A stretch of 63,567 nucleotides of DNA, filler included, from Gonapodya sp. JEL0774 (taxonomy: Eukaryota), in assembly GCA_027604505.1 (NCBI GenBank). It is 41 parts of 41 records of this genome, joined end to end, with 100 filler letters (N's around TTAATTAATTAA, not from the genome) between each part and the next. Parts side by side here need not be neighbours in the genome. Positions count along the whole stretch, not along the records: positions 10,939 to 12,399 come from JADIIX010003111.1; 40 more parts are not named here. One strand, written 5' to 3'. Positions 1-63,567 of the stretch are shown here, one piece after another. Position numbers and translations under genes: made by a program. Below the pieces are notes generated by a model. That model was given only the letters and a program-made list of their open reading frames with translations. It searched no databases and was not told the origin of the DNA. Position 1 is the first letter of the stretch. Each line of letters opens with the position of its first letter.

Positions 1-1464
<1,464 letters not shown>

Positions 1465-1564
1465 NNNNNNNNNNNNNNNNNNNNNNNNNNNNNNNNNNNN
1501 NNNNNNNNTTAATTAATTAANNNNNNNNNNNNNNNNNNNNNNNNNNNNNNNNNNNNNNNNNNNN
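1465..1564. other. Artificial contig spacer (N44-TTAATTAATTAA-N44), first of 40 recurring about every 1.55 kb
   Basis: Identical 100-nt linker with stops in all six frames. Contig sizes fall steadily from 1464 to about 1441 bp. Confidence 0.99.
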
Positions 1565-1587
1565 AAAGTGGGAAACAGCTGCAATCC

Positions 1588-2530
1588 ATGGCTTTGATCC
1601 GTGGGATGACTGGTACTTCGCTTCTTCCTTTCATCATCGCTATACTTGCACTCTTAGGCGTGACAGCTGAACGGACGCCGTTCGGCAAGCAGAGAGTCGG
1701 GTCAGTTGGCCTTGTTCCAGTGGACGTTTCAAGTACTCACGACGGTTATTGGGAGCGAGCTGCCTTTGGTGATCATGCCGCTTTGCAAAAGCGGGCTTAT
1801 GGGTACGGGGATGGACCAGGAAACGATTGCACTGCTTGTCCGGGAGCATGCAGTGGTCCCGCCATACCAGACAAGAAATGCGTGAGTGAACACCGCTCAA
1901 AGTATTTTTGTCTGAGATCCTTCGTCGCATGAGGTAATTCCTGTTCTATTCATTTACCAGTGTATCGCTGCACACACTATTTGCGTACGTTGGAATTCTC
2001 ATTTTGCTGTGATTCACGTTTATTGCTAATGACCAATTGATACCAGTGCCCCCCAAGCATCCGAAACGGCACTTGCCCAACAGGGAATGTTTGCAACATC
2101 CAGGGTTGCTGTCCTATGTCGAGCCCTGTCTACTGTGCTAGCGGCGCATGTGCTATCGATCAAGCAGGATGCACCGAAACACTGGTAACAGGAACCTCAA
2201 GTGGTGTACCACCGACTACGGTCCCGTCTGCAAGCATCGTCAGGTAAATATGATCTACGCTGATGAGATTCACTCGCAGCGTTGAAGTACTTGCCTTTAA
2301 TGCCGTGGCTTTCGTCAATTTGTGGCGTTATCTCTCCCACTTTGATCAGTACTGTGTCGACCGGTTCCTCTAGTGTGTCATCTACAGCTGCAGTGGTATC
2401 TCCCACCACTGCTTCAACATCTACCGCTGTGGCAAGGGGGAATAGTGGACAGAGAGGGAGAGGGAAGACGATTTCTTTGGAGATGCTCTCAGCTTTGATC
2501 GTGACCATTGCTGGCCTCGTTCTGATTTGA
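1588..2530 (+). CDS. Secreted Cys-rich, Ser/Thr-rich, probably GPI-anchored surface protein (multi-exon)
   Basis: Hydrophobic signal peptide and a KR site. Cys-rich exons (CTACPGAC; CIAAHTIC; CPTGNVCNIQGCCP..YCASGAC), an S/T stalk and a hydrophobic C-terminus LSALIVTIAGLVLI*. Confidence 0.65.
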
Positions 2531-3393
2531 GAGAGTTTGACCATAATCATCGTCTCGCGTTTTTAATCATACGAGATCAAAGTTTGTAATATTGTGGGAA
2601 TAATGAGAACATTTGAGGTTCGCAGTTTCTGGAGTCTCATGCCAGTGATTCAGCACTTCCTTTAATTTTCTGTCATTGGTTCTACCTGCAACGAGTATTC
2701 GCATTAGATCACATCGAACAGAAGATCCTACTCGCCATTTCACATCGATCGATTATAGACCCAAAGTATCGTCACCAATTATCAAACCAGGCCTGGCCCG
2801 GTCATGGTTCGTGCATATGTCGGTTTACTTTTTTACCTCCACTAGTTTAGAGCCAATGCAAGATCGTTCATGTACTTAGTCCTCCAATGAAATTGGTCGT
2901 TTTGCATCTCAAGTTGTTGACTACCCATTGCATCTGGTTGTGCGAGAGAGCTTGACCTTTGGAATCAGACAGCTGCTGCAACTGATGAATGTTCGATTCA
3001 TATCTATGGTAGGATTCAAAGATCTCTNNNNNNNNNNNNNNNNNNNNNNNNNNNNNNNNNNNNNNNNNNNNTTAATTAATTAANNNNNNNNNNNNNNNNN
3101 NNNNNNNNNNNNNNNNNNNNNNNNNNNGTTCGATGATCCACGCTCTCAGAGCAAGCTGCGGCACGGAATGTGCGCAGAAGTTCAATGCGGGACAGCGGCA
3201 TCGTTTTTGCAAAAGTGTGTTTTTGTTCGGGAGCGACATCAGAAGAATTGACCTCAGCACGCATCACATGTGATCTTTGTCATCGAAAAATTCGACTTCT
3301 TGCCGTGACAACATAATTTTCGAAAGAACGTGTGGTGACGGCAAGGATCCCAGCGTCATTCCGAGTTACCGGCTCAGTTGTGGTCACCGCAGG

Positions 3394-4590
3394 ATGGGCA
3401 ATGCCGTGTCCTCGTCGTCCATCGCGCTGGCCCGCGGATCAGCCACGGCCGACTCGTACGTCGCAGAGCTCGTTGATATTCAATATGAGCGGTCCATGGG
3501 GACCTCTCGGTTCATGAAAACGATTCGATGCGCTCACCGGGAAGGGACAGTGGTGGTAAAGGTGTTCTTGAAGCCGGAGACGGGTTTGGCACTGCACAAG
3601 TACAAGGACGAGCTACGAAGCAAGTATTCTTGCGATGATGACTGCTTCGGGAGAATTTTTGGACGATCGAATTCACCGCTGATCCCCAAACTTCACAACA
3701 GTGCAACGCACTCTTCTCGCCACCGTCCCCAACGTTCTGTTCCACCAGCGTATTCTGGAATCTGATCGCGCTGCCTACCTTGTCCGTCGTTTCGTATTCT
3801 CTTCTCTCTACGACCGCATATCTACACGACCTTTTCTCCATTCCGAGGAGAAGAAATGGTTCGCATTTCAGTTGCTCCAGGCGGTAGACGGTGCACACGG
3901 GAAGGGGATATGTCATGGCGATATCAAGGCCGAGAACGTGTTGGTGACCGCGTGGGGCTGGGTGTATTTGGTTGATTTTGCCCCATTCAAACCAGCAGTG
4001 GTACCTGATGTAAGTAAGTGACTTCGATATGACAACTCGATGTCTCCGCGGCAGCGTTCGAGTGTGCATGCCGTCGGCTTCCACGAATCGTGTGGTACTG
4101 AAAGATCGTGAGCTCATCGTGAACACTTTGGCCCAATCGGCCCCATACGCACATTAGGACAATCCTACCGACTTCTCCTTCTTTTTCGATTCCTCCACTC
4201 GCCGAGCTTGCTACCTCGCTCCTGAACGTTTCGTCACTCCAGCTTCTGTGGCCACCACAGGATCCAAGCTTGAACCTACCATGGATGTTTTCTCGGTGGG
4301 GTAAGTTAGCTACTGCACCAAATGCTTCCCGGAAATTGTTTTAACCTTGTTGTTAGATGTGTCATTGCGGAGCTCTTCCTGGATGGACATCCTCTTTTCA
4401 CCCTCGCCCAGCTTCTGCGATATCGAGACGGCACCTACGACCCTTCCGTGGAAATCAATAAGATACCAGATCACGGAATGCGGGTACGTTCCAATCATCG
4501 GAGATTCGCTTGCAGCCGTGCTGATTCCCATTCGAAATTCTCCTCAACTCATAATGTGAACAGGAACTTGTGCTACATATGATCCAACGT
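3394..4590 (+). CDS. VPS15: VPS15/PIK3R4 kinase, N-terminal part (multi-exon, 3' partial)
   Basis: MGNAVS myristoylation start, [65 protein letters not shown]. Confidence 0.95.
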
Positions 4591-4690
4591 NNNNNNNNNN
4601 NNNNNNNNNNNNNNNNNNNNNNNNNNNNNNNNNNTTAATTAATTAANNNNNNNNNNNNNNNNNNNNNNNNNNNNNNNNNNNNNNNNNNNN

Positions 4691-4790
4691 TCTGACCACA
4701 CCGCCCGCTTATGGGATCTAGCATCCGGTGAGACCATACGACATTACAACGGACATCAAAAGGCGGTGGTGTATGTTGCATTACACGCCG
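4691..4790 (+). CDS. LST8: WD40 protein C-terminus, LST8-like (TOR complex subunit), 5' partial
   Basis: SDHTARLWDLASGETIRHYNGHQKAVVYVALH resembles the last WD repeat of LST8. Confidence 0.75.
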
Positions 4791-6515
4791 TAAGCCTGTT
4801 GTGCCGTAGTACAAAGGAGGGAACGGCTGAAATGATCATAGTTTTATTTCAAGTGCTTGAGCATGACACGGATTATGGTACTGGATTGAAGTGAGGCATC
4901 CGATTGCAAGGTTAAAAAGAGGAATAACTCGCCGTTGCTTTGTTCGTTCTGTTGTTTGCGCAGGTTGCTTCTTGTCACCACAACGGCAATGAGGAGCTCC
5001 TTCACCAGTACTGTGGATTACGGCAACAGCAACCGCACCGCAATCCATGAAAGAATTCCAAGCGCGCTTACATCAAGAGGCATCTGGTATCCCTTATATG
5101 TTTGAAAGCTCTCAAGTATGGCATGCGGGTCACTAGGCCTCGGTCACTCACGTTACAACCCCTCTCCCTCTTCAGCGCTTTTCTCATTCCAAAAAGCTCG
5201 ATGCGCTAGGGAAGTTCTCATCGACAAAGGCTTAATGCTTGAGGAGTCAGGGGGCGGTGCGAAAGGGGGGAAATGGAACGAAGGAAGTTCTTGAATCCAT
5301 GGGGATCTGAGGAAGAGGGCGAGACCAGAGGACAGGAAAGGAAAGGTATTGTGTTTGCTGCGCCAGGAGATGTATGAGTATGACACAGACGACAATTTTC
5401 ATGAACTTCTCGGTACCTCGTGTCGAGCGAAAGGACGAATTAACTTTTATCCAGAGAGTGTGATGCTGAGGAAGTAAAGAGTCAAGAAACAATCAGGCAG
5501 CATTGAGGAGGAGGACCAAAGGGACAGGTTTGCCCGTTCAGCAACCACTGTTGGAGGCGGAAGAGCACGCCATATCTTGAGCAGCATAGGCGTAGCGTGA
5601 GTGTTTTGAGCTGCCGAACTTATCACAAAACTGATTCAATGACGGAGTGAGAGTCATTTACGCACGTTCCGAGGTGGGACTGAACGTGTTCCCGTATTTC
5701 GTTTGAATGGAGTGCCGATGAGATAGACATCCCATTACTATAGTAAACGGTGCAGATGATAGAACTCGGCATAGATTTTTTCGCGCTTTTCTCTCAAGGA
5801 CGGTTAAGGCCTTGCGTCCGCTGATTTTGAGGCCGTTATTCGACGATTCGAGAACGCGTTTTTTGTATTGCCGGGTACGCTTTGAGACCCGTCACTCCTG
5901 TCTGAGAAGTGGCGGGCCTGATGCTGTCACAGCAACCGGAGAAACCAATGCCGTCGCGTTCTCGGCGCTCGGCGGCGCTTTTGTGACTACACTGGGTGAA
6001 GCAACCCGTTGTCCGGCAGGAGATACCCTTCATTGGTTGATGGAATGAGTCGATCACATTACTCATGAGCCCGCAGATTTCGGGCAGCGTGAATGATGAT
6101 TCGTTGATCAGATATTTTACAGAATGACACCGCCGTGGCTCCTGCGGGGTTGNNNNNNNNNNNNNNNNNNNNNNNNNNNNNNNNNNNNNNNNNNNNTTAA
6201 TTAATTAANNNNNNNNNNNNNNNNNNNNNNNNNNNNNNNNNNNNNNNNNNNNTGGCGGTCACGAGGACAAGTCGCAGCCGCCTGCCGGAGAGCGTCCAGC
6301 GAGAGAAGGCGATGGAAGTAGTGACTAAAATATTCTCAAAAGTACAGCGGCGCGAGCTCGGAGGTCGATTGCCAGCGAGTCGGTTCAAACTGGGGTTGGA
6401 ATTTTGTCAAAACTCTTCCCACCAAAAAGTGTGGCGAATGAAGCAAGGAACAGGTGCACAGGCACCCTGTGACAGGTTCTGCCAAACCACAGGCTGCCTT
6501 CACAAGCAATTGCAA

Positions 6516-7714
6516 ATGTATTCAGACCGTAAGTCTTACCTTCTCGTGAAAATGTCAGAGACTGCTCTTAAGCTCTCACATTTGCTTGTTCTTCTCCTGG
6601 GATTCTAAATGTGATTTCGCTGGTTGAATGATATAGGTCGTGGATCTGATAGACGAAGTGGTGGTGGGGGAGGCTGGGGAGAGAGAGACGACGGATTCGC
6701 GAGGCAAAGGTATGGAGATTTTTCTTTCATGGTCACGGATGTGGGTGAGAGTGTGAGTACCAGTCACAGGGGGAGGTCCTTTGTTTCGCAACGTGCAGTC
6801 AAGCCTTACTCTATCCACAAATCAATATGGGGCTTACTGGGATAGGCAACATATTCATCAGCGGTGCACGATCTTCCTTCTTTCGCGTCCATGGCTGTTT
6901 ACGATTACCCATGGCGTTCCTCCATGTTCTTGGATGCTCTTCGTGATTGCGTTCTGTCCTTCCCTCACAAGCTGGGCTTGTACGCCACTTTGACTGGTCT
7001 AATGAATGTGAAAAATCGAGAAGCAGCTGCAGAGGTAGTTGGCTCGGCGTCCGCAACGTTCGCAGACTGCTTGGCCTCGTGTCACTGGTTGAATGCCAGA
7101 ACCGCGCTTCGCTTCCTGGGCGACCTCACCAATGCCAACGTCGTATCCGTTTCGAGCTTGGTAACTCTTTTGAATCAACTTCTAGACGAGGTTTCTTCCA
7201 CAACTTCCTCTCCCGCACGAGCTGACCAGTTTGCCCATCTGGTACTCTCCTGCCTCCCTTGGTGCGCTTCAACGATCCGCCGGAGCTCCCCCGCTGATCT
7301 CGAGAAAATTGTCTCCAGGCTCTCCGAGTACACAGTGTCGCGGAGACAAGCGGGTCGGCATCAAGGCCTTGATGCTCTCAGGCCCTTTCACCAAGATGAC
7401 GCTGAAGTGGGAACGACATTGCCATACGAACAAGTAGACGAGCTGGAATTGGTGTGGCGACAAGTCTCTGCTATGGCAGATGAGGACTGGAAGGTGAGTC
7501 AGTTCAATCTGTTTTGGCAACACGTTTGAAAAAGGAATCCAACACATGACCTGTCGGATATATAGGCTCAATTGCTCCAGCGTCCTCACGAGTCCTTTGA
7601 AGACAAGCTTTCCGGAACCTCAACGCACGATATTCCTGCAATCATGATTGTCGAAGAAGCCGCAGAGACTAGGTATCCAGACCAGGCTGTTCCATTGGTC
7701 ATTTTTGATGACTC
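6516..7714 (+). CDS. CBP80: Nuclear cap-binding protein subunit 1 (CBP80/NCBP1), MIF4G region (multi-exon, 3' partial)
   Basis: PHKLGLYATLTGLMN, LRFLGDLTNANVV, LSCLPW, DELELVWRQV..DWKV, LQRPHESF..HDIP. Confidence 0.85.
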
Positions 7715-7814
7715 NNNNNNNNNNNNNNNNNNNNNNNNNNNNNNNNNNNNNNNNNNNNTTAATTAATTAANNNNNNNNNNNNNNNNNNNNNNNNNNNNNN
7801 NNNNNNNNNNNNNN

Positions 7815-9276
<1,462 letters not shown>

Positions 9277-9501
9277 NNNNNNNNNNNNNNNNNNNNNNNN
9301 NNNNNNNNNNNNNNNNNNNNTTAATTAATTAANNNNNNNNNNNNNNNNNNNNNNNNNNNNNNNNNNNNNNNNNNNNAGAGGGTTTTGACCTTTCCTTATT
9401 CGAAGCCCAAAACGTGATAGCCCGCGTCTCGTGCTGGTCGAGCAAAACGTTTCTTCCGCCTCCACCTTTCCTCCACCAACACCTTCTGTTAGCAGCCGAG
9501 G

Positions 9502-10375
9502 ATGGACTACCATGTCAATTGGTGCGCAGAATGTGGAAAACAGTGTTATCCTGATGTGAGTTGTGTCTTGCAGTACCAAAATGTGTCGATAAAGCTTTCG
9601 GTATCATCAACTCCAGACCATCTACTGCTCGGACCGTTGTCGCGACGCAGACGGAAAACGCTCCGCCCCGGCATCCCCGGCGTTCGTCTCCCAGGACCTC
9701 GCAAAATCACCCGCATCACTTCCCTTCGCATCCCCACGTTTTCCGGCGGGTTCTCCGTCACTCCGTCCCTCTGAGCCCCTACCTCCTGCTGAGTTCATGG
9801 CGTTTCAGCTGGAGGCATACGGAATCATTCCAAGCTCACCCGCACTGCCGCCAACGGGACGGACCCCCTCTTCTCCATTTCCCGAGTTATGCTCCCGAAA
9901 CCCCCGGCATCGTAACCTGCCGCCCACCCCAGTTTTTACACCACTACTGAACCTCGAGCCTCCAACCGATAAGTTAGAGCTGGACTTTCTGAGCGGAAGC
10001 GAGGGCTACCACGGAAGTCTTGAGCCCGCGATGGCACTGACGGTCGCGCACCTTCTCGGTTCCACTCTTCCAACACCTCCTGCTTCGACAGTGGCAGGGG
10101 ACCTCGACGAAACGCGCACATTTGATGAAACGGACAATAGATCCACCGCAACGCGCAGCCCGAGCCCTGGGATAATGCTGGAAATGCGCCGGCTATCTTT
10201 GGACTTTGGTGTCAACGACTTGGGACTCGAAACACCAGTTGAGCGAGGCCGGACCGCTCGCCGACATTCCTTTTTCGAGAGGCAGAATGACCCTGTGGGG
10301 ACCGTAATACAAGAGCCACCGAATTTTCCCAGCGAGAGTGGATCTAATGTGGAGCCAGCACCCCAACCGAGATAG
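9502..10375 (+). CDS. Ecl1-like (life-span regulatory factor) zinc-finger protein
   Basis: Removing intron 9556-9616 (GTGAGT..CAG) gives MDYHVNWCAECGKQCYPD-TIYCSDRCRDAD, continuing in frame into the S/P-rich ORF ending at 10375. Confidence 0.7.
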
Positions 10376-11187
10376 TACGGAGTGAGAGACTCTCGGAACC
10401 ACTATATCAACACTTTGGCGAGGGGCAGTGAGTTTGGTGCCCTGCAAAATCCAGAAAAAGCATCCTTTGTCGGGTGAGATGATGATAAAAGGCAGTTATG
10501 AAAACATAAGTTGATCCTGTATTATAGCACCTTTCGGATGGAATGATATGTTTACATGGGAAGCAATTAAAGTGGATTGATCCTGTATGTGATCACTGCG
10601 GTCTTGCCAGGCAATTTTATTTTGATGATGTAATGCCATGATATATGCATGAAAGTGACGTTAAAACGAACATCCCTCGAATTCGATAGCCGCTGTCCCA
10701 ACCAACACATTTCTGACGTCATCGCATGGCCTCGTCCGACAAACTCAGATTCCGAGCGTCCCCCGATTTTCCTTCAAGAATTGCTCCCACGTGATTGGTT
10801 TGTGTCCTGTAATAATTTCCACGTTACCTGTGACCCATNNNNNNNNNNNNNNNNNNNNNNNNNNNNNNNNNNNNNNNNNNNNTTAATTAATTAANNNNNN
10901 NNNNNNNNNNNNNNNNNNNNNNNNNNNNNNNNNNNNNNGTTGCTAGAGCTCTGAGGAAGGGCGGCGGTAAATGCACTGTGTCCGGGTGGTATATCTACAT
11001 ACTTCCGCTCTAGTTTCAGAAAAATTGTAGTTTAAAATGCTTATTTACGCTAAAATACAGCAAGGGTCATAATAAAGTTGCTTTGTCACGCAGTGGTCAA
11101 CAACTACTTCGCCTGCGCAAATCGTCGTCGGAGACCCCCTGCTTTGCCAGCACTCTCGACGCTGTTGTCAACTCACAAGAAAAAGGT

Positions 11188-11664
11188 TTACACACATGCA
11201 ATCTCCTTCCTCAGAGGCGCTGACGGGCAGACAATGCCCTCCAAAATCTCATTCGTAGCAACTAACCCACAAACCTTGTAGAGTCCGGTAGTCTCATCCG
11301 CAGCGGCAGACAGAATCTTATTGCCATCGGCACCGAAGAACTCTACGTCAGCGCCAATACCTGTGAAGGAGACCCCTTGCTTTGCCAGCGCACTGCTGGA
11401 CACCAGCTGCATCGCGAGATCGGGAACGTACAGCACATCTCTGAGCAGAACCTCACTGTAGCCGGTGCGAATCCGAATCGTTCCAACACCGTGCACAGCC
11501 AAAGTCTTACCGTTAGCCAGGTGAAGCTTGCTGGAGGACGGCACGATGCTCTCAAAGTTGTCGAGGAGGTGTGACGCGTGATAACTGGCCCCCGAGTCCC
11601 AAAAGAAGTCGTCTTTTCCCCCAATACACCCAGTCCCAAACGAATCCCTATCAAGTCCCAAAAA
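11188..11664 (-). mobile_element. Ty1/copia-type aspartic protease domain, in frame with the capsid ORF
   Basis: FFWDSGASYH, LHLANGKTLAVHGVGTIRI, LRDVLYVPDLAMQLVSSSAL, GLYKV. No stop codon separates it from the MCP. Confidence 0.88.
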
Positions 11665-12399
11665 ACTCGCGAAAGCTAATCCTCCTAAGCCCGATGTGAT
11701 GCGAAGCACGTTGTAGTTAATAGCGAAGACGTGGACTGTGACTGGGCGGGTACCTGTGGTGAGGTTGAGGAAGAGGGTGGTGGACTCGATCCTGGAGAGG
11801 TTTATAGTTCCACTGGGAGCGTGATCTTCTGGACGGAGTGCGAAGGAGTATGTATAGATTCCAGTGCCCGGTCCACGTGTGTGTGAGAACAGAGGAACGA
11901 TTCGTGAGAAATACGCGGAATTGCGAAGGGAGATCCTGTCCTGATTGTTGACCTGAATCTTGGCCTGGGCCACGGTGTCGCCTCCGGCAAAAGGATTTGT
12001 CCCGCTTCCCGCATCTGAGAAGTCGACCCATCTATTTCGATTGTTGGAAACGTTGTCGGTGGGTTGGACGACCCACACGATTTCCTTGGTGGGATGAGAA
12101 AAGTTCAGCTTAATTCGAGCCGTGGACGTCGTGACAGTCTCCCCGCCATTGTATTGCAGCTGGGTAATGAGGTATTCGTGCGCATTGGAACTGAACATCT
12201 TCCTTTCATCACTGTCGAGGAAGACATAGTCGATGAACAGAGAGCATGAAGTCAATGAGGGCACTCCAGACGCGGGCGGCAACCCATCTGAAGTGATGTA
12301 GCACTCGGAAGCAGGGCGAAGCGTGAGACCAATCTTGACCTCGTGATACATGAGCGCTACCAGGGGCAAAGCTAGACCGGGTGAGTTATTCCACCAGAA
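11665..12399 (-). CDS. NCLDV (giant DNA virus) major capsid protein, C-terminal jelly-roll half (5' partial)
   Basis: FWWNNSPGLALPLVALMYHEVKI, IDYVFLDSDERKMF..HEYLITQLQ, LNFSHPTKEIVW, GIYTYSFALRPEDHAPSGTINLSRI, AINYNVLRITSGLGGLAFAS. Intronless. Confidence 0.96.
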
Positions 12400-12499
12400 N
12401 NNNNNNNNNNNNNNNNNNNNNNNNNNNNNNNNNNNNNNNNNNNTTAATTAATTAANNNNNNNNNNNNNNNNNNNNNNNNNNNNNNNNNNNNNNNNNNNN

Positions 12500-13008
12500 C
12501 TTCTTCATATCCGCATGCTGGTCGGCCCTGAGCGCCGTCAAGTTCTTCTTGAACCCTTCGTTGCGCTCTGACCTGTACTTGATCTTGCCCTTTCCGTTGC
12601 TCTCGTTGGGTCCGTCTGTGTCCATCGCGTCCTGGAAAAAGGAATAAAGCGGGTGTTCATTGGTTGGGTGAAACGGCAGGTATGGGTTACGAGCGGGCAG
12701 AGGGGAGCGGGGGAGGGGAGTAACACTTACCGAATCGGAATCCTCGGACGACGGAGCGTCGAGTGGGTCCATTTCCTGGTACGTATCAATCCAAGATGCC
12801 CATTTTTCCATTCCAGTGAACAGAATTTCCATACGATCACGCGAGGGCAGCGTGGTGGACCGGTCGAATCAAATCAGACTTGGCTTCGCTTTGGGCTCCT
12901 CGATCAGAAGCAGTAACGCACCACGTCATCCAGCTCGTCCGTGTCCGCGTGGACGCTTCCCGCTGTTTCTTCGGTGGCGACGGAACCTTCGCGGTGGGAC
13001 GTGGACAT
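12500..13008 (-). CDS. Hypothetical multi-exon protein, N-terminal part
   Basis: ATG at about 13008, acidic exons separated by GT..AG introns. No recognised domain. Confidence 0.35.
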
Positions 13009-13378
13009 CGTAGTGGGAGGGGGAATGGGGAATGGGGAGCTGGCTTGGTGGGGGGTGGAGTGCACGGTGGACCGTGCGTTGTGGAGTGAGGGTGAACGAG
13101 AAATTTTGTACACGTGATTTGACGAGTTTTGGGAGAATTGAAATGGAATGTCTGATGAGTACGGGGAGGGGGCACTAGAGCTGAGTGAGTCGTAATACGA
13201 GGTCGAGGGGAACCTTTGTAAAGTACGTATGCCGCCAACGAGCTGCCCCACACGTCTTCGTTCACTCGCTAGAGACTCTTTTTCTTGAACACGCTCTGCA
13301 GCTTTTTTCGTTCTTTTGAACTCGCTTAATTTATATCTACAAAGGGCGGGACATACAACCACGAACTCCGAGGGCCTG

Positions 13379-13960
13379 TTATACGTGCTGGAGCACCCGC
13401 CTCGCAATCTCCTCCACCACATCCTCCACACCCCTCGAAGCGTCCACATCGAGCACACGGTACCCACCCTGCTGCCCCTCTTCTATCGTAGGGACTTCCA
13501 ACGTCGCCAGCTGGCTGTCGAGCAAACCCGACTTCATGAAGTGGCCTGGGCGGGATTCGAGGCGGTGGAGGAGGAGAGCGCGGGGGGTGTTGAGAAATGC
13601 AAAGGTGACGGTGACGGTGATGGCGGGAGTGGGTGTGGGTGTGGGGAGAGAGCGGATGGTGGCGAGGTAGGCAGACGATTCGGCGAGGAAGGTCCGGTAG
13701 ACGCGTTTGAGCGCGGAACACGATATCAGCACAAAGACCGTGCTGGGAGCAGCGTCGCTAGCGTTCAAATCTCCCTTGTCAACGTGCCCCTTCGATTCCT
13801 CCCCCGTGCCTGTGCCCGCATGTGCCCCCACACCGTCACGCCCGCTCCCCCCCGCCACCACCGCCACGCCCCTCTTAGCCGCCGTGCTCCGTATCTCCTC
13901 CAACCACGGCCACCTATCGTCGTCCGTGAGTGGCACCCCGCGGGACATTTTGTCCACGTT
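13379..13960 (-). CDS. Gluconokinase (thermoresistant/GntK family), 5' partial
   Basis: NVDKMSRGVPLTDDDRWPWL, SCSALKRVYR, RPGHFMKSGLLDSQLATLEVP. Confidence 0.93.
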   Translation of the reverse strand, partial: NVDKMSRGVPLTDDDRWPWLEEIRSTAAKRGVAVVAGGSGRDGVGAHAGTGTGEESKGHVDKGDLNASDAAPSTVFVLISCSALKRVYRTFLAESSAYLATIRSLPTPTPTPAITVTVTFAFLNTPRALLLHRLESRPGHFMKSGLLDSQLATLEVPTIEEGQQGGYRVLDVDASRGVEDVVEEIARRVLQHV

Positions 13961-14060
13961 NNNNNNNNNNNNNNNNNNNNNNNNNNNNNNNNNNNNNNNN
14001 NNNNTTAATTAATTAANNNNNNNNNNNNNNNNNNNNNNNNNNNNNNNNNNNNNNNNNNNN

Positions 14061-15502
14061 TCAGCCGCAAACTCCCTTTTCCGAGCTGCTTTGCAACCTC
14101 AACCTCGGGGGCGCGGGCCAAATCCACACCGGAGCTTCCCAGCCGATCCCGCGCACCATCACGATTGAGAAAGAAGTCGGCAACCAGTTGTCCACATTCA
14201 GCAAACCGTGTTTCGAGGTGAAGGTGGTGCTGCCAGACGAGCAGATGAAGAATACGTAGCTTTCAACAATGATCGCCAGAACCCACCGATCCTTCCATGA
14301 CAACTATCCTGGACTTGCCCCCACACGGATGCGCGAATCTATCTGCCGTACGGTCCTCAGGCGCAACTTTAGGATTGGAGAGGTTCGAGACCCAGTGGCC
14401 TCCAGCTGCGAGGACCATCCTGGCCAGGAAAATTAATGATAAATGGCGAGGAATGCACTTTATGCACTGAAAACGACGGGAAGAAGCATTCACATGGTCG
14501 GGCAAGTGATCTGCTGCATGAATTCTGCAACGACTGTGTCGGCCCACATCGGTCCCCGCGACATGGTCAGAGCCTGCCAAAAAATTTACGAGGGACTCAG
14601 CTATGGTTCACAAAAGGCTTTGCGTCATCATATAGTTCTCACCGGATCTGTCCTCCAGGTGTACCACACGTTCGTTTCATTCTTACTCGAGCCTTCGTCA
14701 TCTTCATCTTCAGTATCGTCCTCATCCCTTGCTTTCTTTGCTGCTTGCTCTCCACTCTTGACGCTCTTATCCGCATTTCCCTTTATCACGTACTTGCTCC
14801 GTGCCGTATCCTCTCCTGACGTCCCTTCCTCCGCCTCGAGCTCCACTTCCATCAGACCTCGGCTCACGAGAACCTTCGCCGCATCATACGTCAGCGGTAT
14901 GCGCGCGCCTGTAGAGCGTGCCACCAGTGCATCGTGCACGGACGCGTAGAGGGGCTTCCGCTTGTTGGCGGCCCGTTTCGTGTCGGAGATGCAGTGGCGT
15001 AAGAAGCTGGGATGCTCGCGTACAGGACGCCACCACATCCCAGCATTGTCAATGAGGGCAAGACCTTGGACGCGTTTAGGGTAGAGGCCAGCGTAGAGAG
15101 ATGAGACGGCACCGCCCTAGTTTTTGTTGGATAGGATCAGGTCCACTTGGTGGCGGAATTATGCGACAGCAACCGTCGCCACCCAGTCTCGTACCATTGA
15201 GTGTCCCAGAAGATAGAAATGCCTCCAACCCAGCTGCTCTCTTACCGCCTCGACATCCGCCACATTACGCCAATCTCCATATTCAGTCTGGCGGTGCCGA
15301 TAGTCGGACAGTCCGTGGCCTGCTAAGTCCAAGCAAACTACCGAGATTCTATGAGACGGGAACTGAGAGGAGTGGCACCGGTTGGAGTATTCGTTGGTCT
15401 GAGTATATGGGGAACATATTGGGCTAGCTCACCATTCGCAAAGCATGGGCGAGCAGCACCGGCATCATGCGATCCCACGTGGCGGCATTGTCGAGCCAGC
15501 CC
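14061..15502 (-). CDS. Alpha/beta hydrolase, SERHL-like (multi-exon, partial)
   Basis: GWLDNAATWD, CLDLAGHGLSD, LLGHSM|GGAVS nucleophile elbow, YPKRVQGLALID, HHLHLE catalytic His. Confidence 0.85.
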
Positions 15503-16180
15503 TTGAAGAGTTGAGATGAANNNNNNNNNNNNNNNNNNNNNNNNNNNNNNNNNNNNNNNNNNNNTTAATTAATTAANNNNNNNNNNNNNNNNNNNNNNNN
15601 NNNNNNNNNNNNNNNNNNNNATTGTGATGATAATCCAAATTGTTAATCGTCAAGCGCGTGTAATTTGTATCAAGGTGTCTTTCATTCAAATACGGATTGT
15701 TCCTACTTCCATATGCACTTGACAGATGCCTACTACGATGGACATGCCGCCTGACCCTGCCCTGTTGACAACACCTCACTACAAGGTGATGCGCGCGATT
15801 GGGTTACTGGATCAGAAGCTAGCGTTTTTTAACGCACTCCGCACTGTTATGCTCACATTACGGGGTGTTTACAGTAACAAGACCTCAAATTGTTTGTCTC
15901 GATGATAGATTTTTATGAGATACTCCCCTCAGAGTCTCATGGATTTCCAACACTACAAAAGTCGCTTTGTCCACAGCCGTTGGGTGCTGAATCCAATATA
16001 AATCAAGAAGTACAAAGCTTATTGTAACCAAGAAATATCTTTAATTGCTATTTGCCTTGGCAATCGGGCCTGACGAGAGGATGACTCGACGGCGAAACAG
16101 ATGAGGTTCCGATAGTGGCGCGGTGGTCCTCCAATAACGCCTGCCCACATAAACCCATTGCAACCAGTGATATCGTTTAC

Positions 16181-17080
16181 ATGCTCGCTCAAACGTCTCT
16201 TGCGCTTCTCCCCCTCCGCACTTCAACTCCGCTTCTCGTCCTCTCTGTCTCCCGCCTCGCCGCTGGTGCGAATTCCCGCCGTTCCCTCGCATCCGGCACA
16301 CAGCAATATGAGACGGGGCACCACCCACACAACTACTGGAGTGCGCAGAACTCCAATCACAGAGGACTGGGCATTTGGGGGCTGGAAGCAGACAAGCACC
16401 TCAAGGCGAAGGCCGTTGGGCCGCAGGGTGTGGCCAACAAGGTGCGTCCCCTTGTCGGAACGGTGGGGTCGACAGTGATATGACTCACCTTATCGCAACC
16501 ATCATCAGGCACAACGAGCAACAGTCTACGACATGATCATCAGAGACCACGAGTGAGTTCAAGAAATAGAAATTAATTGATGTAGCAACGAGCTTCGTTT
16601 TCTTTATGGCTCTCGGTGAACTCTTGACTCTCTATCGTCAACCCCGTACTCCACACTTCCATGCACTGCTCGAAAACAGGGTCATCCGCGACCTCCACCA
16701 AAAGTACCTTTCTCACCACGAAGATTCTAAGCGCGTCATGGTACTCAAACAGCGTGAGTTCTCGGGTTCATTCTCCGTAACAGATGATGTCAACATACCA
16801 ACGATCGCGACCTTCGTATGATGCACTCCCACTCTCTCCTCCCCCATCCTCCAGTCATCCGCGAAGTCTCTCTCCACGCCGCCGCTGAAGACCTCGTCAT
16901 CTACCCTGCCCTCTCCCACTTCACCCGCCTTTCGCCATCCCGTGCAATGATCGCCGACCCGCAGAAATCCCGCAAAGACCACCAACACGTCGAAGTGTTG
17001 CTTCACAAGATTCAATCGCTGCTCGTCACCGCGGACCCGGAGGCCCTCGCCGGAGAAGGTGACAAGGATAAGAGGAGGTA
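16181..17080 (+). CDS. Hemerythrin HHE-domain protein with putative mitochondrial presequence (multi-exon, 3' partial)
   Basis: Spliced VYDMIIRDH.VIRDLHQKY...IREVSLHAAAEDLVIYPAL...RKDHQHV. N-terminus is L/S/R-rich and lacks acidic residues. Confidence 0.75.
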
Positions 17081-17180
17081 NNNNNNNNNNNNNNNNNNNN
17101 NNNNNNNNNNNNNNNNNNNNNNNNTTAATTAATTAANNNNNNNNNNNNNNNNNNNNNNNNNNNNNNNNNNNNNNNNNNNN

Positions 17181-18639
17181 GCAAATCACGCTGAGGCGCG
17201 ATCAGCCACGGTGCCTGGAGATCTGGACGCGGCGAAGCACAACCTGAGGTGCTACGAGAATGCATTGCAGATTATCCTTGCAGGTATCAAAGCCGACGTA
17301 CCCTCGGCTGGCGAGGCGCCTCAGGTTGTGGAAGATCGAAAAAATGAGGCGAGGAGAGTGGGTGCAGAGTATATGAGCCAGGCTGAAGAGCTGGCACGGA
17401 AGATTAAGAAGATGGAGGAGGAGATGGACAGTGCGATACAAAGTGGTTTGAGAGAGGCGTTGGAGCTGAGCGATGGGGACGTTGACAAGGCCGGGTCTGT
17501 GACCGTGGAGAGTCCCGTCGAGCAGATAGAAACGAGCACAGGCGTCGTCGTTGCTCCACCAGTATTGGAATCAACGGAGATCGGTGGTCGGAATTCCGAA
17601 AGTATCGTTACTGATGTGGAAGGTCTTGGTGGGGAACCGGAGAGCGCTCTTGCAAGGGACGAACGCGAGTCAGCGTCCTACCCGAACAACTCTGATGGGT
17701 CCCTACCAAACCATTCGGACGATCGGGCACCAGATTTGGAGGATCTAGCTCCTCCCAGCCCGCAACTTGAGACGTCAAATCCTATCAGCACAGACCAGGT
17801 CCGGGCAGAGTCAGAGAATGCATTGACTGAGGAACGTTCCCTGGCTTCCTCCGAAGAGTGCGAACTCGAAACCAAAGGTTTGGAGCATGAGCACATTGGT
17901 GAAACTGCTGTCTTAATCGGCGACGGGAGTGCAGGAGGGACGGAGAATGCTGTGACTGAGGAACCTCCCCTGGCATCCTCAGAAGGAGGGAACCTCCAAG
18001 CTAAAGATCCGGAGAATGGACAGATTGGTGAAGCCGCTACCGTGATTGATGAAGGGAGTGCATCGAAGGAGGTTACTCCAGCCCAAGCCCCCATTCATCG
18101 AAACATCACCAATGCCGCGGAACCTTTACCCAGCGACCAAGCCCTCTCGAATATGACAGGGCCTACCCCTGTTAGCCCCGAGTATGCAACTCCTCCAGAG
18201 CCAAGCAGTCCGTCAGAACCGAGTCTTGTTCTTGTTGAACCCGTGGACGATCGCCTCGCGACCTTAGTAACGGCCCCATCACCAACGCGATTGCTTGATC
18301 GATCTGTACCGGCCAGAGATATTCCTGATGAGGATCTTTGGGTGATGGGACTTGCGCCAGAAGATCGAGGTGCCAGCTCCCCACCTGCGGATGCTGAGAC
18401 CGGAGAGGGGAGCCGCCCTTCTAGCATTTTTGAGCAACCACAAGTGGACGAGCCTGAGCCTGGTCCTCCTCTGTCCATCCAGATCCGAACTATATCACAA
18501 CAGAGGCGGCCTCCGCCTGATGTAGATCAGGGAGTCACTGCGCTCGAGCATGCGCGGGAGCGGCATTCTCAAGTGACTGCTACGTCGCTAATGTCATTGC
18601 CTAGCCTTCCTCTTGCTGCACTGTTCGGTGATTCACGCA
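17181..18639 (+). CDS. Large acidic, disordered protein with a possible MIT-like helical domain (partial)
   Basis: Frame open across the whole contig. YENALQIILAGIKAD...EYMSQAEEL resembles MIT helices. Confidence 0.5.
17814..18071 (+). repeat. Diverged 129-bp (43-aa) in-frame tandem duplication
   Basis: ENALTEERSLASSEE..IGETAVLIGDGSA versus ENAVTEEPPLASSEG..IGEAATVIDEGSA, starting at 17814 and 17943. Confidence 0.85.
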
Positions 18640-18739
18640 NNNNNNNNNNNNNNNNNNNNNNNNNNNNNNNNNNNNNNNNNNNNTTAATTAATTAANNNNN
18701 NNNNNNNNNNNNNNNNNNNNNNNNNNNNNNNNNNNNNNN

Positions 18740-19423
18740 GGGCAGTCGAAAACTCCACTGCAGTTCCACTTACTGTAGAAAGCCACAAGACCATTTATCA
18801 CCTTAGTTCCATTTTTTGTGTTCATGGCGTAGTCATAGAAAGGGGTACAACTGTTTTCCCGGACCAGGTCTCGAGAAACTCGTGTGGTGGATGAACACGA
18901 CTTGCTGTCAGAAAAGGTCTCCTCTGTATACCACTTGTGAAAGCAAAAGATGCAGAATAAGTATTTGCTAGAACGATAATCATGACGCTGGTTCGCGGAA
19001 GACTTACTCGGCTGGTAACGTTTCCGCCAATGAAACTGGCTAAGGTTGGAGATCCCTGAAACGTTGTATTGAAATCACAGCCCAGTTTTGCACTCCCCAA
19101 AGTTGTATTTCCTTTGAAGTCGAGTAAGATTGGCCTACAGGGAAGTGACAAGATGTCGCCCCTGTCTGGCGAAATTGTAAGGCAACTTGCGCTGATGGCT
19201 ACCCTATTCGGAATGCCTGACAGTGAAAAGAAGTTAGGCAAGACTGTCAGCTGGGCGATCAAAGATGCCATCGCGGATCCGATTGTTGGAAATCTCCCTC
19301 ACCTGTACAGTCTGGAGAATCGTACCAGATGTTGTACTCAACTGCCTTCACTTCCATAGACATTGATAGGAAGGCACCGATAGCGATTACAAGATGGGAG
19401 ACAAAGCATCGGAGTGTCCCCAT
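18740..19423 (-). CDS. Hypothetical, possibly secreted protein (partial)
   Basis: MGTLRCFVSHLVIAIGAFLS signal-like start, followed by a 149-aa open frame. Confidence 0.3.
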
Positions 19424-20297
19424 GGAATATCTTCTGGTTGATGTTCGTTCTGTCGGTAAATGACACTGAACATATTCAAGGAGGAGGCAGTTGAGATCGA
19501 TGACCGCCGCATGCCCGCCAGGGGAGGCCACAACATCCAGTCGCTTCCTGCATTGAACTCTTAGTTTCACTCGGTAGAGACGTCAAGATTCGCACTCCGA
19601 TTTGATGAAGCGGTTCGGCTCCCTGTTTTGCTTTCATATTCCCACGCGCGCTGTGTACATCCTGTTGTGATTGCATGCGGCTTATAACTGGCGACATGGC
19701 AATATAGCTCTCGAGCAGCTACTTATTTGGAAAGTGACTACAAGCTCTCTATAGGTAGACTTAAGATGAACAGAAAGGCAACCGAAAATACTTGATTTGG
19801 AGCGGACTACAGCCGACATGGGAACTAAAGCCACTCGGCCGGTACTTATGTAGTGGATCCTAATAATTATGGGAATTAGCAAATGCAACCTTCTTAGTCG
19901 AGCCAGGTGATGTTGGAGATGTAATCAGTGTCTCGATATCTGTTATTTGATTGCACTGTGTCAGAGAGGTTGTCGAGACCTGTAATGGATTCGCCGCCGA
20001 TACTTGTTTCTGATCGTTACAGACACGCGCCACAGTTTTGCACTGCAAGTACCAAAATAAAAATGATATCGGCCGTGCTTTCTTACATAGTCGCTCAAAC
20101 CGCTGTGTCACAAACTGTTTTGACCTCGTGGCATTGAGTGGCGCAGCCACCGTTCCACAAACAGCGGTGCTGGCATGATTTCCCGCTTCACGGTCAANNN
20201 NNNNNNNNNNNNNNNNNNNNNNNNNNNNNNNNNNNNNNNNNTTAATTAATTAANNNNNNNNNNNNNNNNNNNNNNNNNNNNNNNNNNNNNNNNNNNN

Positions 20298-20918
20298 GGG
20301 AGTATTGTCGGAGAACTTTCCATGCCGTGAGTGCGGTCTATGCGGACTTCATCATCGAAACTGGAGTAGTAACCAAAATCGCTACTTGATCTGCACAATA
20401 AGATTTTGTGGTGTTTACTGTACGTTTTGAAGCCCCCAATGATCTTGGGCTCAGTCGTACGTTCCCGCACTCACTTTGATCGCTCTCTCCACTCTTATGT
20501 GGGACTTTCAGGTTCCTCAAAGGCAGCACTCCACGCGTTCACCGACAGTCTCCGTATGGAGCTCTCCCCTTTTGGTGTACGAGTCCTCTCGCTGAAGACC
20601 GGGGCCATTGCCTCCAAACTAGGGGCCAACTCACTCACCTCTCCCGTGCCGGAGGGAAGCTTATACAAGTCGTGGGAGCATTACATGGGACTTAACAGCA
20701 AAGCCAGCGCGACTGTGTCCACGCCGGCGGAGGTCTTTGCACGTACGGTGGTGAACGAAGTATTGAGTGGCAGCAAACGAGAACTGTGGGCAGGTGCCGA
20801 CTCGTGGACCTTTTGGTTTATGAAAAACTGCCTACCATACTCTTTCGTGCAGTATATGATCAGGCGCAATTTCGGATTAGCAGGAAGCCAACCACCCCGT
20901 GCTGTCGTCGACAACTGA
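20298..20918 (+). CDS. Short-chain dehydrogenase (AYR1-like), 5' partial
   Basis: GSIVGELSMP|FCGVY|CSSKAALHAFTDSLRMELSPFGVRV. The YxxxK motif is assembled through micro-exon 20403-20419. Confidence 0.9.
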
Positions 20919-22187
20919 GATCATTTTTGATGATCCCCCAGTAATGCAGATACGGGGGGCTCATAATAGTTATCCGCGAATGGAGTTAGTAGTAGTCATG
21001 TTTGTATCATGTGTTGTATTCGCGTGCAGAGCAGCCGGCAAGCATTCTGAAGCCTCCCATCAGTCCATCTCTCCCTCCACGGCCATGGGCGACTTTGGAC
21101 TTGGTCTACCGCCGGCTATTTTGTCTCAGGTCCCAGCGACACCGAATGTCGCTCAGCAGCAGCAGTTGAATCGGGTTCAGGAAAACCTGATACGAATACA
21201 GCAAGGCGAGTTGCAGAGTATGAGGCTAGAACTACTGCAATCGTAATCGAAAAGATATACTGTGCGCGGGATCGTGGGAAACAAGGACGACAGAGCATTT
21301 GGTTGTGGAGCCGTCGTTGACTCGGAGATTGCGATGTCGAAGGAGTGCTATAGCAGTATACCGACCATCAACAAGCAACCTTGAGTTCTCCAGCAAGCTT
21401 GCCTGGATAAGGATCCATGTTTTGAATTACCTTGCTGGATATGTCATGGGAGGAACGCCGATATCTATGTATGGAGAGCGGAACTCGACGGGAGGAACTG
21501 TCTTATGTTTGATGATTTGACACTATGCACCTCCAGCTGCTCAAGCTCAAGCTCAAGCGGCTCAAGTTGCGCAGTATGGACAATCGAACGCAAACATGAA
21601 TGGCTCTCAGTTCTCTGGACTTCTCTCCGTGAGTAACATGCGACATTTCCACAGAAAGCAGGACTAGCAACCGCATATCTTTCGAGTTTTATTGGCCACC
21701 CTGATCACAATGTAAAATATTTCAAATTTCGCCAGACACTTTCCGCTGGGGCAGTNNNNNNNNNNNNNNNNNNNNNNNNNNNNNNNNNNNNNNNNNNNNT
21801 TAATTAATTAANNNNNNNNNNNNNNNNNNNNNNNNNNNNNNNNNNNNNNNNNNNNGCGACATCCACCAGCTTACGGATCGACCAAGAAGCACAGTCAGAC
21901 TGAGGCGACATTTCACAACATTCGGGCTCAGTAGGTACCCAATATTGAGTTATTACACTAGTCCGTCAAGCCACAGTAACCACCCTCTTGCACCAGCCAG
22001 CAAATACGTTGTGGTTGCAATGTGGTGCCCTTGTGGCGTGTGCATCAAGTTGCGTTGTAGAGGCGTCACTACCCTTTTTTTTTTGGATCGATACCACCCT
22101 ACATAGCCAATACTCTATTGGGAATACTCGAGTAAAAACCCAGTACGTACTCGATGGGAATTTAATTTGAGCTTCAGTAAGCTTTCA

Positions 22188-23311
22188 ATGCCGCAAGAGA
22201 CCCAACAAAGGATTGAGCCCTTTCCAACCGTTGTGGTAGAGCCGCTTCCTCCCATCAGCTCCTCCACAAAGCTCAATTTTGCTGAAGAAAAATTGTCCAT
22301 CATGACGCTGCGGACCGTTCGGCTTGAGCACAACGATGTCGTTAAGGTAAGTTCTTTTCATGACAATGGCTAAACGGGACGCGGTGTGCAGACCCTTTTC
22401 ACTCCCACTGATCCTGCATCAAGATCTTCTTCTTCCGGAATGGGGAAGAGCCAGAAACGCACGAGGAATTCCTAGCCATCATAGCTTCCAAGATTCCGAC
22501 CATCGTTCTCGCTCTGGCGAACCACGTGCTGAGAATGTTTTACGTGGAGCGGGATTCCCGGACAAAGGTCGCGTTGGAAGATGACGACGATATACTTGCC
22601 ATGTTTCACGATAATCCTCCCGAGGAACGCCTTCATCTTGTTGCAATTCTTGAAAATGTGGGTTGTCTTATCAAGTGCTCTAGCGTTGTCGATGCAATCG
22701 GAAGTTTCGAGGTCGCAGGTACATCCATTGAATCGCCATCTGGTTCTTTCTCCCGAACGGCTCGAAAAGTTCATGGAGCAATACCTTCGCCGAAACAACT
22801 TACCCGGTGCCAAGGAACACATCCCACGGAACGCCAGTGACACAAACATCTCAATGGTCTCAAATCCGCCCACGATTCTGCACCTTCCTTCGATAAACGA
22901 CGGAACAACCGCGCCATCGAAAAAATCGTCTGCTGAAACAGTCAGAAACAATAGCATCTCTTCAAACAACAGTAGATACCCCTCACAATCCCAACCCTCT
23001 TCGGCCGCCATGAGGAATGAAAATGTGTCGTCACTAGAATTTCAAACGTCGGCACCCGTGCCTACAGAGCGCGAGTGGCGTCTGCTTCTTGAGTCCAAGC
23101 AAATGGGTGTATGGTCAGAAGTCAGTCTTGACCTCACCGGGGATCATCTTCGAAGGGTAATCGAGACCTGGCAACTGCTCAAAGCCGAACCTGAAAATGC
23201 GGAGAAGTTTTCTCAAATGGTCCTTGAGGGGCTCTTGCAGCAGAATCCAGGTGACTTTATTGATCATGACGGCATGTTACTCTTACGTGAGGTAATCTAC
23301 GTGCGGTCTCC
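22188..23311 (+). CDS. Hypothetical protein with a possible PB1-like domain (multi-exon, partial)
   Basis: LRMFYVERDSRTKVALEDDDDILAMF resembles the PB1 acidic motif. A long open downstream exon follows. Confidence 0.35.
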
Positions 23312-23617
23312 NNNNNNNNNNNNNNNNNNNNNNNNNNNNNNNNNNNNNNNNNNNNTTAATTAATTAANNNNNNNNNNNNNNNNNNNNNNNNNNNNNNNNN
23401 NNNNNNNNNNNGACTGAGGAATGGGCTGATTGGACACGGGTTTCCCCTTGTGTGACTTGGGCGGCATCCTTGGTGTTCAGACGCCAGGGAATCGACAGGG
23501 TCGGTGGATATGCAGGGAGTACGGACGGTGCTGTGGTCGCCAAATGCGAAGACCGGTCTTTGCACGGTCCATCAGTCCCTGGCCACGATCACTTCGATCG
23601 TCCCTGTCCCTCGTCCT

Positions 23618-23622
<5 letters not shown>

Positions 23623-23655
<33 letters not shown>

Positions 23656-23656
23656 G
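23623..23656 (+). repeat. (CT)n microsatellite in a pyrimidine-rich intron
   Basis: ctctctctc... run visible directly. Confidence 0.9.
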
Positions 23657-23849
23657 CGTCATCGATCCCTTCCCCCCATTTGTCTCCCACTCCATCTGTC
23701 TCCCCCTCTCCCTCCCATGTCTCCCGCATCCTCGAATCCTTGCGTGTACGGTGCTGTCTCCTCTTCTTCCCATGCTGACATCATCTCATCTCCCCTCTCC
23801 TCAACCCCTCTTCCCCCTCTCTCACCATCTTCCCCCCCTCCTCCCCCAG

Positions 23850-24867
23850 TTGCAAGATGTGCACATGCGGCAAACACAAGAGACTCTGCACCTGTGGAAT
23901 TGTAGAGAGGAATCCCCCTCTCGACGGCGCAACTGGTCTGTGCCCTCACTGATCCCTTGCCTTCTCTTCCCTATTCAATTCTCTTTCCCTTCCCTTCCTT
24001 CCACCCCATCTGCCTTGATCTCTCCCATCTGCATCTCTACCCACTCACTCCCTCCCTCCCTCCCTCCCTCAACCCCACAGAATACTCCAAAAACTTCAAA
24101 CCCAACTCCGGCTTCAGACCTGACCGTGTCCGTAAGCTCGCACTCTACCAGCCCTCTCCTGACCCCATAGAGTCCGTCACCGAGAACAGGGCTCAGTACG
24201 TGCCCAAATCTCTCAAGGCCAGGGCCACAGTGAGTTCATAGATGTGGTGGTGAGGGTGACGCAGATCAGCGAGAGGAGAGAGGGAGAGGTCAGCAGATCA
24301 GTGAGAGGAGAGAGGTAGAGGGTAGCGAAGAGAGCCGGTTGAGTTGTGTGGTGCTGTCTAGAGTTGTGGAGCCTGTGCTGTGGTTCCCTCCCGCCGCGTC
24401 ACGACTCGTGTTGATCGGACATCCCGTATCCCGTGCACACCACTGACACCCACACACCGATCCCCTCCACCCCCCCCCCTCTCCCCCTTCAACCCTTAGC
24501 CCATCATCAAACCTCCCGAATACCACCCGGCCACCTCGGCCTTTGAAGGCGTGTCCACATCCAAGGCAGACTACCGCGGAGTGGGCGCCCCGAGGACTGA
24601 GAGTTCGCATAAGCAGGAGGAGTATGTGTGGTAAGTGGGAGGGGCCGGGGGGGTGTGGGGTGGAGGGGGGTGGGGCGGGGGAGGAGGAGAGGGTTGGGGA
24701 GTGCAAGGGTTGAGACATAGCCAATGGCCAGACCGGAGTTGTCCACCTGGCACCATCCTTGTACTCACCGTCCCACACACCCCAACCCCCCACTCGACCA
24801 GCGCCCCCGACTCCCGCGACTTCCAATCCGTCACCGCGGCCTCGTACGTGCAGCACCACGTGACGGC
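23850..24867 (+). CDS. SAXO/STOP (FAM154)-like axonemal microtubule stabiliser (multi-exon, partial)
   Basis: CKMCTCGKH Cys motif and Mn-like repeats: ESVTENRAQY, FEGVSTSKADY, DFQSVTAASY. Confidence 0.7.
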
Positions 24868-24967
24868 NNNNNNNNNNNNNNNNNNNNNNNNNNNNNNNNN
24901 NNNNNNNNNNNTTAATTAATTAANNNNNNNNNNNNNNNNNNNNNNNNNNNNNNNNNNNNNNNNNNNN

Positions 24968-25250
24968 AAGAATGTGCGACGCTTTGGAATTCATCACAGG
25001 TGCAAATGTTTCGTTGTAATCAATTCCATGCTGCTGTGTGAAACCACGTGCCACCCAGCATGCTTTAAAGCGCACCGAGTTGTTGGACAGCTGTTTCAGC
25101 GCATAAACCCACTTTCCTATCAAAACTGGCACTCCCTTTTGCTTTTCCACCAACTCCCAAGTCCCAAATTTGCGAAGTGCTCCAACTTCCACTTCCATGG
25201 CCAATTGCCAATACTTTGCATAAGGGCTATCCATTGCTTGTTTGTAAGAC
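24968..25250 (-). mobile_element. Ty1/copia reverse transcriptase fragment (degenerate)
   Basis: WQLAMEVEVGALRKFGTWELV, KWVY, RFKACWVARGFTQQHGIDYNETFAPV. Confidence 0.93.
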
Positions 25251-26423
25251 TGTTGAGGTTATAAATGTCCGGGGTTCCAATATGTGATAGAGAGTTATGT
25301 GTGAGGGCTTGTGTGTTGTGTGAAGGGTATTTTTTGTACAGTAAATTGTGTGCACAGAGAAACAAGTGAGAATCCATCCCAAATTGATCTCAACAGGTTA
25401 TGAGCCCAGATTGACTATATCAATCATCCAGCCATCTATTTTGAGGTTCTCTGTGCTGCATCAAGGTCAGGGGCTACTTTTACATCTGGCTAAGGGTGTT
25501 CTGGATATGCAGAGACGTCCTCGAGCCAAACTCGTTCATCAATACCCCATTTTGATTATATCAGTCAAAAGACTTTATAAGGCCTTTCTCTCGCTCCAAG
25601 TTTCACCTCAAACGGTTCATAGGTTGTGGAGATATCCTTACTCAAACATTTCCGCTCGATTGGGTGATCGAAGCGGAACCAATTGAGCGCCAGAATCGCG
25701 AGTATCATCTCAGAGCGCGTTACTTTAAGAGCTTTCAGACGATATAAGTTTCATCCAGATCGGACTATTTTTGGTTGTGTTATTGCTGCTCAAAGTTCCT
25801 TGGCTTATTCCATCAGGAGGTGTCAGTCTATTGAGCCTTACAATTTGGCAATCCGAGAGACATCTATTAAGATATTCATCCAGTCAAATTTGAGGAATTT
25901 GAAGTTTCTGGGTTTCTCAATATTGAAGTACGGGTCGAGTTTGGATGCTGAATAGTTCAACAACGGACATTGATAGAAGGACGCGGATACTCCACATCCA
26001 TACCAAGTAATTGTGGATTCCATTGAGCTTCTGCGTCACTCTTTTTGCCAGTGAATCGTACTTTCATGTGTTGCTCATGGTTGATTCGACGTGGCGTGAA
26101 TGGGAGTCCCTGATTCAATGTCCAAATCCATCGAAATTTCCACCTTCAGAGCTCCAGGCTCATAACCTAATGAGCTTTTGTGGACACCCCCCCTTAGACT
26201 TTTGCTCGTAGGTCCGTCGGGGAGGGGACAATCAATCATCTAGGTCTCAAACTTTACAGATATTTGATGCAGACAAGAACCCAGTTGGGTTGCTTGCTTA
26301 TGTTTCTACACTTGATCCAAATGGTGAGCCAATGGCTCTGAATGCTCATGCTTTTCCTGCAACAGCCAGCAGATCTGGCAGAGTTTTAGTTGATTCTGGT
26401 GCAACTGATTGCATTACCTCTGA
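25251..26423 (+). mobile_element. Second copia element: 145-bp 5' LTR, PBS, decayed gag region, protease start
   Basis: LTR TGTTGAG(25251)...CTCAACA(25395), PBS GGTTATGAGCCCAG (25396-25409), and VLVDSGATDCIT at about 26380-26420. Confidence 0.85.
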
Positions 26424-26523
26424 NNNNNNNNNNNNNNNNNNNNNNNNNNNNNNNNNNNNNNNNNNNNTTAATTAATTAANNNNNNNNNNNNNNNNNNNNN
26501 NNNNNNNNNNNNNNNNNNNNNNN

Positions 26524-26684
26524 AGGCCCACAACTTCGGTGCCGATGGCCGGAGTGTAATTGATGATCTCTTTAGCAGCATTGATGATGGAGCGTTTGGC
26601 CGGATCGGCCTTCTTGCCAGCCAAGAGGCGGCGTGCGGGTGCAGGTGCTGCAGGTGTTGTTGGGACACTGGTTTGGGTAGACAT
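26524..26684 (-). CDS. TauD-like alpha-ketoglutarate dioxygenase, N-terminus
   Basis: YTPAIGTEVVG motif at the contig end. Confidence 0.6.
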
Positions 26685-28078
26685 TTCGGAGGCGGGATGC
26701 TTAGATCTCGAAGATGGTTTGGATTTGAGTTTATATTTGATTTTCTTCGGCGTGATTGAAAAAGATCCCGATAATTATGATGGCGCCACAAAGTGCATGC
26801 TTGACACATCGATAGGGGTCCGATTTAGGGTTGCCCCATTCTGACGCTATGTACGCTTTCGGGGAAACGATTGGACAACTCAATTCGAATTACGAAACGA
26901 GCTTGACTTATCGCCGGGACGAATCTGCAGCGACAAAACAGTGCAGTCTCGGGTTATGTTCGGCCAACCGAAAGCAAGTAGTCCCATGAAACAGTCATTC
27001 CAGTACATCTGTATTCTGGTGGGGTGTTGATCTTTGACCACTTTGTGGGGCATCCACGGACAGGCGATTTAAGGCATAATTCGTGATCGAAGCCTTGTTA
27101 TCTGATTTAGAAGTGTGGGGGCAACAGACTTTGATGGGCATCTCGAGGCGAAGATCCTCCTTATTATAAAATACCGGCCAACATATTGGTTCTACAGAAG
27201 ACTATCATGTGATCTGCACTCTTTTAACATGATAGAGGTTCCAGGGAACGGAATTACTCATTGTTTACTATGGCGGCTTGACCCCTCCTATGACGTCTGC
27301 AGAGTCCATGAACGGGGTTTAGTAAACGGGAGAGGCGGTCCAGATAACAGAAAATAACGAGCAGAACTTACACAGACGTAGTGGCATAAGCCCATACTCC
27401 AAGCTCCATACCGAGGCGCTCGCGCCTTTCGCGCTCCGAACGTGCCTTATCTTTGAGTTGGACGTTCGTGCGGTTGATCAGCGTGAGTTCAAATAACTGG
27501 TCGTGCTTGATGGCGATCCAGTCACAACCATATCTTTTTTAAAAGCAATCGGTTGATCACGTGTGCGGATATTCACGGTGTTAATCCTACTCACTTTTCG
27601 AGACCAGCCTCGAGAGCTTCGGTCTCTGCCTCCGTCCAACGATGATTCATCCTCGGTTGCTTGGGAATTATTATCCGAGGCATTGGTGGAACCGGATCCA
27701 TATATTCAACAGGGGCCACGACAGGTAGGGGCCGCTCAGGTGTCTCAATTTCGTGGACGGTTCTGGCACGGCGCTGGGGAACAGGACTTGGACTTGCCCC
27801 GTGATTACCCCGAAGAGCTGTCAGATCTGCTGCTACTGAAGAGGCAACGGAAGCTGCGAGAGCTACCGCTTTTGCTTGGATTGCGTTGAATTTCCGGGAA
27901 ACTGGTACTTCTAAACGATCTGATAGTAGTTGTCAGCATTCCACTCCAGGTATGACACTCGCCAAAAACAAAATAAACNNNNNNNNNNNNNNNNNNNNNN
28001 NNNNNNNNNNNNNNNNNNNNNNTTAATTAATTAANNNNNNNNNNNNNNNNNNNNNNNNNNNNNNNNNNNNNNNNNNNN

Positions 28079-29469
28079 CAGAATGGCGCAAGATTCCTTC
28101 CCCCGAGTACTCAACAAAATGGCTCCATCGCTCTGATTGTGATGAATTCTTATCGCTGAGCGCTGCCGCTGCCACTTTGGAAGCCGCGGATGGTGGCGTT
28201 TCCAGCGGGGAGAGCGGCGCTTCACCTGGCGCGGACAGCTCGACTCAATCTACATTCGACTACGACCAAATTGTTGAAGACGATATCGAAGAAGCTGATG
28301 ACACTGCAGTCGCCGAGTCCATGGACGGAGAAGTGTGCCAAGAGACGTTTGAGTACACCATCACGGTGGACCGCAATTGGCGCCGTCCGGCTCCCGTTCT
28401 TCGCTCGGTACCCTCGGGAAACGGTTTTACAACGGCTCCTATGCCCATCATCACACCATTTGATTTCAAAGCCCGTCCGCCGGCTCCTACTACATCTCAG
28501 AAATCACCCTCATCCTCCTCTCTCCACTCCAAAATCACTAAAATCACATCAGATGAGCTTCAGAACACACGCATGGGCATTCTACTCAATCCTCGCGATA
28601 CCGAAGGCATCCAGGTGGTGGAGATGTTTGGTCTGTTTCCTGTCATTCCAGAACCATGTAGTCCACAGTTTTTAATTCTTACGTTTTACATCTTCCAGAG
28701 GCTGATCCTAGGCTTCTCCCACCGACTCTGGTTTACAACCGTCCAGTCCGGTTTTCACGAGTGGGTGAGGACACCGTGGTGAGCAAGACGATATTCAAAG
28801 AGTGGGTAAGCAACGAATGCAGTGTTCTGGCGCTCAAAGTGGCACGAGTGAAGTGCAACTAATATCGTGGAGAGTATACTGAAACCAATGTTTTGCATTC
28901 GTCAAACTTTCAGCGTCAAATCCGCTTCACAAAAGCTCAAGGACATGCGTCTCCCGTTTGTTTGCAGCATGTGCTCTCGAGCAGTGAGTACAACATGTTC
29001 GCTGGTTTTTGACATGCCATGTACCTCGATCGCCAGCACCCAACACTGATTGCAACCATGACCTGTGCGATCCACCTAGTTTTCCCGAAAAGCCAAAGCG
29101 ACTCGCCATGAAAGTACTTGCAGAGGCGAAACCGCATCCCTCTCCACCCGCCGCTCATCCGCTTCCTCTGCTCCCATTCCAACTTCGTCCACACGCCTCC
29201 GCTCCGGAAAAAGAATGAGCCTGGACGCCCGCTCTTCCTATTCTTCCACCATGGCACGTAGGAAAGGATCTCATGGCGGCGAAGTAGATGAGAGTGGTCG
29301 CGGAAAATCGCCCGTAGGGATCGAATTGGCGGCCTCGTGGCCCGGAGTGGGAGGCCACATGAACAACGCGCGAAATTCTCCGTGGGCGAGTAAGAGAGAT
29401 GGTAATAGTGACCACGATACGGAAATGACCTTCAAGGATGAAGAGGACGGGGAGGATATGTCCGAGTAG
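28079..29469 (+). CDS. Hypothetical multi-exon protein (5' partial)
   Basis: Long acidic/Ser-rich exon and a spliced CxxC..C segment. No family recognised. Confidence 0.35.
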
Positions 29470-30011
29470 GCGTGGTGTTGATCACCACTATTGCCTGGAC
29501 GCAAAGGTGCTCTCTTCGTTTACCATCTGGCGGNNNNNNNNNNNNNNNNNNNNNNNNNNNNNNNNNNNNNNNNNNNNTTAATTAATTAANNNNNNNNNNN
29601 NNNNNNNNNNNNNNNNNNNNNNNNNNNNNNNNNCCAATATTTTCCCCCGTGCCACATACCTTGTGTGCACCAAAGTCGTGATAACTAAATTCTGCGCAAC
29701 CTCTCTAATGACCCGATTTTGCTTGTATCAAGACCGTGAACAAGGAAATTGCAGATTAGACGATACGCAGACCAGCGGTTGCGATGCGACAAATCAAGTA
29801 TGCTGCCGCTCGTTGATGTACATCGAGTAATAGAATAAGATGGATGGTCACTCGGGTGTTTTCGGATTGCGCTGTGGGCTGTCGGGATACCTCGCCCACT
29901 GAGGTGGGCACCGAAAGACACGTTTTCACGACGATCAAGTGGGATAAAACCATCACGGTAACTGGAACTGGCGTGGTTTTTCTCGGGAATAATTCAAGCA
30001 AACCTGCCACC

Positions 30012-31088
30012 ATGGCATCTCGCCCCTTCCAACGACGCATCCCGTGTGCCCTGAACAGATTGAGCTCTCGAATGTTTCGTATCGCCGGTGAGTGTCATGT
30101 CTGCCGATTCCATCCATTTCCACGATAAATAAGTCAATGAAACAATTACTTACCCCCTTTTTTAGTCCCGTCCTTGAGACCTCCAACGGGACCCGGAATC
30201 GCTCGACCATCCATGTCCGCCGGGCGAACGATGACGGCATCCTTCTTCACAGACACCGGGAGTGTCACGCAGTTCATTGGATTCTGGAAGGGACTGGCGG
30301 TGGCTGGAGGAGTAGGAGGGTCTGTCGGATATTGTGGGTCCTTCTTTTGGCAGATGTTGGCAGGGACTGACGCACGTTTCACCCACCATGCCGTTCTCAT
30401 TCAGATATTCACCGGTATATTGAGATTCTTACCTTAACCATGTCTTCAGGTCTCATGTTTGTGACTGCTTTGGTGTCCCAGAATGCGCAACCCTCGACCA
30501 TCCCTCCCTTTCGGCGATCCTACCAAACCGCATTTGGTTGTCCTCGGCTCTGGATGGGCATCCATGTCGCTAATCAACTCTCTTGATACGAGGAATTGGA
30601 ATGTAACTGTGGTGTCTCCGAGGAAGTATGTATGCTGCGTTCGTGTTGATGGGATGGTTTTCAAGAACATGGACATGACAACCGCCGTCACCTCAGTTAT
30701 TTCCTCTTTACACCACTCCTTCCTTCATGCACTGTCGGAACTCTTGAGCTACGGTCTATCGTATGCCCCATACGCTTCATCACGTGAGCTGCAGGGCGGA
30801 GTGCTGCGTGACGTTCTCCGATTGTTCCGGCCATCACTCCAACGTCGCTTCCTCCCAGAGGACACAAGAAGCGCACTGTCAAGTACATCGAAGCTGATGT
30901 CACTGATATAGATCCTAAATCTCGAGAGGTCACGTTGAAGAGCACACAAGGTATAACGCTAATCGAGGCTTTTGTTCACTCGCAAGTGTTCTATGCAAAC
31001 ACACTCACCATTCATTTTCAGGTAGTCTGGAACTGGCCGGAAACTTGGACGGAGCCACTGTGCCGTACGACTTCTTGGTAGTCGGAGT
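30012..31088 (+). CDS. NDE1: Alternative (type II) NADH dehydrogenase, mitochondrial (3' partial)
   Basis: [55 protein letters not shown]. Confidence 0.93.
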
Positions 31089-31209
31089 NNNNNNNNNNNN
31101 NNNNNNNNNNNNNNNNNNNNNNNNNNNNNNNNTTAATTAATTAANNNNNNNNNNNNNNNNNNNNNNNNNNNNNNNNNNNNNNNNNNNNTTGCGTGAATGA
31201 ACCTTCACA

Positions 31210-32154
31210 ATGACAACTTTCGAAAAGGGAGGCCAGCGCGGGATATTTCATCGAGATCCAGAATGCCAAGAGGGCTTTTTCCATACCTACGATTGCCTCT
31301 TCCTTCCCAGTTCGAATTTGCTTCCCGAGTCGGATCCTTCCAAGAAAACTCACCACCAATCCCACAAAGTTCATATTTTCCTTCCAAACGACTATGAAAC
31401 GTCTGGATCGAGATATCCTGTTGTGTATTGTTTTGACGGCCACTCAGTATTCTGGCATGGTGGGGCGTTCAATAAAACCGTGGCGATGGGCAATGTTGTG
31501 AGCTGGTTGTGGGGTGAAGGATCCCTGGCGCGTCTCATCATCGTCGCCGTGCATCCTGTAGATCGTGAGCTCGAGTACACGGATACAGAGTGGGCGCCGG
31601 GTAGGGCGTACGGCGGGTTACCGGGTCATGCACAGTGGATGGTCGAACTCAAGCGGTGGATGGACCAGAGTTATCGGACAGATTCGAGCGCTAACCGGAC
31701 TTGCATACTTGGAGCTAGCCACGGTGGCCTGGCAGCATTCTATACGGCCATGTCGTATTCTGACTATTTCGGACTCTGTGTCGCATACTCGCCCTCGTTT
31801 TGGGTCGGACAGAGCTACGCGCGGCTCTCGATCGGTGCGGCCACGGGAATGGCTATATCTGGCCGCCCGGATATCTTCAGCAAACTGCCGTCGTTCGAGT
31901 CAACGTCCAACGCTCCTCGGCCGAAACTGGTACTGAAGTACGGTCTGCTGACCAGCGGTGGGTTTCGCAATTCGTTCGTTGAGCGGTGGTCGGCCGCGTC
32001 GACGAAGAAGGCCATTCAAGTGCTACGGGATGAATGGGGGTATGAAGACGGGACGGACTTGTTTGTAAGCGAAGACCCGAACGGTGGGCACGATGAAGAG
32101 ACTTGGAAAGGTTGGTTGCCGGATTCACTGAAGTTGTTTTATGCTAACACGTAA
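31210..32154 (+). CDS. Putative esterase (Fes/IroE-like alpha/beta hydrolase), intronless
   Basis: IFLPNDY..RYPVVYCFDG, GASHGG nucleophile, SPSFW, GHDEETW. Confidence 0.88.
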   Translation: MTTFEKGGQRGIFHRDPECQEGFFHTYDCLFLPSSNLLPESDPSKKTHHQSHKVHIFLPNDYETSGSRYPVVYCFDGHSVFWHGGAFNKTVAMGNVVSWLWGEGSLARLIIVAVHPVDRELEYTDTEWAPGRAYGGLPGHAQWMVELKRWMDQSYRTDSSANRTCILGASHGGLAAFYTAMSYSDYFGLCVAYSPSFWVGQSYARLSIGAATGMAISGRPDIFSKLPSFESTSNAPRPKLVLKYGLLTSGGFRNSFVERWSAASTKKAIQVLRDEWGYEDGTDLFVSEDPNGGHDEETWKGWLPDSLKLFYANT

Positions 32155-32742
32155 AGCTACAAATATCTATGTATTCTTGTTATTAAGTATAAAGATTCGT
32201 GTGAAAGTGACGGAAGTATTTTGGCTGGAAGTCTGATTCCACATAGCCCCCAAGCCATCATTTTAATACACATGTCTGGGCCGACAGGCCCCCGTGCACG
32301 TCGCAGCAAGCCGATTCCGCCAGCTCCTCGGCCCGACTCGGTCGATGATGGTGAAGGAGCAGGGGTGAACGGGCTGCAACCGGATCTCCGACCGACAGCG
32401 GACGGATGTGCTCTTATGGGGCAGGATGACGAACAGCCAATCGTGCAAGTTCTCGATATCTATCGATGTACGTGTTGGGTCTTTTCTCCAAGTGTTTTGG
32501 GCTCGGAGTGGTTTCAAGTTACCGACATCATTGCGAAACCGAGTGATTGATTTGATCCACCGCTCTGCGGTACCCTTCAACCGGCTGATCCAACATATTC
32601 AGATTCGCTCGATCTCCCGTATTTTGCTGCTCTCGAATCCAANNNNNNNNNNNNNNNNNNNNNNNNNNNNNNNNNNNNNNNNNNNNTTAATTAATTAANN
32701 NNNNNNNNNNNNNNNNNNNNNNNNNNNNNNNNNNNNNNNNNN

Positions 32743-33772
32743 GGACGACATATTGACAATTGAGCACGCTTCCTGGTGCGAAAGAAGATGGTCAATATGA
32801 TTGGGATCGCGCCGCGACATTGCCGATAACCTCACAGATGCTGCGTTCTTTTTCATAGATTTGATGGCGTACTACATTGGTGAGTGTAGTAGAGGTCGAG
32901 GCAACAGCAGATCAGTATATTATCGGGGAAACCGAAGAACATAGTGCCGTCAATAACACAGGACATTGGTATCTGTATACACATACCTTATGACCCAAGA
33001 ATACCCCCTCCGTGTTCACTCTTTGCGTTACACGCCAGCTCTCCAGTGGTAGGTTCTCAATGCCACCGGCGGCGTCTTCCGAGGGTCCGCCGACGCCGGC
33101 GTTGTTCACAAGCACGTCGAGCACTCCACTATCACACAGGACGGAATACGCTGGGTCAAGGAGAGCTCAAAAAACTCGCCGATACCTGAAACAATTACAG
33201 CTCAGATTCGACTCTGTAAAATATATCAGTCGGGAAGTTCAATAGTTCCGAGTGTGTCAAGACAGGTCGTATGATCCATTTCCACATCACTCACTGCTCT
33301 ACAGCCTTCTCCCACTGTTCTTCGCTGGTTACATCACTATGATCGTGAGATGGAAAATTAAGTGCGTGGTAGTCAGTCGTCGAGTCGCTGTGGTCGATCA
33401 CATCAGAATGCTCACAGTGGAACCCAAATGGCTTTCCCACCGAAACCGGTGATTTCCTTGACGAGCTCTAAAGAAATTCGGCATCATAAATGATTGGGTC
33501 TGTTCGGAAGGCTGCATATCAACTAAAAACGAGAAATGATACCACTCACCCTGGCCCTCCTTCTCCCTGGAGGGAATGTCGCTTACAGCGACGGCAGCTC
33601 CTTCCTTTGCCATGAGAATAACATCTTCCCTTCCGATCCCACGACTCGCCGATCCAGTTACGAGACAGACACGGCCCTTCCCCTGTTCAGCACCCCCCAC
33701 AGCAAGACCTCAGTTCAGAATGCGAAACCGCCCTCACTTCTGTCACTCACGTACCGTGGACTTGTTCACCAT
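32743..33772 (-). CDS. Classical short-chain dehydrogenase/reductase (multi-exon, 3' partial)
   Basis: VCLVTGSASRGIG, KEGAAVAVSD, LDVLVNNAG, VNTEGVFLG. Confidence 0.9.
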
Positions 33773-34638
33773 GCGACTACCAAGAGTTGGGGCAGTCATC
33801 GTTGTTGAACTTGCAGAAACAATCGAGCCATTTGAGTCTGAGTCGGCTGCCGTCTCCCGACAAACGGCATACAGGGAATTTACCCGTTCCGCGCTGGGAG
33901 ACTCAGCTTCTCGTTGAGGTGGTCGCGGCGAGAACCACACGCGGGATCGATTCCATTAACACGATCAGGGTCATGATTACGACGAATATTTGCGGGCGGG
34001 AGAATCCCGGGGGCTCGGGTGATGCGCTTTTGGCAGCATCGCTTGCTCTACTCTTTCAGTATTCTATCGGTTACTATAATGGAAAAGATGTTTGCTGTGG
34101 AACGAACGGAATGAACGGCGCGCATTGAAAAAATGAATATATTACGCCGTTATATTCACACACAAACGGGATTGATTCTCCCGATGAAGGCACTCANNNN
34201 NNNNNNNNNNNNNNNNNNNNNNNNNNNNNNNNNNNNNNNNTTAATTAATTAANNNNNNNNNNNNNNNNNNNNNNNNNNNNNNNNNNNNNNNNNNNNACCA
34301 AGAACAATTGCTGATATTGCCAGCATTGAGTCATTTCACAGGGTTGCAATCCTTTACCTGTGGCTCAGGTGAGATTAGTTCTAGCATGAGGACACTCACA
34401 CTCCTGAAAATCATCTGCACTCCTTTCTTTCTCTCAGTTTCCGATTCCCCCAGTCTTTCACAAACCAGGCAACTGTGTCAGACTTCAAGCAAGTATGTGA
34501 AACTCTCATTAATGGCTTCTTGCAAGAGTTACCTGCAGAGTCATGGAGGAGGGATAAGAAGTCTGGGGCCCTCCACCTGAGTAACCAACATCACACCCAT
34601 AATTAGAGATATGACATTGAAAGCACGGTACCGTTTTA

Positions 34639-35749
34639 TGTTGCAATACCTGCTAAACCTTGCAGTAATGTAACTGCCTTTGTTTTGCACCATCACATGG
34701 CTGACAAAGTACTGCATCCTTGAGAGTTGATTACATCGGGAATAGCACATAGTAAATAGAGGGGTGTGTGGCACAGTGATTGAGAATATATCTGAGTAGG
34801 CGGACACAAGGGGAGGGCTGAATAGAAAATAATGGTAGCCAAACAATCCTGATGAACCCGGCCTTTTGATAGCGTACAGAGAGATCTGTAGATCACCACA
34901 ATCAGCAAAGTAGGAACAGTGAAAGTCTTTGCTGTATGCTCGATCAAGTGTGTCTGCTAAGGAGACCCCTCCATCGCTCTTGTGCTACCAAGAAATAAAT
35001 GAGAGAAGATGGAGGCCTGATGGTGGGTTTTTCAATTAGTGACACTTGGCACAACACAAACATTACCGGGGAAATGGAGGGTTCCCGCCCCTGAGATCGC
35101 AATCGCTCCAAATTTACTTCCATTAATTCCAACACCTTCCCAATACAATCTCAAGAATCCAGCCTATCAATATCGCTCTTTGGTGCAAGATCAGCTCAAT
35201 TCCCATCGTTTCTTTTTGTCAACCCTCCATTGGTTTGGATGTTCAATGCTCTGGATCACAGACAGCCACTCCACCAGCGAAACAGCCTTTCGGCTTTTCA
35301 ACCAACTCCCAAGTCCCGAATTTGCGCAGTGCTCCAACTTCCTCTTCCATTGCCAATTGCCAATATTCTGCGTAAGGGCCACTCATGGCCTCTCTGTAAG
35401 ACTTTGGCTCGTCAATTTGTTCAAACTTCTCAAGTATGACATTCAACACAAGCGGATCTGCAGAATCATCAGAATCAGAGTCAAAAGGACTGTTTTCCAC
35501 AGTTCCACGTTCACTCCCCCTGGCAATAAACTCCGGTGGGTTGTTACTCATATCTGCAACTGGATCAGGTGAGCTATCACGTCTAACACGTGTAAGACGT
35601 TCAGGAGTTGGACTTGCAGGTTCTGGAAATCTGTGTGAGACACGTGACGCTCTCTGCAGTTTTGGAGGCTCTGAAGGTGCAGGACGGGGTGGTGGTGTTT
35701 GTTGACGTACAGGTACTTCTGGCACAACATCCACTACATCAGGTGCAAT
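34639..35749 (-). mobile_element. Internally deleted copia element: integrase-RT linker, RT start, PPT and a 3' LTR of about 496 bp
   Basis: EPKSYREAM..WQLAMEEEVGALRKFGTWELV breaks off near 35285. A purine tract (TTGGGAAGG) precedes TGTTGGAAT at 35134, with a matching inverted end TGTTGCAAT at 34639. Confidence 0.8.
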
Positions 35750-35849
35750 NNNNNNNNNNNNNNNNNNNNNNNNNNNNNNNNNNNNNNNNNNNNTTAATTA
35801 ATTAANNNNNNNNNNNNNNNNNNNNNNNNNNNNNNNNNNNNNNNNNNNN

Positions 35850-37155
35850 GAATCGAGTTCCTCACCTTTCCCAAGTACTTCATCAAGACTCCGAGAATAC
35901 CCGTGGTTGAATAACGGAAGAACTCCGTCGTGACAACTCCGGGATTCAGAGAGCTTTTCGAAAATAATGTTAGTAGGCGTTCGCCGCAGGGAATCAAACT
36001 GTTGGACGACGGGAATCGACTCACTTGCAAAACACGGGGAAAGATTGCCCATGCTTATCATCTAATCGCCTTTGTAGCGCGTTTACCATCAGAATATTTG
36101 CAAGCTTGGTTTCCGCTATAATATTCGATGGGCCAAGAAGGTTCCGCTCCAATCCGAGATCCCGTCAACGTCTAATGCTCAATCTCACTCACGGTATCGT
36201 GCGAGTGGACGGTAACTTTTCTCATCGTTCACCTTATCCAGCGCAATGCCCTCTGGTGGCACCCAAATACTACCGTCAGACGATACAGCGACAATGCGAA
36301 CAGGTGTGCCGTTCAAGGCGGTTTTCTCAATGGAGGGGAGTAGCCTTTTGACGAGGAGAAAGTGGGATAGATGATTTCTGTGAAGGAGGTGGCCAGCCCG
36401 ATAGAGTTGTTATGCGAGAGGGAGTGTCGAGTGTGGCACTTGAGCAGTTAAGTCACGAGCACACTGCAAAGCCAGTGACTTACATTGCCTGAGAGAACGA
36501 TTGCATAGAGAGAGAAAGGACTCGTCAGACCTATGGCCCCATGGTTACCGGGGAACTTGAAACCCTCACAAACTGTTTCTCAATCCCGTCCTTTGAAAGC
36601 TCAAAGTTGGAGAAGACAGCTCCTGCGTTCATGATGAACATGTTCACAGGTAGGTCCCGCTCGAGAAAAGTCGCAGCCGCCCGGTCTACTGATGCAAGAT
36701 CGTCAAGATTCGCTTCAATGTACTCGACCTAATCGAATTTGAAGTATGGCAGACTTTAGAACGAGCACTCCATTCGTGTCTATTCGGAGCGAGGGATTCA
36801 GACTCACCTTGGGGTTTCCTGTTGCTTTGAGTATTTCAGCAATGGCCGCATTTGACTTCTCCGGATTCCGGCCGATACAAATGACATGTGCCCCCCTCTT
36901 GGCCCTGTCATGGATTCACCGTACAGTCGAGAATGTTCAATCGAGACTTTTGATGAGTGAAAACTCACAAAGCAGCGACGGTTGCCTTCCCGATTCCTGC
37001 AGATGCCCCAGTTATGAGAGCCACTTGGCCGGTGAGATCCTGACCGTTGAAGTGCAGTTACGATAGTCAACACAAGAAGGAAAGAGCAAATCCTCTTTTC
37101 AACTGCTTGTACTCACGGGAACATCCTCGTACTTGAACGTGATTGGTCTACTCAT
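35850..37155 (-). CDS. SDR, retinol dehydrogenase/WWOX-like (multi-exon, 3' partial)
   Basis: DLTGQVALITGASAGIG, LDDLASV, MNAG, RIVAVSS, KLANIL, PGVVTTE. Confidence 0.88.
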
Positions 37156-37402
37156 GATCGATGATCACAATTCCCAACGCACTTTCAAAACTTGACCGCC
37201 GGGCATCCGTATTCGCATTATGAATGGCTGGGAGATCGCAGTGAAGCTCATCCGTCGCTTACTAAACACCGGATGAACGCACAAGCGAAACCGAACTGGA
37301 TGNNNNNNNNNNNNNNNNNNNNNNNNNNNNNNNNNNNNNNNNNNNNTTAATTAATTAANNNNNNNNNNNNNNNNNNNNNNNNNNNNNNNNNNNNNNNNNN
37401 NN

Positions 37403-38853
37403 CCACGCAAGACAAGGTCACGAACGCGAAGAAGTTGCGGCAGAGATTTGTCGGTGCCTGTATGCGAGTACGAAGACAGTTGCAATTGGATTAACGTACT
37501 CACTTTCTTTCGAAGATCAAACGAACCTTTGAGTCTCCCCACACTCCGCTCCCAAAACACGTGCACCTCACTCTTCTCTCCCGCTCCAGCGCTCAAATCG
37601 AGCCTTCCAAGACCTTCTGCAAATTCGTCGCACTTCTTCTTGCTGAAGGTGAACACAACGCACGGCAGCAGATCCTTTTTCTTCAGGTACGTGACCAGTT
37701 GTGGGAGTACCGTCCTAGCCTTTTCAGGAGTCAGCTCTGCCGGACGAGATGCCCCATACCGAACAGTGGATTGAGGCGCCGTTCCACCTCTTCCTCTACC
37801 TCCCCTTGCATTTGGACCTGCACCCCTCTGTGCTCCCCTGCCGCCTCTCGCGGCTGCCATTGCCTGCTCCGCAGCCAACCTCTCCCTCTTTTCTCTCTCT
37901 TTCTTCTCCCCACTAGCTGCCTCGCGCGCCGCAGCGTGGTTCGCTGTGAGGAACCTCTTCTGAGAGTCAACGATAGGGAATACGGCACCGGCGCCGTTAG
38001 GGCCCGCGGAGGAGACGAACAGATTGTGCTCCAGGGGGACCGGCCGATAGAGTGTGGTTATGACGAAGATTGGGCGGGACTTGGTTCGACTGTTGCGTGT
38101 GCGGAGCTGGGTCAAAGTTCGAGCGACAATGAGTCAGGCCCTCATCATTCAGACAATACTTACCCTACCCAGTCAGCAAATTCTTTCGCGTTTGGAACTG
38201 TCGCAGACAACAGAATAATGTTGACGTGCGCCGGGAGCATTATTATCACTTCCTCCCAGACCACACCCCGCTTCGTTCGAGGTGGAAATTGACCCTGGTC
38301 AGCTCCACGAGTATGCGATCAGGACGAAAAGCGCCACGCACCTCTGCGTCGTTCAAATAGTGACACTCGTCAAAAACCACCCACTCGACATCTCGTACCA
38401 AGTCAGCTCCTCTGTACAACATACTCCTCAAAATCTCAGTCGTCATGACCAAACACCCTGCCTCAGGCCGAATTTGCACATCACCAGTCAGAATTCCCAC
38501 GTTTTCTTCGCCAAAAGTTGTTCGAAAGTCGCGGAATTTCTGGTTCGAGAGAGCCTTAATGGGAGAAGTGTACACGCACCGAGTGACGTGTTTCAGGCAC
38601 AAGGCTACGGCGTATTCAGCGACCACCGTCTTTCCCGCACTAGTATGTGCAGCAATAAAGACTGACTCGCCCCGTTCAAGGCGATACACGGCATGCTTTT
38701 GAAAAGGATCAAGGGTGAATGGAAAAGTATGCGCCAGTACCGGCACCGTGCGAGAGAAGTCCGGAATGGGTTTCGAGATGTCGACAGAGCGGGCGAACGT
38801 GGTGGGTGGTATCGAGCGTGGGGTGGTGAGGGAAGGTTTGAGGGAGAGGGACT
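37403..38853 (-). CDS. SKI2: Ski2-like DExH RNA helicase (internal part)
   Basis: [66 protein letters not shown]. Confidence 0.96.
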
Positions 38854-39283
38854 NNNNNNNNNNNNNNNNNNNNNNNNNNNNNNNNNNNNNNNNNNNNTTA
38901 ATTAATTAANNNNNNNNNNNNNNNNNNNNNNNNNNNNNNNNNNNNNNNNNNNNACACGGCCTGTAAGCCGATTCCGCGCGTGCTCGGGACTATTACTGCA
39001 ATTGCACGGTTTGTGTGTGCGCCTGCAGAAAGAAATCATGGGGTCATCGAAAACGGCTGTTTTGCAACACGACGAGGATAAAGAGCACAAACGAGAATGT
39101 ATTCAGAAACTTTATAAAAGCAACATGGCGGGCTCCGCTGTTCTGTTCAGGGGTGGTATAAGATGGGGTATTTTCATCAGCAGTGGTCACGACACCATTG
39201 CACTCAACTTGGTTGTGAACAGCAATCACATCAGTTGCTTCGAATTGCCAGATTTTCATTGCGCGTTTCCATCTCAAGCGTAA

Positions 39284-40069
39284 ATGCAACGTCCCAAAGG
39301 AGTTCCGGTACCGAAGGGTCCACCCGTAGACGTCTCGGTGAGCGAAGACCTGTTCGCGACAGTTTTGCGTTCACATCTCAATGCGCGTCGCTCCAATCTC
39401 GGGCAAACTCGCGCCGAGTACAGAAATTGTCGGAAGAGGAGCGCATCTTCTATGAGAAGTACGGCCGATTGCCGCCCAAGAAGGGAGATTTACTGGCAGG
39501 ACGGTTGAAGGTGAGTTGAAAACGAGGTCGAAACAGGGGCCTTCTGGAGAACCTTCGAACGGAAGAGCGGTAGCTCCATGTTCTCAGGCATCTTGTCGCG
39601 ATTTGGATATGCTTGAAGAACATCACTGTTTGCCAACTGGACTTTCCCATTGGGCTCAATATTCTCATGTCGATCCCTACTTAGTTACATTACGTTATAT
39701 CATAACTCATCCTATCTCCCCATGTCTGTTACAAACTCATTTAAATTCTAGGGCTCTGACCGAAAATTCTTCGACTCGGGCGACTACGCTCTCTCGCAAG
39801 CCGGGAAGGCGAAACCTTCGGACGTAGGCTCTGCCCATCCCGTCCCTGACCGCATACCTCATTCCGTACCAGCCCATCTGCAAGTCGCGCAACCCGGTCA
39901 CCCTGCCATCGCCGTGCCGGCTGCGGGGTTGTCTCCGGGACCGCATGCAGCTGGAGGGGGTGCAAATGGATTGGCGAAGAGCCCGGTCAGGGAAAGTGGG
40001 TTGGCGAGGGAGCAAAAGCCTGAAGGGAACGTTGATGGTGATGGAAAGGGTGATACGGAGATGGCATGA
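39284..40069 (+). CDS. Endosulfine/ARPP-19 (Igo1-like), three exons
   Basis: KLSEEERIFYEKYGRLP...RKFFDSGDYALS...HPVPDRIPH. Confidence 0.9.
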
Positions 40070-40565
40070 GGAGGAGGTGGCGAATATCGGGTCACAAAGG
40101 TCGCAATCGGTTAGCCCAGTCAGAACGGTTATCTGGTCGTTGGTGCGGGCTACCGAGAAGGAACATAGGCACTATTGGCAAGAACGTGATGCAAGTTATC
40201 TGGATGGACACGGAAAGACGACGTCACTTTGAGGAGCAGTGGAAGAGAAGATGTCGAGATCGTTCCCGGCGCACAGTTCCACAGTCCGGCAGTCACATCC
40301 ACGTTTATCCCCGGATTATGTGATCACTCAGTCATTTTCATCTTCTTTGATGTCTCTTAGTTGTTTTCACGGTGATCTTTCGCTGTGTATGGAGGTTTAG
40401 TCGNNNNNNNNNNNNNNNNNNNNNNNNNNNNNNNNNNNNNNNNNNNNTTAATTAATTAANNNNNNNNNNNNNNNNNNNNNNNNNNNNNNNNNNNNNNNNN
40501 NNNCTCACTGCTACACCATGTATTGAGTGTCAAACACGAAGGTCAAATAATCAGGCAACCCAAAG

Positions 40566-41506
40566 CTACAAGCGATACAAGTCAGCCAGGTCGCTTTCTT
40601 TCACGTCTGTTACCAGCATAGACCCAGGGGAGTGCGTGATGCATAACTCGGGCCTGGATGCTAACACCACCGCCTGCGGTGTCACTCCGCACGCCCAGTA
40701 CACAGGCATCTCTCCGGGTAGCACCTCTACCGCGTCGCCAAAGTCAGGCTCTCCGAGATCCTCGATGCCAATCTGCGCGGGGTCGCCAAGGTGGACCGGC
40801 GCGCCGTGGACCTGCGGCAGCTTGGCCGTGATTAGCACAGCCCGGATGGCATCGGCTGGCGACATGGGCCGCATCGTGACAACCATGTTACCACGGAATG
40901 CTCCTGCAGGTGCACAAGGGATGCTGGTCTTGAACATGGCCACGTTTTTGCCCTGAATAACGTGGCGAAGTGGGATGCCGGCGTCGATCAGCGGCTGCTC
41001 GAAAGAAAAGGAGCACCCGAGGACAAATGCGACCAGGTCGTCCCGCCAGAGGTCGTTGATATCGGTGCGCTCTTCCACGAGCTCACCGTGCCGCCACACG
41101 CGGTAGCGAGGGATGTCTGTTCGGATATCCAGGTTCGCACCTTACAAGGCAGATGGAGGAAGAACGAAATGGGGAGGATGGCGAAAAGTGTGAGTGCAGG
41201 AGTACCAAACATCTGACGTTTCGCGCAGACACAAGCAGTATACTCACCGAGCTTGGGAATGTTGGGGTTCCCTGGTTCTGAGACACCCAGCAAGGGGCAT
41301 GGCTTTGGGTTGCGCTCACAAAACTGGAGAAAGTCGGATGCTGCAGAGGCCGGGAGAATGACCAAGTTCCCTTGGACGTAGTTTGGCGCGGTGCCGCTCG
41401 TGTGGCCAGTCCAGGAACCAGAGCGAATCGCAAGGCGAGCGGCAAGGCCGTTCGATGCCGGGAGCGTCCCCTTCGTGGCGAACACGGGATGGGATCCTGT
41501 TGCCAT
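40566..41506 (-). CDS. D-glutamate cyclase / putative hydro-lyase (DUF1445, YcsI-like), one intron 41141-41247
   Basis: [74 protein letters not shown]. Confidence 0.92.
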
Positions 41507-42156
41507 CGTATTGACTGCAACACAGGCTCATGTTTAGTTCGAGCTGTACCCCGGCCCGCGTTCCAGAGTAACCCACCACAGTCGCAATGTTTTTGAGTGA
41601 GATGGTTGTGTTGGTTGAGCGAGTGGAAAGGGACATCCTGATAGCAGCGTCCGCCCTAAACATCTGGTTGTGACCGCAATTGCGGCTGTGGCGAGGTCCG
41701 CTGTCTCCCACGCCCAATACTCTGCGGCTGTCCTTGCGGTACCTGAATCGAGGGCCAGCGGGATGGCATACAGGCAACTTCGAGATGTTGCTCGCGACCG
41801 GAGCGACCACAAAACAGAAAATCTGTGGTGATGGGGCCGGGAGAGCACCCTGCACGGTTCTCCGGGGTACACCGCGGTTGCGCCAGGTTATCGAGCTGTT
41901 GACGAGTGTTCTCCGGCTTTTTTCTTCGGCATCTTGCTTGCTCTCATGGACANNNNNNNNNNNNNNNNNNNNNNNNNNNNNNNNNNNNNNNNNNNNTTAA
42001 TTAATTAANNNNNNNNNNNNNNNNNNNNNNNNNNNNNNNNNNNNNNNNNNNNCGAAATGTCATGCGGCGTCCGATTTGCTGTGTAACCCTATATATTTAC
42101 ACGTTGTATCATGCAAACAACGCCATTACATTCTATTCCAAAAACTGAATGGACAG

Positions 42157-43499
42157 TTACCGACAGCCCTCCCTTATTCCTCCGTTCTGATCACGACCTG
42201 CACTTCCTTCTTCAAAGGCACATGCTTTATCCATACTCCAAAGAATATGCCGATACCAACCACAATGGCCGCTGAGATGAACGAAACGTGAAGCCCGTCG
42301 ACATTGGCTTGGAGGTATGCGGTGTTAAGAGCACTGAGGGCGTCGGCAGGAATGGAGGAAACATCTGCCCTGTGGGCTGAGAAGCGGGTGTTAAGGTAGT
42401 CCGAATAGAGCTAGGAGCGAAAGATGGAAAACATTGAGAATCTTTGCGGCAGTAACAGTTGATTCTGAGAGCTCACCATAATGTCAGCAGCTGGGAGCTG
42501 ATACTGCGCTGCAACAAACACCAGGTATCCGGCGAGTTTTGTCTTGAGCACATTCGAGAACACTGTTTGGAAGGCGGCGATGCCAATAACCCTTCAAAGC
42601 AAAGTCGGTGAAATTGTGAAGCGCATGTTTCAAAACAGAGATGATAAGTAGATCCGAGGTTAAACTCACCCGCCGAGAAGTCGGATAAAATTTGCAACTG
42701 TTGTGCCGGGGCCATTGAGCTAGATTGCGACGAACGAATATTCGATGTTATCTGCGGGTAGATCGCAAAAATTGCCAATTGCTCTCACATGTGCTGGAGA
42801 ACTCGTCTGAGCAATCATTTGCGCACTGTTGATAATGAAGCCGGTTCCAGCACCTGACGTTGTAGGTTCGAGATTCATTCTAAGTCGCGACACCTCATAC
42901 GGAACACGTGTTAAACGTAGAGAGCTCACCTGCTATTATTTGCGGCACAAACTCCATAGCCTTCCCCGTATCCAAGTCCCACACCGTGAATAAGCCGAGT
43001 CCCACTGTGGTAAGAGCCAACCCGATTGCAGGGATCAAACGATACGTGCCCGTTTTAGTGGTGTACATCCCTGCGCCCATGGCAAATATGATGAGGGAAA
43101 CACTAATGATCAGCGAATAAAGGAAGCAAGCTGTGTGAATGGCTTCGGTTTGATCGCGAGTGCAAATGCTCCCGTTACTCACACTTGAGGCAGATTGTTT
43201 ATTCCGCTTTCAGTGGCGGTCATACCGCGTACAGTTTGAAAATAGATCTGCATGAATGTGAGCGTCGGAGGGCAGCAGTTAACATCAGAGTGTTGCGACG
43301 ACGGCGCTTCTGCGAACAGCCGTGGCAACTTCGATACGCATCAACTTACAGGTATGAAGTACGATAAGGCGTACATCGCCCAGCCACCTTTGATGTTGGG
43401 ATAATTCTGACATGAGGATCCGGTGTCGAACTCCTCTGCTCGATAGCACTCACCAAAGAAGAGACAAACATCTGCGATAATATAATTTCGGTTCTTAAA
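42157..43499 (-). CDS. MFS drug:H+ antiporter (DHA2/14-TMS-like), C-terminal exons
   Basis: Hydrophobic segments, TKTGTYR, AQTSSPAH, and an IGVAVL-type region. Confidence 0.7.
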
Positions 43500-43599
43500 N
43501 NNNNNNNNNNNNNNNNNNNNNNNNNNNNNNNNNNNNNNNNNNNTTAATTAATTAANNNNNNNNNNNNNNNNNNNNNNNNNNNNNNNNNNNNNNNNNNNN

Positions 43600-44106
43600 C
43601 TCGGATCCCACGTCCTTCCAAAATTGATTAAAGACGGATACCACATCGAACCAGAATTTGGAAAGGAGGACAGCTCCGTCGTTGTCTCATTCCCGCTCTA
43701 CGCAGGGGACAATGTTCGCACTCTTCAAGACGTTACTATGTGGGAGCAGCTTGGTGTTGCTGCATTTATGCAGCGGTGGTGGTCTGATAACCTCGTTTCA
43801 GTCACTGTGACATTCAAACCCGAAGAGGCACCACAGATTGAACCGGCTTTGAATCTGTACCAGTACCAGATGAAGAGCGTCAGCTTCCTGCAGCTCAACA
43901 CTGACGCGTATGTGCAGGCGCCATACGAAACGATTGACGCCGTCCGGTATGCTCAGGAGTTAAGTGATATCAAAAAACGCAGACATCACATAGTGCAATC
44001 CACGCTAGCCAGCGATACACCAGAAAGTGTACCGATTCTGAAAGATACTCTCGAAGAAGACGGAAGATACGATGCCTTCTGCGATGGCGATAGATGTATG
44101 ATGTAG
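43600..44106 (+). CDS. nrdJ: Class II (adenosylcobalamin-dependent) ribonucleotide reductase, C-terminus (5' partial), intronless
   Basis: GYHIEP..VVVSFP, WEQL..AAFMQRWWSDNLVSVTVTF, KSVSFL, YVQAPYE, and the C-terminal redox pair FCDGDRC. Confidence 0.9.
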   Translation, partial: LGSHVLPKLIKDGYHIEPEFGKEDSSVVVSFPLYAGDNVRTLQDVTMWEQLGVAAFMQRWWSDNLVSVTVTFKPEEAPQIEPALNLYQYQMKSVSFLQLNTDAYVQAPYETIDAVRYAQELSDIKKRRHHIVQSTLASDTPESVPILKDTLEEDGRYDAFCDGDRCMM

Positions 44107-44165
44107 TGCTCGTGTATAATATTTTTTTTACCCGATTTCATCGTGTGGAGCAAAACCAAACGTCT

Positions 44166-45046
44166 ATGGCTACTGCAGTTGGAAGCATATTTTCATTTTC
44201 ATGTGCACAATCTAACTTTACATTTCCTTGGACTTGCTGTACGGGAGGCAGTGAAGACGAACGACAACACGAACATAAACATAAAAAGTCAGGCGGTGGA
44301 TCCTCTTCTGCCACATCGTTGAAATCTATATCTTCTTCGACGTCAACAACCTCTGATAGGCCGCATTATGCTAAAGCAGTCATAGTTCAAGTGTTTGACG
44401 ACATTGAGTTTCGAAGGAACGTCGACTTTTCACGATTACGTGTACATGTCATTTCGACGGATCTAAAATACGTGAATTTTTTGGAAACGTGCCTTGCGTC
44501 ACCGCCGCGTTTGAGCCCCTTTCTGAAAGGCACGGTCTCTGGTAAGACTGGGCGTGTTTTGAGTGGAGTCCCCTTGAACAAGGTACTCACACCAAATTTT
44601 AACCAACTGTATACACGAATTGTCACGCAGGTAAAAAATTCCCAAGCGACTTCACAGTATCATGTTCTAGTGGATGAACGCGAGCATCGTTTTGTACAAG
44701 GCAGCCCAATACTGAACGAGAGCGGAACTATTGTCGGAGTACTTCTTCTGGAAGCTCCATACAATGTCAATGAATCATCCGGTGAGACCTCCATCAACGA
44801 AATAATTGCGAAAGCCCTCTACGCCCTAGTGGATCGTCATGGTGATGTTATTAGAAGCGATACGACATTGAGTGTTCATATTGGAAATCCAAACTCGAGC
44901 GTAAACAGACTGATGCAGAGAGAGCGAATTGCAAATGTATGCGCGAGAGTTCTCGATCTCGCGATCAAGTCCAAGAAGACTATCGCCTTCGAAGCTTTTT
45001 GCGACACTATGCTCTACGAACGAAAATATATCTGTCAGCTGAATAC
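44166..45046 (+). CDS. Intronless hypothetical protein with a PAS-like segment (3' partial)
   Basis: Starts 59 bp after the nrdJ stop. VHVISTDLKY...RFVQGSPILNESGTIVGVLL resembles the PAS/PAC strand motif. Confidence 0.55.
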
Positions 45047-45146
45047 NNNNNNNNNNNNNNNNNNNNNNNNNNNNNNNNNNNNNNNNNNNNTTAATTAATT
45101 AANNNNNNNNNNNNNNNNNNNNNNNNNNNNNNNNNNNNNNNNNNNN

Positions 45147-46538
45147 TCCGGCGCCGAGAAGTAGGACCCGGTGATTGGAGTTGCGAAGAGGGTCTTGACG
45201 TTTTGAAATACTGGCGGGGAGCGGAGATCGTGTCATGTGTTGTTTTGCTTGAGGAGACACAAAGCAGTTGGTGGCGGAAGACTCACCGTTACCCTCAACA
45301 ATAGTGCCGGCAGAGTGACTCGAATCCTCTCCCTCGAATGCATGTCCGGTGTTATCGTAGACGTAGTTGTTGACCTTTGGGGTGGGGTTGTCATTTGTCA
45401 ATAAACTGTTCGTTCCCGAAAAGAAGAGTCCATAGATCATCCACTCACAAAGTGCAAGATTGTGTTGCCTTCAACTTTAGGACTACGCCCCTGCGTGTGA
45501 TAAATGTAGTTGCCCTTCATCGTGACCTTATCTCCCGTTCCAGCAAAGAAGATCGCCCAATAAGCATAGCCGTTACCGCCAGCGCCTGTGCACGTCGTGT
45601 CCCATGACGTGCGACCGTCGATGAAAGAGTTGGAGATCGTGACGGACGGACTCGGGTCGTACCCGAGGACGATGTGCATTCGGCCGATGCGCGCAGTCTT
45701 GTGGAAGCGATGAGGTCAGTGAGATATTTCCCACGGGAGTCGATTGGAAGCCACAAACGAACTGTAACGTGATCAATCCAGACGAGACTCGACCCAAGGA
45801 TTGTGATGGCATCGCCTCCCCAAACGTACTTGGGATTGATGTCCGTGATTGCGATATTTCTAAGCTTAAAATTCTGAGCCCTATGTGCGTGCTTAGGGTT
45901 AAGAGTTGCACTCACTGGATGATGACGTTCTTGGCGTTCTGAATTTTCAGCCCTTTGCCCTTGATAACGCCCGACTTTCCAATGCCGACGAGCGTTTTGC
46001 TGGAGGCGACCGTGAGTCCGTCCGGGCCGGCGGAATTGCTGGGAACGTAATATTGATTTAATTTCCTGATTGGTTCCAGGATTCGGTGACAAAAACGGTC
46101 CAGCGACTTACTATGTGACAGAAACGGGTGCTGCCGCAGAAGGAGCCAAAGTGTTGCACCAATTGTTCGCGTTGATCGCCTGCTGGCAGCCACTTCCTGT
46201 TCCCCAAGGGGCACAACCAGTCGCAGTGATGGTCGAGCCGGTGGTCGTAAAATCAATGCTAAGAGGTTTCGAGGTTATGTACCCACGACTAGATGGGTAC
46301 GTAGAAGGTGCGGTTCGACATACGTTTGCTGCAAGACGATGACGCGCGGAGTGCTATCTGCGAGATACTGCTGCAGCTGCGCGGGGGTCGTTGGGAAGAC
46401 CGCGGCGACGTTGCCACCCCCCACGGTGCCTTTGGCCCATCCCTCCGCGGCGCCTTTCACATACGAGGACTGAGCTTGTCCTCCCGTCGCGAAGGCAAAG
46501 ATCGCGGCGAGTGCCACGAGAAGAATCCGATGCGCCAT
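45147..46538 (-). CDS. Secreted pectin lyase (polysaccharide lyase family 1), multi-exon, 3' partial
   Basis: Signal peptide, [47 protein letters not shown]. Confidence 0.95.
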
Positions 46539-46692
46539 TGTGGAACGGCCCAGTCTGCTCTGGACTTTTGTGTTGGGACCGGTGATTTTTTCNNNNNNNN
46601 NNNNNNNNNNNNNNNNNNNNNNNNNNNNNNNNNNNNTTAATTAATTAANNNNNNNNNNNNNNNNNNNNNNNNNNNNNNNNNNNNNNNNNNNN

Positions 46693-47148
46693 GCGCCTGA
46701 ACTTTGGTCTCTCACCGGGTGGTACTCGTTCCCAGTTGATGTGTACAGCCTTGGAGTGACGCTGTTGTTTGCAATCACAGGGAAAGAGCCATGGGAGGGT
46801 GTGAGAAGTGGTGTGCAGCTTGTTATGAGTGTCAAGAGGGGGTTTTGGGAGAGTGGTGGCAATGAAAATATGCTTGTGGATGAGGTTGTGGAGGAAGACA
46901 GTGTAACTGGCAAGGGTACCGGCACCAGTCCACTCGGTATTGGAACTCCTGTCGTGACAAGGAAACAATCCCGGCGGACTGGACGAAGAGTACTAAGGTT
47001 CCCCAATGGAGAAAAGGTTGACAAGGACATCGAGCACTTGCTTCGAAGGTGTGTGGCAAGGGAGTGGGAGGACCGACCCACGGCGGAGGAAGTTGGGAGA
47101 ATACTGCGGGATGTGGATGATGGTGTTGCTTTAGAGGAGAGACTCTGA
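46693..47148 (+). CDS. Protein kinase C-lobe (5' partial)
   Basis: APEL, DVYSLGV, ITGKEPW, RCV..EDRPTAEEV. Confidence 0.88.
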   Translation, partial: APELWSLTGWYSFPVDVYSLGVTLLFAITGKEPWEGVRSGVQLVMSVKRGFWESGGNENMLVDEVVEEDSVTGKGTGTSPLGIGTPVVTRKQSRRTGRRVLRFPNGEKVDKDIEHLLRRCVAREWEDRPTAEEVGRILRDVDDGVALEERL

Positions 47149-47871
47149 TCGCCGAAACATGGAGTTCTGAGGGCGGACAATCTTTGATCGGTGAACTCTG
47201 TTACATATTCTACGTCTTGGGACTGTCATGAGACTCGCCACAATCCAGTTGGCTGTTAATTCTCCATGTACGCAATTTTGGGTCGCACCACCGTAGTACC
47301 ATTGTTATGTTTGGCGACAGTGCTGTTCTTTGATCCACCCACACTGTCTCTGTACATACCTCCAATTGATCTTCACGTACATTGAGACTGCTGGTCATGT
47401 CATCTAAAGCATCTGCAATGATCTCCTCATTTGTTTGCTCGTCGATCCCGGTGGTGGAATTATCGTGGGTCAAGAAGCTCATCAACCCAACATTACATTA
47501 CAATCAAGTGCCATCAATTTCGTCATTAGTGAGCATGATATGTAGCAGCCAAAGCTCATTTCCTGAAATACATATCTCCCCGCAAGGATCCATTCGCGAT
47601 CGGCGGTTTATCTGCACTCTTTGACCGGACGGTAGTAACAATGAGAGAATCTCAACCACCGACCAAGGTAATCGCCACCCATCGCCTTAGACTCCAGCAT
47701 GATGCGATTGGTTTCCAATGCGTTGACGGCTGACGTGATTTGTTATCTGCCTGAATCAGGGAAGCAACCGAGCTGGTGAGGCGCAGCCTAACGAAACCTT
47801 CAGGTCTTCGCAGGAAACTTGCCGAGACGTGACGAGGAACCAATCGATTTCTGCAATTCTCTCCCGGGAAA

Positions 47872-48137
47872 ATGAGCGACACTGCGTCCGCTTATTCGCC
47901 GTCTCCGCCGCCCTCCTTCTCCACGAACGCGGTGACACTCACGCCTTCCCCAACCCCTGATAGTCCGGTCTTTCGCAGGATCGACCAGTTGAAGGCAAAC
48001 AACGAAGGGATCTACGGCGATGCAACTCCCCCATCGCGTGAAACATCGACGGCGTCGCCCGATTTCGATCTGTCCTCCTTCCTCGCCCAGTTGATGTCCA
48101 AGCGCGTGGATGGAAAATCATTCGTTGTGGATCCGTC
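47872..48137 (+). CDS. Hypothetical N-terminus, possibly a PDR-type ABC transporter
   Basis: ATG start with DFDLSSFL motif. Truncated by the contig end. Confidence 0.3.
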
Positions 48138-48785
48138 NNNNNNNNNNNNNNNNNNNNNNNNNNNNNNNNNNNNNNNNNNNNTTAATTAATTAANNNNNNN
48201 NNNNNNNNNNNNNNNNNNNNNNNNNNNNNNNNNNNNNGAATGCCTGTATCCCGGCACATTTGACTTTTTCGGCCACTCACACAATGTTTGGCACGTCCTG
48301 ATTGTGAGGAAGCTGATTCCAATGCAAATTGTGATTGCACCACACTGACCAAATTAAAACTCATTATTGGGTTTCTTTCTCTTTTTGGTTTTTCTGTGGA
48401 CAACCCAGGTTCTGTCTTGCATGTGTTTTGGAAGGTCCATCTATGAACTGTTTCTCTGGCGAATTGTGACTCCATGTGACGCAAGAATTTTGTTGTGAGC
48501 TATGCTTACTTGGTCCAAGATCACACCATCTGCCAGTTTGTCGGGACGCAATTTGAGCACGACATACGAGAATCGAGAAGTGCGCAATCGATTTCGTTGG
48601 CCTTGTCATGTATGTATTATACGTTATCTGATGTGTACGAGTATAGATAGGGCAACATGTATAAGAAAAGTCCCTATTTCAATAAGTCCAGCAAAACCGC
48701 TCAAACTCGTCAAGTCCTACCAAAAATCTCAACTCGTCGAAACAAACCACTGACACTCACTCCGCCCCCTCGTATCACCGACGTC

Positions 48786-49682
48786 TCACCTCAACACCCT
48801 AGAATCACCGCCCTTTTTGCTACCCCCACCAAACAAGTTCCTCAAACCGCTCACCACCCCGCTCCTATTCTGGACACCACTCCCATCAGCCGATCCTTCT
48901 CCGAGTAACTTATCCACTTCCGAGCGAACCATGTTCAACCCCTCGCGATCTCCTCGCGCGTTCATCTCGTGGATCATCGCCAGCGCAGCAACGAGCAGAT
49001 ACTTCTTGCCTCCGCCTTGTACCTGACCCAAGTCGATGGATGGGCGGGAACTCTGTCCGGGCGATCGTTGGCCATTCATGGGTAGAGTTCGAGAATCTTC
49101 CACTGCAGCTGACATAGATACAGCCGTTGTTGCGGAAGTGGTGTTACTGCTTACCGTGCCCGCATCGTAGACAGACATCCGGCGACCGCCTGCAGCACCT
49201 GGTCCACCACCAGGTGGACCCCTCACGTCCCTCATTCCGCTCATGTACGGATTCGCACTCGCCAGGACATCTCGTTCTTGTCGTGATTTCGACCTCTCCA
49301 CAGCCCCGCCTCCTGCACTCGACCTTGATGGTGGCCTGTCGGGTGCGACAGTTGGTGCAGCTTCGGGCATGCCCACAGCAGACCTAGGGCGAGACGATCC
49401 CGTTGCTCCAACGCTTCCGTGGACAGACACTGGTCGAGAGGTCCCGCTGACGCCTCCATGCACGGACATTGGCCGAGACGCAGATGGTTGGCGTGTTGCA
49501 CTGGACAAAGTGTTATCAGTTCCAGTCCTAGATGGGGTACGAGATCCAGTAGGTCCGGCTGCGGGAGGGGCGTGATTCCGTGGTATGCGCTTGCCATTGG
49601 TGGTTGGCGCATCTGCCAGATCATCCTCAGATCCTGAGTTCGCACCACCCCAACGATCCGAACCAGACTCTGAGCTTTGACG
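48786..49682 (-). CDS. Low-complexity Ser/Arg/Gly-rich protein, C-terminal part
   Basis: Long open frame with repeated SRPxSV motifs. Confidence 0.5.
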   Translation of the reverse strand, partial: RQSSESGSDRWGGANSGSEDDLADAPTTNGKRIPRNHAPPAAGPTGSRTPSRTGTDNTLSSATRQPSASRPMSVHGGVSGTSRPVSVHGSVGATGSSRPRSAVGMPEAAPTVAPDRPPSRSSAGGGAVERSKSRQERDVLASANPYMSGMRDVRGPPGGGPGAAGGRRMSVYDAGTVSSNTTSATTAVSMSAAVEDSRTLPMNGQRSPGQSSRPSIDLGQVQGGGKKYLLVAALAMIHEMNARGDREGLNMVRSEVDKLLGEGSADGSGVQNRSGVVSGLRNLFGGGSKKGGDSRVLR

Positions 49683-49782
49683 NNNNNNNNNNNNNNNNNN
49701 NNNNNNNNNNNNNNNNNNNNNNNNNNTTAATTAATTAANNNNNNNNNNNNNNNNNNNNNNNNNNNNNNNNNNNNNNNNNNNN

Positions 49783-51226
49783 CCGCGACTCGTTGTTTGT
49801 ACTCACCTCGCTCCCGCTTTACAAGAGGTTTCAGAGGACCTATAGTCATGGTTATTGTTGACATACAATTATTACTGTGTGCAAGCTGATAAATGAAAAG
49901 GAATCCCGCGCTTTCAAAGGCAATGAAATCACTCTCGCACAATGCTTTACCAGAAAGGAATCAAACGAAACACATACAAAGAGCTCAGCCCGTCAAGAGT
50001 CGTATAATCAAGTTGCCAGAATATCAAAGCAAATATAGGTACAAGAATCAGGAGCTGCGTGACTGGCATGGCCCCAAACAGATCAGGCCCGTGGTTGTTG
50101 TAGATATTGAGACCTTCTGAAAATGTACACTCACTGCGTGTAGTAAGCTCGGCAAGATCTCGAATGAAGATCTTAGATACAAGATGTGTAAGCACGAGGT
50201 ACTCTTCCATTCGTGATAGCGCAAAGTCCACCAGTCCTAATTCCTGCATGTTCACGAACTCGGACAGGGAACCGTCATCGACTTAATCGAGTCGATTTGG
50301 AAAAGAGTTATGGACGCAAATAATCGCTTGACTCTCCAAATGAGAATAGTGCGTACCGTCAACCAGACCGACATCCTTTTCTGCAATGATCGACGTGAGC
50401 CTGCTCCGAACAACACTCTCCGAACCAAAATCAATGGTATCAACATAAGGAGTGATAAGATCGATCCAGTGGTCCGCAGGATTTGTGTTGAGTGGAATAG
50501 GAAGACCCAGCGAGCCGAAAAACGTGTTCGCACTTTGGACTGTGCCGAAATACAGAACCTGCCCAGCACTAAGTAATATAACCTTGTCAAACAAGGCAAG
50601 GAGATGCTCGCGTGGTTGGTGGATTGATAATAGAATCATGCAGTTCTTGCGGAGTGAGCCCACGTACTCCATGGTGTTGAGTGCGGTTGCGCTGTCTAAT
50701 CCAGTGGTTGGTTCGTCAAGAAAGAGAACAGAGGGACGCTCAAGGAGTTGCACGGCTACTGAAAGACGCTTCGTTTCCCCAGAAGATATCCCCGAGAGTT
50801 GGGATTCTGGGTTTCCAATTCGGTGGGAACTGACTCTGCTTAGTCCCATCTGTGCTCAGTCACACAATACACATGGGCAAAGATTACCTTATGGAGGAAC
50901 TAAGCAAGGAGTGACGAAGAAACTCACTTGATCCAATACCTCCTTCACTCGCTCCCGACGGCCACCAACAGTGGATTCCTTCATGAGAAACTTTGCATGG
51001 TACTCCAAGGTTTCCATAACCGTGAGAGACGCGTAAAAGGAATCGTGTTGCTCCACTGACGTGTATCACGGTTGTCAGATGAGACAAGCTTTGAGAGATG
51101 GGTGCTTGGTTATGACCGTGTATTACCCACCGTATCCGTAAGAGCGTGGCCACGTCTTTGAATTGCGAGGAGAGCCCCCGAACAAAATCTTCCCGGAGAG
51201 TTTTCCTTCACTGAAGCGACCACTGA
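49783..51226 (-). CDS. ABCG-family transporter, NBD and start of TMD (partial)
   Basis: VEQHDSFYASLTVMETL, GISSGETKRLSVA, LFLDEPTTGLDS, SIHQP, NPADH. Confidence 0.93.
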
Positions 51227-51326
51227 NNNNNNNNNNNNNNNNNNNNNNNNNNNNNNNNNNNNNNNNNNNNTTAATTAATTAANNNNNNNNNNNNNNNNNN
51301 NNNNNNNNNNNNNNNNNNNNNNNNNN

Positions 51327-52431
51327 ACCACCTCCGAGGACCATGACGGCGGATCTGAGAACAAATGCGACAGAGGCTCAAAAGAATCAATCGAAATCGA
51401 TTTCGAGTCACCTCATCCCATCCGATAGGTTCACCGTGATGGATTTTGCAACGACTGACGTGTCTGCGGAGAGGCGAGAGAGAAGTTCGCCGGTGCGAGT
51501 GGAATCGAAGAAGGACAGAGGCTAGAGCGAGAGCAGTGAATGTAGGGAAGATCTTTGAGATGTGATTTGTAATTTAACAATATCGGGCGGACGACAGCTC
51601 ACCCGACGAAGGAAACTGTCATAGAGTTGCTTTCGCAGGCGGGCAACTATGCGGTCCCCTATTACCAAAAGCGATAAGTGCGCTTGAAAGTGGATGTTTT
51701 GGGATACATTGGGCTCACCTGAGAAGCGAAATAAGAACTGCCGAGCTGCGTTGGTCACCGCGCCAAAGAGAAAAACGCCGACAATGTATGGGTACATGGC
51801 GGTGAGTGAGGAGAGAGATTGATTGGTGATAATATCGACGATTTTGCCCATGAACCAAGGGACACTTGAGTGATTTTTGTTGCAACGTTACGAATCAAGC
51901 TGAACCAGGAAGTAACTCGGAAGCAAGGTTTCCGCACCTCATGGTCACTGCACTAGAGGCAACGAGCAAGACTCCAGCACCAGCAAGCATTCCGTACTCT
52001 GGTCGTGCAACGTCTATTATCTTTCTTAATTCTGTCCAACCACCAATGCTCCCAGCGGATGTCGCGGCATCCTTTGTCCTGCTCTCCGCTTGAGCGTCAG
52101 GCTTTCTCACCACGTGAGAATGCGGGTCGGTCGGTGAATGTGCGGAAACTTGTGGTGCAGAAGATGCAATATCTGCTGCAGCGAACTTTGATGAAGAGTT
52201 CGTCGGGCTCCCCGTCCTCTCCACGGAGTAATGCCGCCTACTAGTCCAAAGAGTATCCCATCTTCGCGCTGAGTGAGCAAAAGTTCGTGGGCTAAGTGGT
52301 TGTCTTCCGAGGACCAGCGATTCCGCTCTGTGAATATCTGCTGCTGTTATTACGGAAGAAGGGATCAGGACTCTGACGAAGGGCATTGCTCCAGCACTCG
52401 CGCAGATGCGCAGTGAATTTCTGGAGATCAT
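51327..52431 (-). CDS. Mitochondrial ABCB half-transporter (MDL1/ABCB10-like), N-terminal part
   Basis: [55 protein letters not shown]. Confidence 0.88.
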
Positions 52432-52917
52432 TGGCAATGATTGGGAGCAAATCAAAGAAACTGGATGATTATTGACGTGTCCAGTGCGGTTCATCTCGTT
52501 TTTACGGTCAGTTGGGGGTGCATATGCAACGACCACCCTCACCCCGATCCGATCCAGGTTCATCTTCGCTGCACAACCCCAACATCGATCGTACTTTGAC
52601 ACCTCGAAGCCAGTGATCCACCAATCCTCCACAAAGTATCCGCAGTCAGAACCTAAGGGGTTGCAGTTTGATTCCGTTCGGCTCTGCTTCTGCACACTGC
52701 AACAACTGTACTGGTGTTTTCCACCATCGCCGATCCCGTCAGACTCAAATGGACGAATCTGTCATGAAATNNNNNNNNNNNNNNNNNNNNNNNNNNNNNN
52801 NNNNNNNNNNNNNNTTAATTAATTAANNNNNNNNNNNNNNNNNNNNNNNNNNNNNNNNNNNNNNNNNNNNCCTCTTATCAAGTCTCGTGGATTGCATTCA
52901 ACATTTTCTACATTGAG

Positions 52918-54314
52918 ATGATGAGCACCAGCGAGGTAGACTATCTGCGACACGAAGTCGCCCTTGGGAACGCCAAAATTCAATGGCTGGAGAATAGACT
53001 AAACAAGGTGGAGGCGGCTCTCTCCAAGTTGGTGGCGCTCATGGACCACGCCTCGGCACTTGAAGCAAACGCAGGCGAACGAGATACCAACCAAGTGACG
53101 GGGCATCTGACGGGACAGCTCCGTGATAGTGGGATCTTCCTTCCCCCACAAAACGCCGCTCACTCCCTCCACCAAACACCCGACGTACCACCATCAGCGG
53201 AGGCCGCGTTAGGTCGGTCGAACTCCCGCGCACAAGACGACAGTCCCCTGCCGCTACCATTTGTGCCGCCGGTGGCTGCGGCGGGGTCTCAGTCCTCCGT
53301 CAACATTCAGCAAAGTCCCGACTGTCCTCCACCACTCCCACCCCGCCCAAAGCCTGCCAACGCCACCTCAGCGGCACCTCCCTCCAAGTCATTACCCCAA
53401 CATTCCAAGGGTCCCCATGCCAGTAATTCTAAGTCCCGCTCAGGTCACCCCAAACCCGCCGAGAACGACCGACACCCGGTGGCAACCTTTGTTGGCAAAC
53501 TCGGGTTGCTCACGCTCGGCAGCGTTGTTGCAAAGGAGGTTTTTGGTGACGAGATTGGCGATAAAGTGGTTGAGGTGGGGTTGGAGTTAATGCAGGAGAA
53601 GGACGACAGCCCCATGTCCCACAGACACACACACAGGACGGGACGTAAGAGTGAGTCCTTCTGCACGCTCTCCCCACACCCCCAGCCCCCACTTGAGACC
53701 TTCTGGAACAGAATGTTTCGCATGCGCCCTGCATTGCTGAGGGCCTCTGATGCGGCCCTGAGTTGAACCCTGCGTGGTCTCACACGTAAACGCTTTCCAC
53801 TCCTCCCCGCACAGGCCCTTATATGCAGCATCAACCTCATTCAGCGGTGCGCTCGCTGCACAACGTCTGCCAGACAACGCCGACTTTCACGTACGACTCT
53901 TTTTGTGGACCAGAAGTCCACCCAGCTGCACACTCTCCCCAGCCGTTTGGGACCCAAGGCAACTCTCCTCCACAGACTACCCCGCGTTACGATCCCCCTC
54001 CACAGACTACCCGGCCTTACTATCCCCATCCACAGACTACCTCGCCTTACGATCCCCCTCCACAGACTACCCCGCGTTACGATCCCCCTCCACAGGCTAC
54101 CCCGCCTTATGATCCTCCTCCACAGACTACCCCGCCGTACTATCCTCCTCCACAGACTACCCCGCCGTACTATCCCCCTCCACAGACTACTCCGCCTTGC
54201 TATCCCCCTCCGCTCCCCAGCCTACCGACGGTGCTCGCTGCTCAGCCATTGAACGAGTCCAACCTTGCCGACGACATCCATGGGCAACCCTTGTACAACA
54301 AAACTATCGACATG
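52918..54314 (+). CDS. Hypothetical Pro-rich protein (probably spliced, 3' partial)
   Basis: 282-aa ORF with a coiled-coil-like N-terminus, followed by a second frame containing the repeat array. Confidence 0.45.
53963..54211 (+). repeat. 30-bp tandem repeat, 8 copies (PPQTTPxY[D/Y]P)
   Basis: CACAGACTAC core at 53971, 54001, ... 54181. Confidence 0.95.
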
Positions 54315-54414
54315 NNNNNNNNNNNNNNNNNNNNNNNNNNNNNNNNNNNNNNNNNNNNTTAATTAATTAANNNNNNNNNNNNNNNNNNNNNNNNNNNNNN
54401 NNNNNNNNNNNNNN

Positions 54415-55661
54415 TGCATCCAGGCCATTGCAAAATTCGGTCGCGACAAGTTTTTCATGTGTGTACTGTTTGATCACGGGATCATTGGGTTACGATGTCT
54501 CGCCGTGATTGCGTGTCATATGACATTGTTGGGGCCAGCACCGACAAATTTGGAATACGGCACGACCCCAAGACAAACGCATTTGACTACACGCCACCAA
54601 GCTCTGTTGCGGAAGAATGCGAGGCAAGCTTGAAGAGACTGGGCACGGACTACATTGACGTCTATATACCAGCCCGTGTGAACCCTGAAGTGAGTACACA
54701 CAAACACAGAATGCCATTTTATGTAAGGCGATATCGATTCATCTCACGTCTTGTTTGTCATCACTGCTCCTGTGAAGGTCCCGATCGAGAGGACCATCGA
54801 GCAACTCGCTATTCTCCAAAAACAAGGCAAAATACGTCACATCGGTCTCTCCGAAGCCAACGCAGCAACAATCCGTCGTGCCCATAAAGTTGCTCCTATA
54901 TCGTTTCTCGAAATCGAGTACTCGCTGTGGGAAACCCAGATCGAGCAAGTCGTTCTTCCTTGTTGCAGGGAGCTCGGAATCAGGATACTGGCATACTCAC
55001 CATTGGGCAGAGGCAAGTTGATGAGCATATTCTACTTTACTGTAGGGCAGTCCGTGTGACGTATTTTGGATAACGCTCAACTCATATCGTGTTTACAACA
55101 GGATTTTTGACTGGCACCGTGAAACAGGAAGATCTCGGTGAACGTAAGGATCCACAAAATTGATTTTCAAGGGCACTGAATGCTTGCTCAATGACCGTTC
55201 TCCTGGCATAGGCGACTTCCGCAAAATGACACCCCGTTTCCAAGGAGAAAACTTCGAAAACAATAAGGCAACTTTCTTGAATCCTATCGAACAAATAGCG
55301 GATCACATGTCGCATGAATCAGGAGAAACAGTGAAGCCGTCGCAAGTTGCTTTGGCGTGGGTCTTGTCACGCGGTGAAGATATTTTCCCGATACCAGTGA
55401 GTTGACAACGGATGTATATCATCATTGTTTCTCACAAATGTTTGGAAACTCTCCCCTCATATATTGCGACTCATCACACAGGGTACCAAACAACTACAGC
55501 TTCTGGAGGAGAATCTCAAAGCTGCATCGATCAAACTGTCCTCTCAGGACTTGGCGGCTCTGGATGTAGTGGTGCGACAGGGGGCGGCGGTGGGAGCGAG
55601 GTATCCGGAATTCGGTATGCACTTCCTTCAAGACCTCACGGTGGATGAAAAGCTGAATTAG
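54415..55661 (+). CDS. Aldo-keto reductase (YakC/pyridoxal reductase-like), multi-exon, 5' partial
   Basis: [52 protein letters not shown]. Confidence 0.95.
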
Positions 55662-56007
55662 ACAAACCTATGTAGTTTCACTTAAGTTGTGATCCTGAAA
55701 ATTTGAATATCCCTTTCCCTCGGCGAGAGATCACTGGAGTACACAAAACATCTACGAGTTTCATATTCTTTGTGTTTTGTTCGGCAATCTCACGGACGGT
55801 GTAGCAGTCAACAATTAATTTTGATTTCCGCGCGAAGCGCGGAGCTCCAGAAGCTTTANNNNNNNNNNNNNNNNNNNNNNNNNNNNNNNNNNNNNNNNNN
55901 NNTTAATTAATTAANNNNNNNNNNNNNNNNNNNNNNNNNNNNNNNNNNNNNNNNNNNNTTGCCCTGTCAAATCCTTCTGTTCAGAACTCGGCTTCACACA
56001 ACGCGCA

Positions 56008-57386
56008 ATGTCCCCTATCGCTACCTGTGAGTCTTAAAGGACATTGCGAACCGTGATCCGGCGAGTGCGCCATTCCTGAAGCGTTTTATCGCGGATCAAT
56101 CGCACCATTCATGAATGCTCTCCCTCTCCCCGTTTTCCGTCAGCTGAGACTCCGATTCAGCCAGTTGAGCCCTTGCTCGTCAAATCTGATGACAACGTCT
56201 CTCTGTTCCCCATCCGATACCCCGATTTGTACGCACTGTACAAGAAGGCGACTGCCTCATTCTGGCGGGTTGAGGAAGTGGATCTCCAAGACGATATTAT
56301 TCAATTCCAGAATCTCACGGAGGGCGAACGACACTTTATCAAGATGGTTCTCGCCTTTTTCAACTTCTCAGACATCATTGTGATCGAGAGTGTCGTACAG
56401 AGAATATTCGAGGATGTGCAAATTCCGGAAGCCCGTCTCTTCCTGTCCTTCCAGGTGGGCATGCACATGAGATTCGTTCAGGAACATTGTCGTTCTGTCT
56501 ATTTTTCTCTAAAGTACTCTTTCCCTTCATCCATCAGGTCGCAATCGAATCGGTGCACTCCGAAATGTACTCGTTGTTCATTGACTCCTTGATCACCGAC
56601 TCCGAAGAGAAGCTCCGACTGTTCCACGGTCTGGAGCACTACCCCTTCCTTCGGAAGAAAGCTATGTGGGCGCGAAGGTTCATCGGCGACGACGTGGACT
56701 TTGGCAAGCGGACTGTTGGTTTCATCATCGTGGAGGGTCTGTTCTTCTCAGCGTCATGTGAGAATACTAAGAACGCTCGCTCGTCCCGTTTCCTGATTCT
56801 AATACGTCGCCGATCTTATTTTCCCCTCTCCCCATGCCTCTAGTTGCGGCCATCTTCTACCTCAAGAAGCGCGGTATCTGCAAGGGCCTCGCCTTTGCCA
56901 ACAAGCTTATCTCTGCGGACGAAGCCCTCCACACCGAATTCGCCGCCACACTTCTCCGCCACGTGCAGAACAAGCCCGACTCTGCCTGGATCCTCGAGAC
57001 CATGAAGGCCGCTGTGGAGGTCGAGGAGGAATTCGTTACCGGATCTTTACCACTCAAACTCATCGGCATGAACTCAGACCTTATGGTACAATATGTTGAG
57101 TTCGTGGCCGACTACCTGCTCGAAATGATGGGATGCCCAAAACATTACGGGGCAGCCAATCCGTTTGACTTCATGGCAATGCAGGGTATGGAGGTAAGTC
57201 TTGCGGTGTTGGGATATGGAATCCACTCACAATCTGACGCCACTTTTAAACGACCTTCAATATCCCTGCCCTCGGAATATCACTTCACTTCAGGACAAAG
57301 CGAACTTCTTCGAAACCAAAGCCGTATACCGTCTCCCTCAGCCGACCAGCTCCGACCGCGTGTTCTCCGTCGACGAAGACTTCTGA
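56008..57386 (+). CDS. Class Ia ribonucleotide reductase small subunit (R2), short and divergent, 4 introns
   Basis: EPLL..LFPI.YP, ASFWRVEEVDL, ESVHSEMY, VEGLFFS, DEALH, NPFDFM, NFFE, FSVDEDF*. Confidence 0.93.
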
Positions 57387-58082
57387 GGATACAACGCATG
57401 NNNNNNNNNNNNNNNNNNNNNNNNNNNNNNNNNNNNNNNNNNNNTTAATTAATTAANNNNNNNNNNNNNNNNNNNNNNNNNNNNNNNNNNNNNNNNNNNN
57501 TGTGGGTGTCGGGGCAGGAGGTGGAAGGTGAGAGTTTCATGGGAGTTTTACCACATCTGATCGAGATTTTGATGGACAATTTATTTCTTTCCGCTCGTCA
57601 AGGTTCGGCTTTCGTTCCAACTCCTCCATCGATGACGATGAGGTACTTCTTCCCACTCCCTTCGGACTCAACGGCAAGATTGTTCCACCTCTCCGACGTT
57701 GGGATGTCTTCGAAGACGAGGAGGAGCAACAGCTCGGTAACATTCGTAAATCGAGCAAGCGGAGGGGGGCCGATCCGGACGACCCTGATCTAGACGAGAT
57801 AGACGGTAGAGAAACCTTGGGCTCCTCCAGAGGTGGGGTGGTGGAGGAGTATTTCACTTGATGTTACCCGTTTCAGTGGAGCTGTGACAGTCAAATTGCT
57901 TGCGCCAGTGGGTCGAGTTGCTGCCCGTATGTAGTGCAATTTTAATTAATATACATTGGTTTGAAAGATAAAATGAAAATGTGCATGCATATGCGCTCTT
58001 CCCACTTCCATGCAATATCATCTTTTGAGCGGAACGTGATCGTGCAGGAACATCCCATCATGAAGGCCGCTCGCTGGTCATA

Positions 58083-58942
58083 CTAGCGCCCTCCTTTGCT
58101 TTTAATGTTAGCTCCGCCTTTCATACGACTCTTGTTTGTTGATTGGCTGTTCTCTCCAATTCGTGAGCTCTCAGATCTGCGAACGGGCTTCTTAACTGAG
58201 CTGACCTCGCGACTTCTCCCCTCTCGCTCCATCACGCCAATATTCTCAGCGTCCAGCTCCTTCTCGTCTTCAAACAACGACAGTTTTTTGGCCTTCGTTC
58301 GATAATCTGCCACATCGAACTCATCGTCCTCGTCCCTTCCGTCTTCAGATCTCACATCATCCACCTTCCACCCACCTCGGCCATTAAAAGGCCGTCCACG
58401 CACTTCGGCCTCACCAAATTTGAGAGAGTCCAAGTCAATATCCTCGGTTACGACGACGGTAGAGAGAGATGCGGTAAGAGGATCATGGTAGGCAGTGATG
58501 GTGGTGTTACGGGGACGTTTGGAGGTTCGGGAGGAGTCGGCGGCAGAGACAACATCCTGGTGCTTGCGTTTGAGAGTATTTGAGAGATTCAAACTAGGCG
58601 TGGAATCAGAATGTCCAACGGTTTCGGTGTTCGGTTCTGCAAAATCCGCCTCGGTATCCATTTCGGTCCCATTGTGGATTTCTGAGTCACTGCCATCACC
58701 GTCTTCGTCATGATCGCTACTTTCTTCAAGAGCGTCGGCCGAAAGTTCGCCCCTCACGACTCGTCGCACCTTTTCGACTCGCTCAAGAACCGCCGTCACA
58801 AGGTGGGGATTGCGGGAGGCGCGTTGCTTTAAAGACAAAGCCAGAAGTTCATCGAGACAAGAGCCAATAGAGAGAGATTTGACGTTGAGTGTGTAGTTCG
58901 TGGAAAGTGTCGATGTTGTCAAATAGCTCGCTCTACAAGTGG
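58083..58942 (-). CDS. Hypothetical charged, possibly nuclear protein, C-terminal part
   Basis: Open frame of at least 279 aa with acidic and basic tracts (KRKH, KRPR). Confidence 0.5.
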
Positions 58943-59042
58943 NNNNNNNNNNNNNNNNNNNNNNNNNNNNNNNNNNNNNNNNNNNNTTAATTAATTAANN
59001 NNNNNNNNNNNNNNNNNNNNNNNNNNNNNNNNNNNNNNNNNN

Positions 59043-60109
59043 CGCTACTCTTTAGATGTTGGGGAGTCCCGTGGTACGCTCTGTGAGCAGCTTTCGGCCC
59101 TCTTCTTTGACGACGCGAACGTGGATTACGAGAGTGGAGTTGTTGCAGAAGTTGCTGGCGGTATTTGGAACATCTTTCTTCCGTGAGCCATTTTTTAATC
59201 TATTTTTGAGCTGCAGTATCTAACTGGATCGGGTACTCCCAGGCTTTGTTCTGGGCTTGATATTCGCACCAACCATCTTGCCAAGTCTATTGAGAAAGTA
59301 CCGGAATCCGACTTTGTTCAAGTCACGATGCAAGTCTCAGGCTTTCAATCGTCTGGGACTTTTCAGTTAATGAACATTCGTGCACCACACATCATTTTGA
59401 CTGTTTCTCCGCCAAACTTTTCCACCATGGTGCTCGAACGGACATCTCTAACAACAGCATACAGCTCCCATATATCAATCAATTCCCCTCTTCCAAGACG
59501 ACTCGTGGATTCTTTACCCAAGATATCATTTGGCAGCCATCTTTGCATAGCTCTGGGGTGGGCAGCGAATACGCTGTCCAATGCTGGATTACTGGGGGAA
59601 GAACAATCCTTATTGTTCGTTCATGATGCATCTTGCTGCTGGAAGTTTCGTCGATTTGCCGCTCAGCAGACCGAACATCACGAAACTGCTCACCCAGTTC
59701 GAGATGTGCTTCTCGGTGTTGTCCCGACAGCGTTGGTGTTGGATGGCCTGATAAAAGAGACAGACGCAACGGCAACAAAAGCAGTTATGAAAGTCCTAAG
59801 ATCTATATGCTCCCGGCTATCCGATCCTTTGCAGTTTATGGTTGCTCGGTAGGTGGAGATTTGTTTTTACCGAGCTTATTCTTTCGATTGGATCTATGTT
59901 CAATCCACTGTAGATGGCCACTTTCTACCCCGTTCATTCCCCCTCATTCTAGTCCAGTTGATATCGATACGCTATCGCGGCCAGTGGGAGACTGGTTGTT
60001 CTTGGCTGGTGCGTGGACCAGCGACGAGTACTTGGGAACATTGCAGGGAGCATATGAAAGTGGAGTCCGAGCTGCTGCGCAGGTCGTTGAACGATGGGTG
60101 GATGGATAG
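59043..60109 (+). CDS. Flavin-containing amine oxidase, C-terminal exons
   Basis: PVGDWLFLAG..GTLQGAYESGVRAAAQV. Confidence 0.75.
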
Positions 60110-60706
60110 AGCTTCACGATGCTCAATAAGTGGTATATATTGTACTTAGCACTGAAACACACACTGCGATCACTTAAATTTATGTAACACAGTAAGAATT
60201 GACAACAGTCATCATTATCACTTAATAGACGACACTGAAAAGTATTCAAGTTTGTAGTGCGGCTTTCCACAAAAGATGTGGAGGGGTTGGCCTGGGTTCC
60301 TGGGGGTGGGTACGTTAGTGCGTATCTAGCTCAGAGACGTATGTAGTGCCTGGTGATGGGTCGAGGGGAATACAGAAAACGTTTGTCTATTGATTGGTAC
60401 AACTTCGTCTGTCTAGTGGGGAAAACATGGGGTTTTTATAGGCAAGCCTCGGATGCTAACACTAGATTAAGCTAAAGAGTTTTTNNNNNNNNNNNNNNNN
60501 NNNNNNNNNNNNNNNNNNNNNNNNNNNNTTAATTAATTAANNNNNNNNNNNNNNNNNNNNNNNNNNNNNNNNNNNNNNNNNNNNACTCCCTCGATGGAGA
60601 CAGGAAACACGGGTATACATCGATATCATGGCTACACGTACACAAATCACTACAAAAACACATCCAACCCTCCACCCCCGGACGCCCCCCACCCCCCACA
60701 CCCCCA

Positions 60707-62026
60707 CTACCCTGTCTTGACGTCCAACTCCCCCATCCCATCCGGCACGTTCCCGAACAAATAACTCACGCTCTCCCCATTATGTGTCCGTCGTATGGCC
60801 TCGCTGAGCGTCATGGATATGTCGATGACCTCGAGTTTGGGACACTCGGCCAGTTTGGACGACAGGGGGATCGAGTTGGTCGTCACGAGTTTGGTCAAGG
60901 GGGAGGAGTTGATGATGCTCGTGGCGGAGCCCGAGAGGACGCCTGGGGGGGTGAGGGGGGGGTGGGGGGGTTAATCCCGGTGGGAAGGGTGAGTTCCGAA
61001 TGCTGAAGGGTCTGTCCCAGGGAATATGAAAAATAGCGACCGTCTGACGATGATATAAGTAGCGTCTTTGACGCTTTTTTCCCTCCTCCTCCACCATCCC
61101 CCCCACCCCCGCCAACCAACCCACCATGCGTCACCGCCGCATACACCTTTGTAGCGCCATGCTCGACCAACACCTCTGCCGCCTTCCCGAGCGTTCCACA
61201 CGTGTCCGCCATATCGTCGACGAGCACGGCGACTTTTCCCCTCACGTCGCCGACCAAAATCATTTTGGACACTTGGTTGGCCCGTTTACGCTCCTTGTGG
61301 ATCAAAGCGAAGTCCAGGAGGAGCTTGTCGGCGATGGAGGCGGCTCTAAGGGGGCGGGGGGGAGGGGGGGGGGGGTGGCGGGGGGGCGGGCGCGCCGGGG
61401 CGGGCGGGGCGGGTCTTGACGCGCGGCCTGGGTCTGGATGGGGGTGGGATGAAGGAGGAGACGGACGGTGGATCAGGTGGAGAATTAGTTGTTGGTCGCG
61501 GTGAGTCATCCTATACCACCCAACCCTTCCCCATTTTCGTCGTTAACCACGCTCCTCAACTCTTCCCCGTTGTTCCCAAACACAAACCCGCCCTCTCCCC
61601 CACTCACCACTCAATCCCACGGACCCTCCCCCTGCACCCCCCCCTCCCCCCCACCCCTCCGCCCACCATCCCAACCCCCCCGTTTACCCACCTCTTCGCC
61701 CCCCCCGCATCCGGACTCACAATCACACAATTCCCCTCCTTGACCTCCTCCACGTTGCTCCTTACCCACTTACACACCATGGGTTCCGCGAACAGATTGT
61801 CCACCGGAATGTCAAAGAAGCCTTGGATCTGACTCGCGTGAAGGTCCATGGTGATCAAATGGTCCGCGCCCGCCCGTGTGAGCATGTTGGCCACCAGTTT
61901 GGCCGTGATGGGCGCGCGGGACTTGTCCTTGCGGTCTTGGCGGGCGTAGGGGAAGGAGGGCACCACGGCGGTGATGCGGCGGGCAGAGGCGGAGCGGCAG
62001 GCGTTGATCATGATGAGGAGTTCCTG
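60707..62026 (-). CDS. PRS: Ribose-phosphate pyrophosphokinase (PRPP synthetase), 5' partial
   Basis: [70 protein letters not shown]. Confidence 0.97.
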
Positions 62027-62922
62027 NNNNNNNNNNNNNNNNNNNNNNNNNNNNNNNNNNNNNNNNNNNNTTAATTAATTAANNNNNNNNNNNNNNNNNN
62101 NNNNNNNNNNNNNNNNNNNNNNNNNNGGCGGAACGGGAAATTGAAGTGGATGCGAGAAGTTGATTTGTATCGGTGTTTTTTAGATACACCATCTTGCGGT
62201 GGCAGGCATTGCTTCACTCTGGACTTCACGCCGTGCATGGTTTGGGAGACGCATCTGTATTGTGGCACTGTGTGAATTTATTTAATATGGCGAATAACCC
62301 ATTCGCCGAGCACGCCATGTGACAGCGTTCGCAGACCATGCTATGGGACCGGCTGGTCAAAACTGGTGAACATTGAGTACTGGGGGACACTCTACCTCGA
62401 TTATCAAGCGCGCGATCCTGACTTTGGCGAATGGCGCTCACTCAAAAGTTGAAGATCCTTTAATGCTTATTAGTATTTATGCGCTAAGTAATGCACGTGT
62501 AAATCAGAATCAATTTAGTATTTCGCGGTCCTTTCCTCATGCCAAGACACATGATTCCTCAAATCCTCCCCCTTCGGTGCCCGAGCACCAGCAGGGCCAA
62601 GACGGAGGAGGATAATATAAGCTTTTCGGACCGTGTGATGTGTACAAATTTCCTGGCGGATCTTCTTTTGTTTGAGATGGTTTCGGCCCATGGTGGTCCG
62701 TCGTCTCGAGGACTGCCAACAAGGTATTAACGTCTTCTGGAACTAGTGGGAAGCGATGACTTTCTTACCCTTGAACCATTATTATAGAGATTTTACGCAA
62801 GTTGACGACTTTCACTTGTAGTGGAGCCCGTCAGGTAATACATAGTCGGGCGGAGGGGGGCAGTGGAAAACAAATGTTGCCTCAGAATAATCGCCGGATC
62901 ACCTCGCGAATACGCCGCTCTC

Positions 62923-62930
62923 TATATATA
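62923..62930 (+). promoter_or_regulatory. Possible TATA element of the sugar transporter
   Basis: TATATATA about 120 bp upstream of ATG 63047. Confidence 0.35.
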
Positions 62931-63046
62931 CCGCGAAACTTGAAATCCCGATTGAACTCGTTCGCGGAATCATCAGAGTCGAGCCGGAAATTCTACGCCG
63001 AAGAATCTTCCCAGTCACTGGTTTCCTTGACCAACCAGCAGCAATC

Positions 63047-63567
63047 ATGGCTCCGACTCCTATTCCCCGAGATCGCCTAATCTACGCGTACCTGGTCTGC
63101 TTCTCCACGGCACTCTGTATGTTCATGTATGGTTATGATGCCTCTACTTTCAACGCTACCAATACGATGGCGACGTGGTAAGTTTCCGCTTTTGTCCGTG
63201 TTGGACTCTTTGGTGCAGTTCCGTCAATCAATTTCCGATCCGCCCTGTTTGATAGGAACGCGGATTTCGGAAGCTGGAGTGACGAGAAAAAGAAGTTGAT
63301 GGTTGCCTCCGATGTTCTCGGCTTGGTTGGCGTCGGCTACTCCTGCGGTGCCATCTTCACCGGATTCTTCGTCGCACCATTCATCTCCGACAAATACGGC
63401 CGTCGACTTCCCATGTTCATTGGGGCTATCCTCATCATCGGCTTCACCTTCCTCCAGACCTTTGCGCCCAACTTCGGAGTCCACGTTGCAGGCCGTGCTG
63501 GTGTCGGTCTCGGTCAAGGTCTCATGCTTCCCTCTGGACCCGTCTACATGGGCGAGATCGCTCCTGT
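63047..63567 (+). CDS. MFS sugar porter (3' partial)
   Basis: YGYD, SDKYGRR, GRAGVGLG, PVYMGEIAP. One intron at about 63178-63254. Confidence 0.92.

Follow-up and report, generated by a model that had tools for sequence, protein, structure and literature searches.

The closest described relatives of the locus reported here include the Mycodnaviridae endogenous elements of zoosporic fungi: of 141 fungal genomes, 17 carry such capsids, including two genomes of Monoblepharidomycota, and in three chytrids capsids stand alone amid host genes (PMC13533422). In Gonapodya prolifera, the viral genes form small islands among host genes (PMC5294986). Giant-virus insertions have been described as embedded among transposable elements (TEs) and mostly silent (PMC8204020; PMC13533422), for example the silent, rearranged viral insertions among TEs in Phytophthora and Acanthamoeba (PMC8204020, PMC12210455), as far as the available portions of these sources go. 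The available main text of PMC13533422 names no copia, retrotransposon or fusion, its sole protease being a cysteine protease, and the available part of PMC8812541 mentions no protease fusion.

Retroelements provide further points of comparison. Ty1/copia elements (Pseudoviridae) carry a helical Gag with a zinc knuckle directly before the protease, and an integrase directly after it, followed by reverse transcriptase (RT) and RNase H. GAG-ENV-POL errantiviruses place a structural gene of an unrelated virus just before POL in an LTR retrotransposon, and the accessible sections of PMC13524379 describe them as multi-copy Ty3/gypsy elements that retain Gag and Pol and encode a fusogen. Moreover, the domesticated genes PEG10 and ASPRV1 keep a retropepsin and have neither RT nor integrase, and ASPRV1 undergoes self-proteolysis (PMC8497776, PMC11402058, both available in part).

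In this report, we describe an open reading frame in the assembly of the fungus Gonapodya sp. JEL0774 in which the end of a giant-virus (NCLDV) major capsid protein runs in frame into a Ty1/copia aspartic protease. Known capsids of the Mycodnaviridae elements stop at their terminal motif, whereas this frame runs on. It shares with Ty1/copia Gag-Pol or Gag-protease a complete DSG protease at Gag-like spacing. It differs in having a double-jelly-roll capsid in place of the helical Gag and zinc knuckle, and its contig lacks integrase, RT and LTR alike. It resembles the errantiviruses in gene order and differs from them in being copia-derived, capsid-bearing and present in one copy (PMC13524379). 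Its protease lacks RT and integrase, as in PEG10 and ASPRV1; according to the portions available, those are mammalian genes that are conserved and expressed, derive from other retroelements and have no DNA-virus partner (PMC8497776, PMC11402058).

The contig and its open reading frame

The window, meaning the whole stretch of DNA analysed (63,567 nucleotides, filler included, from assembly GCA_027604505.1), consists of 41 unlinked contigs of 1441-1464 bp, ordered by falling length and joined by N-TTAATTAATTAA-N, a 12-base spacer between filler. The fused frame lies on contig JADIIX010003111.1, with the following features:

10939..12399, no strand: the entire 1461-bp contig, unlinked to those on either side of it in the window
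11188..12399, minus strand: fused open reading frame of 403 codons plus stop, 5' end open; stop codon 11190-11188
11665..12399, minus strand: capsid half, the last 245 residues of a major capsid protein, from Pfam, sequence homology and a tree
11608..11664, minus strand: 19-residue spacer (57 nt) in the place of the capsid stop codon, with no confident alignment to the copia profile
11275..11607, minus strand: Ty1/copia aspartic protease domain, from Pol_BBD through the GLYK strand; catalytic Asp codon 11598-11596
11188..11274, minus strand: 28-residue in-frame tail plus stop, matching no family and predicted to be disordered
11099..11156, minus strand: degenerate duplicate of the protease 3' part, carrying a frameshift and matching 11336-11394, with a core of 27 nt at 89%

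The single stop-free frame of about 400 codons announced in an earlier note on this DNA is indeed there, reading on the minus strand from 12399 to 11188; it is open at the 5' end because the contig edge falls at 12399, and lacks about 165 N-terminal capsid residues relative to the 410-residue G. prolifera capsid discussed below. The profile search of each half that the note had proposed recovered the capsid families and Pol_BBD alike: Capsid_N at residues 1-62 (profile positions 140-207 of 207, its last third), Capsid_NCLDV at residues 65-240 (E 2.8e-45) and Pol_BBD at residues 266-342 (E 1.4e-16). The stored gene model of the fusion, P0001, ends at GLYK, just before a possible splice donor AAG/GT (11275/11274).

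Base composition is similar across the join, GC3 being 0.62 in one half and 0.63-0.65 in the other. The note had remarked on abundant CpGs, and the observed/expected ratio agrees, at 0.97 in the capsid and 0.91 in spacer plus protease against 0.06 at 34297-34620. The resident copia copies of the window (contigs 24968-26423 and 34297-35749) belong to one family, cover the RT start and are 86% alike over 111 bp. They are decayed, with CpG ratios of 0.32-0.57 and many stops, so that the host likely methylates its TEs. Spacer and protease hold 26 CpGs where 28.4 are expected, which differs from resident copia at P of about 0.01, a comparison with only two copies, neither of which contains a protease. 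The frame has no stops, no indels relative to the nearest capsid and no CpG loss, in keeping with its having been in the genome only briefly.

Other contigs of the window carry eukaryotic gene pieces, including MIF4G, kinase, F-box and MFS families in a family scan. Several further observations concern these contigs. At 43600-45046 (plus strand) an open frame encodes the C-terminal portion of an adenosylcobalamin-type (class II) ribonucleotide reductase, at an E-value of 2.6e-15 for TIGR02505 that is below the cut-off; a 317-residue open frame without a family follows closely downstream, and the contig has the highest CpG ratio of the window (1.19) and is possibly viral or bacterial in origin. 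A ribonucleotide reductase small chain at 55959-57400 (plus strand) is spread over three frames and apparently split by introns, and is therefore likely a host gene. Additionally, a D-glutamate cyclase domain (PF07286, E 2.2e-65) lies at 40569-41141 on the minus strand.

Identity of the capsid and protease halves

The closest protein to the capsid half is the unfused 410-residue capsid of G. prolifera, KXS08972.1 (P0002), which is 81% identical without gaps over 245 residues; the next-closest capsids among the matches listed reach at most 62% identity. Residues 1-244 of the half also match PBCV-1 MCPv1 (E 4.9e-46) among solved double-jelly-roll capsids. Both families of the NCLDV major capsid domain, Capsid_N and Capsid_NCLDV, are represented with their double-jelly-roll homology, the N-terminal portion of about 165 residues lying off the contig. 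In a quick IQ-TREE tree of 47 rows, with no Allomyces reference among them, the half is sister to the G. prolifera capsid (SH-aLRT 100), and the Chytriomyces hyalinus capsid KAJ3224378.1 joins these two in a wider clade (SH-aLRT 98). Judged by sequence, the half fits a Mycodnaviridae-type major capsid protein.

The capsid terminal motif, GxGGLA(F/Y)xx, is whole and ends at residue 245 (position 11665), exactly where the earlier note had placed the normal end of the protein. NCLDV capsids stop right after this motif, whereas the fusion continues for 158 further residues. The note's premise that such proteins normally end here was borne out: 117 loci from viruses and metagenomes yielded 141 such motifs, every one followed by a stop within at most one residue, and 139 of 156 capsid proteins end at most two residues past the motif. 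The other 17 fall outside the search pattern, and in some capsids of that kind the frame continues into a group I intron.

The 47 differences between the capsid half and P0002 include no gaps and are conservative, with a mean BLOSUM score of +0.83 against -0.56 for random missense changes (0 of 10000 draws). This shows purifying selection on the capsid lineage and is not proof that selection continued after the fusion. The half departs at 9 of 88 conserved columns, a higher count than in 34 of 42 homologues, and its terminal branch is longer than that of P0002 (0.15 vs 0.091), both of which count against strict constraint on the capsid.

The protease half has the features of a Ty1/copia protease: the D-S/T-G triad, flap glycines, LxdVlyVP, lLSv and the final gLY strand. 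Its catalytic Asp is residue 268 of the frame, within FFWDSG and after the 19-residue spacer, in line with the note's report of an intact DSG about 20 residues after the capsid. In one frame, a copia profile built from 33 homologue segments, pre-integrase region included, aligns to residues 262-376 (E 2.7e-32), its match ending with the GLYK strand; in the other frames of the contig it finds nothing at E<5. The protease retains all 14 columns that at least 70% of 91 homologues conserve, and its score ranks 73rd of 92 sequences, the others all being in the training set.

A phmmer search with the protease half against 1.84 billion representatives returned 581 hits, with no close relative among the 150 best listed. 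Pol_BBD was present in 25 of 26 hits scanned, 18 of those also bearing Gag, pre-integrase, integrase or RT families, and the WD40 hits of the search (one of the 26 scanned) proved to be false matches. The best full-length relative is the polyprotein P0124 (41% over 113 residues), and no parent copia closer than about 41% was found among the matches listed; TE masking before annotation could explain its absence.

In the AlphaFold model, the protease is predicted to adopt a retropepsin fold, with pLDDT 92-98 from residue 21 to residue 130 of its half; the best match among retroviral proteases is the XMRV protease (E 1.1e-4). With two copies, the model scored 0.68 against 0.00 for the best control and brought the catalytic Asp residues into contact; runs agreed in at least 88% of contacts, at pLDDT of at least 84. 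The half is therefore predicted to dimerise. The mark that it passed is attained by 21 of 30 solved pairs and by none of 23 single chains, yet by one of seven eukaryotic pairs that lack an older solved relative, and the pass may for that reason reflect likeness to solved retropepsins.

Borders of the join and the search for a second fusion

Only 22 residues separate the capsid end from the catalytic Asp, and in 44 copia homologues the end of the zinc knuckle lies 25-93 residues before it, which places the join in the spacer that follows the nucleocapsid. The 19-residue spacer is likely the copia Gag/protease spacer, and the capsid, as the earlier note had put it, sits in the place of Gag.

The copia homology begins past the knuckle position and ends where integrase would begin, the protease having lost both of its usual neighbours. 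WHxRLGH sits 126-167 residues after the protease motif in 19 copia homologues, and neither it nor any integrase start occurs in any frame within the 223 codons of contig past that motif, a distance over which a collinear integrase start would have shown. The note was thus right that no LWHxRLGH or integrase follows. Its statement that neither LTR nor gag precedes the protease holds for the 57 nt between capsid and protease and is not carried further, the sequence upstream of the capsid, where a Gag may yet lie, being off the contig; by the same token, capture of the protease module alone is shown on the downstream side and is not borne out upstream of the capsid.

Beyond the stop codon lies the frameshifted duplicate of the protease 3' part, which the earlier note had overlooked. 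Over its 58 bp (11099-11156) the alignment scores 51, against 32 for the best of 200 shuffles, and in a second test 2 of 500 shuffles did as well. As a separate observation, a perfect 12-nt inverted repeat (10949-10960 and 11205-11216, 244 nt apart) flanks the stop of the frame and the duplicate, and may be due to chance.

Several simple origins of the join were rejected. A plain LTR insertion fails because the junction has no LTR, as the note had argued, and a full tandem duplication of the protease fails at its 5' part, whose match is no better than chance (349 of 500 shuffles). Read-through into a neighbouring viral gene after loss of a stop is set aside because the 0.93 Mb of capsid loci contain no copia protease and the codon TTT lies two changes from any stop. 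Read-through of a group I intron, which also gives NCLDV capsids unrelated C-terminal tails, was likewise dismissed: Rfam RF00028 is absent from the contig and was found near the capsid 3' end in three of four control loci, and such introns interrupt the terminal motif, which is whole in the fusion. These introns lie inside the terminal motif at the capsid 3' ends of L026:5703-5979, L085:6782-7055 and L044:6823-7063, and give annotated capsid proteins false tails (P0008, P0010, P0122). A similar C-terminal tail on the Chytriomyces hyalinus capsid may have the same putative cause, and in L026 a possible homing-endonuclease frame lies behind the intron.

The same architecture, for which the note had advised a search, turned up nowhere else in the collections searched. 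A protein search with the whole frame (221-706 residues, 7998 candidates scored) gave no second fusion in the best 120 of 1569 hits, and one with the protease half (278-2000 residues) returned only the fusion itself among 754 candidates; these word-based searches miss distant relatives. No copia-protease fusion was present among 35 capsid proteins of 801-2285 residues found with the capsid profile, the same profile matched none of 149 protease hits, and no copia protease occurred in the 117 viral and metagenome capsid loci (0/117). The viral, metagenome and prokaryote contigs scanned, from collections that are probably poor in zoosporic-fungus DNA, likewise gave no second fusion. In the literature searched, which takes in only part of the supplements of PMC13533422, no fusion of capsid and copia protease was found. 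The architecture of giant-virus capsid plus copia protease, each part of a known kind, thus appears new in print and among the proteins searched. As an aside, four long NCLDV capsid proteins carry extra families in precomputed Pfam (P0281, PF13392; P0283, PF00415 and PF13540; P0284, PF13385; P0297, PF14312), representing either true fusions or joins made by gene models.

Origin and meaning of the fusion

We tentatively favor, at rather less than an even chance, a real, young and unselected one-off recombination join between an endogenous giant-virus capsid gene and a copia element. The viral gene would have lain among copia debris, and repair or template switching would have joined its end to the copia nucleocapsid-protease spacer. 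A short match perhaps aided the join, as the capsid end AFAS resembles a hydrophobic motif that often precedes copia proteases ([AV][FL]-hydrophobic; 31 of 83 homologues have it 8-33 residues ahead of the catalytic Asp, vs 13% background). This step is weak, because the AF dipeptide lies at -26, one residue beyond the -25 to -13 range of the homologues. A second rearrangement would then have removed the integrase and left the short duplicate.

Retrotransposon Gag-protease cuts at the spacer after protease dimerisation, and the NCLDV capsid C-terminus probably faces the inside of the shell. If the fusion were translated, capsid trimers might by analogy cluster the proteases, leading to dimerisation and to a likely cut at the spacer in the manner of Gag-protease. 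In favor of a young join are the single copy on one 1461-bp contig, the unfused nearest capsid of G. prolifera, the lack of decay, the departures of the capsid from conserved columns and the neighboring duplicate, whose frameshift marks the spot as rearranged. Against it, no parent copia closer than about 41% was seen among the protease matches listed, though one would be expected for a young capture, and all 14 protease columns are kept while the adjoining duplicate is frameshifted. Furthermore, the three breakpoints (the last codon of the capsid, the knuckle-protease spacer and the end of the last protease strand) respect domain borders, which is unlikely for random joins and expected under selection.

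These same domain-exact breakpoints, and a protease intact beside a decayed duplicate, are the reason that some weight is left on a selected gene of the host or of an integrated virus, an unlikely reading in which the frame encodes a self-processing capsid-protease polyprotein. Capsid trimers, we propose, could gather three protease monomers, and dimerised proteases could cut the spacer; the product might be a particle undergoing maturation, or else a decoy capsomer bearing the protease into incoming giant-virus factories. The absence of change in the 14 protease columns, the confidently predicted retropepsin fold, CpGs undecayed unlike those of resident copia, the conservative capsid differences and the lone capsids among host genes of three chytrids (PMC13533422, as available) argue for such a gene. 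Against it, every one of the conservative changes may be older than the fusion, no match exists for the tail that follows the protease, and the uniform stop after the motif suggests that tails are not tolerated in assembling viruses. With a single copy, an unfused sister capsid and no second fusion in the searches, the hybrid element or domesticated gene entertained in the earlier note is so far unsupported. In a fuller proposition, which we consider doubtful, selection in a Gonapodya-like fungus, or in the giant virus integrated in it, maintains a polyprotein that cleaves itself and whose double-jelly-roll capsid has taken over from Gag. Such a product would be a Varidnaviria shell that a retropepsin matures, acting either as a hybrid particle or as an antiviral decoy armed with a protease, perhaps as part of a larger copia-derived element.

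An artefact, either a chimeric read or a mis-join in a fragmented short-read assembly, would suit a 1461-bp contig cut mid-capsid among unplaced contigs, the near-repeats in the spacer with the duplicate 238 bp away, and the one member on one contig in the collection. Single chimeric reads are usually dropped by assemblers, which counts against this explanation. A chance chimera would also have to hit the last capsid codon, in frame and on the same strand, just before a whole protease, and the halves share their GC3 and CpG level; we hold it distinctly unlikely. More improbable again is a larger copia-type element with a captured giant-virus capsid, arranged as Gag-capsid-protease or with the capsid in place of Gag and a distant integrase-RT behind an intron or insertion. 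The 5' side of the capsid is off the contig, nematodes, bryozoans and flatworms have Ty3/gypsy elements with the errantivirus order GAG-ENV-POL (PMC13524379, as available), Drosophila copia splices out most of pol according to the accessible part of PMC3735527, and the possible donor AAG/GT stands after the protease where the stored gene model ends. This reading is opposed by the missing integrase start within 223 codons, by the 35 long capsid proteins, which include no capsid-bearing polyprotein, and by copy number, since an active element should be multi-copy and no further copies were found.

The finding would be without value if the contig were chimeric. Should the fusion be no more than a young relic, it would still document that a giant-virus insertion recombined with copia in a fungal group whose giant viruses are newly described. 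If it is real and used, a double-jelly-roll capsid of DNA viruses and a retroelement protease, from two virus realms and joined in no paper or protein searched, would form one product; Gag would then be replaceable by an unrelated shell, or a fungal defence gene would have been built from two parasites.

What the first reader, a model, noticed from the sequence alone, without database searches (positions are those of the whole stretch)
11665..12399. Endogenous or co-sequenced NCLDV in a probable zoosporic fungus
Seen: an unambiguous phycodnavirus/mimivirus-style MCP among intron-rich fungal contigs. Known: giant-virus relics have been reported in early-diverging fungi (proposed Mycodnaviridae). 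Inference: physical linkage to a host-type retrotransposon fragment favours integration in the nuclear genome over contamination.
Basis: partly seen in the sequence, partly recalled or inferred. Interest (0 to 1): 0.7.

Follow-up and report, generated by a model that had tools for sequence, protein, structure and literature searches.

The report
Giant-virus capsid fused to retrotransposon protease
A short DNA fragment, likely from an aquatic fungus, holds the back part of a giant-virus capsid gene that lacks its usual stop signal and reads straight on into a retrotransposon protease; it is likely a viral relic in the host genome, of a kind already described in such fungi, and the fusion is likely an accident of DNA rearrangement.

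Summary
The MCP is real. Contig 10939-12399 carries the last 245 codons of an NCLDV major capsid protein (Pfam PF04451 and PF16903). It is 81% identical to the endogenous MCP of Gonapodya prolifera and is its sister (UFBoot 100), inside a 35-sequence clade holding all five fungus-named MCPs retrieved. That makes it Mycodnaviridae-like; membership is not fully testable from one gene. Missing from the finding as given: the MCP has no stop codon. It reads in frame through 16 codons into a complete Ty1/Copia aspartic protease with its DSG motif, with no gag or integrase. All 114 MCP termini found in 101 viral loci stop at once, and no second fusion turned up. Short diverged repeats at the junction suggest a rearrangement in a transposon-invaded viral relic. 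An in-frame join arises by chance about 10% of the time. Integration is favoured but not shown: no genome or reads were available, so a chimera is not excluded. The scan's notes held capsid-end introns on other DNA, not this fusion.

The parts
10939..12399 (.). Contig 8 of 41 (1461 bp, GC 0.52), bounded by artificial N-linkers
11188..12399 (-). Single ORF, 403 codons plus stop, open at its 5' end (contig edge): MCP-linker-Copia protease-27-aa tail
   Evidence: a 359-aa gene model of it (P0002) is in the protein collection, 1 contig
11665..12399 (-). NCLDV double-jelly-roll major capsid protein, C-terminal 245 aa, complete to the family's last residue (..GLGGLAFAS) but with no stop codon
11617..11664 (-). 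48-nt (16-codon) junction, homologous to neither family; holds two extra copies of the 9-mer that codes for the protease's FWD(S) start
11595..11662 (-). Three copies of TTTGGGACT (11662-11654, 11640-11632, 11603-11595), one in each reading phase; the first begins 2 nt after the last MCP codon
   Evidence: 0 of 300 shuffles and 1 of 40 other contigs show a 9-mer three times in 80 nt
11272..11616 (-). Complete Ty1/Copia aspartic protease (retropepsin) domain, aa 262-376, with D-S-G motif at aa 268-270 (11598-11590)
   Evidence: model pLDDT 95.7, best fold match XMRV protease E 1.7e-4, TM 0.54
11188..11271 (-). 27-codon tail and stop; no pre-integrase HHCC motif or integrase detected in any frame here or downstream
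11099..11160 (-). Degenerate ~62-nt copy of protease segment 11336-11401 (core 27 nt, 24 identical), downstream of the stop
   Evidence: score 52, maximum of 300 shuffles 37

Best explanation
The contig holds a fungus-clade giant-virus capsid gene joined in frame to a Ty1/Copia protease; it is likely a piece of a giant virus integrated in the nuclear genome of a likely zoosporic fungus, and the join is likely an accidental rearrangement that makes no working protein. Steps: (1) shown: the MCP belongs with MCPs of zoosporic-fungal genomes, sister to G. prolifera's; (2) inferred: a virus of this clade integrated in the host genome, recently enough that the gene shows no decay; (3) inferred: a Copia element inserted nearby, and break repair or template switching removed the MCP stop, the Copia gag and the integrase region, leaving short re-copied patches of the protease start at the junction and a degenerate protease patch downstream; (4) inferred: the shared frame is chance, and the locus is probably silenced.
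For: Tree: window plus G. prolifera UFBoot 100; 35-sequence clade with 5 of 5 fungus-named MCPs UFBoot 100 (60-sequence IQ-TREE) and SH 0.999 (147-sequence FastTree). G. prolifera's MCP lies in a small viral island amid eukaryotic genes (PMC5294986, passages). 17 of 141 fungi carry MCPs, 2 of them Monoblepharidomycota, and most viral contigs have host-like coverage (PMC13533422, sections 5 part 1 and 10). LTR retrotransposons inside endogenous NCLDV regions are known (moss, PMC4083422 passages; Copia and Gypsy on the Phytophthora viral contig, PMC8204020 passages). The protease profile hit 0 of 101 viral loci, 1.05 Mb. MCP GC3 is 0.62, within the 0.51-0.72 of seven host-type ORFs. Junction repeats exceed shuffles (0 of 300), and their 16-nt contexts are 75-88% alike, not identical; a clean in-silico join would not need that (inference). 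A random 30-80 nt spacer is in frame and open 20% of the time, 10% counting orientation. The fusion is a singleton.
Against: No flanking host gene is on the contig, and no reads or genome were available, so integration is untested. The break falls exactly at the MCP stop and both protease ends match the domain's limits, which is tidy for an accident. Neither half shows decay. The window MCP departs from 7 of 74 conserved columns, against 8 of 74 for G. prolifera. The protease scores 107.7 bits, at the median (105) of 52 held-out Copia proteases, although these were picked by likeness to it. A 403-codon frame stays open in only 9% of neutral simulations at 2% divergence with indels. CpG is not depleted (0.97 and 0.95), unlike the two Copia RT contigs. 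So the locus must be young, if not selected. No other NCLDV hallmark gene was found in the other 40 contigs, though these are a small sample.
Confidence: 0.58

Rival explanations
1. The junction is an artefact: a library or amplification chimera, or an assembly misjoin, links a normal fungal-virus MCP to an unrelated Copia copy.
For: The assembly is fragmented (41 contigs within a 24-bp size range); the fusion is on one contig only; one partner is a repeat family. MDA chimeras prime on 2-21 nt matches (PMC1855051, abstract). Whether this DNA was amplified is unknown.
Against: The junction has three diverged short copies rather than one clean shared word, and a second degenerate duplication lies downstream. 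MDA chimeras are mostly intramolecular (same abstract), so even a chimera would hint that the parts are near each other.
Confidence: 0.17
2. The MCP comes from a virus that is not integrated: a replicating or episomal virus of the fungus, or one from another organism in the culture, whose genome picked up a Copia fragment.
For: No sign of decay and no intron in the MCP; Mycodnaviridae can replicate to about 50-fold coverage (PMC13533422 passage); PMC5294986 raised algal prey as a source for such sequences.
Against: No Copia protease in 101 viral loci; the nearest relative sits in a fungal genome island, and five fungal genomes share the clade, which argues against an unrelated contaminant; all 114 termini in viral loci keep the stop.
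Confidence: 0.1
3. The fusion is kept by selection: a capsid-retropepsin protein, either a host-domesticated decoy that would enter virus capsomers and bring a protease with it, or a self-processing capsid in a virus-retroelement hybrid.
For: One open frame of 403 codons, whole MCP C-terminus, whole protease with DSG motif and a confident retropepsin model; no decay; a diverged duplicate next door shows that DNA here can drift while the ORF did not.
Against: Singleton: PF22936 on 1 of 120 listed hits (itself) and 0 of 120; 0 of 149 Copia hits match the MCP profile; only itself among 754 longer candidates (a weak test). The chance of frame is 10-20%. No integrase, RT or LTR was detected on the contig. 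The constraint seen in the MCP can predate integration.
Confidence: 0.08
4. The parts are adjacent but not fused: the length of the six-T run after the last MCP codon is miscalled, and the true MCP ends at the TGA-TAG pair a few codons on in another frame.
For: A homopolymer sits exactly at the junction and one alternative frame closes after three codons with two stops.
Against: Even so the MCP would carry extra residues, seen in 0 of 114 locus termini and 4 of 126 proteins; the run is part of the first repeat copy.
Confidence: 0.07

Closest known systems
Endogenous NCLDV island of Gonapodya prolifera JEL478 (MCP KXS08972.1; viral region with MCP and chitinase on KQ965906.1 per PMC5294986)
   Same: 81% identical over 245 aa, sister in both trees, same terminal GLGGLAFAS.
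   Different: That protein is a stand-alone 410-aa MCP on a 34-kb contig; here the stop is lost and a Copia protease follows in frame. Its DNA could not be fetched, so flanks and dN/dS were not compared.
Mycodnaviridae (Myers et al., PLoS Biol 2026, PMC13533422)
   Same: NCLDV MCP in a probable zoosporic fungus, grouping with MCPs from Catenaria, Polychytrium, Blyttiomyces, Quaeritorhiza and Gonapodya genomes.
   Different: The family is defined on a multi-gene tree and large contigs; only one partial gene is here. No Allomyces (type) MCP was in my tree. No fusion with a retrotransposon is mentioned in the parts read ('retrotranspos' 0 occurrences in the main text).
Ty1/Copia (Pseudoviridae) Pol aspartic protease, Pfam PF22936
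   Same: Whole domain, DSGA motif, retropepsin fold.
   Different: No gag or zinc knuckle before it (present in 43 of 60 long hits) and no pre-integrase motif after it (38 of 63); an MCP stands where gag would be.
Transposon-invaded giant endogenous viral elements (Physcomitrella PMC4083422; Phytophthora PMC8204020; Euglena PMC12455990, abstract start only)
   Same: Viral genes next to LTR-retrotransposon pieces, taken as a sign of residence and erosion in the host genome.
   Different: Those are shown on long scaffolds; the passages seen report insertions, not an in-frame capsid-protease ORF.

Membership tests
Nucleocytoviricota major capsid protein | PF04451 and PF16903 above curated cut-offs, in order | tested here: met
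   154.9 vs 34.8 bits and 41.2 vs 24 bits; PBCV-1 capsid chains E 5e-46
Nucleocytoviricota major capsid protein | Protein ends at the GxGGLAxxN/S motif | tested here: not met
   Motif present but followed by 158 more codons; 114 of 114 termini in loci stop at once; 122 of 126 proteins with the motif end there
Mycodnaviridae | MCP groups with MCPs of zoosporic-fungal genomes | tested here: met
   UFBoot 100 clade of 35 with 5 of 5 fungus-named MCPs
Mycodnaviridae | Monophyly with named family members (Allomyces viruses, MY_02 GVMAGs) | tested here: inconclusive
   No Allomyces or MY_02-labelled sequence was retrieved; the paper's host table could not be read
Mycodnaviridae | At least 3 of 7 GVOG markers on a concatenated tree; core genes (PolB, A32, VLTF3, D5) | not testable with these tools
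   No genome held; in the other 40 contigs only a DEAD helicase and an intron-split RNR small chain matched viral loci
Giant endogenous viral element | Physical continuity with host chromosome at host-like depth | not testable with these tools
   1.46-kb contig, no host gene on it; no run was listed
Giant endogenous viral element | Host-type marks: TE invasion, CpG decay, introns | tested here: inconclusive
   Copia piece present; CpG o/e 0.97, not depleted; no intron in the MCP part
Ty1/Copia retrotransposon (intact element) | Aspartic protease with D-S/T-G motif | tested here: met
   111 bits against a Copia profile, aa 262-376; retropepsin fold
Ty1/Copia retrotransposon (intact element) | gag before, integrase-RT-RNase H after the protease | tested here: not met
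   Profile covering knuckle to integrase matches only positions 111-227 of 495; nothing in six frames elsewhere on the contig. Only 333 nt follow the protease, so sequence beyond the contig is unknown
Ty1/Copia retrotransposon (intact element) | Paired LTRs and target-site duplication | not testable with these tools
   Contig too short; no long direct repeat inside it
Group I intron at the MCP 3' end | Rfam group I intron match | tested here: not met
   Only one sub-threshold snoRNA hit on the contig at E up to 1

The most novel reading that the evidence does not exclude
A fungus, or its resident giant virus, keeps an expressed gene in which a giant-virus double-jelly-roll capsid protein replaces Gag in front of an active Copia protease: a capsid-protease chimera across two viral realms, acting as an antiviral decoy or as a self-processing capsid of a hybrid element.
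Probability: 0.08. Interest if true: 0.85.

Novelty: new member of a known kind. Interest (0 to 1): 0.36.

Why it matters
As a viral relic it adds one partial MCP to a fungal giant-virus clade that is already published, and shows a Gonapodya-type lineage 19% diverged from the known copy. The record may already be among the 17 fungi screened positive in PMC13533422; that table could not be read. The part not found in print (searches, listings only) is the in-frame capsid-protease ORF. If real but accidental, it is a snapshot of how host retrotransposons dismantle integrated giant viruses. If selected, it would be a chimera between a DNA-virus capsid and a retroelement enzyme, and a candidate fungal defence against Mycodnaviridae. 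A junction PCR and RT-PCR would tell these apart.

Tried and rejected
Whole genome: none held, so the PolB, A32, VLTF3 and D5 search and the depth comparison could not be run. Sequencing runs: none was listed, so no reads were laid. Atlas: not available for the window's own sequences; the G. prolifera homologue returned only NCLDV MCP clusters. Group I intron at the capsid end, a lead from earlier notes: rejected. Intact Copia with MCP as gag: no integrase or RT on the contig. 12-nt inverted repeat 10949-10960 / 11205-11216 as MITE ends: rejected, 8 of 41 contigs have one as long. Tail as a full second protease copy: only about 62 nt align significantly; two permissive scorings were within the null, and the protease profile found nothing in the tail. 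Close relatives of the protease: none; a 19-nt pattern had 0 matches in viral contigs. Contig 29 as a second viral contig: no relative of either ORF in viral contigs, and class II RNR is known in non-Dikarya fungi (PMC8085122 passages); left open. A joint alignment for folding the fusion misaligned the protease rows and was not used. Support labels printed were shifted by re-rooting; values were re-read from bipartitions. No complex prediction was run.

Full report
Setting. The window is not one locus. It is 41 contigs of 1441-1464 bp, sorted by size and joined by N-linkers. Only 10939-12399 is physically linked to the finding.

Observation. The minus strand of the contig carries one frame of 403 codons, open at the contig edge and closed at 11188. 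Residues 1-245 match PF16903 and PF04451 above their cut-offs and PBCV-1 capsid chains (E 4.9e-46). Residues 266-342 match PF22936 Pol_BBD (E 1.4e-16). The MCP is therefore real, and the retrotransposon piece is in the same frame, not only nearby.

What the MCP is. The best non-self hit of 1569 is Gonapodya prolifera KXS08972.1 at 81% identity; the next hits are environmental at 62% or less. A profile search added MCPs named from Catenaria anguillulae, Polychytrium aggregatum, Blyttiomyces helicus and Quaeritorhiza haematococci. I built a FastTree of 147 sequences: the window MCP, P0003-P0029, P0066, P0287-P0389, and 15 of the remaining long hits as outgroup; locus-derived MCPs were left out. 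I also built an IQ-TREE of 60 of these (the 35-member clade, 20 random others, 5 outgroups), both on the 245 window columns. Read from bipartitions, window plus G. prolifera has UFBoot 100 and SH 1.0, and a 35-sequence clade holding 5 of 5 fungus-named MCPs has UFBoot 100 and SH 0.999; nodes between them are weak. The trees hold no named algal or amoebal virus and no Allomyces sequence, so they show kinship with fungal MCPs, not a formal family or order. The 47 differences from G. prolifera avoid conserved columns (7 observed, 14.2 expected, P 0.007). The window copy departs from 7 of 74 conserved columns, against 8 of 74 for G. prolifera. This shows constraint and no decay, but the constraint may predate integration.

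The host. Neighbouring contigs carry eukaryote-type genes (262 of the window's ORFs were scanned in these two calls) with GT-AG intron candidates. The RNR small chain scores best against 1smq/1jk0 (yeast origin recalled), and PRPP synthetase scores far higher against eukaryote-type than bacterial chains (organisms recalled from entry names). A fungal Ecl1 hit is below cut-off. Fungal is likely; zoosporic is inferred from the MCP's relatives only.

The second domain. A search of 1.84 billion representatives gave 581 hits at E up to 0.001, the best at 31-40% identity, among them full Copia polyproteins with gag, integrase and RT. A profile spanning zinc knuckle to integrase matches only aa 262-376 (111 bits) and nothing else in six frames. 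The domain keeps DSGA, folds with pLDDT 95.7 and matches retroviral proteases (XMRV, E 1.7e-4, TM 0.54). It is a whole Copia aspartic protease. It lacks the knuckle that 43 of 60 long hits have upstream and the pre-integrase motif that 38 of 63 have downstream. Activity is untested.

The junction. The MCP is complete to its family's last residue. In 101 viral and metagenomic loci, 114 of 114 terminal motifs are followed at once by a stop. Among proteins, 122 of 126 with the motif end there; the motif was not matched in 20 of 146. Here 16 codons follow, then the protease. The 9-mer coding the protease start occurs three times in 68 nt, first 2 nt after the last MCP codon; 0 of 300 shuffles and 1 of 40 other contigs do this. 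A ~62-nt degenerate copy of another protease segment lies downstream of the stop (score 52, shuffle maximum 37); 4 of 40 other contigs have a 27-nt repeat as good. Short re-copied patches are what templated break repair or template switching leave (own knowledge). A random spacer is in frame and open in 20% of draws, 10% with orientation, so the frame needs no selection. Against plain junk: the frame stays open in 28% of neutral simulations at 1% divergence with indels and in 9% at 2%, and CpG is undepleted (0.97 and 0.95) while two Copia RT contigs in the window are at 0.57 and 0.40. The locus is therefore young, artefactual or selected.

Is the fusion seen elsewhere? No. PF22936 is on 1 of 120 listed hits (itself) and 0 of 120. 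None of 149 Copia hits matches the MCP profile. The longer-protein search found only itself among 754 candidates (weak). The protease profile hit 0 of 101 loci. MCP-side searches did not cover proteins longer than 734 aa.

Literature. PMC13533422 (abstract, Results part 1 of 2, Discussion, methods section 14, passages; 4 of 10 supplements searchable) reports MCPs in 17 of 141 fungi, 2 in Monoblepharidomycota, integrated proviruses in Allomyces, and lone MCPs on host contigs in three isolates. Its preprint was seen as passages. PMC5294986 (passages) describes the G. prolifera viral island. PMC4083422 and PMC8204020 (passages) report LTR elements in or around endogenous giant-virus regions. PMC1855051 (abstract) covers MDA chimeras. 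PMC8085122 (passages) covers class II RNR in early fungi. Searches (listings only) showed no title or abstract start on an MCP-Copia protease fusion.

Verdict. Most likely (0.58) this is a young endogenous Mycodnaviridae-like relic whose capsid gene was joined to a Copia fragment by rearrangement. Rivals: chimera 0.17, non-integrated virus 0.10, selected fusion 0.08, homopolymer miscall 0.07. The relic is a new member of a known kind; the fusion is an unreplicated oddity that one PCR could settle. Interest 0.36.

Noticed in passing
window 43600-44106 (+), contig 29: C-terminal 168 aa of a class II (cobalamin-dependent) ribonucleotide reductase (TIGR02505 E 2.6e-15), uninterrupted, followed by an unannotated ORF of up to 317 codons (44094-45044). 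The contig has the highest CpG o/e in the window (1.19) and GC 0.457. It could be a host gene, as known in non-Dikarya fungi, or viral; no relative was found in viral contigs.
   Followed up: partly
window 24968-26423 and 34297-35749 (contigs 17, 23): Two decayed Copia reverse-transcriptase pieces (PF07727 on contig 17; contig 23 by the matching motif in its translation) with CpG o/e 0.57 and 0.40 against a window median of 0.98, suggesting that the host methylates transposons.
   Followed up: partly
window 55959-57400 (contig 37): Intron-split class I RNR small chain; with contig 29, the assembly holds both class I and class II RNR genes.
   Followed up: partly
P0009, P0011: Two environmental MCPs of the same clade diverge right after the terminal GGL, near the site where earlier notes describe group I introns; their DNA was not examined.
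   Followed up: no
P0294, P0379: MCPs with 17-aa and 56-aa C-terminal extensions after the terminal motif; neither lists PF22936.
   Followed up: no
P0133, P0135, P0138: Several best protease hits carry two Pol_BBD domains in one protein.
   Followed up: no
window 9593-10372 (+), contig 7: Weak match to the fungal Ecl1 family (E 4.5e-4, below cut-off).
   Followed up: no
window 40569-41141 (-), contig 27: Strong D-glutamate cyclase match (E 2.2e-65).
   Followed up: no
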